A stretch of 64,000 bases of DNA from Vitrella brassicaformis CCMP3155 (lineage: Eukaryota; Protista; Chromerida). The stretch spans positions 186,001-250,000 of the forward strand of contig CDMY01000635.1 in the NCBI GenBank assembly GCA_001179505.1, given 5' to 3'. How positions within the stretch are numbered: the stretch's first letter is position 1; every line of letters starts with the position of its first letter. The position numbers and the translations under genes were made by a program. Below, in pieces: positions 1-64,000 of the stretch. The notes under the pieces are model-generated. The model saw only the letters and a list, made by a program, of their open reading frames with translations, had not been told where the DNA came from and ran no database searches.

Positions 1-10
1 ACACCCCCGC

Positions 11-560
11 CTGACTTACACCACACCAGCCCCAATGCCATCTATCCCTACAGATGAGGTGAGGTCTGCCAGGTTCATTCCCTACTGAGCAGGAGCCGTC
101 CCGCGTCCATCCATCCATCCATCCATGACACACGCGAATTACCTCCTCTCGCCATGTCCAAGTTTCTCGTGCCGCTCTCAGGACACGCAGCACCACCACA
201 CAACACAACACGACACAAAAAAATCACTTCGGCAGCCTGAGGCTTGTCTCTCCACCACCGGACGCCTGCCTCTCTCTCTCTCTCTCTCTCGCTGTGTGTG
301 ATTCAGAATCCTTGATCAAGACACATTGCAGGAGGCGGAAAAAGGTCCGGTGTGTGGAGAGAGGTGCACTGAGCGCCGCCTCTCTGACACCGCACCACAC
401 CACACCACATGATGCATAGCACACAGGTGCACACATGGACCCACAGACAGACAGACAGACAGACAGACAGGTGCGGTGCACGTACGATAAAACCCCAAAC
501 ACACACACATCCATACATACGGCTCACGCGCACGCAGTCATCCGTCCGTTGATGAAAACA
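11..560 (-). CDS. Partial spliced gene of unknown function, running off the window start
   Basis: Minus-strand GTAAGT donor (forward ctgacttac at 11-19), a GTAATT donor near 140 and short GC-rich exon-like blocks between microsatellite introns. Frame not reliably reconstructed. Confidence 0.3.
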
Positions 561-695
561 ACAACAGCAACACAATACATAGCTAGCTAGCTAGGGTAGA
601 CAGACGTTGTCAGTCAGCGCAGCCCTTCGGGCAGCCGGTCGGTCATCGATCGGATCGGTGGGTGTTGAGTGTCCGTGTGTCTCTCCGTTGAGTGT

Positions 696-2722
696 CTATC
701 CCAGGACGAGTTTCTTGAGTTTGACGAGGATGTTGTCGTCCTCTGGGAACGACACACCCAACTCACTGAAAGTAGGACACACACACACACACACAGAGAG
801 ACAGAGAGAGAGGGTGCCGCTGCGAGTCGGGTTGGCATTTCTGTTCCCTACGTGAGTTTCTTGAATGCCCGTGCAAAGTCTTTGAAGAATCTGTCCTCAT
901 CCTTGGCGTACACCTCCACCCACCTCTTGAACTCCTTGTCCTATAGAAACACACACACACACACCACCCAGTGGTTTGAACAGTGTCTGAGGGAGCCTGG
1001 CTGGCTGGCTGGCTGCCTGTTTGTGTGTGTACGTCAGTTGCTACCTGTATGAGAGCGATGTCACTTGGGAGCATCATGAGCTCGCCCGTCGGATCCTCAT
1101 ACTACAGCCGACACAACACAACACGACACAACACAGCGGATTCATCCTCACTCTTGTAGGTGGGTCCGCGTCGGTCAGTGTCCGGGTGAGCACGAAAAGG
1201 CGTACGTACCTGAAGTGGTCCGGTCCATTTCTTGCCCTCGTGCGTCTTCTTGGGCGACCACTTCTCCTCCATCAACAGCCTAAACCACACAAACATACGC
1301 ACCCTCTGTGCAATCAGGACTGCCCAGGACGGTGTCCAAGAATTCACTACTCTTCCGTACCGGAAGTATTCGTTAGAGAATGTGGTGGGTGCTCGTGTCC
1401 AGGGCCCCCAATAGCCGCTGCGGTCCGTGTGGCAGCGGCCCAACGCATGAGCACCAGACAGAGCTACCATCTCCTGATCGTTGAACCCCATACGACCAAA
1501 TATGTCCCTGCACACAACACAACACATGCACGCACCCATACACACGTCATGTCATGTCATGTCATGCCATGCCCCCTCTCTGCCTGAGTGGAGTGTGTGT
1601 GGTCGGTACGGTAATGTACCTACCTGATGTGTTGGCAGGTGGAGTTGGGCTGTCCCTTGTCAGCGTCCGGCAGGCGGCCGTTGGGCGGCACTGTGGATGC
1701 GTCGGGTGCGTCGGTGCGGCCGGGTCTGAACTCGATGGAAGGGCCGCCCATCTCCTCTATCGCCGTCACGCCAGCGAAGATCCACAGGTCAGCCAACGAC
1801 ACGTTGGGGTACTTGTCCTTTATCGGAGCCAACATCTGACAGACACAGATGCCATGCCATGCCATCCACAACACCCGCGTCGGTATCCTATCCTATCTCT
1901 CTGTGTCTGTCTGTTCACTCTGTGTTTGTCACGTACGTTTCTGGCGATGTGGAGGCCTGCGTTGGCCCCGTCGGTCGACTCGGGGGTGAAACGCATCGTA
2001 GCACCATCTGCCGAGCCGGACGGGCCAGCCATCCATAACGCCACACCACACGGACAGTTGGATGAAAGACGTGTACTGTTGATGGTTGCTGTGTGCTGCA
2101 GTGCAGTGCCCTCACTTGATCCTCCCGTCTTGGTGGCCGAGTCGTAGGTGCCGGACGCGTGCCTGACACACCGTATGGTATATATGAGCCACCCCATCCA
2201 CACAAACACACATGAGGACGATACTTCCATGGTGTGTGCCGGTGCTCACCATGCGAGGCGGACGAGCACCGGTCCAGGAGGCTCCTTCTCGTACCTTAAC
2301 CAACAAACAGAAAGATGGAACACAGAATCAGTGAAGATCTGGCAGTCCCACCCCCCGGGAGCGATGCTCACTGACTTGTCGTCTTCGAGCAGTTTGCAGA
2401 TGTCGGCTCTGACGGCCTTCCAGTCGACCTTGTCGCTCTTGTCCTTGGGCAGCTCACACATGGCCTCGCCGACAGACGAACCGCCAACCACCATGGCGCC
2501 TGCGGCAGACGCCCATATCCACCCTCCCATCCCCTCCGTCTGAGATCCGCTGCGACGCCCGTAGCTCTGCTGCTGATGCTGCTGCTGGCCTCCATGCTGC
2601 TGGTGGCTGCCTCTGCCCGTCACAATGGAGCGTGCAATGGTGGCCAGAGGGGCGGAGCGGCGGGCGGCCGCCAGAGGGATGCTCCGGGACAACAGCGAAG
2701 ATGGGACACCAACCTTCATCAT
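696..2722 (-). CDS. CCP1: Cytochrome c peroxidase (class I heme peroxidase) with N-terminal organellar presequence
   Basis: Exons give [10 protein letters not shown] (distal Arg/Trp/His), [51 protein letters not shown] (proximal His), [46 protein letters not shown]. Stop TAG at 696-698. Arg/Ser/Ala-rich N-terminus. Confidence 0.92.
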
Positions 2723-2814
2723 GGTCTCTGAATATCAAACGGCGCGAGCTCACAGCCTTTCGCGCTGAGATATCTGACACACCAGGCTCCCCCTCTTTTT
2801 GAGAGGAGCTGTCT

Positions 2815-2823
2815 TGCGAGCTA
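2815..2823. promoter_or_regulatory. TGCGAGCT(A) motif in the CcP/DNAAF3 divergent promoter (second copy CGCGAGCT at 2743-2750)
   Basis: Read directly; the same motif recurs in six other divergent spacers. Confidence 0.55.
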
Positions 2824-2900
2824 AGCTCGAAGGGGGGGCGTTTTCTGCCCTTCCACCTCGCTTCGGCAATCAGTTCGCAGCAGATACGAGAGGAGAAAGG

Positions 2901-5730
2901 ATGTCACTGACGGGGGAAGACGGTGCCGATGCTGTCGGGTTTGTTCAGTTCTGGGGCAACTCGCCGGCCGTCAACCTCTTGGAGCACCTGCATCTTGCGC
3001 CGAATGGCGAGACAGATGCCGTGGACAGCAGCCCCATCGGCATCTTGCTCTCCGGGGCGGCTGATGTGCGGCACGACCTGCTGACGCTGACCAAGCTGCA
3101 TGGGGTCGACCTGAGAGGGCGGCAGCTGCATGTAGGGCCAAGGGCGAGGCAAAACACCCATTCATTACGTTTGGCATGCATGCATGCATGAATCTGGGTG
3201 TGGGACGTTGTGTCGTGTCGTGGTGTTGTCTGGTGCGTGCGGGTCAGGTATATCTTCATGAGAGCTCGATTGAGGTGTTGGCCCGGCACCTCCTGCTGCT
3301 GGATCTGCTCCTCAACACAGGCATCAGCATCAGAGGTGACCACACGAGCCCGACGGACGGACGGACGGACGCACCTCACAGGAGACGGAATGAAAAACGT
3401 GTGTGTGTGTGTGACTGTTGGTCCTTGACAGAGCGTGTTGAGTATTTCCTGGATTTGTTTGGTAACTGTTTGCTTCGCGACAAGACCGCCCACTATCTCA
3501 AGGCACGCACCCCACAGCTGCTCAAGTAGCCAACCAGCCAGCGACGCGAACCGAACACACATGAGTCGTGTCGTGTTGCCCTCTGGGTGCAGGTACGTTC
3601 ATGACGACACATCTCCATCGCTGCACCGCCTGATGGACCTCTCGCATCTAAAGTTCAAACACAGAGACGACCTGCAAGGCAGACAACGACGCACCACCGC
3701 ACCTTACCTGCCAGGCTGGCTGGCCTCCATCCATCCATCTTTCTGTCTGCTGTCTCGGTCTCTCTCTGTCGCAAGCAGCTGTGTTTGAGAGCTGGGTTGC
3801 ATCGGGTTGCGAAGAGGGTCGTTTCGACGTTGAGGCGTTGCGTGAGCAGCGGCTGCGAGGTCTGTACCAGACGCGGTACGACCACCGGGTCAACCTTATG
3901 GACTGGACCTACACCATGCACATCAAACCACTGGTTGGTATTCATGAATCAATCAATCGTGGACACACCAACACACAGTGGCCTGGGCGATGTGTGGAAA
4001 TGTACTCGGCGTGTCTGTGTGTGTAGGCTCCCATCATCCACTGGCTGCAGTACAAACAATTCTGTCTGACCGGTGAGACAGAGATGCCTTATCTAGCGCA
4101 TGGGTCGACGAAGACCATGTGTCTGTCCGTGTCTGTCAAGGTGTGTCGTTCGAGACTCGCCTCGCCCCCCACACCCACCCCAACCCCACCCTGGCCGCAT
4201 ATATACCAGCTAAAGATGTTAGCATGTCGTCACGAGCCACACACGACGACATGTCATGCTTGGATCAATGTGTGTCTGCATTGTGTGTGTCAGCGTCGCC
4301 GTCAGCAGAGTGTGTTGGTGCGTGGGTATTGGGGCGATGTGGTCAACTCGCCTTTCATGTCGTTCGGCATCGACACGGACACCCAAGACAAAGACCGGCT
4401 TTGGAGGACCGTCAACAAAGAACAGAGACACGTACAACTTTTCCACCCAGGCAGGGCGCCATCCACCCCTCTCTCTATGTGGGTATGTTATGTGTGTGTT
4501 GGGAACGGGACGCCAGAACGCGCAAGAGGTGTCAAAGTTCAACCTGACAGCGTGGCTGAACGAGCTCGAGACACACCAGCCCTTCCACCTACCACCGGAG
4601 AGACACGAGGAATCCGAGTGAGTGAGTGAGCGAGACATCAATGAATGAATGGGTCCATGCCATGGATGTGTCAAATGGGATGGATGTGCTGCGTGACGTG
4701 ACAGGTATCCGTATCCCTCCCCTTTGGATTCCTTGAACCCCAAAGTGGAGGAGCTCGAGCTTGATGACACTGCTCCCGTCTCACGACAGGACGGAGCCAC
4801 GTCACGGCTAGAGGTCCCATCAGGTAGGTCAGAGCAACACACAGGTACATCACATCACAGCAAGCAGTCAGTCCATGTGTGTCTGTCCACTTGTTCAGGA
4901 CTGAGTCATGTCAAGATCGTGTTTCTCACGGGCGACTTGCCCCAACTCCTCAGCAAAACCAGGTGAATCTGCCCAAGGACACACGGTCCATCCATCCACC
5001 CAGTGCAGTGCTCCCCGTTTGCTCCTCCTGTCTTTCGTGTGCAGATACGGCAGCAAGTTCGATTTGATGTATTTCGGGAACCTGGCCGTCTCGCCGCTAT
5101 TCGGGGCCACCAACCTGCTCAACAAGCCGGCTGAGCCCACCGTGGATGACAGCTCTCCAGCTGCTGCTGATGATGTGATGACGGCAGCTGACGGTGCGCC
5201 GCGGGCTGAGTGGCTGACGGGCGCCATGAAGCCCCAATGCAGAGTTGTCGTCGAATCGTTCAAGTGAGTGCGACACGGGTCGCCTTCCACAGTCAAGCCA
5301 ATGACTGTCTCTCTATCTGTCGGCTTGATGGGCGTGTCAGGTACATGGTGCACTACAAGCCATCAGTGCGCCTCAGATACCGCAGCAGACTTCTCGAGGC
5401 AGCCAGACGCATGAACTGGACACTGGCGAATGACGCTGCCGGTGGGACAACACAATGAACACCATGCCCTTAAACACACACACACACACACACACACACA
5501 CGACACACACACACGCCTCTGTCTGTCTCTGTCTGCCTGCAGCGCCTCCTGCCGAGTTTGATGCATGTGTTGACGGTCAAGGCATGAAGGAGCCACAGGC
5601 CAACGAGGTGGAGGCCAAGGCTGACACGTTCATGGTGTTTGAGGCCGCCATGAGGGGGGATGGTGTCGCAGATGTGTGTGCGGACGGGAGGGAGGAGGGG
5701 GCGGTGCGGACTATGGCTGCATCGCAGTGA
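2901..5730 (+). CDS. DNAAF3: Dynein axonemal assembly factor 3 (PF22-like)
   Basis: Exons: GFVQFWGNSPAVNL, ILLSGAADVRH, VYLHESSIEVLARHLLLL, ERVEYFLDLFGNCLL, LKFKHRDDL, LRGLYQTRYDHRVNLMDWTY, IIHWLQYKQFCLTG, RGYWGDVVNSPFMSFGI. These match the DNAAF3 family as I recall it. Confidence 0.88.
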
Positions 5731-5986
5731 GTGATGGTGAAGATGTGACAATCCACGTGTTCCTTAATCGAACCAACATGGAACCAGTGCTTTGGTTGCG
5801 TTCCAGCCTACAGCCTACAGCTTGTGTTCGTATGTATCTACGCATGTGTACACACATGTTGTTCGCTTTTGCAATTGTTCTCTTCGCTGTTGCAAGTTGT
5901 TGGTTTGGTGTTTGCTCCGGCTCTTCTTGTGATTGATTGAGTGGCTCTTGCACACAGGAGACACAGACAGAGTGAAGCATCAATCA

Positions 5987-7282
5987 ATGTCATCGATCAT
6001 GTCAGCCGTCAAGGAGACTGTCCCCGAGCTCAAGGGCAGTGTGGTGCCGATGTCGAGTGTGATGCGTCGCAGCAGCAGCTCGAGCGAAGTCTCCAAACCC
6101 CTCAAGGTAAGCAAAGCAAGCCATCGAAATTTGGATGTCTGTCCCTGTGTCTCGTTGTGCTCAGCGTGTGTCGTTCGTGTCCTCGACGGCGGCAAGCACC
6201 GTCGAGGTCGAGGCCGAGCAGCACACACACGCCGAGAACGAGACACACACCGAGAATGAGAGACACGACCTCATGCAACTCGTCGAAGGTCTGCACGAGT
6301 TGGTGTGCACTTGTCAATCTCTGCGTGGGTGTGTTGGTGTGTGATTCAGTTTTGATGTCTCGCGAGAAGGACCCGCACCTGGTGTCTGGCCCCATGTCTG
6401 AGTTCTGCCTTGTAACTAAGGATACACACGGAAACCAATTGAGGAAAGCAGATAGCGACATGGCTGGCTGTGTGTCGATCTGTCTGTTGCCAGCGCACTG
6501 TGACTCGCGAGCGTCGTTCCGTGTTCGTCGGCCATCTGCTCAAGGCATGCATGATCGATCGCACGCACCATTGACAGACACGACCAACCACCACTTCTGA
6601 GTGTCATGGCTGCGTGTATGTGTGTGCAGGCGTGTCGTGGTCTGTCGCTGAGCCCGACAGTGTTTCAGCTTTCCGTTAATTTGATGGACCGCTTCTGTGC
6701 CAAGACCAACATTGCCCTCACGCCGAGCGAGATAGGCCTCATGACGCCAAACGTAACAGACACACACACACACACAGACACACACATGACGGGGACCGCC
6801 CATCTCTCTGTGTGTCTCTTGTGTGTGTGTGTGTGTGTCAGTTCCTGCTCCTGGCCTGCAAAAGCCATGACGACATCAAGGGGTGACAGATAGATAGACG
6901 TGCACGCAACACAAGGCATCACACACACACACAGACGGCCAAGCCACTTCACTGCTCTGTGTGTGTGTTGTCGTTAATTATGCAGTGAGATTGTGTCCAT
7001 GACGAGTGCGTTCCTGTCCGTCTACACTCAGTGCGATGCGGCCGAGGCGAGTCGGCAGGTCAAGCGGCTGAGCCAGCAGGAAGGAATGATCCTGTCGTGC
7101 CTCAACTACCGCGTCCACACGGCCGTCCTGCCAAGTCAACTCTACGACGTCTTTGCTGAGGTCGGTGAGGCCAATGATGGCAGGCACACCACAAGGCACA
7201 ATGCATGTGTGTGTGTTTGTGTCTGAAAGGTCGGTGGCATCACAGCCGACCACCCCCAAGGCTGCCCCAAAACAGGCACACA

Positions 7283-7313
<31 letters not shown>

Positions 7314-7862
7314 TGTGTTTGTTTGTGCAGTTGGTGTGTATCTGTTGGAGTTGTCGTTGATCGAGGGCCTTCACCTCGACTTTTTCCTCAGCACACTCGC
7401 CGCCTCGTGCACTCTGCTCGTCCTGCTGGTCTGCCTGCCTGCCTAAGTGCCTGCCTGCACACACACGGGACGGGCACCAAGACATGGGCCACCATGTTTG
7501 TGTGCAGCTGCTGGGCCGGGAGTGGACCGACGAGCTGACGACAGTCACCAAACACACGAGAGTCAGTGGGGGCCACACAGAGACACATAGACATACACCA
7601 CACCACACCGCTCCCTCTCTCTCTCTGTGTCATCCATCGCATCAAAAGGACGAGCTGGCTATGTGTGCGCGTGAGGTCATCAAGCTGCACGAAAGAGCGC
7701 TCGACGGTGAGAGGGAGGGAGACAGAGATATCCATCCATCCATCAATGTGTGTGTCTCTCTCCGGTGTGTGTGTGGCAGAGTATGCGTACCTCGAGTACC
7801 ACATCGGCGCGTGTTGCATCACGAGCGACTGGAATCCAAATCAGGCAAGACAAAACTTATAA
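5987..7862 (+). CDS. Divergent cyclin (cyclin-box protein)
   Basis: Spliced RERRSVFVGHLLK|ACRGLSLSPTVFQLSVNLMDRFCA aligns by eye to cyclin-box helices 1-2 (R-x-x-LVDWL...T-x-x-LAVNYxDRF). Later EGMILSCLNYRV resembles the helix-5 E-x-x-IL-x-x-L-x-F pattern. Confidence 0.7.
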
Positions 7863-8553
7863 GCTTTCCTCGCACCGCACGATGAGAGGAGACCAGGCCC
7901 CTTTCGTTCGCTATGTATTGCTGCAGATTGCTCTCCGCGCCTACACCCACCGACCTGACGGCTCGCCAGGCTTCGCCTCTTTCCACTTCCCCCAGCCACT
8001 CGTCGCCTGGGCATACACACCACACCACGACAGCGACTACCCAACTGACTGACTGACTGACTGATGGACGCAGACCGACACAGACAGACAGACAGACACA
8101 CGAAGCGATGGATGGGCGTGAGTGAGTCCACTGTGTGTATCCATGTGAATGTCTGAATGGACTGGCGAAAGACACGACCACCAAGAAATTAATGACATCC
8201 GCGCACACATGTTGATTGATCAAATGGAGCGGTTTGGGGGGGCCTTGCCTTTGGTTGCAAATAAATATTGAATCAAAGGCTCTAAATATTGAATCGATCC
8301 AGCATATAGTGTCCGTCCCGCCATCCATGCATCATCCAGTCATGCCGTCCAGTCAGTCACTCACTCCCTCACTCGGCCAGCCTTTGCCCATAACACAAGA
8401 CGTGTATGTGTTCGCAGCAGCATCCATCCATCCACCTACACACACAGGGCACAGGACACACAGAAATATGTCCGTCCATACGTGCGGTGCCCCGAGCCTC
8501 GTCTGTTCGTCGGTCGGTCACCTGTGTGTGCTGTGTGAATGTGTCCAGCCAGC

Positions 8554-11500
8554 TTAGTGTGATCCTGGGTCCTCGTGCGGCGAGTCGGCATCGTAAAATT
8601 CATCCTCATCGTCTCTGACACACACAAAAGACCGACGCAAAACGCATACATTATATGTGCGTGCCAGCAGCACTCCCCTCCCTCCCTCCAGGCCTCCCTC
8701 TCCGTAAGTGGCCCTTTCTTTCTTTGTGTTGTACTCGTCTTCCTGCAGCGTGTATCGAGGGCGGCGGTCCGTGCCCCGCCGCAGCAACGAAGGGTACTTA
8801 TCCATCATCGACGAACACTGCTTGCCAGCACTAGCATCCGTCGTCACCACCGCCCCTAATCCTACCCCAGCCCTCCCCAAGGTGCCGCCCACACCCACAC
8901 GCCCCCCCTCTCCCTCAGACGGCCCGCTCTCGCGGATACCCCGCCCATCGTAGCCACGCCGCCCGGGGCTGGCGCCATAGCCGAGACGAGACGCCAAAGA
9001 CGATCCGTCATGCAATCCGCCAAGGATGGGCCGGCGGCCAAGTGTCTCAATGTCATCTGTGCGAGTGGCGCCGAGCGGCTTGAGAGTGGGGCGGCTGGAT
9101 GAGGCCGAGGGGTAGATGAGAGGGGCCTGCAGTTTGGATGGAGGCATGGAGAGGGACGCACCCGTCGTCGCGCGAAGTCTCATCGACGTGCCAAGCGGCT
9201 GGGTGGTCGCGCCCGTGCTGGTGCTGGTGCTGATGTTTGCTTCCTCTTTCGCTGTTGGTGAGCTGCTCAGCAGGGGGTCCCTCAGGAACCGCTGATAGAG
9301 GGCGCTCTTGGCTGCACGGGAGAGGGAGAGGTTGCCGAGTGGTGCGTCGAGGCCGCTGGTGTCCTCTGTGTTGAGCGTTTTCTCGAGAGACGCCAGCACC
9401 TCGTTGACCGATCGGGTGCTCGGCCGTGGATCCCTCTCTATCGGGCGCGGGCTCTCGACGAAGTCCCTCTCTGGCTCCACGACAGTCTGCTGCAGAGCCT
9501 TGGGCCGCCATTCATCCCTCGTAGTGCCGTATCCCATATCGCCCCCCTCGCCCCTCTCGCCAGCAGCAGCCCTGTTGGCACTGCCACCCAGCCGCATGGG
9601 CGGCGCAGGACGTCTGGGCGGTGGGGTGCCCTCGGGTGTGTCCTCGCAGTAGCCGTATCCCTCTTTTCCCTCTATCACCTCCACCTCCCTGTCCTTCTGG
9701 TCGTCTTCCTCCTGCCCCCTCGCACTCGCCCATATCTCGTTGATGTAGGACCGTGGCGACGACAGGCCCGTCTTGAACGACACGCTGTGTGAGGTCAGGG
9801 CAGCAGGCGACGAGACATCCCGCGGCACCCTCGTCAGCTGGGCGATCTTGCTCGGCAGCTGAGGCACCCTCGTGCACGGCGCACGGTGACGCTCTTCTGA
9901 CTCTTGCCCCGGCTGGTCCACCTCTTCGACACGAACACCCTGCTCCTGCTTCTGGATGGGCGGCGGCAGAACGTCAAGACGCACATCGGGACGGAACGAG
10001 CCAGAGAGCTGCTCGAAGGCGTCATCGGTGGCCAGGGGGGAGGACTGGGCTCGGGAGAGACGATGGAAAAGGGATGGCATCAGGGAGGCCGGGTGCTTGT
10101 CGGCACTCGCGCGGGGCGGCTCGGAGGGCAGAGGGTGGTGCAGCGCGTCTATGTGGTCGTCTGAAGCAAAAGTCACCCACCCTTCCTTTGCCGATGGACG
10201 GGAGACAACGTCCTCGGCGTCCTCATCGCAGGCCCCATCCTGGATCGGTTGGCCCACCCCGCCCTCCTGGCTGGTCTCGCCTTCTCCCTCTAGCTCTCTA
10301 ACCTGTTCAGCAAACTGCTCCTCCCCCGTCCCCTCGTCCTCCTCCTCAACTGCTCCTTGAGGCTCGACAGCGAGACCTTCAGGCGGCTCGGCATCGGCAC
10401 CCTCGCCCTCGGCGTCCTCAGCCGCATCCTCTTCTATCGGAGGCAGGTCGGGCCCTGCCTCGGCCTCTTGCATGGCACCCCCATCGCCCTCACCCTGCTG
10501 CTCTGTGCTGTCCTCCTCTTGTCCCTCTTCTTGTTCCTCTTCGTCTTCCTCCTCGTCTCCCTCAGGGATGCATTCGGACATGCGGGGCGCACGAGGAGGT
10601 GGGGCAGGGTCCTCGCGCTTGGCGGCCGAGAGGGAGTGGGCTTGGGGCATCTCAGGGAAGATCTGGCAGGAACTGACGGGGCTCTTGAACTCCTCATCGC
10701 TGTCTGGGTGCGAGGGTGGCTGGGGTGCCGGCAGCTTGGCCACGAGACCGCTGAAGTCCTGATCGAGCTTGTCGATTGCGCTGCTGCTGGCAGGGGGTGG
10801 GGCTGGGGGTGGCTGTGCTGCCTGGTCCAGGGAGACATGCTGACTGGGACCATCGCGCTCGAGCTCAATCTCCTCATGGAACTCCTGGACACACAAACGA
10901 CAAAGGCGGACCGGACCTTGTGCATCGACGAAGCCATTGCATGTCTTTCTTTCTTTGTTGCGCTTGATTGCGCCGCGACCGACCAGTAAGTCAGTGGATG
11001 TGGGCGGCACCCTGAGAAAGTCTCGATCCAGCCCATCCGACCCAGCACTGGCACGCGAGTCCCGAGGGAGCGTCATGCCCCCGTCACCCCCCGCACCGTC
11101 CCCATTGCCACCATTGCCCTCATTGCCCTCCGCAAAGGCCGGGAAGAATGAACCTCGCCTGGGGCCGAGGGAAATGTCCGTCCAATCGCTACGACGCTCC
11201 TGCAGGGCTGACACACGCTCCTTCTCGAGAGGCGGAGGGGGCGGCTGCACGGCTGGGGGGGCCTGTTCTGTTGGCTTCTCGTCGGCCTTTGTCTTGTCTG
11301 TTGGCGTCTGGGTCTCGCCCTCGTGTGCGGATGGCGTGGGTGCTGTCTGTGCTGCCGTCTCTTCTGCCCTCTGTGCTAGCTCGTGCTGTCTGGCCAGCTG
11401 CTCGAAGACGCCCCTGTCAGCGGCGGGTGGCTGGTGAGGTGACGCAGGGGGCGGTCGGGGTGGCCGGCCAGATGGCCCACTGCCCCCACACCCATATGTC

Positions 11501-12749
11501 CGCCGCCTAGCCCTCTCGCGGCTCTTCTCCCGCACCTTCTCTACTACGTCCACACCAAACGTGTGAACCTGGCAAACACACAACACACAGAAGACAGATG
11601 TATGTATGTATGTATGTGTGCATCGTCGCTTCCATGTGTGTCCATAAGTCGTTCCTCACCTGGTCCCATATGCCTCTGACCATCTTAGCACCGCTGCGGA
11701 CACCTTTCTGTGCGGCCTCACGCAGCGGCAGTGACACACCTCTCCGGTACAGACCCCCAGCTGATGAAGGCACCGACACCAGTGGCGCCATCTGGCCGCC
11801 CTCCATCACAAACGGCACTGTCAGATGCCTCGTGGTCACACTGGGTATCATCGATGAGAGAATGCCGGATGTGGGTGTACGGTTAAGACTGGAAGGGGTG
11901 GGGGTGGCGAAGGAACTGAGAGGCGATGGGGGCACATGGTGGTCGGACGATGGACGCTCTTCTGCAGGGGGAAGGGGAGGCGGGACGCTGGCATTCGAGC
12001 GGTGCCGGGCGGCCTCGAACACCTGCACAGCCGATACAGACAGACCTATTTGCATCAATCAAGAGCCTCTCGCTTTTGTTGTCTGCCGACCTTGATCCAC
12101 GCCTGCATGTCTGGCGCTGTTTCGCTGTAGAGCTCCAGCACACGGGAAGCCGTACAGACCTGGCAACGAGAGAGTCCACCCATATGGCAGGAAAAGACCG
12201 TCGCATGTTTCTGTTTGGATCCATCCATCGGTACCTGGAATCCATAGTTGCATGCCGTGCCCATCCGCTTGTCCTCTGGGATGGGGGCGGCATCCTCCAA
12301 CACCCGAACAGACTCTATCTGCAGATACACAGCCACCATCAACCACATCCATCCATCCACGCATCCACGAGCGGACGGGAGAAGTGGCATGTTTGCAAGA
12401 TCCGTACCTCATTGAAGTTGATGGGCACGGACACACGCTTCGAGGTGCTCTCAGACGCATAGTAGCTGCATCCATCCATCCATGAGATATGCACACGATG
12501 ACACGGATGCGGCATGAAAAGTGACGATGCGGCGACTTACATGCATAATTTCCGGAAGTCGATGGAGAAGTATCGCCTGTTGAACTGCAAGAGACCCCCC
12601 AGGGTGGTCCGGCGGTGCGCATCGCCGCCCTTGCGCTTGAACAAATACCCCACCACAACACACGATGCGCTAAGCTGAGGAGGCGTGACTGACGGCCCAC
12701 TCTCCTCCACGGCCTCCTCACCCACCGCATCACCCCGGGCGGCTTCCAT
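8554..12749 (-). CDS. N-terminal PH-domain protein with long acidic/Pro-rich disordered C-terminus
   Basis: VVGYLFKRKGG...FNRRYFSID, NYGFQV, RVLELYSETAPDMQAWIK form a PH pattern. A ~2.8-kb exon encodes low-complexity E/P/G/S-rich sequence (1010-aa ORF 8554-11586). Confidence 0.8.
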
Positions 12750-12776
12750 TGCGATTGGCAACGAAGTTTACAGAGG

Positions 12777-12785
12777 TGCGAGCTT
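12777..12785. promoter_or_regulatory. TGCGAGCTT motif in the PH-protein/SAC3 divergent promoter
   Basis: Read directly (gaggtgcgagcttaatg). Confidence 0.55.
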
Positions 12786-12846
12786 AATGGGAGCAGCCTG
12801 CTGCGATTCGAACGAGATTGTTCTGCCGACTCATTCATCTCTAGTG

Positions 12847-14336
12847 ATGGAGCAGAGCATTACGGGTCAGTGCATGGACCCATGCCCGGTGGAAGAGAGA
12901 GAACGGCGTGAGAGATTTGGCCTACTGCACCCGCTGGAGAGGCGGACGGATGCGACATTGACATCAGGGAGACCTGCTGCGCACCCTGACCATACTCTGA
13001 AGGTATCAAGAATATGTACCAATGTGACGTGAAGTGCCCTCGTCTATGCAGGAGTACGTCAGATCCACCGGGGACCCCTCGTCACGCACTCAAGACCGCC
13101 GCTCTCTCCGCCCCCCTCCCATCCTGCGGCTCGCCACGAAGACCTTGCTCGGCCAGCTCATTGCTTCAGTGCCGCTGGAGCAATGGGAGAGTGCATACGA
13201 TTTCGCCTCCAACCGGCTGCGGGCCATTCGGCACGATGCCATTGTTCAGTCGGCAGTGATGGACACCAGGGAGATGAGCTGGCTGTTCGAGTGCAGCGTG
13301 CGTTTCCTCGCAGCGTCGTCCTATCTGATGAGGGATGAGTTTGTCAAGACAACACAACCTGCTCTGCACGATCAGGCCCTCTTCAGCTGCATGGCTTACC
13401 TCATGAACATCTACCGCTCGCGGCAAGCGGCGAGCAAGGGACGTCAAATGGATCCCAATGGCGATCTCGTGCAGCGAGATGACAGTGCAACCGTGGAGTT
13501 TTCGGCTGCCTATTTGGTCTTGTCGATAATGGATGAGCAGCGGCTGCAAAGCCGCCTCAAGCAGATCTTGAGGCTAGGCAAAAGGCCGTGCGTGGGGTCA
13601 GCGTGGCGGCTAGTCAAGGCAGTGTCCCACCGCAGTTTCGTCCGGACATTTCGCATCGCCTCGACACTCCCACTGCTGGTCAGTCAGCAAAGGGCAGCAG
13701 ACCCACGTGACAATGTCTGTTGTCTGTTTATGGACTCCCGCCTGCGTGTTGTGGATCTTGTAGTTGCGGTGCATCTTTTATCGGCGCCTGACACGGATAC
13801 GTCTGAATGCTCTGCAAACACTGCTGAGGGCTCATGGCTCCCCAAAGGGCACCAGGTGAGTGAGGGACGAAGAGGCGGACACGTAGAGAGTCAATGAGCT
13901 GTCCTTGTGTTTGTCAGGTACCCTCTCGACGCGCTTGCGCGACAATGGCGATTTGACAGTGTCGAGCAGGCCAGGGCGTTCATACAGCAGGCAGGGTGAG
14001 TGAGTGCACCAGGGCATCAAACTTTCCTTACTTGTCCCGCTGCTGCTCTCTTCAGGCTGCAGTGTGTAGATGATGGGAGTTCCTTTCTCTGCGTCCGAGG
14101 AGCGACGATAGATGCCAAGGCTGTCAACAGGTCACCTACGCTCACGCACTCAATGCAATGAGCTGCATCGGTCGGTTGATCGTGTTGTTTGTTGCGTGCC
14201 CCTGGTCCTTGTGGGTGGCTGCAGCGTATCGTGGGATGCCAAGGTGCTGCTCGGGGAGGAGATCACGTGTTTGGGCAGTGACCAACTGGCCAAGTGGATG
14301 CTGGCAGAGGAAGATGGGCCGGCAGAGACTGTGTAG
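12847..14336 (+). CDS. SAC3/GANP/THP3 (PCI-domain) family protein, SAC3D1-like
   Basis: GQCMDPCPVEERERRE...LHPLE, EYVRS...LRPPPIL, YDFASNRLRAIRHDAIVQ and a C-terminal YPLDALARQWRFDSVEQARAFIQQAG winged-helix-like segment. Confidence 0.8.
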
Positions 14337-14657
14337 ATATGTAGAGTAAGGGGATGGACCTTTGGGCTGCATGTGTTCTGCTTAGTGCACCCATGTACCG
14401 CCAGTAGGCGACTTGGGACAGACCCAGACCCATACGTGCAGTTTGATTCGACTTAATCGACGTGTGAGCGGCTGTGAAGCACGTCATGGGTTACACGAAT
14501 GGGTTAGGGCAGGGAGATGAAAATGGGCAAGGTCGAATGGGAGAGAAGAGCGCAATACAACACAAGGAGAGCAGCAACGCACTGATATGAGAGCAACAGC
14601 AGACGCAATCGCTTTTGTCGCTGTCTGACCCACCCTCTTGCTGAGACCAACGACAGG

Positions 14658-16995
14658 ATGGCAGCAGCACCCGTCTTCAACGCGTGGCGCAGTCCAATCG
14701 GCTGGGCGATGGCGGTCATCTTCTGCGAAGCCCTTCCTATTTCATTCATGGTGCGGCTCACACTCCTGCTGCAGCTGAGCTGCATCTGTGAATCACTGAC
14801 TCACCCACCCGACGTGTGTCATGTCGTGACTGATCTGCTCGTGTGTTGTGTGCAGGAGTCTACGTTCGTCGAGCTGCTGTCGGCCACATGGAAGGAGAAG
14901 TTCTACGAGAATGTCTTGTCCATCGACATATGGGTAGGTAAGGTGTCGATACCATACCTCTCTGTCCATACTGCCAGGACATGCATGTTGTCCATCCATC
15001 CGCAGGTGTCCATCGTGGCCATACTGCCGGGCGCCGTCTGCGGATACCTCTCTCACGCAGAACGACTCGGTCAGTCAGTCAGTCAGGCAGGCAGCCACCC
15101 CCCAACAACCGTGACGTGGCACAACGCACAGTGTGGTGCAGTGCACCATTGCATGACCATACCATGTATGTGTCTGGCTGTCTGTCTGTGTTGCAGGTCG
15201 GCGTCACGTCTTGATGTATCTGTGTCTGGCTGCGTCCATCCCGTGGCTCATCCTGGTTGTGTTCGAGTCGGTGAACGGCTTCTACTGGGCCTCCCTGGTA
15301 GTGGGCATTTTCGGAGGGAGGAGGATCGCACTCACCATACCCGTCATATCAGGTAACCACCGCACACGCCGCAGGAAGGGATCCAGACACGGACGGACAC
15401 AGATGTGACTGACCAGTGTTCCTATGTGTGTGCACTGCAGCATGGATCACGGAGTGGGCGCCAGACTCCCACAAGACGCAGCTCTTCGCCCTGGCCTTCA
15501 GCAGCGTGGGCATCGCCAACGTGGCGGGCAATGTTCTCTCCCACCTGCACATCAAGTACCTGGGCATCTCACCTGCAACCATCCTCCGCATCGGCCTCGC
15601 ACTCGAAACCCTCCGACTCTTCGTCCTGCTCGGCTTCCCCGAAAGGCCAAAATGCCGCTGGATGACCAACAACAGCAGCAGCAACGGCGGGGACAGAGAG
15701 AACAGCAGTGCCGGCGCCTTGCCGCCCTACAAGCTGACAATCGGCCCTGATGATGAAGTCATCATACGCGGTGTGTCGGCCGACAAGAGTGTGGGCCGGG
15801 CGAGGTCGAGCCACGACCACGACCAGGAGGAGATCCACAAGATCGTGTCAAGGCCGACCGTCAGCAACGTGCTGGCGTCGGCGGGGGGATGGGAGGAGGG
15901 CAAGGGCGGCCGACTGGCCTTCATCCTCCGCAGCCAGTTCCGGGATATCAGTGTGGCCTTCAAGACGCTCTTTCTGGACTACCGTCTGGAGCTGCTGATA
16001 TCGGTGCTCATATACGGCATCAACACGTCCACAGGGCAGTCCTTCCTGCCCTTCCTCAAGATGCACCTCGGGCTGACGGCCAGCGAGCTGTCCTTCATCG
16101 CCACCATCCGGTCCTTCTCCACCCTCTCCCTGCAAGTGGTGCTCCTCCCCATCGCCCTCGGGCGGGGAGTTGACCCTCTCACCATGCTGCTCGTCTCGAC
16201 CCTGTGTAAGCCACCAGCCATGATGGATGGATGATCCATCCCATCGATGCGATACATTCGTTCGTTGGTTCACCCCGTTTCAGGTACCACTGTTGCGCTG
16301 TCGTGTTACTCGCGTGCTACGACCATATCGGGCATCTACACTGGACTGGCCTTCGCAGGCAGGGCAATGCAACAGAGGCACGCTGCGAATGAGCCTGATG
16401 TGTTCGTTCATTCACCCCGCGTGTATGTGTATGTGTGCAGGTTTCCAGTGGATGACGTTCCCCCTGCTGCAGGGGCTGGTGGCTAAGTGCAAGGCAAGCA
16501 AACAGAACAGCACACTCGGGCGGTCACTCACTCACTCATCTCAAGGTATGGATGTTGTCCCTTGCTGCAGGTCCACAGTGTTGACGACGTCACACGATCG
16601 AAATCGACCGCCTGCCCGTCCACCAATCGCACCGCAGAGTCCGATGACAACAATATCGCTTCACCACCGCCTGAGTGAGCATCCGACCCGATGCACTCGC
16701 TCACATGCTCACCACACCTGACGTGCATGGACATGTGTGTGATGTGATCAGGATGGACCAAGGATCGATTCTGGGCGGCTTCGCTGGCGTATGCACTCTG
16801 GCCAAGTCCGTCATCCCCCTGCTCACCTCTGTCCTCTTCTCCCATTACCGATCCCTCCCGCCACCCTTTGCCTTCGCGCAAGTGGGCTTCATGGCGCTGA
16901 CTTTCTTGATGGGGATCGTTGTCCTGCTGGTCATGGTCCTCATCGTCAAGAAGTCTCGCCAGAGGGGCTTACCCATGTATAAGAAGCCCGTGTGA
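14658..16995 (+). CDS. Major facilitator superfamily transporter (about 12 TM, SLC46/TetA-like)
   Basis: Two sets of multiple hydrophobic helices separated by a hydrophilic central loop; WITEWAPDSHKTQLFALAFSS, DQGSILGGFAGVCTLAKSVIP. Confidence 0.78.
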
Positions 16996-17763
16996 GTGTG
17001 AGTGAGTGAGTGGAACGATCGCTGTTGGTTGTGTTGTACAGAGAGGTGAGGCGTGTAACGTTCTGTTTAGCAGCACGTATGCATGGGTACAGGGGAGGCT
17101 GGGCAGGGCAGTGGAAGAGAGAGAGGAGATGGATGTGAATAGCTTCATACATACAACACAGCGAGCGGGGAGATGGAGCCTCGGTGAGTGAGTGATGATC
17201 GATCGCATCAAGCAAGCGTGTCGTGTGTCTGTTTTTGGCGTGTGAAGAGTGCATGTCAGTCAGTTGAGCCAACCAGTCTGGGCGGGGGGGCGGGGACAAC
17301 GAGAGCATTTCTTGGTGTGTGACCTAACCAGCAGTGAGACTTCACTTCACTCACTGTGACAGTGATATCGATGTATCGGTGGAGGATACATAGGGTGCTC
17401 CCTCCGGTTGATTGAATGCGTATACCCGTTTGCTTTGCATGGTCAGTCAGAGGATCGCATCGCATCAGGGGGTATGTAATGAATCCATCATTCATCATAC
17501 ATACATCTCACTCATTCATGCCATGCACACACAAAGCAATCAATCCGCTTGACAGACAGACCAGAACACCCACTCGAACAGCAACAACACCCACAGTCTC
17601 CCTCCACCTAGCTATCTATCTATCTGCTCTTTTGCATGCCTATGCCTTTCCCCTTCCCCTTGCGCACCATGCCCTTGCCCTTGTGCTGCACATACATACA
17701 CACACGACACACCAATCGACTGGCTCGTCCATCAGGCGCCGATGCGTGCGTGCGTGAATCTCA

Positions 17764-19500
17764 TCATTCATCCTTCTCTCTCACCTTGCCGCCCTTGCCG
17801 TGGATGCCTGGTTTGAACCCCCGGTCATCGGCTGACGACTTGGCGTCATTGCGCTTCTTGCCGGCCTTCTTGCCGCCGAAGCCCCACTTGGCGTCCTGGC
17901 GACCAACAGATATATACGGACATACAGGCGACCAACAGATATAAACGAGTGCCACGGTGTTGTGTGTACCTTGGCCTGTCGTTTCTTGCCCTTCTTGGGA
18001 CGGTTGTCTGCCGGTTTGGCAGCGACTTCCCTTGGCCTTTTGGGCGACGGTTGGCCGTCGGCGTCGCCCTGATGCTTCCGCTTGACGCCCTTGCCACTGG
18101 GGCGGCTCTCCGTGGCCTGGTTCTGACCGACCCACAACACCAGGAGGTGTTCCTTCCCGGTGGTGTTGTCGGCTGCCATTCTACCTAGCTACCTACCTGC
18201 ATGAATCGGTCGAAGGACTCCTCTGCCGTCGCCTCATCGTCGCCCTTCTTGCGCTCTGCAACGCACACACACACCAGAGAGGGGGATCTCACACGGGTGG
18301 CCTGCCTTCCTGTGCTGAAAGCTTTGTTTGGTGTGTGTGTGTACCTTACCTTTTCTCCACTTGTCGAACTTCTTGAGGTTGATGTTCTTCTCCATCTGCT
18401 TCTGTTTAACACGCTCCACTTGCACCTACACGTCCCCACAAGACGACAGACATACAGACACCAGTGACGTGACAGCCATCCCTCTCTCTCCAAAGGAGGC
18501 AAGCCTCGATCTCTCGCTGACCGACCGACCGAGGTCTCATCTCACTCACCCACCTGTTTGGCGAACTTCTTCTGGACCTTCTGTGTCTTGCGCTGCTCCA
18601 CCGCCTTGATGCGCGCCTCCTCGTCTGCCAACTTGGCACGCACCTGATACACACAAACACGATGGGTGGGTGCATAGACAGGACACCGCACCCGTGTAAT
18701 CATGTCGCTCACCTTGAGCATCTGCGTGTCTGATTTGAGCATTTCTGCCAGGAAGTCAGCAGGGCGGGAGAACTTGACACCCATGGCCTTCAGTCGACGA
18801 AGACCCTCCGTCGCATTCGCATGAGCGACATCATGGCTGACACACACACACACACAGGACACACCACACACATCGACGTGCATGCACTCGTCCATCGTCT
18901 TGATTATATATCTGTGGCCACCGGCTCACTCACAAGAGTTTCTCCCTCGAGATGTCGTTTGTGTGGTCCACTTTGTCGGCGTCCTCTGCCGGCCTGGGGC
19001 TCGTGACAGCCAGCGTATCGATCCACGGCACACGCTTCATCCCCTTGGGCACCTTGTACGCAATCTCCCCCAGCTTGTGACGCAGCCCTGCCTCATCGAT
19101 CTTCCCATCCTTCCCATCCTTGGCGGCTGCCCCCGCCCCAGGGCTGTCCAAGATCCGCTCGCCTGGCTTTAAAGGGATGTCGCTAAGGAGGGCGGCTCGT
19201 GTGTCGTCCTCCTCATCTTCGTCTTGCTCGTCGTCGTCTTGGTCAAACTCGTCTTCGAGGAAGCCCACCGATGGGTAATCGTCGCCCCTGCCGCCAAGGG
19301 ATGGCTTCGGTAACTCATCTTCCTCGTAGAGAGCTGGATGCGACTCGTCTGCAGCCTGTGGTGGAGCCTGAAGGGGATCACACAAGAAAGATGGAAGATT
19401 CATCGGCAGATCAACGCATGGTGTTTGTGAGGCCTACTTTGTTCTTGCGCTTGGTCAACGCGGCCAGCCTCTTCTTTTGCTTGATACGACTGTTCTCCAT
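17764..19500 (-). CDS. EBP2: rRNA-processing protein EBP2
   Basis: Acidic N-terminal part, VPWIDTL, NDISRE, GVKFSRPADFLAEMLKSDTQMLKVRAKL, QKKFAKQVQ and a Lys/Gly-rich tail. Confidence 0.9.
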
Positions 19501-19550
19501 CCTGTACGATTCCGGACGGCTGCTTGGCGCAAAGCAACACTTCGCCGAGC

Positions 19551-19559
19551 TGCGAGCTT
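19551..19559. promoter_or_regulatory. TGCGAGCTT motif in the EBP2/unknown-gene divergent promoter
   Basis: Read directly (cgagctgcgagcttagct). Confidence 0.55.
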
Positions 19560-19896
19560 AGCTGAGCGATCCCCCCCGTGTAACAGAGACAGGTTGGTTT
19601 GCCTGGGGTAACCTGGGCCACGGGCTGATTGTTGCGGTTTGCCTCGGTATAGTGGGGCACAGCTGTGTGCTGCGGAAGCGACGAACCAAGAAGCCGCAAC
19701 GCGGGCGAAGCCGGCCGCCAGGCGGGGTTCACCGGGACGGAGGACCGGCACCAGTCATCCGTGAGCACCTCTCTGCCCCCTCCACGATAGCATGTAAGCG
19801 CCACCGGGGGGGAGCGCCGTTGACCGCTATTTGCCGTGCTCTGCCTCCCCGGCTCCCTGCAGGCGGCGGAGCTCCAAGGCCGAGGCCGAACCACCG

Positions 19897-21202
19897 ATGA
19901 AAAGCTCAGCACCACCAGTGAAAGGTACGGTAGGCCAGGGCTGCCGCCGGGACAGCTCCACACCGGCACACAGGCGGGCCGCCTTGGCTCGCAGGCTGGG
20001 ATGGCTCTCTCTCAATGACTCCCTTTTCCTCCCTCCCCTCTATGCTCTGCTGTGTGTGCAGGTTCGTCTATGATGAGTGAGGTGCCGAGCGTCCCTCCCA
20101 GCCCCCGCACTCAGCGTGCACTTCAGCGGAGCGTCATGAATGAGCAGCGCATCGCAGGGGCCAGTGAGACCACCCCTCCCACACCCCCCGTGACGGACGA
20201 GTCGGACAAGGCAGCGGCCTCAAGTGGCTCCACTAACCACGATGGCAGCCCCATGAAGGAGGACAAGAGTGTCGACGGGCCTTCCGAGCAGCTCGAGGGC
20301 GTGCTTCAGCGGCCTCCTTTGCTCGGCTCGCCTGTCGTCGCCGACGGGCCGGTCCCCGGCCCGGAGAGTGAGCACAAGGGTGGGGCAGAGGACAAGAGTG
20401 GCGGCGAGTCTGCAGCAGTGGCCAAGGATGCAGACGCGCAGCCAGTCGTCGAGAAGGAGGAGACCAAGGTCAAGCAGGAGAGCTCACCGGCGTCGGTGTC
20501 GGTGGGTGGAGACGATGCCCCGGACAAGTCCGGTGGGCCCTCCCCGCCCCGGCAGCTCCACCGCTCTGTCGAGTCCAAGGCACAAGACACAGGCTCTTCC
20601 AAGGCAGTGGCCAAGCGAGGCAAGAGGAAGGGCAGCGAGGACGGCAGCAACGGCGGCCCCTCACAAGCCCGGCCCAAGCCGGTGCGCGATGCATATGGGC
20701 GCTTCACGACCAAGAAGCAGTCGGGCAAGGACAACGGCCAGCCCGCTGCCAAGTCGGTGCGCAAGTCTCGTTCTTCCAAGAGCGAGCGCAGGGACAGCAG
20801 GAGGTCGCGTAGCAAGACCTCGTCTGCGAGTCGAAATGCATCGCTGGGTGGGGAGGACGATGACGAGGACTATCAGCCGGCAAAGCGGCCGCTGTCGGCC
20901 GCACTCGAGTCCAGGCTGGCGATGCTGAGGGCGCTGTCGCCCAACAGTGACATTGAGGTGAGGTGTGGAGAGCGGGCGGGGCGCCACACCGACCGAGGGC
21001 GGTTGATGTGATGCCTGTGTGCCTGTGATTATGTGGTGATCGATCGATGTGTTTGTGCCACCCTCAGGTGAAGGACAATGGTTTGGATGTGCCCAGCCAG
21101 GGCAAGCTGGTGTCTGTGGCGGAGGAGGGCGGCGATTACGTGGTGTACTATAGACGGCAGGGGTGGTTCACCACCTTCAGGGCACCCATACAGATGGTCA
21201 GT

Positions 21203-21240
<38 letters not shown>

Positions 21241-24200
21241 CCCGACACAGATTGACATGAACCAACACTCGCCCGTCCCATCCATCCATCGCATCGCTTG
21301 TTTGTGCCCTTTCTCCGTATGGCATACATGCAATGCAGGTCATGCCCGGGACGGGCTGGAGTGACCAGCTGCTGGGCAATCGCAAGGCCGCCGCCCGCCG
21401 AGANNNNNNNNNNNNNNNNNNNNNNNNNNNNNNNNNNNNNNNNNNNNNNNNNNNNNNNNNNNNNNNNNNNNNNNNNNNNNNNNNNNNNNNNNNNNNNNNN
21501 NNNNNNNNNNNNNNNNNNNNNNNNNNNNNNNNNNNNNNNNNNNNNNNNNNNNNNNNNNNNNNNNNNNNNNNNNNNNNNNNNNNNNNNNNNNNNNNNNNNN
21601 NNNNNNNNNNNNNNNNNNNNNNNNNNNNNNNNNNNNNNNNNNNNNNNNNNNNNNNNNNNNNNNNNNNNNNNNNNNNNNNNNNNNNNNNNNNNNNNNNNNN
21701 NNNCCGCCGCCCGCCGAGACCCGCCCCCCCGCCCCCCGTTCCTGGCCCCTCCTCTCTTCAGCCCGCCCCCATTCCCCTTCCCGCCACCTCCACACCTGCA
21801 CGGCCTGCTGCGGCCTCAGGTAGGCAGGCACATGAAGGAAATGATAGATGGCTATGCAGCTAGATTGAAATCAATGGCCGGTGAATTTCTACGTGTTTGT
21901 TTACAGCACATTGAAATCAAAGAGCCCCAGGACATCGAGCCGCGGATGGCCATCCTGCACGGCATCTTCCCCAGCGGTGAGTCGCTCGGCGACATGATCG
22001 TCACCTACTCGGCTCCCGGGGAGTCGCCCTTCACGCAGCGGACCACCAAGGCACGCTTTGTAAGGCCCATGGGCGGCTGGAATGCCGAGAAGATGGCCAA
22101 GCAAGCGGCCAGGGCAGGGGCTCCGCAGAAGCGGAAGACTGCCCAGCCATCAGGGTCAGGGTCGGGGCCGGCAACAGCGGCGCCGCGGGCACCCGCAAAG
22201 CCGCCGAAAGCACCGGCCAGTCCGGCTGAGCCTGCACCCAAGCCTGCAGCCAAGACGCGGCCACGCAGGAACAACAAAAACGGAAACATGTAAGTTATGT
22301 AAGGAGGAAACCTCCACCAGATAGATAGATGGATGACTAAGTCGAGTATCACTGGCCTTCCTGGCCTCCTGGTGGGTGTGGTGTGGTGTTTGTTGTGAAT
22401 TGGTTGGTTGATCGTGCTGATCGTGCAGCAAGTACTACTTGCAGGCGGACAAGCCGGACATCGACTCTGACCTGGCAGCTCTTCGTGACGTGTGCCTGGA
22501 GTCGGATGAGGACGCTGCCGAGTGGGCCGAGGTGTACGCCATGGACATCGATGCGGAGCGAGAGCACACCAAGAGCAAGAGCAAGAAGGCCAAGAAGGAG
22601 GCCGCATCCCGCTACCCCCCGGAGCTTGTGCCGCCCCTCAACGCCTTCATCCAGCGGTGCCGACAGCAGCAGCTCGAGACCGTCAAGAAGAGGCTCAGGG
22701 CCCACCGCACCTTCCACTCAGGCAACACCATCACCATCGGCGGCGAGCTCGCCTACCATCTGGAGCTGCTGCGGCCAGGCCGCAAGCGCATGGATGGTGC
22801 TGCTGGTGCTGGTGGTGTTGGTGGTGAGCAGACGGGGGGTCTCGATCCGCGGTCAGAGCGTGCCGTGGGTTCTGCGCTGTCGGCCATGCTGGCCGCCCAC
22901 CGCGCCGTTCGTCACATGGAGCCGGCCGACCGTGACCCCCTCGAACTCCTCCCTGAGCGAGACCCCTCCCCCGATGAGGTGGCCGCCAGGTTCCGGTTGG
23001 TACAGATGACCCGCAGCAACCAGTTTGAGGACAAAGAGGAAGCCACGGCCAAGTCAGGAAAGGAGCCGGCTGCGGCTGACAGCCAGGCGGCCGACTCGGC
23101 TATGGATGTCGACGTGACGGGTGAGGCGGAGGCGGCGGGCGGTGGGGGTCTGTCGGCGGATGAGCGGCGGGCCCGCTTCTTGGCGGCGATGGAGGAGGGA
23201 GGGGACTCGCCGGATGGGGCGGGGGCTACTAAGTCGGCATCGCGAGATGCGGATCTCATGGATGTTGAACAGGTGAGGAATGAATAGACCGACTGACTCA
23301 GACCTTCAGATGGAATCATCCATTTTGTGTGTGTGTGTGTGTGTGTGTCAGGATGTGGCCCGTGAGCCGAGTGGCGGCTTGCAGTTCCTTGGGTCTCCGT
23401 CAGGGAGCAAGAAGGGGGCCGAGGCCTTCGACATAGAGGAGAAGCTCGTCTCGGCCGCCTGCATGGGATCCGGCAGTCGACAGCCATTGATGGTGTCCAC
23501 TCGTAGTGGTGTTGGGGATGAGGGGGCTGACGCGGTGGATAGCAGTGATGACGACACCCCTCTGTATACCAGTTGGCGGCGGCGTCACGCGAAGCGCAAG
23601 AGGCGGGGGCCCTTCTACAGGCGTTTCTGGGAGGCGCTGAGACCTGACGCGCAGTGGCGGATCAGGTGGGTCTGGGGTCAAAGGGGTGGACTGGACTGCG
23701 GCGGGCTGCGCCATGCATATGTCTGTCTGGCTGTCACACATGAATGGCATGGCATGCAGGCCGAGCGTTGTGGACGAATGCAAGCGCATCTACTTCAGGT
23801 AGGTCAGACAGCTGCAGGCCTGGCCACACACACCCACACACCCTACAAGATGCATGCCATGCATGTCGATCGACAAACGAACGAGTCGACACTCTCTCTG
23901 CTATTCATTTATTTGTGTGTCTGCCTGCGTGTGCGTGCAGCAAGAGCGAGCCCGAGTACTCGTGTCTGCTGTCGTTCATGCGTCTGCTGCCGCTGTCCAA
24001 GATGACCCCGGCGCAGATATCCGAGGAGATCGAGGAGTTCGTCCTCGTCACTCTCCGGAGACTGCAGGACCTCGCAGCCAGTGGCATCGCACCCCCATCC
24101 GTCAAACACATGTTCCTGCGGGACACTCTAGGCCACTTCGGCAGCCAGACCTCGGGTGGTCTTCGTCGAGGGCTTGCCCGCCCACCAGTGCCCAAGTCAC

Positions 24201-24943
24201 GAGATGGTGGCCAACAGGAGACGCCGCGCAAGAAGTCGCCGATCGTCATCGCGCCACCGGCATTCGGTGGCGTCAAGAAGGGTGACGCCCCGCGTCCGCT
24301 GAGCCTCCCGCCGCTGCCCTTCCTGCGGGGCTGTCTGCCGCTGCTCACTGCCAAGAGCATGCCGCCGTTGGCCATCGGTGTGTCAGCTGCCCCCCACCTG
24401 AAGCGCGCTGCAGCTGACCAGCTAGAGCCCCCTGAGGGAGCGGCAAAGAAGCCGCGGCATGAGGCCAACCTGGCGGTCCCTGAGGCGCCTTCGTCCGGCC
24501 CAGTGCCGATGTCTCGTCACCCGATCATCGCCATGGGACCGAGAGCCCATCGCATGGGGCCGCCCTTCCCATTTCCATTTCCGTTCCCCCCGCCAGCTCT
24601 GCAAGGCAAGGGCCCATCGGGCGGTCCCCGCCCAATGCCGCCACTCTTCCCGCCTCGCCTGCCCTTCTTCCCATTGGCCATGGGTGCTCCACTCAGGGCG
24701 GCCATCTCGCCCTCCTCCGCCCCCCGGCCGCCAATGGGACCACACCGTGCGAATGGTCGTGACGGCGACATCGCGGTGGGTCCTGTGGGGCCATTCTCGC
24801 GTCCACCGTGGAAGGAGGAGCAGTCGGCATCGTTCGAGTCTGCGGGGACCAACAACGGGATTGTCTCCGCCGGGCCAGTGGCTGGAAAGGGTGACGGGGG
24901 CGGTCAGCGTGGGCGTGTGGGCATGGCGGTGTCGTCTGAGTAG
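19897..24943 (+). CDS. Large unknown protein with disordered N-terminus, possible Tudor/Agenet-like barrel, helical middle and Pro-rich C-terminus; spans the first N-gap
   Basis: Exons join in phase: MKSSAPPVK|GSSM... and AT|GTAAGT(22290)...cag|C AAG TAC (22429), which links the 21298-22293 and 22439-23287 ORFs. Stop TAG at 24941-24943. Confidence 0.6.
21404..21703. other. Assembly gap (300 N), probably spurious
   Basis: N run whose flanks share a 16-nt overlap, ccgccgcccgccgaga. Confidence 0.95.
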
Positions 24944-25712
24944 CCGAGTCAGTCAGAGCCAGCCCTTCGTGCGATCTGACAGCTGGGTGGGTGGGTTGGT
25001 TGGTGGGGTGGATGGAGGTTTGGGAGCAATGCTGTTGGGTGGGGCATGCAAGAAATAATGAGAGCTTTTTCCAATGGACGGACGAGGCTGGATCGCACGG
25101 TGGGTCCTCCCTCCCTGCCTGCCTGCCTGCCTGTCTGCTTGGTGGATTTGTGCTAATGCCTGTCTGTCTATCTGTCTGCCTGAGTGTGTACTTTGAAAGA
25201 AGAACAAACGTTGCCGCGTGTGGTTTGGGACCAATGCATTGCATGCACTCCACGTGGTGACTGAGTGAGAGATGAGTCAGAGAGGGGGTGTCGGTGCTCA
25301 CTTGGCTGACTGATGCTCTCTCTCTCTGGCGGTTGGTTCATTCCTTCCTCCCTTCTCGGATGAGAAGATGCATACATACATACGTGTGTGGATGGATGGA
25401 TGGATACATGGATGGCTGAGGGACATTTTTGCACTCAACGAGTGGTGCACAGCACATTGACTGAAAGGACACGCACTCGGTGGTTCAGTGAGGGCAGGTA
25501 AGACTTGCGTCACACACAGGACATGCAGAGAGAGGCACTCACGCAACCAACGCGACACACACGGACGGACAACGTACAATTTGATGAACTTCTTCATCAG
25601 ACAGCACACCCCCCTCGCCTCCACGTGTGTACGCACCGCCTCGAGTGCATTCATTCACCACAGTAAAGAGAGAGCCCCCTCGCCTTTTCCACTTCCCCCT
25701 GTTGTGCACGCC

Positions 25713-27535
25713 TCAGAGCCCAACCTTCTGCATCTCCACCTCATGGAGGTGCATCTCCTCGATCTGTCGCACAAACTGGGCGTTGCGCTCCCTCTCCCAG
25801 TCCTCCAAGAAGGCACCCTCCTCCGCCTTGAGCTTCTCGAGACAAACCTTGGTCGTCGGCAGCTGCGCACATATGCTCTCGACTCGGTCGTTGATCTTGC
25901 GCACCCAAAAGCGCAATCTGATGGACGGACGCAGGCAGAAACCAACACAGACAGACAGACAGACCCATTCATTGGGGGGAAGCGAAGGTGTGTCTGTGTG
26001 GTGTGGTGTGGTGGCTGTTGTTACACACCGCGTGAGCAGCTCTGTGTGTGAGTCACTCCTGGTCGGCGAGTGCTGCCCCCGGCCCTCCGTCACCTCCCGC
26101 GCAAGCGACATGACATTCGACATATACGAACCTGATGATAATTAATGAACCACACGCGTCAGTCAGGGCAGGGCGCCCGCCTGTCTGTCTGTCGATCCGA
26201 TAAGTGACTGGGTGACCTGTGATGCGATCGAATATCTCACAGACGGCCCCCAAACTCTTGCACAACTCCTCGATGCCGGTGGTCATGACAGTGAGCTCGT
26301 CACTGAACTCCTCCATGAGGGCCCTCTCCTCCCGGGCAGCCAACGCCCGGTTCTGCATGATCCGATAGGTGGGGTATGTCGTCAGCACGCCCGTCGACCC
26401 AAAGGCAACTCCACCCAGGCCGAACGATGCGGCCGCGGCCGCCGCCCCTTCAGCAGCGCCACAAGTGGCCAGTACACCGGCCACTCCCACCGGCACGGCA
26501 CACGCAAGGACCCCAGCTGACACGCCAGCGACCGCCAGAAGAGTGTTGGACACTCGTCGACTGCTCCGGTACTGCTCCTCTCGCGTGGATGCCTCCAGCC
26601 GCTGGGAGACCCTCAGCCGCTCCATCTCGCCGTCCCGAAGCTCGCGGAGGGCACAGTGAAGGGCATCCAAGTCCCTGCGGCACTCACGAGCTGAGGAGGG
26701 AGCAGTGAGGCAAGCAAGGAAGGAAGGAAGGAACGGCCTGCAAGTCTGTGTGGTGTGGCACGCGTGGCTGTCGTGTGTGGTCGTCTTGTCTCTTGCTCTC
26801 ACCTTCGCTCTGGTTCTCCTTGAGCTCTTCCCTCGTGGCGAGAGAGAAAAACGGCCGATCGCCGCCCTCGAGAAGCCTGTCGATGTCCCCCTCAACTTGC
26901 ACGGTGAAGCGCTCCAAGCTGAAGGCAGGCAGGCAAACAGCACACAACACATGTCGTCTCGCACGATGTGATCGATCCGGTGCACTTCACTCACTTTGCA
27001 GTCAGTGCATGCCTTTTTTTTCTTCGGCTTACATACTTGTATATAGTGATCTGTAGGCGAGGAAAGACGTGCCGTCTGAATGTGTCTGCGTGGCTGAACC
27101 AGGTGGCACCGATCTTCTTCAAGCTCAGGCACTGCAGGCACCACACCACCGATAGAACAACACAATGAACCCATTCACTCACCGCTCTCTCTGGGTGTAT
27201 TGTCGATCGACCCAGTCTGTCGTCCGTCCGCATGCCTCACCTACCTGTGCTTGGAGCGCGAAGAGGCGCCTCAGACACCGTGACACAACGACCTGACAGA
27301 CAGACAGACAGACAGACAGTGATGCCATGAAGAACATACATAGAAGGGCAGTGTGACGAGATCATCCATCTGGTGTGTCCGGTCTGATCGGTGTTTGGCA
27401 TACCATGTGTGTGGACACAGCGAGGAGATGCACGGCCAGCGGGATGTCCACCTGTTCCTGCCCCTCCTGCCGCTCCTTCAGCGACAAGTCGTCACTCAGC
27501 CTCGCGAGGGCGGTGGTCATATCTTGCCCAGCCAT
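25713..27535 (-). CDS. Unknown helical/coiled-coil protein with central Gly/Ala-rich hydrophobic hairpin
   Basis: Spliced exons from MAGQDMTTALARL; ...RRVSNTLLAVAGVSAGVLACAVPVGVAGVLATCGAAEGAAAAAASFGLGGVAFGSTGVLTTYPTYR... flanked by charged heptad-like helices. Confidence 0.6.
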
Positions 27536-27602
27536 CGTGTCCAATCGACAAACGAGAACGAGGAAAGTTTCCCTTTTCTTTTCCTTCTTTCCCTCTTCCT
27601 TC

Positions 27603-27649
27603 TTTCGGCTGCGAGCTTGGCCTCCAGAGAACCCTAGACCCCAAACCCT
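27603..27649. promoter_or_regulatory. Divergent-promoter module: TGCGAGCTTGGCC plus two AACCCT telo-box-like repeats
   Basis: tttcggctgcgagcttggcctccagagaaccctagaccccaaaccct, near-duplicate of 35576-35621. Confidence 0.6.
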
Positions 27650-27705
27650 GCAGACCGACCAAAGGCGGGATGCGATGAGATGAGATGAGATCTGTTGGTG
27701 AGTGC

Positions 27706-29443
27706 ATGAATGCAGCGAGAGATCTCATCGGCGGACGCATCAACAATGTCCTTCGGCGAACTCAAGCAGCGGCATCATCGTCCCTGCACTGCCCCTCACT
27801 GTCAGCCATCACCGGCACTCGTGCACTCACGACGCTGACTCCCAAGGCCGCCCTGCACGGCACTGAGCCGGATGACTCATCATCATCATCCCAGCAGTCT
27901 GCGGCCTCTCCCTTCCCGGCCACCCTCAAGGACGGCGAGTATCCGGTTCTCCCCGCCCCGCCCATCCCGCCACACATCCCCCGGCCATACTTCGCTCTCA
28001 CCCACGACGGCAAGCCGCAGACGCCCTTCCCCCCATTCGACCCCAACGGCGAGGTCAAGACAGCCAGGCAGATCGACGGCATGAAGAAGGCGGCTCGTCT
28101 GGCCGCCAGGGCTTTGCGGGTGGCTCTGGAGGAGAGCAGGATGGGCGTGACGACCGACGAGGTCGACCGGAGGGTGCATGAGTTTCTGGTTCAGAACGGG
28201 GCGTATCCGTCCGGTGTGGGCTTCCACGGCTTCCCGCGGGCGTGTTGCGTGAGTCCGAACGAGGTTGCGGCGCATGGGATCCCCAACCTGCGGCCGCTGC
28301 AGGAGGGGGACATCGTCAACTATGACATCACCTGCTACCTCGAGGGATTCTACGGTCAGTCAGTCAGTCAGTCAGTCAGTATCTCAATTAGAAGGGAGGG
28401 AGGGAGGGAGGAGGGGAGCTGATTGATTGATTAATTGATTGACTGACAAGTCAAGTGTGTGGTTGATCTGATCTGTCTGTGCCATCCATCCATATCATGT
28501 ATCTATCTGTCAGGTGACACATCTGCCATGGCGCTGGTCGGCAATGTGAGCGGGAGGCATCGAGAGCTCTCAGACACAACCAAGGTGAGTGAGTGGCCAA
28601 GCAGCACGACAGACACGGGACAGACCGAACACATGGAGCACCTTTCCCTGATCATCGTGTGGATTGGATGCGGTGCGGTTCGCAGGAGTGTCTGGAGCGT
28701 GCCATATCGATGCTGAAGCCGGGGGTGCCGCTGCGGGCCATCGGCGAAGCTATCAAATCCCATGCTGAGGCGAAAGGCTTCTCTGTCAATGCCGACTTCC
28801 ATGGTAGGGTAGGCAGTGCACTGCACACGACCTGACACACAGAAAACGGAGCACTTTTGCCATTAATACGCCTCTAGAGCTGCGTGTGTGTGTCTGCTGG
28901 CTGTGTTTCATATATAGGCCACTTCATTGGTGAGGAGATGCACTTGCCGCCCGTCGTCTCGCCCCTACGTAACCAACCGGCACACATGACCTGCACACGG
29001 GGCCGCTGCCCGCTATTCTTTTGTATGGACGCCTGCACTCGTGCGTGCGTGTGTGTGTGTGTGTGGTTAGCTCCATCACGAGGCGGCGATATCCCTCTGC
29101 GCAAAGGCCAGATATTCACTATCGGTAGAGACCAGACGACGGACGATGAATGGATGGATGAGTGTGTCGACGTGTGTGTGTGTGTGATGCATGTCTGTCT
29201 GTCTGTCTGTGTGCTGTCGTCAGAGCCGATATTGACGGAGGGTTCGCCTTACCTGCGCACCTGGTCTGACGGCTGGACGTGCGTCACACGAGACAACGGC
29301 TTCACCGCACAGTGGGTACGTGTGCGGGGGGCGGGCAGACAGGCAGGCAGGCGATCGCGTGTGTGTTTGTTGGATGGTCCTGGCAGGAGCACACGGTGCT
29401 GATCACTGCTGACGGAGCGGAGATTCTGACTGTGGTGGACTGA
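27706..29443 (+). CDS. METAP1D: Methionine aminopeptidase type 1, organellar (MetAP1D-like)
   Basis: GAYPS...GFPRACCVSPNEVAAHGIP, GDIVNYDIT, GDTS, GHFIG...H, FTIEP, DGWT...AQWEHTVLIT. All five metal ligands (D, D, H, E, E) are present; Arg/Ser/Ala-rich presequence. Confidence 0.93.
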
Positions 29444-30617
29444 CTGACTGACCAAGTTAAGTGAAGTGGGTGTAGTTGTGTGTGTGTATGTCTGCTGCTG
29501 ATTGTACTGACTGACTGTGCATATGGATATGATGACTGACTGGTTCGATGCATGTACCTGGCCATGATTGAATGGTTCATTCAGCCTTCCGAGACAGACC
29601 TGTCCGGCAATCACACTCTCACTCACAGGCAGCCTTAGTTAGCCACTTATCAGCCAGGTAGTAGACCCGTCAGCCGATCAAAACACCCCCGTCCATCCAT
29701 CCATCTGGTCGGTCACACACGAACGAACGAACATGCAGCCGGGCAATCAGCTAGTCAGTCAGTCATGCACACAAATACTTGCCCCTCGTCCGTCCGTCCG
29801 TCCGTCCGTCCGGCAGGTTTGTTGGTTGGTTACTGTACACACACACGTCGTCGTGACCGACCGGCTTGTCCATCGTCTAGTCATCCTGCCTGTCTTCCCT
29901 GTCTTCCCTGTCTGTCTGTCTGTCTCTGATTGTCGCCGATACGGCAAAGTGAATGCATTCGTTCTCTCTTGTGGTGCTCCTTCTGTTGCTCCAGTCAGTC
30001 GAAAAACAAAAAATCCGAGTGAGTCGATGGGGGTGGGTGGCGCGAGAGACCTGCCCGCCCCTTACTCATTCCTGACTGAATTGGCGCCCGTCCATGGCCA
30101 CCCACCCATGCGCATGACAGTCCGTCGGTCAGTCAGTCGGCTGCCAAGAAAGAGTTGTGCTGCGGATGCCGGCCGGCCGGCTGCCTTAGTCAAAACACCA
30201 TCCATCCCACCACACCCCCACGCCACGCAAAGACACGGAAGCACAAGAGGGTACGTAAAGTACTGATTGGATGTGATCGGAGTCCGACGTGTTTAGTCAG
30301 CCATAGTAGTCAATATCACCATCCATCATGCCATGCCATGCAGCGGTCCGTCCAACACGAGACTCAATCACACATGGCAGGCAGGCAGGCACTCCACTCC
30401 CGCACAGGCAGGCAGGCAGGCAGTCACAAATGCGAGCAGCAAAGCCAGCCACACACACTCACTCACCCGAGCCGAAAAAACAACACAGCCACGTGTGACG
30501 TGTGGCCCTGCCCTGCCCTCCCCTGCCCGCCAGCCGCACTCATCCGCCCATCCATCCATCTATCCATCCACCTGGCATCCCATCCGCCAACACGATGCAC
30601 AGGCGGCTGAACATTCA

Positions 30618-30650
<33 letters not shown>

Positions 30651-30726
30651 GGAGAAGAGGCCACACTAATGTCATGCCAACTCTTTCCCTCTCCTTCCCA
30701 GCACCGAATGCTCACCTCGCTTCGTT

Positions 30727-33500
30727 CTATCGGTTGTGGTTGTTGAGGTGGTGCTGCGGGTAGATCTGCGCCATCAGCAGCCGCTGCATCGCACTCTCAG
30801 CAATGCCCCCACCGAGTGCCGGTGCAGTCGCCGCACCGGCAGGCCACTGCCCCCAGCCGGCCTGCGGGTACTGCCCGAGTTGGTAGGGGTAGCCATTGGG
30901 CAGCTGGGCGTGTTGCGGTGATGCGATCTGAGTGGCACGGGTGGCGGGGCGGGGGTTGGGGATGCCGGCGCGGGGCATGATGGGGGCGTATCCACGGGGG
31001 GTGGTGCCAGTGTGGTTGTGGTTGGTGGCCGCCTGTGCAGCACTGGGGGACTGGCCGTTCTGCAACCCGATGCTGTTGTTGGTCGACTGGCCGTTGACGA
31101 GCTGCTTGCGGTCGACGTACGGATAGCGATGTGGGTGCGTGGCGAATACGTCACGGCCAAACAAACTCGCCGGCACATCTGAAGCCAACACACAACACAC
31201 ACCACACAGCACAGAAAACATATATGGATCCATCCGAGAAATGACGGGGTCCCTCCCCTCTGGCTGGTGTGTGTGCATCGTATCGTATCTACCATTCGGG
31301 TATCCGCTGCGAGCGCGAGCAAAATCAGCAGCAGGCCCTCCCACGCCACGGGTCTTGGACGCCTCCTCCCGACGTGAGGCCGCCGCCGCAGGACCGTCCC
31401 TCTCATGCGTCTTAGACGCATCATCACCCAACACCATGGACGAGTCCTCACTCCCCAGAACAGGCGGTGTGCCCATCGCAACACCACTGCCGCCGCCCCT
31501 ACTGGGGCGAGCCAAACCCTTGCCGCTCAGATCGCCCTTGGCCTGCTGCTGCAGCCATGGCCACTGGTCCAGGGCGGACGATGCTGCTGCCGCTGCTGCC
31601 GCTGCTGCCGCTGCTGCCGCTGATGCCGACGTGGGGATGGTGCTGGTGGCGATCTGCGGCTTGTTGCCACCGTTGCTGGGGGGCAGCTGCAGAGGAGGGA
31701 AGAATGGGCGGTACGCGGGGGAAACAGACGACGACGAAGCCGCGGCAGGGCTGGCCGACACACCGTTGGCGTTGGCGTGGACCGTCGACGGCTGCTTGCT
31801 CGACGAGGCCTTGTATGAGGGCGCCACTGCAAACACCACACCACACCACACACGGCACAGCACAGCACACATAAATGGATGGATGAGTGGATGTGGGATG
31901 TGTGTGTGTGTGTGTGCCGGTTTTCCCCGCCTTGGTTACTCGTGCGAGGCTGCGGCTGCACGAACGCCGGCTGCCCGAAGGACGCATACGCGTAGGGCGA
32001 CGAGAGCAATGGCTGATAAGCCGAGGCCGACACACCGACACCAAGGCCGGTACCGAAGCCGCCGAAGCTGCCGCCCGCGACCTGGCCGAGGCCGTACTGG
32101 TGGTAGTGGGAGAAGGGCAGGGGAGGCCGGCCGCTGTCAGCCCCGGCCCCACTCTTGGCGGCCTGTCTGGTGCGGTCGCTAATGTTTGTGGCGTTGCTGC
32201 TGTTGGTGTCCAGAGAGCGTGATGGCGGCAGAACGGGCAGGTTGGCCCAGGGGGGAGGCTTGCCGAGTGCTGGTGCTGCGGGAGCCGCTGCCTCGCTCTC
32301 CCTGTTGCTGCCCGCCTCGCCCGTGTCGATGCTCTTGCACTCCTTGCGCACCATCTCCTTCACCAAACGAACGCGGCGAGCCAGACTCTCCCTCTCACGG
32401 CTCGCAGCGGCCGTCTCCCCCGCGGCCTTGCCCGGCGCCATCTCCACATCGCCGTCCACATCAACATCAACAGCAGCAGCCTTGCGGCGCCTCTTGGCGC
32501 GTCCCCCATTGTTGGCACTGTCGCCGCTGCTGTCGTTCTTGCTGGCGGACTCGTCTGTCTCGAACGACGGGGGCGAGGGCGAGCGCCTGCTGACCTGCCG
32601 CTTGCGCCTGGACCTGCGGCGGCCGCCTGCCTGCCCGAAAGTGCCGCTGGTGTCCTCCGAGTCCTCCTCCTCCTGCTGGGAGGGGGAGGGAGTGTCGTGG
32701 CCGGGGGGCGGGGGCGGACGGGGGGGGAGCACCATCGACGGCACCCCGTCGCGCGAGTAGTAGGCCATGTAGGCCTGCAGACAGCACAGCCAGCCATGGG
32801 ATTGAAACACAGAGACCAGGTAGGGTGGGAGGATGTTGTGTGTGTGAGTGTGTGTGTAGGTGGGGTGGGTGGGGGTGGGGTGTGGTGTGATTGGGTGCAC
32901 GGCCTTGCCCACCTGCTGGGAGAGGACAAACTCGTCGGTGTATTCGGCCACGGGGCAGGAGTCGTCATACAAACACCACCGGGGCCGTTCAGCTGAACCT
33001 GTGGGGGCTGGCCAAGCCACACAACAGACAGACAGACACATGGACGGACAGGTATGATATGCATGTGATGTGCAGAGAGAGGGGGAGGTGGATTGGATGA
33101 TGCGATGCACCCACCCACCCCACCCCCCATCAGTGACGTGACATGACCTACCTTTCTTCTCGGAGTCGTCATCGTCCTGCGCGAGGGCGTACACGGCGTA
33201 GTGACCCTCAACAGCACTCGAACCCTTGTGCACCACAACGGCTGACAACCACAGACACAGACAGAGGGAGAGATGGCATGGCTGCCCCCCCCACTCAGCT
33301 CACTCACTCACCAGTGAGTTTGTGTGTGCCCCGTTTGCCGTCCCCCGCGTCGACATGCATGGCCGACGACGATGCGGCCGCCGAGCCGTTGTTGGCGGCG
33401 TAGGCGTCGAGGTCCAACTCCAACGACAGCTCCACGTGGGTCTGCACCTGCAGAGACACAGACAGAAACAAACAGGCCAATGGAGGGGTGTGGGTTGTCC

Positions 33501-33535
<35 letters not shown>

Positions 33536-35502
33536 TGTGTGTGGTGCCCCCGTGCCCCCGTACCTTGTCATTGTTGTCCAGGAAGCGTTTGACCTGCAGG
33601 ATGGCCACTTCTGGGACCACAGACATACTGGTGGCCTTGGAGGCGTCACGCTTGCGCCCACAGGCCTCACACTGGTACCTGACACACACACAAAGACACA
33701 GAGAGATACACACACACACGACACGTGCTGTGTGTGTGGATTGGATTGGGTGGGTGAGGTGCCTCCTTACTGGTTGTCGCCCTGCAGTGACTCCTGCGCG
33801 AAGTGCGATCTCATGCACTCGTCAACGCTAGCAGACTGCCAAAGGACACACACAGAGAGAGAGCAGAGAGATGCAACAAACACATCAACCACGTCTCGCC
33901 TGCCTCCCTCCCTCCCTCCCTCTGTGTCAGTCTGATGGGTGCGTGAGTGTGTACCTCACCTCGTCCGTCATGCCGTTGCCAGGTATGGGGATGGACATGA
34001 TCCAATGGGGCTCATCTCGCGTGCTGACCTTGCCGCAACACTTGCACGTCACCACCGTACGTTGCACACCTGACGCAACCAACAATAGTGAGTGACACAC
34101 ACACCACCCTGACTGACCACTTGTGGGTGTGTGCTGTCGTGTGGTGTGGTGTGGTGTGGGTGAATGGAGCGGTGCTGCGGCCCCACCTCTGAAGAGTTTG
34201 GAGACGGGCGTCTCGGTGGTGTGGTCGGCTCCCGCCTGCTCGAGGGTGATGTCGGTGGCCCCACTGTCCGACAACATGTCCGCCAGGATCTCGCGGTGGA
34301 GGGTGTCCAGAAAGAAGGTCGTCGCCTCTGCAACGTCCTCCTGCTTGCCAACACCTGCACACACACAGAGACAGAGAGGGAGACATGTGTGTTGGGCCGG
34401 GGGGCGGAGGGAGGGAGGGAGGGAGGGAGTGTTTGTGTGGTGTGGTGACTGACCGAAGTTGGGGCACGTCCGCATGAGGGTGTAGAAGAAGGTGCTGGGT
34501 GTGATCTTGAGATTCAGACAGTCGGCCTTGTCCAGCAGCACCTCGCTGCGCTCGGCCGCCCGCTGCTTCGAAACTCTCTCCTTCTCGCCAACCGTCCACA
34601 TGGCGCTGATCCATCCATCCACCACACACCAGACAACACACATAGAGAGAGGGACAGATGAGCGAGGTCTTGTCTGTGGTCTGCTTGTGCGTGCGTGTGG
34701 TGCTTCCTTCGGTCTTACCTTGTGACGAGCACCGTCTCCCAAAGTAGTGACGAACTCGGTGCCTTGTGGTCGGCTCTCGTGGCGCGGCCTCCCCTTCCCA
34801 AACGACCTAGGTTCTCGGTGCCCTTGTCTGCACACACAAGAATCGACCAGGAAGAGCCGTGAGCGGTGGTGGACTTCTCCCACCTGCAGCTGTCTGTCTG
34901 TCTGTCTGTCTGTGTGTCTGCGTCAGTTGGTATCAGTCAAACGTACCGCTCAGCTTCGGAGCGTAAGCCTCGAACCGGCGAACCAGTGACTTCTTCCGGA
35001 GGGTATACGACGAGCCACCTGACCGACAGCCAGAGAAGAAGGAGTCCAACCAACGAACGATGCAGTCAGTCAGTGTGTGCGTCGTCTGTCGCCCTGTGCT
35101 GTGCTGTGCTGCGTTCTTGGGTGGCTCGGCTTCTTACTCTTGAGTAAGAAAAGGACTAGGGGGCGCACACGGAGCACGTTCTGGAGCAAGGACGACATAT
35201 AGCAGGACTGCTTCATGATGTTGAAGAACACCACATGTCGCGGCCACTGCAGCCCACGCATACAGCCACAACAGCACCATATAGCAGTGCACAATGCCCC
35301 GAGAGACGAGGAATGCCCTCAGGTCGCTCACCCTTTGCAGCCACTGCTCGTCATACGGCACCGGGCTGGCGAACTGTGGGCTGTTGGATACTACTGCGAG
35401 GGTGGACGCCCTGCCCTTGGCTGCGGTGGGCGAAGGGGGACGGGGAGAGGGTGACCGAGCAGCTGATCGAGAGCGGCCTTTCCGGCCTTTCGTTGAAGGC
35501 AT
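30727..35502 (-). CDS. Ubiquitin-specific protease (peptidase C19) with long disordered C-terminus
   Basis: Cys box NIMKQSCYMSSLLQ, QEDVAEATTFFLDTLH, SKLFRG, CKCC and CEAC zinc-ribbon pairs, ILQVKRF, His box VVVHKGSSAVEGHY, WCLYDDS, AYMAYY. Confidence 0.9.
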
Positions 35503-35575
35503 GGTGGACGGGGCTGCTTCTCAACGCGGTACGGTGGCGTCAACTTCCCTCACGAACGTCATTTCGACTTTCCTG

Positions 35576-35621
35576 TTTCGGTTGCGAGCTTGGCCTGTCT
35601 GAAACCCTACACCCAAACCCT
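35576..35621. promoter_or_regulatory. Divergent-promoter module: TGCGAGCTTGGCC plus AAACCCTA/AAACCCT
   Basis: tttcggttgcgagcttggcctgtctgaaaccctacacccaaaccct, near-duplicate of 27603-27649. Confidence 0.6.
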
Positions 35622-35711
35622 CCTGAATCGGCCAATTTGAAAATCAAAAGCCATCTTTTTACGGTAAAAAGACCGCTGGCCGTAGCTGCCCTGTCTTGAG
35701 CCATAAGTACT

Positions 35712-36654
35712 ATGGCGCCCGATAAAGAGAATGATGGCAAGTTCACGAGTCGATTGGAGAGAAGCAACTCCTACAGCACGCTGTGGTGGGACACGCAGTG
35801 CACGCACAGCCCAGATGAGCTCACACACTCCACACACAGGGCAGGCAGGACCTGGATCTTCGGAGGGAGGGAGAAGCAACACATTGTTTTGCTTTGCTTT
35901 GCATCTCATTGTTGTCCGTGGTGCGTCTGTGTCTGTCGTGTGTGTCACTCAGGGGCAACCGCGCGAATCTTCAGTCGTCTCGCTGTATCCACTACAACGC
36001 CCAGCAGCGGCGGTTCGACCTGCTCTGCCGCACTTGCCAATACAGCTTCCGCGTCGACGAACACGGGTCAAGCACACACAATCACACAATCACACAGCCA
36101 CACACTAACACAACGAACCGCACGTCAGTCACGTCATCTGCCCCTGTGTGGTGTGTGTTGTGTTGTGTTGGTTGGTTTGTCGGCTGGTTGATTGATGCAT
36201 GTGCGATGCAGTTGGCTTGAGCATCAGTACTGGGGTGTGCGTCTGCAGCCCGACGACGACCTGGACTTCCTGCACCACACCAACGTTGCCCAGCCGTTCG
36301 ACCCCATTCCTGAGAAAACGGAGAGATTCAAACCTCACCTCGCCGTCGCGTCAGACATCCTCAAGGTAGCTTGCTGCACAGGCAGGCAGACACGAAGGCA
36401 GGCAGGCAGGCAGACAGACAGACGGGGGATGATGGTCTGTCTCGATGTGTGTGGCTGTGATTGATTTGTGTGTGCAGCGTCAGTCGAATGACAGCAACCG
36501 CAACACATGGAAGGCGGCCACTATGATGCAGCGGCACCACTACAACGAGGAGGCCAGGTCAGCCAGCCAGGGGCCCTCAGACAGCTCAGCTCACAAACCG
36601 ATACACTTGACGTGTTCATGTCATGCGTCTACCGTGTGTCTGTGTGTGTCTGTC

Positions 36655-36690
<36 letters not shown>

Positions 36691-39600
36691 CGCCTCGAGA
36701 ATGCCTGCTGGAGACTCCTGGCCATGAAACAGAGACGGAAAGAGAAAGAGTAACTGAGCAGACACCAAACCACCCAGCGATTCACACACACACATCCATC
36801 CATCCATTCGTGTGTTGTCCGTGTGTGTGTGTGGTCAGGTGTGCCGAGACCGACTCCCCCCACACGTGCAGTGAGCACATCAGCATCCCCGTCACCGAGG
36901 AGGACCGAGCCCTGCTGTTTGAGGAGGCCATCCGCGCACTTATGACGGACAACCAAGACACCGTACTCAAGGCACAGGCGGCCAACAAGGAACACTTCGA
37001 CGTACGCGAAGAGGCCGACAAACGACACGAGGTGAGTGAGTGAGTTTTGTGCGCAGGCAGGCAGGCAGACAGACAGGCAGACACACACGAGAGAGTGAGA
37101 GGGATGTGCGTGTACGTCTGTCTGTCTGCCATGCTCGTGGTGTGTCTTTTTTTCAGCGTGAGATGTCCCGGATCCCTCCCGGGCTGGAGAGGGTCGGCAA
37201 GAACACCAAGTTGCTCGAGTTCTCCGATTACGGTCGGTTGGTGCTCACACACACACACTGACGTCAGTCGTGCATCCGCATCCGTCCATCCATGCATCCC
37301 TTCATTCATTCATTCCATGTATCGGCGGTTGGGTTGGATGGGATGTCACTCAGGTACGGGTGACTACCGCATTCCGAGTTTCAACGTGACGTATGGCGAC
37401 GGGAGCAACATCTCGCCCCTGCACTACAAGGCACACCGCATCACCCTGGGGGTGGTGCCCATGGACTGCAGCATGCCCATCGTCGGGGACGAACTTTCTG
37501 TACAGGTACGTAGCTAGGTAGGTCGGGTGGGGTGGCCATTTGCCCGACCATTGATTGGCGTGTGTGGGCTGGGCTAGAGTGATGCGAGCGCGTTGATCGT
37601 GACGCTGGCCGACCCCTTCACCGACCTGGAGGTCGATCTCCACTACGCCGTCTTTCAAGTGAGAAAGGACAAAGCCAGAAGACAACCATCATGCTACCTG
37701 CTTACGTCACGCCACGCAGGATCTGGACGTGATAGTGCGGCGCACGGTCATCCGCAACAAGTCGCCCGCGGGTGGCGTCACCGTTCAGAAAATCGCCTCG
37801 GCAACGGTTGATTTCGAGTCAGACCACTACCACTTCCTGCACCTCCCAGGAGAATACACAGCCGAGCGGTCAGCCACCCAAGCCAAACACAACACAACAC
37901 TCCCTCCCTTCCTTGTCAAAATCGACCCCACTCCCCCACTCATCCCAATCCCATCCATCTATCTGTGCAGGCAAGTGGTGTATCAGCCGATTGTCGAGGG
38001 CTACCGTGGTGTGGACAGCCGTCGGGGCACGTCCAGCCACCAGCACAACCCTTTCGCCGTGATATCCCGCGGCGACACGCCGCCCGAGGAGTCGCGGGGC
38101 GAGGTCTTTGGGTTCGCCCTCGTGTACAGCGGCAACCACCGTATCGAGATAGAGAAGACCGAGACGGGGAGGGTGCGATTCAACATCGGCATCAACCCGG
38201 ACCACTTCTCATGGTCTCTGGCGTCGGGGTGCTCTCTGGAGGCCCCCGAGTGCATCATGGCTTACTCAAACGAAGGTGGGTCTGTGAGGCAATCGATACA
38301 TAGATGGCGTGGTATGGTATGCTGTGTGTGGTGTGGTGTTGTGTAGGTCTGACGTACATGAGTCAGCAGCTGCACAAGTTGATCCGGAGCCACGTGATCC
38401 CTCAGGAGTTCAGGGGCAACTGGGTCTGCCCCATACTCCTCAACACATGGTACGTGACGCGCTCGCACGGTACACCACACCCAGCTGGTGTGCAGTGCAT
38501 GACACGACAGTGCGTGATCTGATCTACCTACGTATATCTGATCTGTCTGTGTGCGGTGCGCGGATGTGTTTAGGGAGGCGCTGTACTTCGACCAGACGCA
38601 CGACAACATCATGAGCATCGCCAAGGAGGCCAAAGAGTGAGTGAGCCGACACACACGAACGCCCCCATACACACACAGACAAACAGACGGCCAGGTATCC
38701 ATCACCATCTGTGTGTCTGCCGGTCATGGCATGCCACGCCAGTATTGGTGTGGAGCTGCTGGTGATGGATGACGGCTGGTACGGCCAGCGCAACAACGAC
38801 AAGACCTCACTCGGCGACTGGGACGTCGACCTCAAAAAACTCCCAAACGGTCCGCGCGAACACACACCTCTCCCCTCTCCCCTCTCCCCNNNNNNNNNNN
38901 NNNNNNNNNNNNNNNNNNNNNNNNNNNNNNNNNNNNNNNNNNNNNNNNNNNNNNNNNNNNNNNNNNNNNNNNNNNNNNNNNNNNNNNNNNNNNNNNNNNN
39001 NNNNNNNNNNNNNNNNNNNNNNNNNNNNNNNNNNNNNNNNNNNNNNNNNNNNNNNNNNNNNNNNNNNNNNNNNNNNNNNNNNNNNNNNNNNNNNNNNNNN
39101 NNNNNNNNNNNNNNNNNNNNNNNNNNNNNNNNNNNNNNNNNNNNNNNNNNNNNNNNNNNNNNNNNNNNNNNNNNNNNNNNNNNNNNNNNTCCCCCCCCCC
39201 CCCCCCTACACACACATCAGTTTGTCGCTGCACCATAGATGCACACACACGTACGTGGCATGGCAGGTCTGAAGGCGTTGGTGGACGAGGTGAACGGATT
39301 GGGTCTCAAGTTCGGCATCTGGGTGGAGCCCGAGATGATATCGGTGGAGAGCAAGCTCTACGAGGCCAACCCGGAGTGGGCACTGGGGCAGTCCGGCAAG
39401 TCGAGGTCAGAGGGCAGGAACCAACTCGTCCTCGACTTCACACGAAAAGACGTACGTACGTGAGTACTGTGTGTGATCGAAAGACAGGTACCTGTCTGTG
39501 TGTGGTGACTGACTGACTGTTGTGCAGGTGCGCGATTACATCTACGGCAAGTTGGAGGCGATATTAAACAGCGCCAACATCGAGTACGTCAAGTGGGACT

Positions 39601-39727
39601 GCAACAGGCACCTCACCGAAGTCTACTCCAGACAACTGCCACCTTACAGACAGGTGAGGTGGATCTCACACTCAGACACATACATGCATGAGCACTGTCT
39701 ATCTCTCTCTCTCTGTGTGTGTGTGTG

Positions 39728-39761
<34 letters not shown>

Positions 39762-41439
39762 CGTGTGTGCAGGGTGAGGTGTTCCACCGCTATGCGTTGG
39801 GTGTGTATGAGGTGTTCCAACGGGTCCGCACCAACTTCCCACACATCATCGTCGAGACATGTGCCGGCGGAGGGGGACGATTCGACGTTGCCATGCTCAA
39901 ATACGGGCCACAGGTAGTGTTGTATTATTATATAATGACGATACACACACACACACACACAGGCACTCACATCACAAAGACGATTCAACACACCTGGTGT
40001 GTGTGATGTGATTGGGTGTGTGTGCGTCAGATATGGGCGAGCGACAACACCGACGGCCTTGCGCGGATCCGCATCCAGTACGGCACGAGTATGGCCTACC
40101 CCATCTCATCCATCGGCTCTCACATCTCCTCGGTCCCTAACCACCAGGTAGGCCAGATCCACACACACACACACACACACCAAACAAGAGTACATGGCCA
40201 GCCAGTGCGGTGCAGTGCATGCGTGTTTGTTCAATCGTGTGTGTGTTGATTTGATGTGTATGATATGCACCGATCGGTCGATCGGTCGGTCGGTCGGTCA
40301 GACGTTCCGTCGGACCCCACTCAAGACGCGGTTCGTGGTGGCCCTGTGCGGCACCTTTGGCTATGAACTCGACCTCACCAAGGAGGTCACACCCAAAGAG
40401 GTGAGCGCGCAGACAAGGGCATCGCATCTATGTGTGTTGTCTGATATGTGGTGTGGTGTGGTGTCTGGTGTCTGATGCGTGTGTGTGCAGAAGGAGCAGC
40501 TCAAGGCGATGAATCGGCTGAGGACCAGGCTGGCGCCCATCATCTTCCACGGAGGTACGTGCCTCACCTTAGCTCACGTCACATCAGCCAGCCACCCACC
40601 AGCTGTCCATCTGCCGCACTGTGTTTCGTCTTGTGGTCGCACAGACTTTTATCGGCTGTGGAATCCTTTCTGCTCGACCAACAACGTGGCGGCGTGGATG
40701 TTTGTCAGCCCCAACCGCCTCAAGGCCCTCGTCTTCGCATTCGTCACATTCAAGAAGACACTCGGCAGATACCTCCCACGGCTGCGGGTGAGCGAGCCAC
40801 CCACACCCACACCCACACCCACACCCACAACACACAGACGGCTCTGTTTCTGTCGTTCTGCTGTGCAGCTGCGTGGGCTAGATCCGCATCAGAAATACGT
40901 CGTGAGTGAGCTCGTGCCCACCACAATCAGGTAAACTCAGTGCGTGTCTCTCGCACGTGTGCGTGCCATTCCATTCTGCCTTTCATCCATGCAGGCGCAT
41001 CACGTCGGTGCAGTTTGCCGAGGACCAGGATCGGCCGGTCTACCAGTTCGGAAAGAAGACACTCGAAATCAGCGGACTCGTAAGCACCACCTGGACACAC
41101 ACCACAAGCACCACAAGCACCGCCGCCCCCACCACACACGCCGCTGTCTTGCCATCCACCGTCTGGCACGTTCAGGCGCTGCTCAATGTTGGTTTGCCGA
41201 TCAAGCTGGAGTTTGACGGCGACGCCATGCTGATGGAGCTCACCGCCATGAGCGCACACACCACCACATGCGCCATGACGCCGTCCGCCTCATTCGTGGA
41301 CCCGAAAGCACACCCCGAGAGCCCCCTGTCTCTATCCCCCATACAGCCCCCGACCCACCAGCACGAGATGGCGATGACGATGCTGGAGCCGCCGCCGGAT
41401 GAGGTCCCACGAAGCATCTCGCACAGACGGATCATATGA
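35712..41439 (+). CDS. Glycoside hydrolase family 36 alpha-galactosidase (melibiase) with inserted module and no signal peptide
   Basis: [86 protein letters not shown] (nucleophile), [19 protein letters not shown] (acid/base), FGYELDL. Confidence 0.95.
38890..39189. other. Assembly gap (300 N) inside a GH36 intron
   Basis: N run between a GT donor after KLPNG and the next exon; flanked by C-rich tracts. Confidence 0.95.
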
Positions 41440-42802
41440 TGGACGGATGGATGGATGGATGTGTTTATTGGGCTGGTTGGTTGGTTGATGGGGTGGATGG
41501 CTGTAAGGTGTGTTGGGCAGAGCAGGGTTACGGGAGGGGGGAGGGGAACTCGATGCGTGGCGGGTGGGTGTCTGCCCGTGTGTCTGTCTGAGTCGATCTG
41601 TGTGGAGGCTTGCAGAGAGGTTTGTTTGTCTGGCGTCAGCCATAAGTAGGAATCGAATCTTCACGAGTGTGTATTCAAGTATAAGTGCCTTCCGTCCTGC
41701 TTTCCTTCCTTTGTCTGTGTCGATACTTTCAGCGACTCACTCAGCCCCACCTGTCTGTCTGTCTGTCTGTCTGCTTTTCCACATACATATATGCGTTGTT
41801 TCCTTTTGAGTTGTAGAGAGGTTTCCTTCTGCATACACAACTTCCTGCCTGCCTGCCTGCCTGCCTGCGTATGACTATCTGTGTGTGCATGCACCTTCCT
41901 TCACCCATTCATCTAGTATTGCTCGATCCCAGCTTGTCTTGTCTTGTCTGTCTTGTCCTGTTGTCTTGAATATCGTCACTCACCACGTGCACGCGGCCGC
42001 CTGCCTTTTCCATTCAGGCGCAGCGGCACATAATGCTCATGAATGAGAGAGCCAACGCATCGAGAGAGAGGGGTGGTCCTTCGTACCGACCTATACACAC
42101 ACACGTGAGTGAGTGAGTGAGTGAGTGAGTGAAGGCATGCAATGCAATGCTGCCCCGTCCGTTCATCCACCCACCCACATCCCTCCACCAGACATACACC
42201 CACCCCCTGGTGTACCGATTTTCCTGACGGCCGGTATGTGGGTGCACTCACACACACACACAGAGTCTTGTTGTCTGGATGTCGCCGTGCGTGTGTGCGT
42301 CTGCGTGTTTGTGTGTGCCGTGCAGTGCCAACAATGACGTGAGAGTGAGCAGAGAGGGGGGGTTTACGTCTGCATGCATATGTGTGAGGGGTGGGTGCAT
42401 TGCGCAAAGCGACCTGAACCAATTGTGCCTGCCCGTATATTGACAAATAACTTACTCATTGTTCACGTAACTAACGAGTTTGTCTGTCTGTCTGTCTATC
42501 TGTGCCAAGAGAAGCGAACATCTATCTAATGAATGCAACCGATCCGACATACACGATCGACGACCGCATACATACACACATACACACATTCACACATACA
42601 CACAACGCAAAACACATATCGACGATCCGTAACACATACGTACACAGACACAGACACAGGCAGCAGAAAGCCAATTGACCAGCCTGTGCGGTCTCACTCT
42701 GTCGTTTTTCCACTCGTCCGTCGTGTACCGACAAACAGTCGACAACAAGCAGCCGCTCAGGACATCAGTCAGTCAGTGAGTGAGTGAGCCAATCAGCGTG
42801 TG

Positions 42803-44166
42803 AAATGATCATGTCGTGCAATCGTGACAGCAACAGCGACATGACCTACTCGTCCACCAGCCGCCTCGACCAGGTGGGCACGGCACTGCACACGAGAGAC
42901 AGACACACCCATTGCATTGCGCCATGCCTCGATTGTGTTGCACTGCGTCACTGTGCAGAGTTGGGTTGTGTACGTCTACTGCAACGATGTCGAGCCTCGT
43001 CATTTGTTTGCGTTTGTCAATGACCTCAAGCGCTTCGCCACGAACGTCAAGAGGTCCCGCACACACACACACTGGGAGGGAGGGGAGAAAGAGAGAGAGG
43101 CAGACAGCTGATGTGTGTATCTCTGATTGTGTGTCAGTTTCGAGAGTGAGTCGGATTGTGTCTCCGCGTTGTCCAGCGCAGCCTCCTCGTCTGTGCTATT
43201 CGTCCTATCGGCCGCACACGCCAAGCGCGTAAACCATGCAGCAGAAAGACAGACAGATACACAATTGAACCCTCCCTCCCTCCCTCTCTGTGCGTGTGTG
43301 CGTGTGTGTCAGGGTGGTCTGTGCATGACCGGCGTGAGTCTGAAGGAGTTGACATCCATCGCCGGCGTGTGTCTGTACTCGAAGCAGAAGGCCGAGCGGT
43401 GGTGCAAGTTCTGCATGAAGCACTACCTCATCAAGTTCCTCTCGTCTTCCTTCGTTGAAGTCCGCCGCGCAATCTGCTGGGTGGGTGGGTGAGGCAGTCA
43501 GTCACTGAGACGGAGGGAGAGAGGGACGGAGAGACGTGTGTGTGTCCATCTAACCAATGTGTGTGTGTGTGTGTGTGTTTAAAAGGTCATGGCTGGGGGG
43601 AGTTTGGACTACATTGGCTACAACAAGCCGCTGGATGAGCTGCCGGACGCCATCGATGCACACAAGGCATCCATCACACAATTAAAGAGGAATGCAATGC
43701 ATTCACAAACCAGGAAGCGTTGTGTGTGTGCGTGTGTATGTGTGTGTGTGTGCGTGTTGATATATCAGCAGCGTGGCGGCGGCTTCGTGTGCATCCAAAC
43801 ACCGCTCGTCCGCGTCACTCCAGCCACCAACAACGCACACACCACTCGTACGTCACTCATGCATCACATCACAACACACACCCACCAGACCAGACAGCTC
43901 ATGTGTCGTGTGTTTTACCCGTGTCAACAGGTGTGCGTGATGGCCACTACGACCAGAACGAGACGGTACGGTGAGCCATCCATCCATCTACGCGTCCCTC
44001 ATCAATGGCTGGACTCTGGATGGATGATTGATTGATGCTGCGTTGCACGGGTATTGCAGCCTCCGGCCGAGTGCAAGACCAAACCGTACGTCATCCCACA
44101 GCTCAGATGAGTGAAGCAGACAGTATGTGTCAAATCCACTCGAGCGACACACACGAGCCGAGCTGA
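42803..44166 (+). CDS. Hypothetical spliced protein
   Basis: Exon-like blocks SWVVYVYCNDVEPRHLFAFVNDLKRFATNVK, FESESDCVSALSSAASSSVLFVLS, YSKQKAERWCKF, bounded by GT/AG. Start and last exons uncertain. Confidence 0.45.
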
Positions 44167-44388
44167 GTGTACTGAACATGATCGGATGAGAAAACGAACC
44201 AACAGAACGAATGCATGACTCGCAAGCAAAGGAATCAATCGCAAAATGTATACATACGTCTCTGAATAAACGTATGTGTACAAATGCCAGTTCAAAGTAT
44301 GCGCCTCAACATTTAGTTGGTCTACGCGTCTAGACAGCGCGTCAGCATGCACACATCACACATAAACATCACTGTCTGGCAGTCCTGG

Positions 44389-46472
44389 TCATTTTGCGTC
44401 ATCAAAGAAGAAGTTCCGATAGAAGTACAGCCCCTGGACAGTATCGTCCCGCACCAGGTGCCCCCTCGCCTCCCCTGCCTGCAGCTGCAGCAACGCCAAA
44501 GACACCGAGCACTTGAGGGCCGCAGCCACTTGAGACGCAGACATGCCGCCGTTTCTTCCCGCCGTCCGCTCGATGAGCGCCACCAGTGTGGCCGCCATCC
44601 GGTCGTCGTCCATGTCGGCCGAGTGAACCGCCAGCACACGACCGTTGGCGAACCGACGCAGCCGGAGACCCTGTGAGGGGTCGTCACACGCCTGCATGGC
44701 CAAACACAACACAGAGAGAGAAAGACATGGAAGTGTCGACAGTTCCTGTGGTCCGTGTGTCGCGCCAACCCACCATTTGCATAGCGGTGAGAAGCTCCTC
44801 CGGCGATATCAACTCTGACCGACAGAGAGAGTGACGTGATGGTGCCAACATGATGTCCGTCGTTTTGTTGTATGTACCTACCTGTGCCTTTCCATCGATT
44901 GAAGAGGCAGAAGAGGTCATGCAGCAGCAGCATCCCGTTGCCCCCGGAGATGCCCCCGTTCTGAGCCGCCGCCACTGCCGCATCATCACCCTCCGCGTCG
45001 CTCATCGGCTGGTCGGTGGTCGACGCCTCGGGAGCCGAAGAATTGGTCACCGACTTGGCCAGCACTCGTTGCACAAAGGCACCTGCACACATCCACATCA
45101 AATACACAACGACTGTTTGCCTCGTCTGCTCGGTAATCTGCCTACCCAAATCGTGTGCAAGGTGCTGATAATAGTCGTCGCCAGAAGCGCTTCTGGAAGC
45201 CTTCTGGCTGCAGAAACACAGCGACATCACCCACAGTGTGGTTGTCGCTCTCTACCTCTCCCCCCCACTCGACCTACAGCAGTGTCGCGTCGGCAAGGCC
45301 GTAGTCGACCATCAGCTGAGACAACTCATCCCTGACGCGCAGGCAAATCGATCGCGTGTGGAGGAATCTGATGTCTGTGTGCCCCTCCCTCGTCAGTGAA
45401 CTCACTTTTCGGCTTGTTCGGCTCCCCCAGCTGCGTTGCCGCTGCTGTAGGACCGCGACAAGTGACGAGCCATCTCGGCCTGACAATGGATCAACAAACA
45501 CGGCGAATGAATGGATGTTCGGCACACATGCATTGGCAGCTGCAGGATACCATTTGGTTGGCGTTTTGTCTGAGGGCCTGGAGGTCGTTCAACGCCTCGC
45601 GGACTGTCTCCTGCACAGCCATAGCAACGCAATACACAGGGCACACATCCAATCCACCCATCCATCCGTGCAGCTCTCTGCTCTGGCTCACCTCCTGTTG
45701 CTGCATCCTGCCCTCTTGCCTCCTCAACACACGGCCTGAAGCAGACAGACCAACGACACCCGTCCTGTCGCTGGCAGGCAGCTTCTCTTCTGCGTGTGCA
45801 TGCACGTATGTGTACTGAGTCCGCCGACGTTCGATTGCAACTGGTATCCATGGACCTGCAATACATCCCAATCGGTGCCAACACAAACCGGTCCATCGAT
45901 ACATCCATCCATCCATTCTCTTGTTGTGTTCACTCACCTTCCACACAGCCTGCTGCAGGGCAGCCGTCACATGGCTGTGCAGAGCATCCAGCTCTGAGCG
46001 GTCCCCACACACCACAGGCAGACCCCACACACCACAGGCAGAGATGCACCATTGCAGCGATGAAGCAACCGCGGTTGCTCACCCGACTCTGCGGTGCGGA
46101 GAGATATCGGTGGGGCGTCTGTTGGTGTGCTGGGCTGTAAGACCACCTTCCGGCCATGAAACCAAGAGCTCTGCACAGATACAGGCAGACAAACCAACCA
46201 ACCAACACAAAAGCTTGCCGCGATGGGTGCCATCCATCCTTTCGGCTTACCTTGATCTCAGTGTCCCTGATTCGGTCGAGTCGAATGCATCTCCATGCCG
46301 AGCTGCCCTCCTCCTCCCACAGCAGCCGATGGCTGGTGAGGCGCCCGTTCTTGCCCTGGGTGTAGTCGCCGCCGTGGCCCACCTTCCACGATAGAGGGCT
46401 GATCTTGGAGACCTCTTCCTCCCCCAGAAAGGGCGTCGGCCGCCCGTGGTCTGTCGCCACTTCATCATTCAT
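44389..46472 (-). CDS. VPS36: ESCRT-II subunit VPS36/EAP45
   Basis: GLUE-like N-terminus (GRLTSHRLLW), ALNDLQALRQNANQM, YYQHLAHDL, LHDLFCLFNR...ELISPEEL and C-terminal GHLVRDDTVQGLYFYRNFF. Confidence 0.88.
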
Positions 46473-46783
46473 TTGCTTTCCTCACTTTTTTCTCGGCTCG
46501 GAGGCGATCGGCATGCTGTGCTGGCAGATGCAGAAAAGCGGAGGCTTTAGCGACTTGTAGAGATCTGCCGACGAGTGGTTTGGCTCATTGTACTCATCGC
46601 ATCAGCCCGCGACGCCCTCATGTCGGACACCCTGCATGCCATGGAGATGATGACGCCGGCGTCCCAGGAAGGTGCGTGAGAGGACAGGCAAAACACACAC
46701 ACCACTGCCCGCTCCGATGGAGATCTCCTTGCGGCGAATGTGCTGTGCTTTGTCAGGTGAGGTGTAGAGGCCGGGAAAGAGGG

Positions 46784-49467
46784 ATGGCAGATGGTCAAGA
46801 GGGAAATCAGGTACGCAATGCGACACATGGGACGCGGGCATGCACATATCGCCGTACATTCACCTCGGCATGGTTTGCGTCATGTTTGGTGCAGCGGGCC
46901 GTCAGTCTTCCTGGTCTTCCTCTCGATGGCCTATGCAAGGTGTGCGACAACTTGCTTACCGACGAAACAATCGCACTCGGAAGTCTCTGCCCCTCCCTTC
47001 ACAAGTCGACCAAGGACCCCGCCCTCTACAAGCGGCTGACCGTCACCCCCCGGACACACAAGAAGTGGCGCAACGCGCGCCGGCCCGTGCTGAGAGAGCT
47101 GCGCGTGCGGCTCAGCTCGCTGCAGAGGGCCAGCATCACGACGGACGAGGAGGTGGGCAGGCAGGGGCCGCACCAGTGGCCCGACAGCATGGAGGGGGAC
47201 AGCGATGCGTCAGAGGACGAGGCACTTCGTGAGCTGGGGAGGTGTGAGGCCCAATGGTTTCGCTGCGAGGGTGAGCACCTCAAAGCCGTCGGCAACCGGG
47301 CCAAATACGCCAAATTGATTGAGGTGAGATGGGCGGGATGGCAAGGAAAGACATTCCAGAGTGAATGGATGATAGAATTTTCCTCTGTGCGTGTGCAGGC
47401 GTCGAAAAAGACGATAGAGGAGGTGGATCTGTTGGAGGAGACGGCCGCTACGGTCTTCACACACGCCGATTCTTCGAAGCATCCGCCGAAGCTGATGGTA
47501 GGCGACGTGCAGGTCTGCTTGGCACACACTTATGTGTGTACATGCATCCACAGGACCCACCTCGCCACGAGTATCCCAAGCTGCGGAGCGTGTCGCTCAA
47601 GGGACCACTGTGGGCAGGTGTAGCCTACTGTCGCAAGTGGAGGTGAGGGGGACAACACAGAGTGTGGTGCACTTGGGTGCACGCCGGTCATTTGCCCTCT
47701 GTTTGCAGGTTGCCGGCCCTCGAGACCTTCACTGTCGGATGCCTGGATAATCTCTACAGCCTGGAGTGTCTGAGGGACGACGAGTTCATTCGCGCCTGGC
47801 TCCGCGCCACCACTGACCTCACCCACCTCCAGATGTACATCGATGCAGACGGTGACATGGCGGCGCTCGACGCCTGCCCCTCACTTGCGAGGCTGGTGTC
47901 ACTCGGTGTCGTAAAGTTCGGAGATCCCGTCAGAAGCAGCAAGCTGGTCAGCGTGCTGCGGGCCAAGGGGGCGGTCGGTGGCGAGGACGGCGTGCGGGGC
48001 CGCATCGCGAGAGTGGCCATCAAGTTCCCTGAATGGTGCGACCTGGGCTCGTATGATGAGTTCATCAACAAGGCACTGCCGCGCCTGTGGAGATTTGTGC
48101 GCGAGGTTGCTGGAGAGGGCATTTGTGCAGAGTCCACCGTCGTGACCACGATGCCCGATGGGCCACCCCTTCCCCTTCCCCTCCCCCACCCAGTCCCCGC
48201 CCCCACAGCCAGCGACGCGTCAGACGATGACGCCGAACACGACAACGGCACCCAGGACCTCATTCCCTCGCCACACCCACCGGCCAAGAGACCCAGAGCC
48301 GGACGACACAACAGAGGCCCCCCTGCGCCTCCCAAGCGGCCTGCGCGGGCCGGGGCTCTTCACCGATTCAACTTGCGCATCGAGCAGGAGCTCTTCACCG
48401 ACGAGCTGCTGCGCATCAAGGCCGGTGATGCGCTATCCGTCCGGTACGTGCATGAGAGGGCGCGGAGAGCCAAGGATGTCCTCATCTCCGCCTGGTCCAC
48501 TGCCGATGTGCGGCCGACGTTTGGTGATGTGGTGTTTGAGGAGGCGCCGAAGGTCACGCTGCAGCCCTGGGATGAGGGCGACCCGCCCAGCGCCGACCAG
48601 CCATCATTCCTCTTCCCCATCATGCCTGCGCATGCCCCTTCCAGCGGTCCCAGCAGCAGCACCAGCAGCAGCAGCAGCATGGATGGGGCAGCTGTCGCGA
48701 GAAGGCGCTTCCCCAAGTGCCACAAGCTCCGCATAGAGCATCCGACGAAAGCGATGATCGACGATGGAGGACTGACCCCGATCCTGACCAACGTGAGCGG
48801 CCAGATCAGGCAGCTGTTCGTCGAGCAGAAGGACTCCATGTTTGTCGGTGACGGGATAGCAGCGGTAGCACCGGAGGAGCTGGTCGACACCCTCCTGGAG
48901 TGCCATCGCCTCCTCGGTGCGCCAACAGCTCATCTGGAGGCCTTCAACTACTACTACGATACGCGTGGCAGCCTCAGGATCCCCTCCCAGCTGTGCGATT
49001 CAGCCCCCTATCTGCTGTTCACCGACCGCCGCCTGGCCTGCCGGCTCATCCCCAGCCGGCACTTGCTGCTAGCCGCGCCCCGCTGCGTGCACTCAGTGCA
49101 CGGGGACGTGCAGACAGACTTCATCGTCGCCGTCGTGCAGAACACGCCAGGTAGGTGGGTTTCAGTCAGTCCAACCCGCGTCCTTCTGCCGGACATGATG
49201 GATCTCCCTGCTGTATGTGTGTCAGGTCTGCGCCGCCTGACGCTGAGGGAGACGCCGGTGCGGGACGAAGACCGCAGCCCCGAGCAGATCGATTTCTGCA
49301 GGCCTGTAGCCACATATAGTGACGACGAGGGCGAGAAGAAGGAGCTCTTCACACGCCTGCCATACCCAGCTTATCTGGCAACGTCTGCTGTGGACGCGGC
49401 ACTGGAGGTGGCTGGCTTGCCCTTCGTGGTAGTCAGGAGTAGCCCCACGCAGCTGGAGATAGCGTAG
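46784..49467 (+). CDS. F-box-like protein with LRR-like repeats
   Basis: LPGLPLDGLCKVCDNLLTDETIALGSLCPSLH is an F-box-like motif, followed by LxxLxxL segments (YPKLRSVSL, LPALETFTV, LTHLQM). Start codon uncertain. Confidence 0.6.
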
Positions 49468-49709
49468 GGCAGCCACACCTGTCGCAGATAGGCAGGTCGA
49501 CGGTAGATCATGGTAGACTGACTGATGCCATGCCGGCAGATTCGCTCGTGCAGATGAGTGGATCTTTGTGAGTAGTGAGTTGTGTCTGCTTTCATCGACA
49601 CTGGCTTATTGTAATTGCCTTGTCAATAGCTGCAACAAAAGATCTGCATGCATGCATCCCCTCCTTCAATGGGGGCGGCCCCCCGTGGCGTCTTGAAGTT
49701 GGTCTCGCG

Positions 49710-51855
49710 ATGTTTTCGAGGCCGCCAAGCGCCAAGCCGAAGCTGTATAAGGAGAAGTTGCGAGGCCACCGCCATGCCGTCGTGTATCTCTCCAAGCCAG
49801 ATGGAGCAGAAGGACGTAGGCAAAGACAAGACACTGTCACGGCGATGCGTGTATTGGCTGCCATGGCGACTGCCCTTGTGCTTCAGCTTTTCTCCTGTCC
49901 ATGGCAGCCGACGGCACACTCAGGCTATGGAACCTGCCCAAGAAGACAATGGCCAAGAAGCTGGATCTATCGCTATTGCCGGATGAGGAGGGAGAGGAAG
50001 CCGGGAGGCCCATGGCGGCTGCTGCTGTCACAATCGGGGCAAAGAGGAGGAGCCATTTGTGTGTACTGAGCTATCAACTGACCTTCGCTCTGCAACGGGC
50101 CTTCGGCGGCACGTCTGAGGGAACGATTATCCAGTGGAACCTCGAGGCAAGGATGACGAGAGAGGCAAGAGGGAGACACACATTGGTGTCTGCTTTGTTG
50201 TCATGTGTCAGAGCGGCGCTTTCATTGGTGAGTACGGCGGCCACACAAGCGGGGATGCAGTCACGGCGCTTGAGATCATCGAGCCGGACTCGTCCAAGGC
50301 TGGTGTCGAGGGCCCCAACAAAGGTGGGCGTATCTCGGAAACGACTGAGCCTGGCACTGTTGGCGCGCCTTTTCATTGCAGGCAAGATATCCTCGCTGCT
50401 CAAGACGAAGGGTCGTCTCGTCAGCGGCTCGCTCGATGGCTGTGTCCGTCTCTGGGATCTGGACGTCAAGCTGCGTCCACAGACGACGGACGCGGCCAGA
50501 CCACCGCAGCCGGAGACACAGGGAGCTGATGAAGAGGTCAGCAAAGAGACAAGCATGATGGGTCGATGCCATATCTTCTATGTCTCACAAATAGGAAATG
50601 GGGGAGGAGGCCCCGCAGGCAGCCAGTGCTGCAGGAGACTCCTCAGTCGCCCTCTCAGAAGCTCTCGACGTGACGCCAGTGTGCACTCATGTGCTGCGTC
50701 TCGCCACCCCAGTGAGCGTGGTGACGTTCAGTCCTTCCCCAGGCACCTGGCTCGGGCAGGGACCGAGAGGTGTGCTGATGGTGGGGTGCTGGGACGGGTG
50801 TCTCCGTGCTATTGACCTCGGCGGGCTGACGTGCAAAGTCACGAGGAGCCTTGTGGCTGCTCCGTTTGGCCCCGAGCCCTTCCTACCGCATCCACCGACA
50901 ACTCCTCTTACGTACAATGTCGTGTCTGACATCGGTGAAGCAGGTACGTAGCTAGGCGCACTCATGGACGAGAATGAGATTGATTGAGGTGTATTTCTCT
51001 ACCTTCAGCCGTGACGAGTCTGTGGGTGTTCGACGAAAATGCACCGCCCAGCGTAAGGCGTTCAGGCAGGCCACAGTCAGGGCCAGAGAATACATTAGAG
51101 CTAACGGTTCATTCACGTGCTCTGCCAGGACGGGGTATCACCTGCTCCAACGTCGCCGAGACAGGCGGCTGCGTCCCCGAGTGGCCTGGACAGGGGATTC
51201 GCTGGGCTCTCCGATGGACGAATCTGCAAATGGGTACTCGTGGTGAGCCTTCACTCAATGCAAAAATGGAAGAGAACATGCTGTCCGTCACACTGGGCCA
51301 TCAGGATCCATCGCTGACGGGCAAGGAGGCTGCAAAGGTGGCGGCGGCTCTGGAGGGCTTCGAGCACTCGTGGCAGGCCCACAGCGACGCCGTCACTCAC
51401 CTGGTCGTCTACGGCCGCGAGATCTACAGCGCCTCTGAAGACGGGACCATCAAGGTGTGGGACACCAAGAGTCGCCGGCTGCTGGACGACCTGCATGGGC
51501 ATGACGGCGGCATCCTCAGGATGGCCTTCAGCGACACGCTGCTCTACACGGCATCGAGAGACGCCTCAATTCGGTCGTGGGACCTGGAGGAGATGAAAAT
51601 GCGGATACGTGAGAGGGAGGAGTGCAGGGAAAACGAACTCTTCAGTCGACGGCGGGAGATCATTGACGAGCTCGAGAGCAAGTAGGACAGAGACGCGTGT
51701 GGCAGGATGATGAGACATGACTTGAATGGTGTGTTGGTTGACTTGCTTTGTTGTGGCTGCCTGCCTGCCTGCCTGCCTGCAGGAAGAAGAAGCCCAAGAA
51801 AGGCGGGGGCAAGAAGGCGGGCGGCAAGGCCAAGGGAAAGGGCAAGAAAAAGTGA
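49710..51855 (+). CDS. WD40-repeat protein with Lys/Gly-rich C-terminal tail
   Basis: GH...WD/WN repeats: LRGHRHAV, ADGTLRLWN, SGSLDGCVRLWD, AHSDAVTHL...SASEDGTIKVWD, GHDGGI...SRDASIRSWD. Tail KKKPKKGGGKKAGGKAKGKGKKK*. Confidence 0.88.
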
Positions 51856-51992
51856 CCTGACCACTAGTGGTTTGGCGGATAAGAATGTGTACACATACAT
51901 ACAAGTACTGTACATGCATCTTGATTGAGACATATACATGTATACAGCTCGCCAATCAACACACCTTTGGCTGCTTTTCGTCCTCAAGCACG

Positions 51993-52710
51993 ATGAAGCT
52001 GTTGTTCGCTTGTCTGTTGGCTCTGTCCATGCTGGGTGGCTCCCTGGCTTTGCTGCCCAAACGACACACGCAAGTCAACAGTCGCTTCTGGTTTGAGCGA
52101 CAGGGAGAGTATGAGACGTACGCCATCCTCCTCGACCATGTCCCGGCGACCGTCAGAGACTCAGACATCTATCCATCATTCGTCGGTGAGCGAAGGAGAC
52201 AAAAGATGACATGCGCACCATTGCTTGCGTTTATATGTGTGGTTCAGGCTACAATGCTGTTGGCGATTTCCTTTACCTCAACCTGCGACTCGCCTATCCA
52301 GTCAGGCGATTGCTTGCCCTCATGACATCCATCAAAGTCACGGACTTGTACGAGACGCAATTAAGAGGAGACTCTCTTTCTGCTCACAGCCACGAAGCAT
52401 CTCATCAATGCGCGTGTGTGGTTTGTGTGTGTCGATGCGATGCAGCACGGTTAAGCTGCTGCACCCCGTCAAGTTTCATTGCGTGCCGTCAGTGCAGATG
52501 AACAACCAGGGGGAAGGCAAGTGGTACATCACTGTGTCATTGCCCATCATGGATGTCGCCCCATCCGCAGGTCCGCACTCACACCAGTCGATGCTGCTCT
52601 GTCTTCTGCCCTTTCACGTGTGTGTGTGTGTGTGTGTGTCAACAGGGGTGCAACCGTCCGTGAAAGAGCTCCGGCCCGCCAGCTTATCGGTCAAGTATCT
52701 CAACTCGTGA
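51993..52710 (+). CDS. Small signal-peptide protein, possible HSP20/CS-like beta-sandwich
   Basis: MKLLFACLLALSMLGGSLA signal peptide and four spliced exons. Weak by-eye likeness to alpha-crystallin strands. Confidence 0.5.
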
Positions 52711-53041
52711 GTGACACAGAGAGAGAGAGAGAGAGAGAGGATGGTTCATTTTCTGTGTGAATGATTGTTCATTTTCTGTCCCTCAGTGAGGCATATGGAA
52801 GTCTGCTGACAGAGAAGGTCGGCAGCTTTGCCGCACTCGGCAAATGAGAACGACGCTGAATGCACGCTGCAACAGTCGAAGCTTCACCACTCACAAACAG
52901 TTTGACAGACTTGAGATGACACTCATGTGAGGACGTCTCACCAACAAACGTCACGGCACATAAATGCACATTTGTACTCAAAAAACTTCAACAAAACCAC
53001 CCAGAAGCACCGGACCGACACTCGTATCTACACACCCGCCC

Positions 53042-53839
53042 TCACTGCTGCTTCTTGCTCTCAGCTGGGGTCTGTTGTTCCTCTGCCACATCGCCCTTCT
53101 GCGCTTCACTGGCCGCCTTCTTGCGCTCGGTGAGTTCGATCTCGTTCTTGGCCGGGGCGCTTGGCTTCGGCAGTGCCGACTGAGGGGGCGGGGGCTTCTC
53201 CTCATGACCGCCCTCCTCAAGTTTCTCGATCTCGTGCCAGAAGTAGCTGAATGTGGATGCGATGCGCCAAATGATCATCCACAAGGTGCCTGCAGGCAGA
53301 CAAGTGCAACACCTGGATATAAGGGAGCATGTGTGTGTCCTTCAGCGTGCGGCGTGCGCACATGCGAAAAGGCAGATCCACCAGTTCCTCTCAATCCGCC
53401 ATTCCTTGCCTCTGTACCTGTCATCGAACTCGACAGGCAGACCTGACACACAACACACACACGCACGCACACACGCATGAACATGGAAAGAGCGGCCATG
53501 CACGTCGGGCTCACCCGCCCTCCCGTACATCTGGTCCTTGCTCCTATCCTGGATCTTCGACAACGCATACGAGCGCGCGGCAAAGCTTAAGATCGTCACG
53601 AAGAGCTGCATGTAGCCACAACAGGACGCACAGACAAACAGACACCAGAAGGATGAATAGCAAGATCCGTGTGTGGTGCCGCTTACAAAGAAGTGGATGA
53701 CGGAAAAACGGAAGCCTCCGATGGACATCGACACGTGCCCGAGCCAGACCGCCATCCTCTGCAGTCGGCGGATGCCACACAACAGCAGTACCAAAATGAC
53801 ACCGCCGATGGGAAGAACGAAGTACGCCTCAAACTTCAT
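53042..53839 (-). CDS. BAP29/BAP31-family ER membrane protein
   Basis: Three hydrophobic helices; WRIERNWWICLFACTLWMIIWR matches the family FRAQRNxYIxGFxLxL motif; charged C-terminal tail. Confidence 0.72.
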
Positions 53840-53911
53840 CTGGCCTGATCTCCCTGCCTGCCTCCCTGCCTCGATTCTTCTCTCTCTTCCGCCTCCAACG
53901 ACTTCCTCGGC

Positions 53912-53920
53912 TGCGAGCTT
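53912..53920. promoter_or_regulatory. TGCGAGCTT motif in the BAP31/tricorn divergent promoter (partial copy CGAGCTTAGAA at 53946-53956)
   Basis: Read directly (tcggctgcgagcttagaa ... gccgagcttagaa). Confidence 0.55.
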
Positions 53921-54220
53921 AGAAGTGGAAAAGGCCGAGTGACGCCGAGCTTAGAAATCAAACCCATAACCGACCGACCGACCGTAACGTGCGCCAAGGT
54001 ATCCATGAACAGACAGACAGATCTTTCCCTGTGATAGGATACAGATCTATCTGACTCGCGCTACTGAGCAGATCTTCGACAAGTGTCGATGCATGCATGC
54101 TTCGCTTGCTGCATCTGGCATCTGGTGATCCCCTTTGAGATAACCCAAGCCTTCTCGTCGCCCTCATTCATCCATCGGAGATCGTCATCCCTCCCCAGGC
54201 GCCCGTCATCTAACAGGGAG

Positions 54221-57200
54221 ATGATGGCCGCCGCCTCACCGTCTGTCGAGGAGCAGTTCTCGAGGCTCTCTTTGCAAGGTCAGCAGCCGTCCCAAGACCA
54301 CGCAGATGAGGGAGTCCTCGGCTACTATTCGATGCCCACTCTTCACGGCGACAAAGTCATCTTTGTCTGTGAGGATGACCTCTGGCGAGGCACTGTCAGC
54401 GGTAGCCCTCGATGGTCACCACCGCATCGGTTGACATCCGGCCTGCAGTGCTCCTTCCCGCTGCTGAGCCCTGACGGCAAGACGGTGGCCTTCAGTGCCG
54501 AGGTGGGCGACAAGGGAGCCACGGAGGTCTTCACCATGGCCAGCAGTGGGGGGGCTATCAACCGACTGACTCATTTCGGTACCCACGCACTTAGAACAGC
54601 AGAATCGTACGAGCCATCCATCCATCTATCGAGTGTCTGTTCTGTGTCCTAGGTTCGTACGCCGCTCCCGTCGCGTGGCAGCTTGACGGCAAGAGCGTCA
54701 TCGTCACATCGACCTACGAGCAGATCAACTCCTACCACCAACACCTGTTCCGCGTCGCCGTTCCCACAGCCGACACCGACCCGACCTCGGCCCACCCCCA
54801 CCCCCTTCCTCTCAGTCTCGGCCTCGCCGACTCATGTGCTTTCGCGACCACCGGCAACGGCACACAGGATCCCTCCTCTGCTGTGCCAAGGTTGCTTGGC
54901 CGGCACACGAGTGACCCCCACATCAGTCAGTTCAAGGGCTACAAGGGAGGTGCCTCAGGAGTCATCTGGATCGACCCGCAGGGCGATGGCGAATATGCCA
55001 AGCTGGAGCTGAGGCGTCGTGGTGGTGGTGGTGGTGATAGCGAGGAGTCTCGAGAGGGCGTGAGCGTGGGGAGCCCCATGTGGTTGGGGGATAGGGTGGT
55101 GTTTGTGGCTGAGGACCTGCAGATGAAGCCCTATGTGGATGGGGACACTGCTGCGGGGGCGGGGGCGTGTGCCAACATCTTCAGCTGCAGCCTGCAGGGG
55201 GACGACGTCCGACGACACACGTTCCAAAAGTAGGCCTGTGGAACGAAACACCGAATGTATGGGACTTCTCTAGCCAGTACATCCATCGTGTGCTGGCGGG
55301 TCAGGGACCACTATGTGCGCAACCCCACCCTTGAGAGCGGCCCGGGGGCCCATCGGGTGGTTTATCATGCGGGCGGAGATCTCTTTGTGCTCGACCTGGG
55401 ACAAGACTGCCGCAGCGGTAGGCACAGATGGATACCCACCTCACCTGTGAGATTCTTCGCTGCATGTCTGTCTGCCTGTCTGTCTGTCTGTCTGTCAGTG
55501 TCAGCACCTGTCCACCTGGATTATCGGCTGTGGACGGCCCGTACCAAGCGTCAACCGCGCATCGTCCAGCCATCCGACTATCTAGAGGAATACTGCATAC
55601 ACCCGAAAGTAGCCAGCCGGGAGAGGAACGACCAACCGACCAACAAACACGACGTCGCTGTTTGGTTTCGTTCGTTCAGGGTCACCACATAGGCGTGATA
55701 GCCCGTGGTCAGCCATTTGAGATGGCTCTCTGGGAGGGACCCGCACTCCCTCTGAACCTCTCGTCGCTGCACAGGTATACTATACACCGACGTAGCTGCT
55801 CGCTACTACCCGGTCGATAGATAGGTTCCTTCCTTCAGTTATGGATCTGTCCCGTTTTGTTTTGTGTTGCCTGCCTGCCAGATGTTACGGTGCCCATTAC
55901 CTGAGCGACGGTCGCCTGGCCACCTTTTGCCTGCCACCAGACGGACCCATCCAACTCATGGTCAGTCGGTGCCGCATGTCCACGCGTGCACAGAGTCACA
56001 CAACAGCCAGTCGTCTGTTTCTTTGCTGCCTGCATCCCCTGCATCCATCTGTCAGGTTCGTTCCATGGCCGAACGCGACCCTAATGAGTGGCTGAGGGCG
56101 CTGGCAGAGGAGGAGATGCAAGAGAGCCAGGGTCAGCCGAGGGTCGAGCCCTACATTTCCGATCTCCTGCAGCCCGCCGACGCACCACCCCTCCTTCCAG
56201 TCGACCTCAGCTGGGCCGACGGCAGCACCGACCCTGTGGATGTGGGCCTGCCAGAGGATGTCGAGTCGTCGCCCACCAGCTCGTGCATTGCAATGGTCAA
56301 CCATCGCCTGGAGCTGCTGCTCATCACACTGGACGATACTGACAAGCCGCAAAGGGAGAAGGGCAAAGGCAGGGGAAAAAGTGGTAGAGATGGGGGCGGC
56401 CGTGAGTCGTGGGATGCGTGTGCGTCCCGTCGGATAGCGAGCGGCGGCGTGACCGGCAGGGTGACTGTGGTGTGCCGTGGGGAGCATGAGGGCGGCATAG
56501 GGGGCCTGGCATGGAGCCCCGACGGACAGTGGCTGGCATTCGCATATATGGTCAGCAAGTGCCAGTGAAGCGATCATTGCACCTGCCTGCGTCGGTTGGT
56601 TGGTCTGTACGTCCCGTGTACGTGTGTACGTGTGTGTCAGTCGTCGGCTGAGGCGTCCGTCATCCGGCTGTACCACGTGCCCACGGGGCAGCTGGCTGAC
56701 GTGACCAAGCCGCGGTTCAAGGACTTCTCACCCGCATTCGACCGAGGCGGCCGCTACCTCTACTTCTTATCCAACCGGGCCTTCATCACACGAGAGGTAG
56801 GTACCCAACCAAACAGCGTCCTTCTTGCCTGCCATTTGTGTGCTGATGTGATGTGTGTAGGATGAGGTGCATTTCGACCTGGGATTTGCGGGCTCCATCC
56901 GTCCGTATGCGGTGACACTGCAGCGCTCGACGCCCAGCCCGCTGAAGCGCCTCCCGACCGCACCAGCAGACGACCACGACGAGGAGGAGGAAGAATCGGA
57001 AGACGAAGACGAAGACGAAGAGGAATCGGAGGACGATGACAGCGACGACGAGGTGGGCCGATCGGTGGGAATGCGAGATAGAGAGAGAGAGAGAGAGACA
57101 CAGCGCAGGTCTGATCTGTGTTGTCTTCTTTCTTTGTGGTGTGTGCCACAGGATGGTGATGAGGGTGAGGAGGATAAGTCTGCGCCTCCCCCCGTGCTGA

Positions 57201-58243
57201 TCGACCTCGACGGCATCCACCGGCGGATACTCGAATTCCCCCTGCCTGCAGGCGACTACAGACAGGTAGGTGCTGCCACCCACCTCACCTCGTGCGTCGC
57301 GCCTGCACCTGCGTGTCCGTGTGTGTGAATGCTTGGGTCGCATCGCATTCATGCATTGCAATGCAGGTGGACAGTCTGGCCGCTGAGGGCTCTAGCGTCC
57401 GTCGCGGCGGGATAGTCTTTGTGCGTCGTCACCTCAAGGGCGGGCGGAAGGCCGATGTGCGCGAGGGGCCTCAGGAGGAAGAACAAGAGGGCAAGGGACA
57501 CCTCTTCAGGTCAGGCAGTAGCGACCCGACGGACCGACGGGAGAGAGAGAGAGAGAGAGAGAGCTCTCATAATATTATGCATTCACACATGTGTCGTGCG
57601 TGTCTTTGTGCGCTGTGTGTCTGTGCAGTTTCGACTTCAGCCGTATGAAGGAGCGGAAGCTGGCCGACGATGTGGACTCATTCCAAGTGTCACACGACGG
57701 ACGGGTATGACTCACACACAGATCAGCAACACACCGGAAAGGTACCCTGCATGGCTCTCTCTGGACTCTTCAGACCACCGCCCTGCTGTGTGAAGAAGAC
57801 GACGAGACCACACTGCGCGTCTATGAAACCGGTGAGTGGCCCGGCCGTTAATTGGGGGGTCCTGCATGTGTGCTGGTGTGTGTGCAGGTGTCAAGCCCAG
57901 CGAGGAGGACAGCGACGGTGAGGACATCGACGAGGACCAGCCGGGGAGGGAGTCGGGACTCATCGATATCGACGGCAGGATCACTCTCGAGGTCGGCAGG
58001 GAGGGGAGGGAAGGGGAGGGATGGGATGGGTGCTGCCACCATTGGATGGATGGATGGATGGATGGGCGTGTGGTGTGCAGGTGACCCCAGCGGACGAGTG
58101 GGTGCAGATGTTTGCCGAGACCTGGCGGCGGCTGGGGGAGTTCTTCTTCGACAAACACATGGGCGGACTCAACTGGAACAGAATCAAACACAAGTAGGCA
58201 TGGCATGGCATGCACAACGTCCTCACTCACACCGCCCTACCCA

Positions 58244-58275
<32 letters not shown>

Positions 58276-60562
58276 GGGGTGTGTGTGTGTGTATGTGTGT
58301 GTGTAGGTATTGGCCGCTGTTGGGTCGGCTCGGCTGTCGTCGAGAGCTGACTGACGTGATAGAGGAGATGATAAGCGAGCTGGGTGTGGGGCACACGTGG
58401 ACATACGGCAGGGGAGACGATACCGAACACAAACAGCTCCAGCACGACGACGACGCACAGGGGTTTCTCGGCGCTGACTTCGACTGGTCTGAGGAAGCGC
58501 AGGCATACCGAATCACACACATGGTATGGCTGTCTGTCTCACGGACAGGCGGATGCTCATTTCCTTCCTCTGCGCTGCGCTGCGCTGCGTGTGGTGAATG
58601 GTATGCTTTGCTGGCAGGTGTGTGGCGACGCGTGGGACGCCTGTGGGGGCGGTCCCCTGTCGGCAGTGGGTGTTGGTGAGGTCAAGGAGGGCGACTACGT
58701 CGTGGCCATCGATGGCCGCCGCCTGTCTCGACACATCACCCCACAACACACACTCAGAGACAGAGCTGGCAAAGAGGTACACACGTACAACCGGACGGAC
58801 ACACGCCCACGCATATATCAACGCCTGCCTCTTCTGCACTGCACGCGTCAGGTGTACGTGACCATTGTGCCTTCCCGCGACCTCCCCGCCTATCTGGCGT
58901 GGAAGAGCGCCGACACTCCTTCCTCTCCCTCTCCGCCCACAGCCCCACCCCCACCGGCCGCAGCTGACCGCCGGAAGGACAGGGAGAGGGCCAGCAGCAA
59001 GGATAAGGACAAGGGCGGCGGCAAAGGCAGCAAGGGCGGTGGCACCACAGGGTTCCTGACCAAGCGGCGAGACAAGAAGCGGCAAGGCGGCGGGAAGGGG
59101 CACAAGCACAAGGGCGGAGGAGGAGATGACGGTAGGGGAGGTGGTGGTGGTGGTGGTGGGAGCCGAATTGAGATGCAGATGCTCCACCCGCCGTGGCGCA
59201 CGTGAGTCACGGCTTTCTCTGACTATCTACTCACTCTGTGTGCGGCACCTGGTGAGTCGATGTGTTTGTTGTGTGTGTGTGTCGGTTTGTGTGTTGCAGA
59301 GTGCGCGTCAAGGCTGTGGGTGTGGAGTGCGACCGTGTGGGTCGGTGCAGGGACTGGGTGGAGAAGAACGGAAACACCGTGCACACACGAACCAATGGAC
59401 GAGTCGGTGAGCTGCCTGACCAGACAGACCATGTTGGCGTCTATGCCATCCATGGCCATATGTGACTCTATACCTCTCTGTGTGCCGATATGTAGGTTAC
59501 GTGCGGGTGCCCGACACAGAGAGGCTGGGGTTTGCCGAGTTCCACCGGTAGGCGGCAGACAGACAGACATCAATCACACACCACACCACACCACACACAA
59601 CCTCCCCTTCCCTCCCTGTCTCAGCTACTATCTGGTGGAGTGCCAGCGAGACGCCCTCATCGTCGATGGTACCCGCCCACCCCCCCCCACACACACACGA
59701 ACACAAAAAGCACCGCCCATCTGTCTGCTCCTGCTCTCCTCTGCTCTCTCTCTGCAAGCAGTTCGTGGCAACCTAGGTGGCTACTCGTCCGAGTTGATGC
59801 TGGAGAAGCTGCAGCGGCGCCACCTGGGGTACAACGCCCCCCGTCAGGGGCGGGGCGTCCCCACATCCTACCCCCGCCACTCGGTCGACGGCCCCATGGT
59901 CATGCTGGCAGACGAGAACGCCGGCAGCGACGCCGACGTCTGGTGCCACACATTCAAACTACTCAAGCTCGGACCACTGGTGGGGTGGGAGCGACAGACA
60001 CTGGGAGACGGACGAATGGCACCGCGCCATGCCATGGAAAACACGCGTCAACTAACTGAACTGCATGGTGTGTGTGAGTCAGGTTGGCAAGCGAACATGG
60101 GGCAGTGTGGTGTCGGTCGGTCCGTGTGACGTTGACCTGGTTGACGGCGGCACCGTGGCGGTGCCGTATGAGCACTACTTCACACACGACGTCGGCTTCG
60201 GCCTCGAAAACTGGGGGGTCGATCCGGACGTCACCGTCGAATACGCACCACAGCACTACGTATGTCCGTGTTGTGGCTACAGGACAGGATGGGATGGACG
60301 CCTTGGTGATGTGTAAGAGCACTTTTGTTGATATCTGTGTGTGGGTGTCTGTGTGAGGCAGCGGTCAGGCGTCGACCCGCAGCTTGACCGTGCTATCGAG
60401 ATGGCCATGAAGCTGCTAGACAAGGGGGACGAGGAGAGGCAGAACGTGAGAGCTCGGCTGCGAGAGTTCCCCCCCAACCCCCGGGCAGCCGTCATGTTTC
60501 CCCCGGGGGACGGAGGTGACCCCCCGTCCACACAGCAAGACAAGGACGGACGACTGATGTGA
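54221..60562 (+). CDS. Tricorn protease homolog (peptidase S41: beta-propellers, C1, PDZ, C2), with many spliceosomal introns
   Basis: GYYSMPTLHGDKVIFVCEDDLW, SPDGKTVAF, FKGYKGGASGVIW, WSPDGQWLAF, PAFDRGGRYLYFLSNR, EWVQMFAETWR, ELGVGHT, GFLGADF, EGDYVVAIDG, GYVRVPD, IVDVRGNLGG, DENAGSD, VGKRTWG, LENWGVDPD, DPQLDRAI. Confidence 0.93.
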
Positions 60563-61158
60563 CTGAATGATGGATGGCGCTAGAAATGACGTCTAAGCTA
60601 GGCTGGCTGTGCGTCTGTGGTTATGTGTGCGTGTCCGTGTGCGTGTGGATGGTGTGCGTTGGTTTCGTAGGGGAAGTGGATGTGCGTGTGTGATGCGACT
60701 CGTATCGCTTGGTGCATTAGGATCGACTCTCTCCTTACATGTCACTGAGTCACAGATGTCTCTCTCCATCGCACAGCAGCAGAGTGGAATGCGACAAATG
60801 GGTCCGCGTGAGTGACTGACTGTGATTGACGGCACCAATCGGTGAGTCGATCGGGCCGTCAATCGGTCAGCCAGCCCCGCACACACACTGGTGGCACGCC
60901 GCCTAATCTATCGGATCGGCTGCCTCATCAATGGCCTCCCTCGGACATCCTATCATCTCTACCTACACCATTCCATACCATTGGATACCGTATTGACCAT
61001 AGCATCCAGCTGAGCTGAGCTGTACATATCCATCGATCGCTGCACACTCTCTACAGCAGCCAGCCAGCCAGCACCACACGCATGGCATGCAATGCAGCCC
61101 ATCCGTCTTAAGTGGGTGGATACAAGACACGTGTCTAGCTAAGCTGTTCTATCCTGCA

Positions 61159-62161
61159 TCATTCTGGCGGCTCCTGCACGGCCGCAATGACTGTTTTCGG
61201 CTCTTCGAAGGCCATCAGCAGGTGCTTCAGCGTGTCCAAAAAGTACCCTGGACACACACACACACACACACACAGGTAGACGCGATCATGCGCGAAAACG
61301 TCCGTCTGCCTTATATAGTGGAGGTTGAGGTGCCTGACTGACTGACCGATGTTGAGTGCTGGTGTGCCGAAGAAGGTCATGACGAGTGGCAGGTAGTTGA
61401 CCTGGATGCACACCGTGTCCTCAAGGTACGTCTGCACACACACACACACACAACACACACATTCCACACAGAGGCAGGCCATGAGGAGCAACACACACGC
61501 ATGAATCTCCCACCCGCCACTTGGCTCACAATGAGGTAGTTGGTCGGGCCCAGCGACGAGAGTTTGCCAATCTAAACCGCAGACAGAGCCATGCAGTGCA
61601 ATGCAATGCGATGCATGGATTGGATCAGCGAAGCCATCTTTGCGTATATATCAGCCACCTGACCTGCAGCACAGCACACGGATCTCACCTCACCTGGTCT
61701 GCACTGATGGAGAAGACGGTTGTGAGCATCTGGATGACCCCTGGGTCATGCACTGCCTCAGGCGGAGCTGACACACACACATACAGATACAAACAACACC
61801 AGGAGGGAGATCCCTGCACTGAGCATCCCTCGCCTCCTGCACTGAGCCGCATCTGAGTTACGTACGGTTGGTCCCTCCCCGACCTTTCATCATGAGCACA
61901 CCGTCCCTATCGGTGATGACAGCTGTCTGCAGGCCTGCGACGCTGCAGCAAGCAATGCAACCACACACAGACACACAGACAGACAGACAGACAGACAGAC
62001 AGACGCACAGCACAGCACAGCAAGGAGGCAGGGAGGGATGCAATACAATGCATAGATCAGAGTCGTCATGCAATGCAATGGTTGCAACGATAGTTAGTGG
62101 CTGGCTCTAACTTTTGGCAGATCATCTCCAGGAACTCCTGCAGCGTCATAGTCCCCATCAT
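61159..62161 (-). CDS. LAMTOR3: Ragulator subunit LAMTOR3/MP1-like roadblock protein
   Basis: Spliced: LQEFLEMICQNVAGLQTAVITDRDGV...FSISADQIGKL...IQVNYLPLVMTFFGTPALNIGY. This parallels the LAMTOR3 pattern V-x-GL-x-x-I-x-x-x-DRDGV...VQFNRLPLVVSF. Confidence 0.85.
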
Positions 62162-62188
62162 CTCGCCCTCTTCACGCGCTCTTCAACA

Positions 62189-62208
62189 TGCGAGCTTGTA
62201 AGCTCGCG
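62189..62208. promoter_or_regulatory. TGCGAGCTT plus inverted AAGCTCGCG in the LAMTOR3/unknown-gene divergent promoter
   Basis: tgcgagcttgtaagctcgcg is a near-palindromic pair of the motif. Confidence 0.55.
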
Positions 62209-62611
62209 AGACCCAGACTAAGGAGAACGAAGACGGCAGCGCGACCCCCTTACCGAGTGTGTGTAGATCCCCCTACCATCTTGCCGCATCGCTCCCGCCC
62301 GCGCGCAACCACGAGGCGTGTCTGCCGCAGTGATCAGATCACCGCACCGCGTTCAACGTCCCACACATAGATGACGTGCTGAGCGAGGCAGCTGAGCTGG
62401 TTGGGTGCGGATCATCCAGCGACAGACAGCGGGAGCACTGCCTGCACGGCTGGCGAGGCCAGATCACGTCTCCACCGGCAAGCCACCCAACCGACGCTCT
62501 CCCACCCTCAGACCGCACTAACGAAGCGCAAGCAGCTTACCGCAGCGAGCGTCTGTCGCCCTTGCCTTCCTTGCTGCAGACATCAACGACGACTCAGCCA
62601 ACGACCGACCG

Positions 62612-64000
62612 ATGGCCACAGCTGACGCACTCCCCCTGCCGCCACCCTATGCCGCTGGCGTCTACGGCAGCACAACGATGACGGACGGGGCCGCGGCCTA
62701 TGTGGAGATGAGCGACAAGGCAGGCAGCAGCGAATTCACGCTCTGCATATCCGAGACGCCACCAACCACCGAGGCCATCCCGCCGCCGTCGGTCACGGAC
62801 GCGGACAAGGGCACGCGGATGCGGCGGACGCACCACGGCCGACGGCCTTCGAACCTCAAGGTGTCGATCCCATCCAAACTGGGGGGACAAGACGGCCAGG
62901 GCGCCAAGCTCAACGGATGGAACGGGCCGGGGGGTGCTGGTGGTGGGCCGGCTCCCAACACGCCACTGACGGCGCCTCCGCAGCAGAGTGCGTCGTTTGA
63001 CAACGGGTGCAGGGGCAACAACAGCAACAGGCGGCACGGTCCCGGGCGGAGCCATGGCGGGGTGGGGGCGGTGACGGGCAATGCGGGCCAGCAGCAGCAC
63101 ATGAATGCCAAGGGGCTCGTCAGAATGCCCACTGGTGGGGTTTACGACAATGAGGTAAGGAAGGGGAGGGAGGGGAGGGAGGGGACAGACGAGAGAGACA
63201 CCAGATAAGATACACGTTTGTTCCTGTGTGTGTGTCTTGATTTGATGTATGTCTCTGATCTGATTGATTATGTGTTGGTTCAGAGTTTGTCTGTGGAGCA
63301 CGTCCTCGCCGCCTCGCCGACGCCTCATCACTTTTTCCGTCACCATCCGGCCTACCCCAACCGCCCCCCTCCNNNNNNNNNNNNNNNNNNNNNNNNNNNN
63401 NNNNNNNNNNNNNNNNNNNNNNNNNNNNNNNNNNNNNNNNNNNNNNNNNNNNNNNNNNNNNNNNNNNNNNNNNNNNNNNNNNNNNNNNNNNNNNNNNNNN
63501 NNNNNNNNNNNNNNNNNNNNNNNNNNNNNNNNNNNNNNNNNNNNNNNNNNNNNNNNNNNNNNNNNNNNNNNNNNNNNNNNNNNNNNNNNNNNNNNNNNNN
63601 NNNNNNNNNNNNNNNNNNNNNNNNNNNNNNNNNNNNNNNNNNNNNNNNNNNNNNNNNNNNNNNNNNNNNNNNCCCTCCCCCGCCGACACCCCTCACATGC
63701 GGCCCACCCGCATTCCACCCGCCACTCCCCCTCCCCCACACCGAGCCCAACACGCCCCTGGGGCCTCTAGGATCTGACCACACACCATCCACAGCCGCCG
63801 GCGGCGGCATCAAGTGGCGACTCAACCTCGACTCGGCACTCGGCTTCGATCTTACCACTCCGCCCGTGTCGCCCATCATCCCCCACGACGGCAGCAGCGG
63901 CCATCACGGAGGCGGCGGTGCGTTCAAGAGCACCGTCTTCCCGACCACGCCGTCCCACGCCACTCCCGTGAGCCAGATATCGACCTGTGACAGCGAGACG
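62612..64000 (+). CDS. Partial low-complexity protein of unknown function (continues past window end)
   Basis: 198-aa ORF ending in a GT donor after GVYDNE; an exon resumes after ctag at about 63770 (DLTTPSTAAGGGIKWRLNLDS...). Confidence 0.55.
63373..63672. other. Assembly gap (300 N)
   Basis: N run flanked by C-rich tracts. Confidence 0.95.

What the first reader, a model, noticed from the sequence alone, without database searches (positions are those of the whole stretch)
36249..37210. GH36 alpha-galactosidase carries an inserted DUF1752-like nutrient-signalling motif
Between GH36 N-terminal landmarks [10 protein letters not shown] and [13 protein letters not shown], which are only a few tens of residues apart in bacterial GH36 enzymes, there are roughly 170 spliced residues. 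These include [19 protein letters not shown]|[15 protein letters not shown] (exon 36690-36749). This matches the W-x(13-16)-R(L/M)ENxxWR signature of DUF1752, found in fungal nutrient regulators (AreA/Gat1 N-terminus, Mks1, Reg1). The enzyme also has an RSNSYS phospho-type N-terminal extension and no signal peptide. Inference: a cytosolic galactoside hydrolase directly coupled to a carbon/nitrogen-signalling interaction module. I know of no description of this fusion.
Basis: partly seen in the sequence, partly recalled or inferred. Interest (0 to 1): 0.72.

Follow-up and report, generated by a model that had tools for sequence, protein, structure and literature searches.

The report
Alpha-galactosidase with conserved DUF1752 motif insert
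A protist sugar-cleaving enzyme (GH36 alpha-galactosidase) carries, in a surface loop beside its active site, a short helical motif otherwise known from fungal nutrient regulators such as Reg1 and AreA, and the same insert is conserved in red algae, haptophytes, dinoflagellates, perkinsids and stramenopiles.

Summary
The window carries an intact, multi-exon GH36 alpha-galactosidase gene (35712-41440, + strand). About 143 extra residues sit between PFDP and [19 protein letters not shown], where Geobacillus AgaA has about 9.

Exon D (36690-36749, RLENACWR) alone scores 20.9 bits against Pfam PF08550 (DUF1752/GATA_AreA), exactly the cut-off. RNA contigs confirm that exon E is spliced to exon F and confirm five downstream introns. 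Exons B, C and D have no RNA cover, but frame, splice sites and homology support them.

The insert is not peculiar to this genome. At least 21 fetched GH36 proteins carry the motif at the same position, including Cafeteria, Galdieria, Prymnesium, Durusdinium and Perkinsus. W, R, E, N, W and R are invariant in 18 aligned sequences, and full-length PF08550 matches reach 31-32 bits. All fall in one clade.

AlphaFold2 of a homologue shows the motif as helices between disordered linkers, in the N-domain loop reported to line the positive subsites in AgaA.

The function of DUF1752 is unknown. In yeast Reg1, mutations K175, L194 and E195 abolish the 2-deoxyglucose response. A regulatory docking or sensing role is therefore plausible but inferred. 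No paper describing the fusion was found. I class it as a new variant of a known kind.

The parts
35712..35797 (+). Putative first exon ([28 protein letters not shown]..), with no hydrophobic signal sequence
   Evidence: ATG ORF. The GT donor at 35798 joins in frame to the acceptor at 35952/35953 (read). No RNA or homology support, so this is tentative.
35953..36066 (+). Exon A: first strands of the GH36 N-domain (..[20 protein letters not shown])
   Evidence: tblastn of P0026, P0032, P0038 and P0096 aligns here. The phase fits exon B.
36212..36365 (+). Exon B: [11 protein letters not shown]...NVAQPFDP, then the start of the insert ([20 protein letters not shown])
   Evidence: tblastn of many homologues at 44-53% identity. 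Canonical splice sites.
36478..36557 (+). Exon C: first half of the motif (..[20 protein letters not shown])
   Evidence: Its W-K aligns with the invariant W (usually followed by K or R) of the family. Splicing C to D gives a W-to-W spacing of 23, the same as P0064, P0032 and P0068; unspliced it would be 67. No RNA cover.
36690..36749 (+). Exon D: second half of the motif (S)[19 protein letters not shown]
   Evidence: PF08550 at 20.9 bits, E 3.2e-4, profile positions 17-28. Aligned to R[IL]ENxxWRL of 10 homologues. No RNA cover.
36839..37031 (+). Exon E: lineage-specific acidic, probably helical or disordered linker of the insert
   Evidence: An RNA contig of X2 joins 36903-37031 to 37157-37194. 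No word-sharing relatives were found.
37157..37232 (+). Exon F: end of the insert and the conserved [13 protein letters not shown]
   Evidence: RNA joints on both sides. tblastn of homologues.
37354..37505 (+). Exon G: GTGDYR strand-loop of the GH36 N-domain
   Evidence: PF16875 profile positions 52-86. RNA joints 37232|37354 and 37505|37578.
37578..41440 (+). Remaining exons of the GH36 gene: rest of the N-domain, the Melibiase barrel with YVKWDCNR and WASDNTD, the C-domain and a tail of about 70 aa, with the stop at 41438-41440. The N run 38890-39189 lies inside an intron.
   Evidence: Exon-by-exon Pfam gives PF16875 at 95.5 bits and PF02065 at 39-73 bits. Profile positions 71-104 and 106-167 flank the N gap. 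RNA contigs run from 38852 straight into 39270 (loose ends). tblastn.

Best explanation
**What the gene is.** It encodes a cytosolic subgroup-I-type GH36 alpha-galactosidase with an intact catalytic apparatus.

**Where the insert sits.** The short N-domain loop that in Geobacillus AgaA lies at about residues 60-68 is expanded here to about 143 residues. That stretch is inside the 50-66 loop reported to carry aromatic residues of the positive subsites.

**What the insert contains.** Most of it is variable and disordered. Embedded in it is a bipartite helical motif, W-K-x(15)-R-L-E-N-x-x-W-R. The motif is invariant across a eukaryote-wide clade and is a sequence-level member of Pfam PF08550 (DUF1752/GATA_AreA).

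**Shown here**
- The insert, its position and its conservation.
- Its profile match to PF08550.
- Its helical character between flexible linkers.

**Inferred**
- The motif is an exposed docking or sensing element tethered next to the active-site entrance.
- It couples galactoside hydrolysis to the same conserved partner or ligand that recognises DUF1752 in fungal Reg1/Reg2 and AreA/Gat1.
- It would act by controlling access to the positive subsites, oligomer assembly, or recruitment of a kinase or phosphatase to the neighbouring linker.
- A candidate substrate is a cytosolic alpha-galactoside such as raffinose-family sugars or floridoside/isofloridoside.
For: **GH36 identity**
- Exon-by-exon Pfam hits.
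- KWD and SDNTD motifs present.
- The homologue model matches AgaB 4fnq at TM 0.94.

**Insert position**
- P0064 residues 34-89 align to AgaA 4-59, and P0064 residue 196 aligns to AgaA 69.
- PMC5094572 describes the AgaA 50-66 loop as lining the positive subsites.

**Motif**
- Window exon D scores 20.9 bits.
- P0064 scores 31.3 bits over profile positions 2-27; P0096 scores 32.0 bits.
- 14 of 18 family N-termini hit PF08550 and no other family.

**Conservation**
- W, R, E, N, W and R are invariant in 18 sequences that are otherwise 17-40% identical to the first sequence in that region.
- 21 fetched proteins carry the motif, always between LEHLYWG and GTGDYR.
- Taxa include Cafeteria, Galdieria, Prymnesium, Durusdinium and Perkinsus.
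- All motif-bearing proteins fall in one clade, SH-aLRT 98.

**Structure**
- In the full-length model the motif forms helices 114-130 and 134-152, with pLDDT about 70-87. The flanks are below 50.
- The motif segment folded on its own is also predicted helical, pLDDT 80-87. This suggests an autonomous, exposed element.

**Function lead**
- Reg1 DUF1752 spans residues 173-204. The separation-of-function mutations K175I/T, L194F and E195D/Q lose the 2-deoxyglucose response.

**Expression**
- The E-F and downstream splice joints are present in RNA contigs.
Against: - No RNA read covers exons C or D.
- The window's own PF08550 score is only at the cut-off, and the joined C + D peptide was not scanned.
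- PF08550 is a 28-position model, so shared ancestry with the fungal motif cannot be separated from convergence.
- No partner or ligand of DUF1752 is known.
- No coordinates or PAE were available, so I could not test whether the helices dock on the enzyme core or on a neighbouring subunit.
- Several clade members lack the insert (P0034, P0157, P0166), so the enzyme can work without it.
- The substrate is unknown.
Confidence: 0.55

Rival explanations
1. The motif is a structural element of the enzyme itself. The two helices would pack on the N-domain or on the neighbouring subunit of the tetramer, and would reshape the positive subsites or stabilise the oligomer. On this reading the resemblance to fungal DUF1752 is convergence of a short amphipathic W/R/E/N helix.
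For: - The insert sits in the loop that shapes the positive subsites in tetrameric subgroup-I GH36.
- pLDDT reaches 87 inside the full-length model.
- Invariant Trp, Arg, Glu and Asn are typical of sugar-contacting or interface residues.
- PF08550 is short, so convergence is possible.
Against: - The motif is flanked by 10-35 or more residues with pLDDT below 50. The linkers vary from about 70 to 500 residues between species.
- The isolated peptide is predicted helical with the same confidence, so no dependence on the core is seen.
- End-to-end PF08550 matches at 31-32 bits are more than a loose resemblance.
- The spacing between the two half-motifs varies from 19 to 42 residues.
Confidence: 0.25
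2. The insert is a regulated splice cassette. Exons C + D + E total 333 nt and exon D alone is 60 nt, so either can be skipped in frame. Skipping would give isoforms with and without the motif. The motif-less form would be a bacterial-like enzyme with about 58 residues between the landmarks.
For: - Exon B ends and exon F starts in phase 0.
- The exon lengths are 80 + 60 + 193 = 333 nt.
- C to E without D also stays in frame.
- Insert-free relatives exist in the clade.
Against: - No skipping joint is seen in the RNA contigs. The only contig in this region includes exon E.
- Contigs drop rare variants, so this is untested rather than refuted.
Confidence: 0.1
3. Exons C and D are not real exons. 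On this reading the motif is a chance ORF fragment inside a long intron, and exon E is reached from another upstream exon.
For: - There is no RNA cover of 36230-36865 in X1 or X2.
- The window's PF08550 score is only at threshold.
Against: - B to E directly is out of frame, and exon E is in the mRNA.
- Both exons have strong GTGTGTGCAG| acceptors and GT donors.
- The same motif sits at the same place in 21 homologues.
- The spliced spacing equals that of P0064, P0032 and P0068.
- R.EN..WR occurs only once in the six frames of the window.
Confidence: 0.05

Closest known systems
Geobacillus stearothermophilus AgaA/AgaB (PDB 4FNR, 4FNQ), GH36 subgroup I tetrameric alpha-galactosidases
   Same: - Three-domain fold: homologue model TM 0.94 to the target, about 33% identity.
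- KWD nucleophile and SDNTD acid/base motifs.
- LxHxYWG and GxxD(F/Y)R landmarks in the N-domain.
   Different: - AgaA has about 9 residues where this protein has about 143 and relatives have 100-500.
- AgaA has no PF08550 motif.
- It is bacterial and unspliced.
DUF1752 / GATA_AreA (Pfam PF08550) of fungal Reg1/Reg2, AreA/Gat1
   Same: - The bipartite W-K...R-L-E-N-x-x-W-R motif.
- Profile matches above the gathering score in many family members and at it in the window.
- The motif lies in a disordered context.
   Different: - The host here is an enzyme loop, not the N-terminal region of a regulator.
- The organisms are protists and algae, not fungi.
- The function is unknown in both. The link to Reg1 residues K175, L194 and E195 is by numbering arithmetic and residue identity, not by an alignment I could make.
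Public orthologues with the same architecture: Cafeteria KAA0146682.1, Galdieria sulphuraria GJD11450.1, Prymnesium KAL3927713.1, Durusdinium trenchii CAK9058826.1, Perkinsus olseni KAF4723806.1
   Same: GH36 with the motif between LEHLYWG and GTGDYR. All sit in the same clade.
   Different: - At most 61% identity to the window's protein in the exon tested.
- Linker lengths differ greatly.
- Their sources name them only 'alpha-galactosidase', 'hypothetical protein' or 'unnamed protein product'.
Ruminococcus gnavus AgaSK (PDB 2YFN), GH36 fused to a sucrose kinase
   Same: A GH36 alpha-galactosidase that has acquired an extra module tying it to downstream sugar metabolism.
   Different: The extra module there is a C-terminal enzymatic domain. 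Here it is a short helical motif in an internal loop.

Membership tests
GH36 alpha-galactosidase (subgroup I type) | Glyco_hydro_36N domain (PF16875) | tested here: met
   Window exons score 34.2 and 95.5 bits (cut-off 27). Exon G scores 19.3 bits.
GH36 alpha-galactosidase (subgroup I type) | Melibiase catalytic barrel (PF02065) | tested here: met
   Four exons score 39-73 bits each. Profile positions run 71-255 and are contiguous across the N gap.
GH36 alpha-galactosidase (subgroup I type) | Catalytic nucleophile in KWD and acid/base in SDNTD | tested here: met
   YVKWDCNRH (exon 39528-39653) and IWASDNTDG (ORF 40016-40249) are seen. They correspond to D479 and D549 of AgaB (4FNQ) as given in PMC5094572.
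GH36 alpha-galactosidase (subgroup I type) | Glyco_hydro_36C domain (PF16874) | tested here: inconclusive
   One exon scores 19.7 bits, below the 27 cut-off. Homologues pass at 38-64 bits.
GH36 alpha-galactosidase (subgroup I type) | Alpha-galactosidase activity and tetrameric state | not testable with these tools
   Needs an enzyme assay and SEC-MALS or a structure.
DUF1752 / GATA_AreA (PF08550) | Profile score at or above the gathering cut-off (20.9 bits) | tested here: met
   - Window exon D alone scores 20.9 bits, exactly at the cut-off.
- Family members: P0096 32.0, P0064 31.3 (profile 2-27 of 28), P0068 26.3, P0111 24.9, P0026 22.5, P0031 22.0.
- The joined exon C + D of the window was not scanned.
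DUF1752 / GATA_AreA (PF08550) | Bipartite signature: W, a variable spacer, then R-x-E-N-x-x-W-R | tested here: met
   The window reads W-x16-RLENACWR across the C|D splice. All six residues are invariant in 18 relatives.
DUF1752 / GATA_AreA (PF08550) | Context: disordered regulatory region of fungal nutrient regulators (Reg1/Reg2, AreA/Gat1) | tested here: not met
   Here the motif lies in a loop of a glycoside hydrolase in non-fungal eukaryotes. Its flanks are disordered, as in the fungal proteins.
DUF1752 / GATA_AreA (PF08550) | Shared molecular function or partner | not testable with these tools
   The function is unknown even in Reg1 (PMC12520357).

The most novel reading that the evidence does not exclude
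DUF1752 may be a small sensor of sugars or sugar phosphates. Its two Trp residues plus Arg, Glu, Asn and Arg have the make-up typical of carbohydrate-binding sites. In this GH36 clade it would sit at the entrance of the positive subsites as a built-in allosteric gate or an extra subsite. In Reg1 the same module would be what reads the hexose-6-phosphate (2DG-6-P) signal. The GH36 proteins would then be the first structured scaffold on which the long-sought glucose-sensing step of the Snf1/AMPK pathway could be studied.
Probability: 0.1. Interest if true: 0.85.

Novelty: new variant of a known kind. Interest (0 to 1): 0.62.

Why it matters
**For DUF1752.** The motif has been treated as a fungal signature of unknown function. 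A 2025 genetic screen found mutations in and near it that make yeast Reg1 blind to 2-deoxyglucose. This report shows the same motif invariant inside a sugar hydrolase, next to its active site, across red algae, haptophytes, alveolates and stramenopiles. That has three consequences:
- The motif is old and not confined to fungi.
- It is tied again to sugar metabolism.
- It gets a crystallisable, assayable host protein on which binding partners or ligands can be tested.

**For glycoside-hydrolase biology.** This is a clade in which the loop reported to line the positive subsites in AgaA has become a long regulatory-looking insert. That may mark post-translational control of cytosolic alpha-galactoside turnover, possibly of floridoside or isofloridoside, in algae and protists.

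Tried and rejected
- **Word search with exon C + retained intron + exon D.** It gave only noise (E of 0.007 or worse), because the Cys/Val-rich intron translation dominated the words.
- **Word search with exon E.** No relatives, so exon E is a lineage-specific linker.
- **Word search with the motif alignment A3.** Only two short fragments (one from a JGI source, one from Symbiodinium sp. KB8). No fungal DUF1752 proteins were reachable because of the length filter, so I could not run a reciprocal profile test against real fungal members.
- **Motif profile against PDB sequences.** The only hit was a non-significant match (E 0.64) to the bHLH basic region of Cbf1 (..ERRRRENI). I reject this as chance. 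No solved structure contains the motif.
- **ESM Atlas feature search with the motif segment.** No usable hit.
- **14-3-3 binding as the shared function of DUF1752 proteins.** I considered this from memory of Reg1, Mks1 and Gat1 biology. It is not supported: PMC12520357 reports that its Reg1 missense mutants still bind 14-3-3, Glc7 and Snf1.
- **Simple exon-skipping artefact (B joined directly to F).** Rejected as the only form, because exon E is in RNA.
- **Paper searches for GATA_AreA/IPR013860 and for YNL144C/YHR131C.** Nothing on the motif.
- **One Pfam reference (40032-40148) was out of frame.** Its blank result means nothing.
Full report
**The gene**

Reading 35200-42600 with the ORF list gives a multi-exon gene on the + strand. 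Introns are short and GT/CA-rich, about 70-130 nt, with GT..AG ends.

Exon-by-exon Pfam scans, given by reference, place the exons in order on three models:
- Glyco_hydro_36N: up to 95.5 bits.
- Melibiase: four exons at 39-73 bits, profile positions 71-255.
- Glyco_hydro_36C: weak, 19.7 bits.

The catalytic signatures YVKWDCNR and WASDNTD are present.

The run of N at 38890-39189 is intronic, on two grounds. The Melibiase profile continues from position 104 to 106 across it. RNA contigs also pass from 38852 straight into 39270.

**The observation**

[10 protein letters not shown] (36216-36245) and [13 protein letters not shown] (37211 onward) are separated by exons B to F. All have ..CAG| acceptors and GT donors and fit each other's phases.

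| Exon | Coordinates |
|---|---|
| B (tail) | to 36365 |
| C | 36478-36557 |
| D | 36690-36749 |
| E | 36839-37031 |
| F | 37157-37232 |

Against Geobacillus AgaA, the homologue P0064 aligns 34-89 to AgaA 4-59 and resumes at 196 opposite AgaA 69. About 9 bacterial residues are therefore replaced by about 100 in P0064 and about 143 in the window.

**Splicing evidence**

Two runs (X1, X2) proved to be RNA: their contigs are 100% identical to the window and skip GT..AG introns.
- They confirm 37031|37157 (exon E to F).
- They confirm 37232|37354, 37505|37578, 37867|37971, 38448|38574 and 38636|38743.
- Exon E, the largest part of the insert, is therefore transcribed and spliced as modelled.
- Nothing covers 36230-36865, so exons B, C and D have no read support.

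Indirect support for exons C and D:
- B to E directly is out of frame.
- Exon D aligns to the motif of ten homologues.
- Splicing C to D gives a W-to-W spacing of 23 residues, identical to P0064, P0032 and P0068. The family range is 19-42. The unspliced spacing would be 67.

A local script only translated the joined exons, to check frames.

**Is it DUF1752?**

- Exon D alone (20 aa) hits only PF08550, at 20.9 bits (the cut-off), E 3.2e-4, profile positions 17-28.
- A full HMMER search of the 101-aa exon 37972-38274 against 1.84 billion representatives found 927 GH36 relatives. The top hit is only 61% identical.
- Many top hits are 900-1430 aa long with extra sequence before the GH36 core. Six of ten scanned carry a PF08550 hit there.
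- Twenty-one of 160 fetched proteins have R[ILMVR]EN..WR, always between LEHLYWG and GTGDYR.
- In an 18-sequence alignment the insert's W, R, E, N, W and R are invariant, while the surrounding linker is unalignable.
- Fourteen of the 18 N-termini hit PF08550 and no other Pfam family.
- Scanned as short segments, P0064 matches the model end to end (profile 2-27, 31.3 bits, E 1.8e-7) and P0096 reaches 32.0 bits.

The family is thus a sequence-level member of PF08550. Shared descent from the fungal motif cannot be proved for a 28-position model.

**Distribution**

Named members:

| Organism | Group |
|---|---|
| Cafeteria | stramenopile |
| Galdieria sulphuraria | red alga |
| Prymnesium | haptophyte |
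| Durusdinium trenchii | dinoflagellate |
| Perkinsus olseni | perkinsid |

On a tree of the catalytic region, all motif-bearing proteins fall in one clade of 21 rows (SH-aLRT 98). That clade is nested among insert-free proteins of about 720-750 aa, a length typical of bacterial GH36.

Seven rows of the clade lack the motif. Some are truncated gene models. Others truly lack the insert: P0157 and P0166 within the clade, and P0034 just outside it.

**Structure**

AlphaFold2 of P0064 with a 70-sequence alignment gave pLDDT 87.8 and pTM 0.87. The model matches AgaB 4fnq at TM 0.94.

The insert is modelled as:
- Helix 114-130, which holds W121-K.
- Helix 134-152, which holds RLENMSWR. The two helices have pLDDT about 70-87.
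- Flanking segments 93-111 and 154-187 below pLDDT 50.

The motif segment folded alone is one long helix with pLDDT 80-87. The helical propensity is therefore intrinsic, and I have no evidence that the motif docks on the core. Coordinates and PAE were not available to me.

The insertion point lies within the AgaA 50-66 loop. PMC5094572 describes this loop as carrying aromatic residues that stack in the positive subsites of the tetrameric enzyme.

**What the motif may do**

Papers mentioning DUF1752 or PF08550 number 11, and none concerns GH36.

The most informative is PMC12520357 (PLoS Genet 2025):
- DUF1752 is Reg1 residues 173-204, function unknown.
- Separation-of-function missense alleles make yeast insensitive to 2-deoxyglucose. 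They include W165G, I170T, K175I/T, L194F and E195D/Q.
- The authors say that the missense mutations they identified did not affect binding of Glc7, Snf1 and 14-3-3.

If the model's W (profile position 2) and R (position 17) are placed in 173-204, then K175 falls on the K after the first W, and L194-E195 fall on the L-E of R-L-E-N. That mapping is my arithmetic, not an alignment.

My best reading (confidence 0.55) is an exposed docking or sensing helix tethered at the mouth of the active site. It would couple alpha-galactoside hydrolysis to a conserved, still unknown partner or ligand.

Rivals:
- A purely structural or oligomerisation element that resembles DUF1752 by convergence: 0.25.
- An in-frame splice cassette (C + D + E = 333 nt; D = 60 nt): 0.1.
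- A false exon pair: 0.05.

Floridoside or isofloridoside as substrate is only an idea. It is prompted by the presence of red algae and Symbiodiniaceae among the carriers, and by the role of alpha-galactosidase in floridoside breakdown.

**Verdict**

- Observation: confirmed.
- Interpretation: partly supported.
- Novelty: a new variant of a known kind, namely a GH36 alpha-galactosidase clade with a conserved DUF1752 insert. The proteins are in databases but, as far as the searchable literature shows, undescribed.
- Interest: 0.62.

Noticed in passing
window 38890-39189: A 300-base run of N (assembly gap) lies inside the gene but within an intron (38850-39266). RNA contigs and the Melibiase profile both bridge it without loss of coding sequence.
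   Followed up: yes
window 36558-36689: The C-D intron (132 nt, (GT)n-rich) is stop-free in the exon frame. Retaining it would insert 44 Cys/Val-rich residues between the two half-motifs.
   Followed up: partly
window 36478-37031: Exons C + D + E sum to 333 nt between two phase-0 boundaries, and exon D alone is 60 nt. Skipping either set stays in frame and would remove the motif. No skipping joint was seen in the low-depth RNA contigs.
   Followed up: partly
P0054 (935 aa): A different GH36 relative carries an N-terminal HAD-type hydrolase domain (PF00702 at residues 84-178, 39.9 bits) in front of a complete GH36. This is another fusion of GH36 with a phosphatase-like module.
   Followed up: no
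P0201 and P0205 (Perkinsus olseni): Perkinsus gene models of 1167-2013 aa are named both 'Vacuolar protein-sorting-associated protein 28' and 'alpha-galactosidase'. They are probably merged neighbouring genes rather than a true fusion.
   Followed up: no
P0026, P0027, P0031, P0044: In some relatives (Cafeteria and others) the linker between the motif and GTGDYR is about 290-500 residues long. The insert tolerates very large disordered expansions while the motif itself stays invariant.
   Followed up: partly
window 41177-41440: The last exon adds a Pro/Ser/Thr/His-rich tail of about 70 residues after the GH36 C-domain. It has no counterpart in AgaA.
   Followed up: no
window 54221-60562: Another first-stage note on this window reports a heavily spliced tricorn-protease-like gene. 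I did not examine it.
   Followed up: no

What the first reader, a model, noticed from the sequence alone, without database searches (positions are those of the whole stretch)
54221..60562. Full-length tricorn protease, a prokaryotic proteasome-downstream peptidase, encoded as a heavily spliced eukaryotic gene
All tricorn modules are present in order: N-terminal propeller (MPTLHGDKVIFVCEDDLW; KGYKGG), second propeller (WSPDG, PAFD...YLYFLSNR), C1 (EWVQMF..TWR; ELGVGH, His codon 58392-58394), PDZ (GFLGAD; GDYVVAIDG) and C2 (GYVRVPD; DVRGNLGG; AGSD, Ser codon 59926-59928; GKRTWG; ENWGVDPD). Tricorn (S41) is established from Thermoplasma and various bacteria as a self-compartmentalising hexameric protease that degrades proteasome products together with F1/F2/F3 aminopeptidases. 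Eukaryotes normally use TPPII, thimet oligopeptidase and similar enzymes. The many GT-AG introns and a shared promoter motif with BAP31 argue that it is a genuine nuclear gene rather than contamination. There is no signal peptide. Inference: an ancient horizontal acquisition giving this protist a tricorn-based post-proteasomal pathway.
Basis: partly seen in the sequence, partly recalled or inferred. Interest (0 to 1): 0.8.

Follow-up and report, generated by a model that had tools for sequence, protein, structure and literature searches.

The report
Eukaryotic tricorn protease gene in Vitrella
The coral-associated alga Vitrella brassicaformis carries and transcribes a real 24-exon nuclear gene for a full-length tricorn-type protease, an enzyme usually described as prokaryotic; the gene is not unique to this alga but belongs to an apparently undescribed group of such genes scattered across distant eukaryotes.

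Summary
Window 54221-60562 (+) holds a 24-exon gene with 23 GT-AG introns and a 1435-codon reading frame. It carries all five tricorn modules in order. The model equals the public Vitrella brassicaformis protein CEM27569.1 / A0A0G4GDX5, apart from that record's 44-residue longer N-terminus. That record has only a generic name. Eleven introns are confirmed by RNA contigs and transcript-derived proteins, and DNA runs are collinear with the genome, so contamination is excluded.

This is not a private acquisition by this protist. In trees the protein sits in a well-supported clade, separate from about 90 bacterial sequences. Its clade-mates are a dinoflagellate (Polykrikos), a thraustochytrid (Hondaea), a choanoflagellate (Salpingoeca punica) and environmental eukaryotic contigs. 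One contig has an SMC2 neighbour and several have split genes. The clade shares a poly-acidic linker and a long lysine/arginine-rich loop in the PDZ domain. No bacterial donor can be named, and a cyanobacterial origin is weakly rejected. Localisation is open, because the upstream ATG would add a signal-plus-transit-like leader. Vitrella also differs from Thermoplasma at Ser745 (Gly) and Asp936 (Asn) and lacks the Arg131/132 loop. Activity, oligomer state and any link to the proteasome are untested.

The parts
54221..60562 (+). Tricorn-family peptidase gene, start codon to stop codon (24 exons, 1435 codons). Equals public CEM27569.1 / A0A0G4GDX5 from its residue 45.
54089..54220 (+). In-frame upstream extension used by the public model (44 codons). 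It has a 14-residue hydrophobic core, then a Ser/Arg-rich stretch, with Phe after a possible Ala-x-Ala-type cleavage site. It may be a bipartite plastid/ER leader or simply 5' UTR/promoter.
   Evidence: no RNA coverage here
54090..54097 (.). TGCATGCA octamer overlapping the upstream ATG. It is a known ApiAP2 (AP2-EXP) binding motif in Plasmodium and is enriched in this window (10 copies against 3.35 expected).
   Evidence: PMC11417369
54221..54578 (+). Exon 1 (N-terminal tail and first blades of the beta-6 propeller)
54653..55229 (+). Exon 2 (beta-6 propeller, KGYKGG motif)
55305..55417 (+). Exon 3
55499..55608 (+). Exon 4. An alternative in-frame acceptor lies 6 nt downstream at 55505.
55680..55774 (+). 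Exon 5 (clade motif FEMALWEGPA)
55882..55960 (+). Exon 6
56056..56550 (+). Exon 7 (beta-7 propeller with lineage-specific insertions; WSPDG)
56641..56796 (+). Exon 8 (PAFD...YLYFLSNR)
56861..57052 (+). Exon 9 (end of beta-7; start of the poly-acidic linker)
57152..57265 (+). Exon 10
   Evidence: intron 10 joint in RNA
57367..57509 (+). Exon 11
57629..57704 (+). Exon 12
57774..57831 (+). Exon 13
57888..57991 (+). Exon 14
58081..58193 (+). Exon 15 (Tricorn_C1 start, EWVQMF)
58307..58523 (+). Exon 16 (C1 end with catalytic His, PDZ start)
58618..58776 (+). Exon 17 (PDZ_Tricorn)
58852..59201 (+). Exon 18 (PDZ strand plus the long basic loop)
   Evidence: the RNA contig runs unspliced 58850-59007
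59300..59406 (+). Exon 19
59496..59547 (+). Exon 20 (GYVRVPD)
59625..59668 (+). Exon 21
59762..59979 (+). Exon 22 (S41 core with catalytic Ser)
60083..60259 (+). Exon 23 (KRTWG, ENWG with the Glu)
60362..60562 (+). Exon 24 with stop codon
58392..58394 (+). His codon, equivalent to Thermoplasma His746. The preceding codon 58389-58391 is Gly where Thermoplasma and the bacteria have Ser745.
59926..59928 (+). Ser codon, equivalent to the nucleophile Ser965 (AGSD)
59833..59835 (+). Asn codon at the position of Thermoplasma Asp936 (the S1 specificity residue)
60206..60208 (+). Glu codon, equivalent to Glu1023
56954..57193 (+). Poly-acidic linker (30 Asp/Glu in the 50 residues counted), spanning the end of exon 9, intron 9 and the start of exon 10. 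Shared in kind by the whole eukaryote-type clade.
58870..59199 (+). 110-residue Lys/Arg/Gly-rich loop in the PDZ domain (24 K+R). Predicted disordered. The clade has 69-143 residues here, against 6-11 in most bacteria.

Best explanation
This is a functional nuclear gene of Vitrella brassicaformis for a tricorn-family (MEROPS S41B) serine peptidase. It has two N-terminal beta-propellers, then the C1, PDZ and C2 domains, with the Ser-His(-Glu) catalytic centre intact. It belongs to a eukaryote-associated tricorn lineage with members in a dinoflagellate, a thraustochytrid, a choanoflagellate and uncultured eukaryotes. That lineage is derived from, but distinct from, the bacterial type. It is marked by a poly-acidic linker after the second propeller and a long basic disordered loop in the PDZ domain. 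By inference from Thermoplasma tricorn, the protein most likely forms a self-compartmentalising oligomer. Oligopeptides would enter through a propeller channel and be cut into short pieces, so the enzyme would work downstream of ATP-dependent proteases such as the proteasome. It is most probably cytosolic and starts at ATG 54221/54224. Shown here: gene structure, splicing, expression, family membership, conserved catalytic residues, fold of the C-terminal half, and clade membership. Inferred: activity, oligomer state, substrate range, localisation and physiological role.
For: Gene model and intact reading frame. It is identical to public CEM27569.1. RNA joints lie at predicted introns, and DNA runs are collinear. 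Spliced transcript-derived proteins. Pfam Tricorn_C1, PDZ_Tricorn, Peptidase_S41 and PD40 all pass their cut-offs on the whole protein. PDB tricorn matches at E 1.3e-77 over four stretches. Ser965, His746, Glu1023 and Gly918 equivalents are conserved. The AlphaFold model of residues 930-1479 has pLDDT 79.6, and its best Foldseek hit is 1K32 at E 8e-33. The best full-length relative is Polykrikos kofoidii (624 bits). The eukaryote-type clade gets SH-aLRT 100 under LG+C20 in two row sets; it also appears in FastTree. The clade shares insertions. An SMC2 neighbour shows that the MDSV01 member is eukaryotic. Some environmental members are split, intron-like genes. Orthologues lack signal peptides. 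The upstream ATG has a weak Kozak context and overlaps a TGCATGCA motif, while ATG 54224 has A(-3)/G(+4).
Against: No enzymatic, structural or localisation data exist for any member of this clade. Vitrella has Gly at the Ser745 position and Asn at the Asp936 position, and it lacks the Arg131/Arg132 loop, so specificity and rate may differ from the archaeal enzyme. All clade members sit on long branches, so some long-branch attraction cannot be excluded (warnings). The 5' end of the mRNA was not covered, so the longer N-terminus with a leader-like sequence remains possible. Whether Vitrella also has TPPII or tricorn-interacting aminopeptidases was not testable.
Confidence: 0.7

Rival explanations
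1. Lineage-specific horizontal transfer: Vitrella, or the chromerids alone, took the gene directly from a bacterium. A cyanobacterium or the plastid ancestor (endosymbiotic gene transfer) is one candidate donor. The gene then acquired introns.
For: The highest-scoring named hits of the word-based search are cyanobacterial and Chloroflexota tricorn homologues (E about 1e-190, 30-34% identity). No Chromera or apicomplexan orthologue appeared in any search.
Against: The best full-length BLAST hit is a dinoflagellate protein. Vitrella groups with eukaryotic sequences with SH-aLRT 100, apart from all bacteria, and the cyanobacteria sit deep inside the bacterial group. Forcing Vitrella together with the cyanobacteria costs 75.5 log-likelihood units, with p-AU 0.039. 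The clade shares an acidic linker and a basic PDZ loop.
Confidence: 0.1
2. Plastid (or secretory-pathway) tricorn: translation starts at ATG 54089. The 44 extra residues act as a bipartite signal plus transit peptide, so the enzyme degrades peptides in the complex plastid rather than in the cytosol.
For: The public model uses this ATG. The extension has a 14-residue hydrophobic core (mean hydropathy 2.0), followed by a Ser/Arg-rich, almost acid-free stretch, with Phe right after a possible cleavage site. Chromerid plastid proteins use exactly this kind of signal, with Phe at +1 (PMC6668581).
Against: The ATG has a poor context (T at -3, C at +4) and lies inside a TGCATGCA promoter-type motif, about 250 nt from the divergent upstream gene; ATG 54224 has the optimal A(-3)/G(+4). 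Polykrikos, P0104 and Hondaea orthologues have no hydrophobic N-terminus. There is no cyanobacterial affinity. The supplementary files of the chromerid localisation study (PMC6668581) hold no match to this protein's accessions or to tricorn/S41 terms.
Confidence: 0.28
3. Catalytically weakened or re-purposed tricorn-like protein: the scaffold is kept for a non-proteolytic or much-altered role, because helper residues of the archaeal active site are replaced.
For: The Ser745 equivalent is Gly in Vitrella and P0104. The Asp936 equivalent is Asn. The Arg131/132 loop is missing. There are large disordered charged insertions.
Against: The nucleophile Ser, His, Glu and the oxyanion-hole Gly are all conserved, and they are invariant across the clade. 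Other clade members keep Ser745. The bacterial relatives also lack the Arg loop. The frame is intact over 24 exons and the gene is expressed.
Confidence: 0.12
4. Artefact: bacterial contamination or a mis-assembly placed in the algal genome.
For: The family is described as prokaryotic in the literature (PMC1586193, PMC5567314).
Against: There are 23 spliceosomal GT-AG introns, 11 of them seen removed in RNA. DNA contigs from several runs are collinear with the window. GC content and neighbouring intron-containing genes are typical of the window.
Confidence: 0.01

Closest known systems
Tricorn protease of Thermoplasma acidophilum (PDB 1K32, 1N6D-F; MEROPS S41.005)
   Same: Same five-domain order. 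The sequence matches at E 1.3e-77 over all domains. The Ser965, His746, Glu1023 and Gly918 equivalents are conserved. The predicted C-terminal half superposes on 1K32 (Foldseek E 8e-33).
   Different: Only about 26% identity in the structural alignment. Ser745 is Gly and Asp936 is Asn. The Arg131/Arg132 loop that anchors the substrate C-terminus is absent. The protein is about 360 residues longer, owing to an acidic linker, a basic PDZ loop and propeller insertions. The gene is nuclear and has many introns. Hexamer or capsid formation and partner aminopeptidases are unknown.
Bacterial tricorn homologues ('S41 family peptidase / tricorn protease' of Chloroflexota, Cyanobacteriota, Planctomycetota, Poribacteria and others)
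   Same: These are the closest non-eukaryotic relatives (E about 1e-190; 37-41% identity in aligned columns). They have the same short loop in place of the Arg131/132 segment.
   Different: They are separated from the Vitrella clade by a fully supported branch. They keep Ser745 and Asp936. Their PDZ loop is only 6-11 residues, apart from independent acidic expansions in some Chloroflexota.
Eukaryotic tricorn-like proteins: Polykrikos kofoidii EP00927_P048752, Hondaea fermentalgiana 'Tricorn protease-like', Salpingoeca punica EP00053_P015114, and environmental P0104 / MDSV01 contigs
   Same: Same clade, with the same acidic linker and basic PDZ loop and shared motifs (FEMALWEGPA-type, DEN-x-x-SD).
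   Different: Only 28-37% identical to Vitrella. Most keep Ser745. None has the hydrophobic N-terminal extension of the public Vitrella model. None has been studied experimentally.
Tripeptidyl peptidase II (S8), the usual eukaryotic post-proteasomal giant peptidase
   Same: The proposed role is the same: a giant oligomeric peptidase trimming proteasome products.
   Different: It has an unrelated subtilisin fold and is not homologous. Its presence in Vitrella was not tested here.
C-terminal processing peptidases (S41A: CtpA, CtpB, Prc, D1 protease)
   Same: They share the S41 catalytic domain plus a PDZ domain (Foldseek hits at E 1e-16 to 1e-12; phmmer hit to the D1 protease at 4.8e-07).
   Different: They use a Ser-Lys dyad. 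They have no propellers and no C1 domain, and they are far weaker matches than tricorn.

Membership tests
Tricorn protease family (MEROPS S41B) | Domain order: beta-6 propeller, beta-7 propeller, C1, PDZ, C2 in one chain | tested here: met
   Pfam Tricorn_C1 (58.8 bits), PDZ_Tricorn (56.5), Peptidase_S41 (73.6) and PD40 on P0151. The phmmer alignment to 1N6D covers chain residues 45-303, 435-562, 680-831 and 853-1065.
Tricorn protease family (MEROPS S41B) | Catalytic Ser965 nucleophile and His746 base (a Ser-His centre rather than the Ser-Lys dyad of S41A) | tested here: met
   The Ser codon is 59926-59928 in AGSD and the His codon is 58392-58394. Both align to the Thermoplasma residues and are invariant in the clade.
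Tricorn protease family (MEROPS S41B) | Glu1023 and the oxyanion-hole Gly918/Asp966 | tested here: met
   Glu at 60206-60208 in ENWG, Gly at 59779-59781, and Asp following the Ser.
Tricorn protease family (MEROPS S41B) | Ser745, which orients His746 (role stated from my knowledge of Brandstetter et al. 2001, not checked here) | tested here: not met
   It is Gly (codon 58389-58391) in Vitrella and P0104. It is Ser in the other five clade members (Polykrikos, S. punica, P0030, Hondaea, MDSV01) and in the bacteria.
Tricorn protease family (MEROPS S41B) | Arg131/Arg132 anchor for the substrate C-terminus and Asp936 in the S1 pocket (features of the Thermoplasma enzyme) | tested here: not met
   A 7-residue gap replaces the GRRMF loop; this is also so in the bacterial relatives. 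Asp936 is Asn (codon 59833-59835). These residues define specificity rather than family membership.
Tricorn protease family (MEROPS S41B) | Tricorn fold of the C1-PDZ-C2 half | tested here: met
   The AlphaFold model has pLDDT 79.6 and pTM 0.75. Foldseek's first hit is 1K32_A at E 8.3e-33 and TMq 0.62, although about 90 of the 550 residues are disordered.
Tricorn protease family (MEROPS S41B) | Homohexamer (720 kDa), higher-order capsids, and peptidase activity on oligopeptides | not testable with these tools
   Needs expression, assay and cryo-EM.
Tricorn protease family (MEROPS S41B) | Cooperation with the interacting aminopeptidases F1 (S33) and F2/F3 (M1) | not tested
   No tool searches the rest of the Vitrella genome. 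The notes of this scan hold nothing on the point.
Recent bacterium-to-Vitrella horizontal transfer | The gene is nested within one bacterial clade and absent from related eukaryotes | tested here: not met
   It forms a clade with eukaryotic sequences, split from all bacteria (SH-aLRT 100). A dinoflagellate orthologue exists. The cyanobacterial grouping is rejected at p-AU 0.039.
Plastid-targeted protein of a complex red plastid (bipartite leader) | N-terminal signal peptide followed by a transit peptide, often with Phe at +1 | tested here: inconclusive
   The pattern is present only if ATG 54089 is used. The start codon is unresolved because no RNA covers the 5' end. Sequence context favours ATG 54221/54224.

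The most novel reading that the evidence does not exclude
Tricorn was not simply lost at the origin of eukaryotes. A distinct eukaryotic tricorn lineage, marked by a poly-acidic linker and a long basic, NLS-like disordered loop in the PDZ domain, was present before alveolates, stramenopiles and choanoflagellates diverged, and has survived patchily. If so, some protists run a tricorn-based peptide-degradation route, possibly with a eukaryote-specific localisation or assembly mode, beside or instead of TPPII.
Probability: 0.25. Interest if true: 0.7.

Novelty: new member of a known kind. Interest (0 to 1): 0.5.

Why it matters
Papers in the library describe tricorn as prokaryotic and as lost by the ancestral eukaryote, with TPPII as the eukaryotic counterpart (PMC1586193, PMC5567314). 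Here a complete, spliced, expressed tricorn gene is documented in a relative of the apicomplexan parasites. It turns out to be one of a set of eukaryotic tricorn genes with their own shared insertions. This gives a concrete, testable system for three questions. Do some eukaryotes use a tricorn-type giant peptidase after the proteasome? How does the enzyme work without the archaeal specificity residues? How was the gene distributed among eukaryotes, by ancient inheritance with loss or by transfers? It is not a new kind of enzyme, and the sequences are already in public databases under generic names.

Tried and rejected
1. Bacterial contamination is rejected by introns seen spliced in RNA.
2. 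A cyanobacterial (endosymbiotic) origin was suggested by the named top hits. It is rejected by the trees and, weakly, by the AU test (p 0.039).
3. Insert-bearing Chloroflexota sequences (P0200, P0210, P0211, P0231, P0011) were tested as the bacterial sister group of the clade. They sit inside Chloroflexota clades, so their loop expansions are independent.
4. A hidden intron inside exon 18 (donor at 58899) would remove the basic loop. It is not used in the RNA contig that runs 58850-59007, and the loop is shared by the clade.
5. A search for short fragments of other eukaryotic orthologues with the C-terminal transcript protein found only environmental or bacterial pieces.
6. The ESM Atlas look-alike search gave only large bacterial clusters.
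7. Neither dinoflagellate spliced leader nor poly-A tail was found on the mRNA-like contig L083.
8. Pfam on two ORF pieces of the upstream divergent gene gave no BAP31 hit.
9. The supplements of the chromerid localisation paper hold no match to this protein's accessions or to tricorn/S41 terms.
10. Literature searches found no paper on eukaryotic tricorn. Most 'tricorn' hits with algae are the species name 'tricornutum'.
11. One reference to the MDSV01 tRNA-synthetase ORF was in the wrong frame and was dropped.

Full report
**Organism and region.** I confirmed this. The protein encoded here is letter-for-letter the NCBI protein CEM27569.1 / UniProt A0A0G4GDX5 of V. brassicaformis CCMP3155. That record is annotated only as 'unnamed protein product' or 'Tail specific protease domain-containing protein'. 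The window has 54-63% GC throughout and shows no compositional break at the gene.

**Observation.** I read the junctions by eye on three-frame displays. This gave a model of 24 exons and 23 introns of 56-119 nt. All introns are GT-AG, the CDS is 4308 nt, there is no internal stop, the ATG is at 54221 and the TGA is at 60560-60562. The model is identical to the public protein from its residue 45 onward. The public model merely starts at an in-frame ATG at 54089.

**Expression and splicing.**
- One run that behaves as RNA (X1) has contigs that join exactly across introns 10, 12, 13, 14, 16, 17, 19, 21 and 22.
- The same run reads straight through the first 155 nt of exon 18.
- A DNA run (X2) is collinear with the genome.
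- An MMETSP transcript protein (P0152) equals spliced exons 22-24.
- A JGI transcript-derived protein (P0001) equals spliced exons 19-23, followed by a retained intron 23.

Eleven of the 23 introns are therefore confirmed, and contamination is excluded. The 5' end has no RNA coverage.

**Family membership.**
- Pfam finds Peptidase_S41, Tricorn_C1, PDZ_Tricorn and PD40 above threshold on the whole protein (exon pieces).
- phmmer against PDB sequences gives Thermoplasma tricorn (1N6D/1K32) at E 1.3e-77. The aligned stretches cover the beta-6 propeller, the beta-7 propeller, C1/PDZ and C2.
- From these alignments, the equivalents of Ser965, Asp966, His746, Glu1023 and Gly918 are conserved.
- Ser745 is Gly and Asp936 is Asn. 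The loop carrying Arg131/Arg132 is replaced by a 7-residue gap.
- The bacterial relatives also lack that loop, but they keep Ser745 and Asp936.
- An AlphaFold model of residues 930-1479 of the public protein has mean pLDDT 79.6. Its best Foldseek hit in the PDB is 1K32 (E 8.3e-33, TMq 0.62), well ahead of the CtpA/CtpB/Prc-type S41A enzymes.
- The only long low-confidence stretch in the model is the basic PDZ loop.

**Relatives.**
- The 72-residue catalytic exon was searched against 1.84 billion cluster representatives. It found only itself above 61% identity.
- The full-length word-based search gave bacterial tricorn homologues as the best hits. Named examples are Leptolyngbyaceae, Symploca, Ktedonobacteria and Chloroflexota, at E about 1e-190 and 30-34% identity. 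Hondaea fermentalgiana 'Tricorn protease-like' was the only named eukaryote.
- Re-scoring everything fetched with BLAST showed that the best full-length match is P0079 (624 bits). This is a transcriptome protein of the dinoflagellate Polykrikos kofoidii.
- Another hit, P0010, is from the choanoflagellate Salpingoeca punica.

**Phylogeny.**
- I fetched 80 bacterial loci with organism names and built trees.
- FastTree on 99 rows, then IQ-TREE LG+C20 (PMSF) on 64 rows and on 42 rows, all separate a eukaryote-type group from every bacterial sequence. SH-aLRT is 100 in both IQ-TREE runs.
- The group holds Vitrella, Polykrikos, the mRNA-like environmental contig P0104, S. punica, P0030, Hondaea and the MDSV01 sequences.
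- Inside the group, Vitrella joins Polykrikos and P0104 (SH-aLRT 81-88). This fits their shared alveolate (myzozoan) ancestry.
- Cyanobacterial sequences form a clade deep within the bacterial group. Forcing Vitrella to join them costs 75.5 log-likelihood units, with p-AU 0.039.
- The members have long branches, so I looked for independent characters, and found two.
- First, the PDZ loop between the two conserved strands is 69-143 residues long and rich in Lys/Arg in the eukaryote-type sequences. It is 6-11 residues in most bacteria.
- Second, the linker after the second propeller is strongly poly-acidic in all clade members.
- A few Chloroflexota have 22-61-residue acidic or Ala/Pro-rich expansions of the same loop. 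They fall inside Chloroflexota clades, so those expansions are independent.

**Is the clade really eukaryotic?** Five lines of evidence say yes.
- Vitrella has spliced introns.
- Polykrikos and S. punica come from eukaryote transcriptome sets.
- Hondaea is a nuclear genome annotation.
- On the MDSV01 metagenome contig the tricorn gene lies 6 kb from a gene whose best PDB match is condensin SMC2 (E 1.5e-125), against 65 bits for bacterial Smc.
- A clade-versus-bacteria HMM contrast picks out further environmental loci in which the gene is broken into 3-8 ORF pieces, as expected for introns: L084, L104 and L121-L125.

A group of marine contigs (L101-L103, L107-L117, L119; 44-47% GC) carries single ORFs of about 1300-1420 residues. 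In a FastTree-only analysis, the three of these contigs placed in the tree (L102, L108, L119) are sister to the MDSV01 group.

**Origin.** The gene is of the bacterial type. It scores 665 bits against bacteria and 265 bits against Thermoplasma. No donor phylum can be named. The acquisition is older than Vitrella, going back at least to the common ancestor with dinoflagellates if the clade is taken at face value. I could not include archaeal sequences in the trees. The distribution found is patchy. No Chromera, apicomplexan, plant, animal or fungal orthologue surfaced, but the searches have length and word-sharing limits.

**Localisation.**
None of the orthologues has a hydrophobic N-terminus.
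- With the public start codon (54089; T at -3, C at +4), 44 residues are added.
- These are a 14-residue hydrophobic core, a possible cleavage site followed by Phe, and then a Ser/Arg-rich segment.
- This is the pattern of chromerid bipartite plastid leaders (PMC6668581).
- That ATG overlaps a TGCATGCA octamer. The motif is enriched in the window (10 copies against 3.35 expected, reached in 0 of 100 shuffles).
- In Plasmodium this motif is known as an ApiAP2 binding site (PMC11417369).
- The motif lies about 250 nt from the start of a divergent upstream gene.

I therefore favour the short, cytosolic form at about 0.6-0.7, but this is inference.

**Mechanism.** By homology, substrates would be oligopeptides threaded through a propeller channel to a Ser-His-Glu site buried in an oligomeric cage. 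Products would leave through the other propeller. This follows from the Thermoplasma structure and biochemistry (Brandstetter et al. 2001, cited from memory). The Arg131/132 anchor is lost and Asp936 is replaced. This suggests that the preference for basic P1 residues and the di-/tripeptidyl-carboxypeptidase register are not conserved. The Gly at the Ser745 position may lower catalytic efficiency. The disordered basic loop and the acidic linker are clade-specific additions of unknown role. Possible roles are nuclear import, electrostatic assembly or regulation; these are speculation.

**Novelty.** Papers in the library treat tricorn as prokaryotic. One says it was 'lost by the ancestral eukaryote' (PMC1586193). 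Another calls it 'prokaryotic tricorn peptidase (subfamily 41B)' (PMC5567314). Five full-text searches found no paper on a eukaryotic tricorn. The sequences themselves are public, and one (Hondaea) is already named 'Tricorn protease-like'. The finding is therefore a new, and apparently undescribed, eukaryotic branch of a known enzyme family. It is not a new kind of system.

Noticed in passing
window, 10 sites (e.g. 3177-3188, 49645-49656, 54090-54097): The palindromic octamer TGCATGCA occurs 10 times against 3.35 expected (0 of 100 shuffles reach 10). In Plasmodium it is a known ApiAP2 (AP2-EXP) binding motif. One copy sits in the short divergent intergenic region upstream of the tricorn gene.
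   Followed up: partly
window 53042-53839 (-): A divergent upstream gene starts about 250-380 nt from the tricorn start and has a hydrophobic N-terminus. Pfam gave no hit on two of its ORF pieces, so the name is unconfirmed.
   Followed up: partly
window 55497-55504: Intron 3 has two in-frame AG acceptors 6 nt apart (NAGNAG-like; the exon could start at 55499 or 55505). The public model uses 55499, and no RNA contig covers the site.
   Followed up: no
window about 63300-63650: A run of N (an assembly gap) shows as long X stretches in the ORF translations near the window's end.
   Followed up: no
window 49901-51685 (+): ORF pieces with WD40-like repeats (motifs such as IKVWD and IRSWD) point to an intron-containing WD-repeat gene upstream.
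   Followed up: no
L084:1313-2641 (Logan SRR31360864 contig, 71% GC): An unidentified eukaryote-type tricorn gene is broken into many short ORFs (likely introns). It lies next to two LSDAT-domain genes and a WD40 gene.
   Followed up: partly
L101-L103, L107-L117, L119 (marine and estuarine metagenome contigs, 44-47% GC): An abundant environmental group of single-ORF tricorn genes of about 1300-1420 residues. In a FastTree-only analysis, the three placed in the tree (L102, L108, L119) branch inside the eukaryote-type clade, next to the MDSV01 group. The host organism is unknown.
   Followed up: partly
P0210, P0011, P0211, P0200 (Chloroflexota-type tricorns): Some Chloroflexota tricorns have independently expanded the same PDZ loop by 22-61 residues (acidic or Ala/Pro-rich). 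This loop seems to tolerate insertions.
   Followed up: yes
L082:1-2404 (MDSV01138150.1): A 68% GC, intron-poor environmental eukaryote contig carries condensin SMC2, a GT2 glycosyltransferase and a class I tRNA synthetase around its tricorn gene. The organism was not identified.
   Followed up: partly
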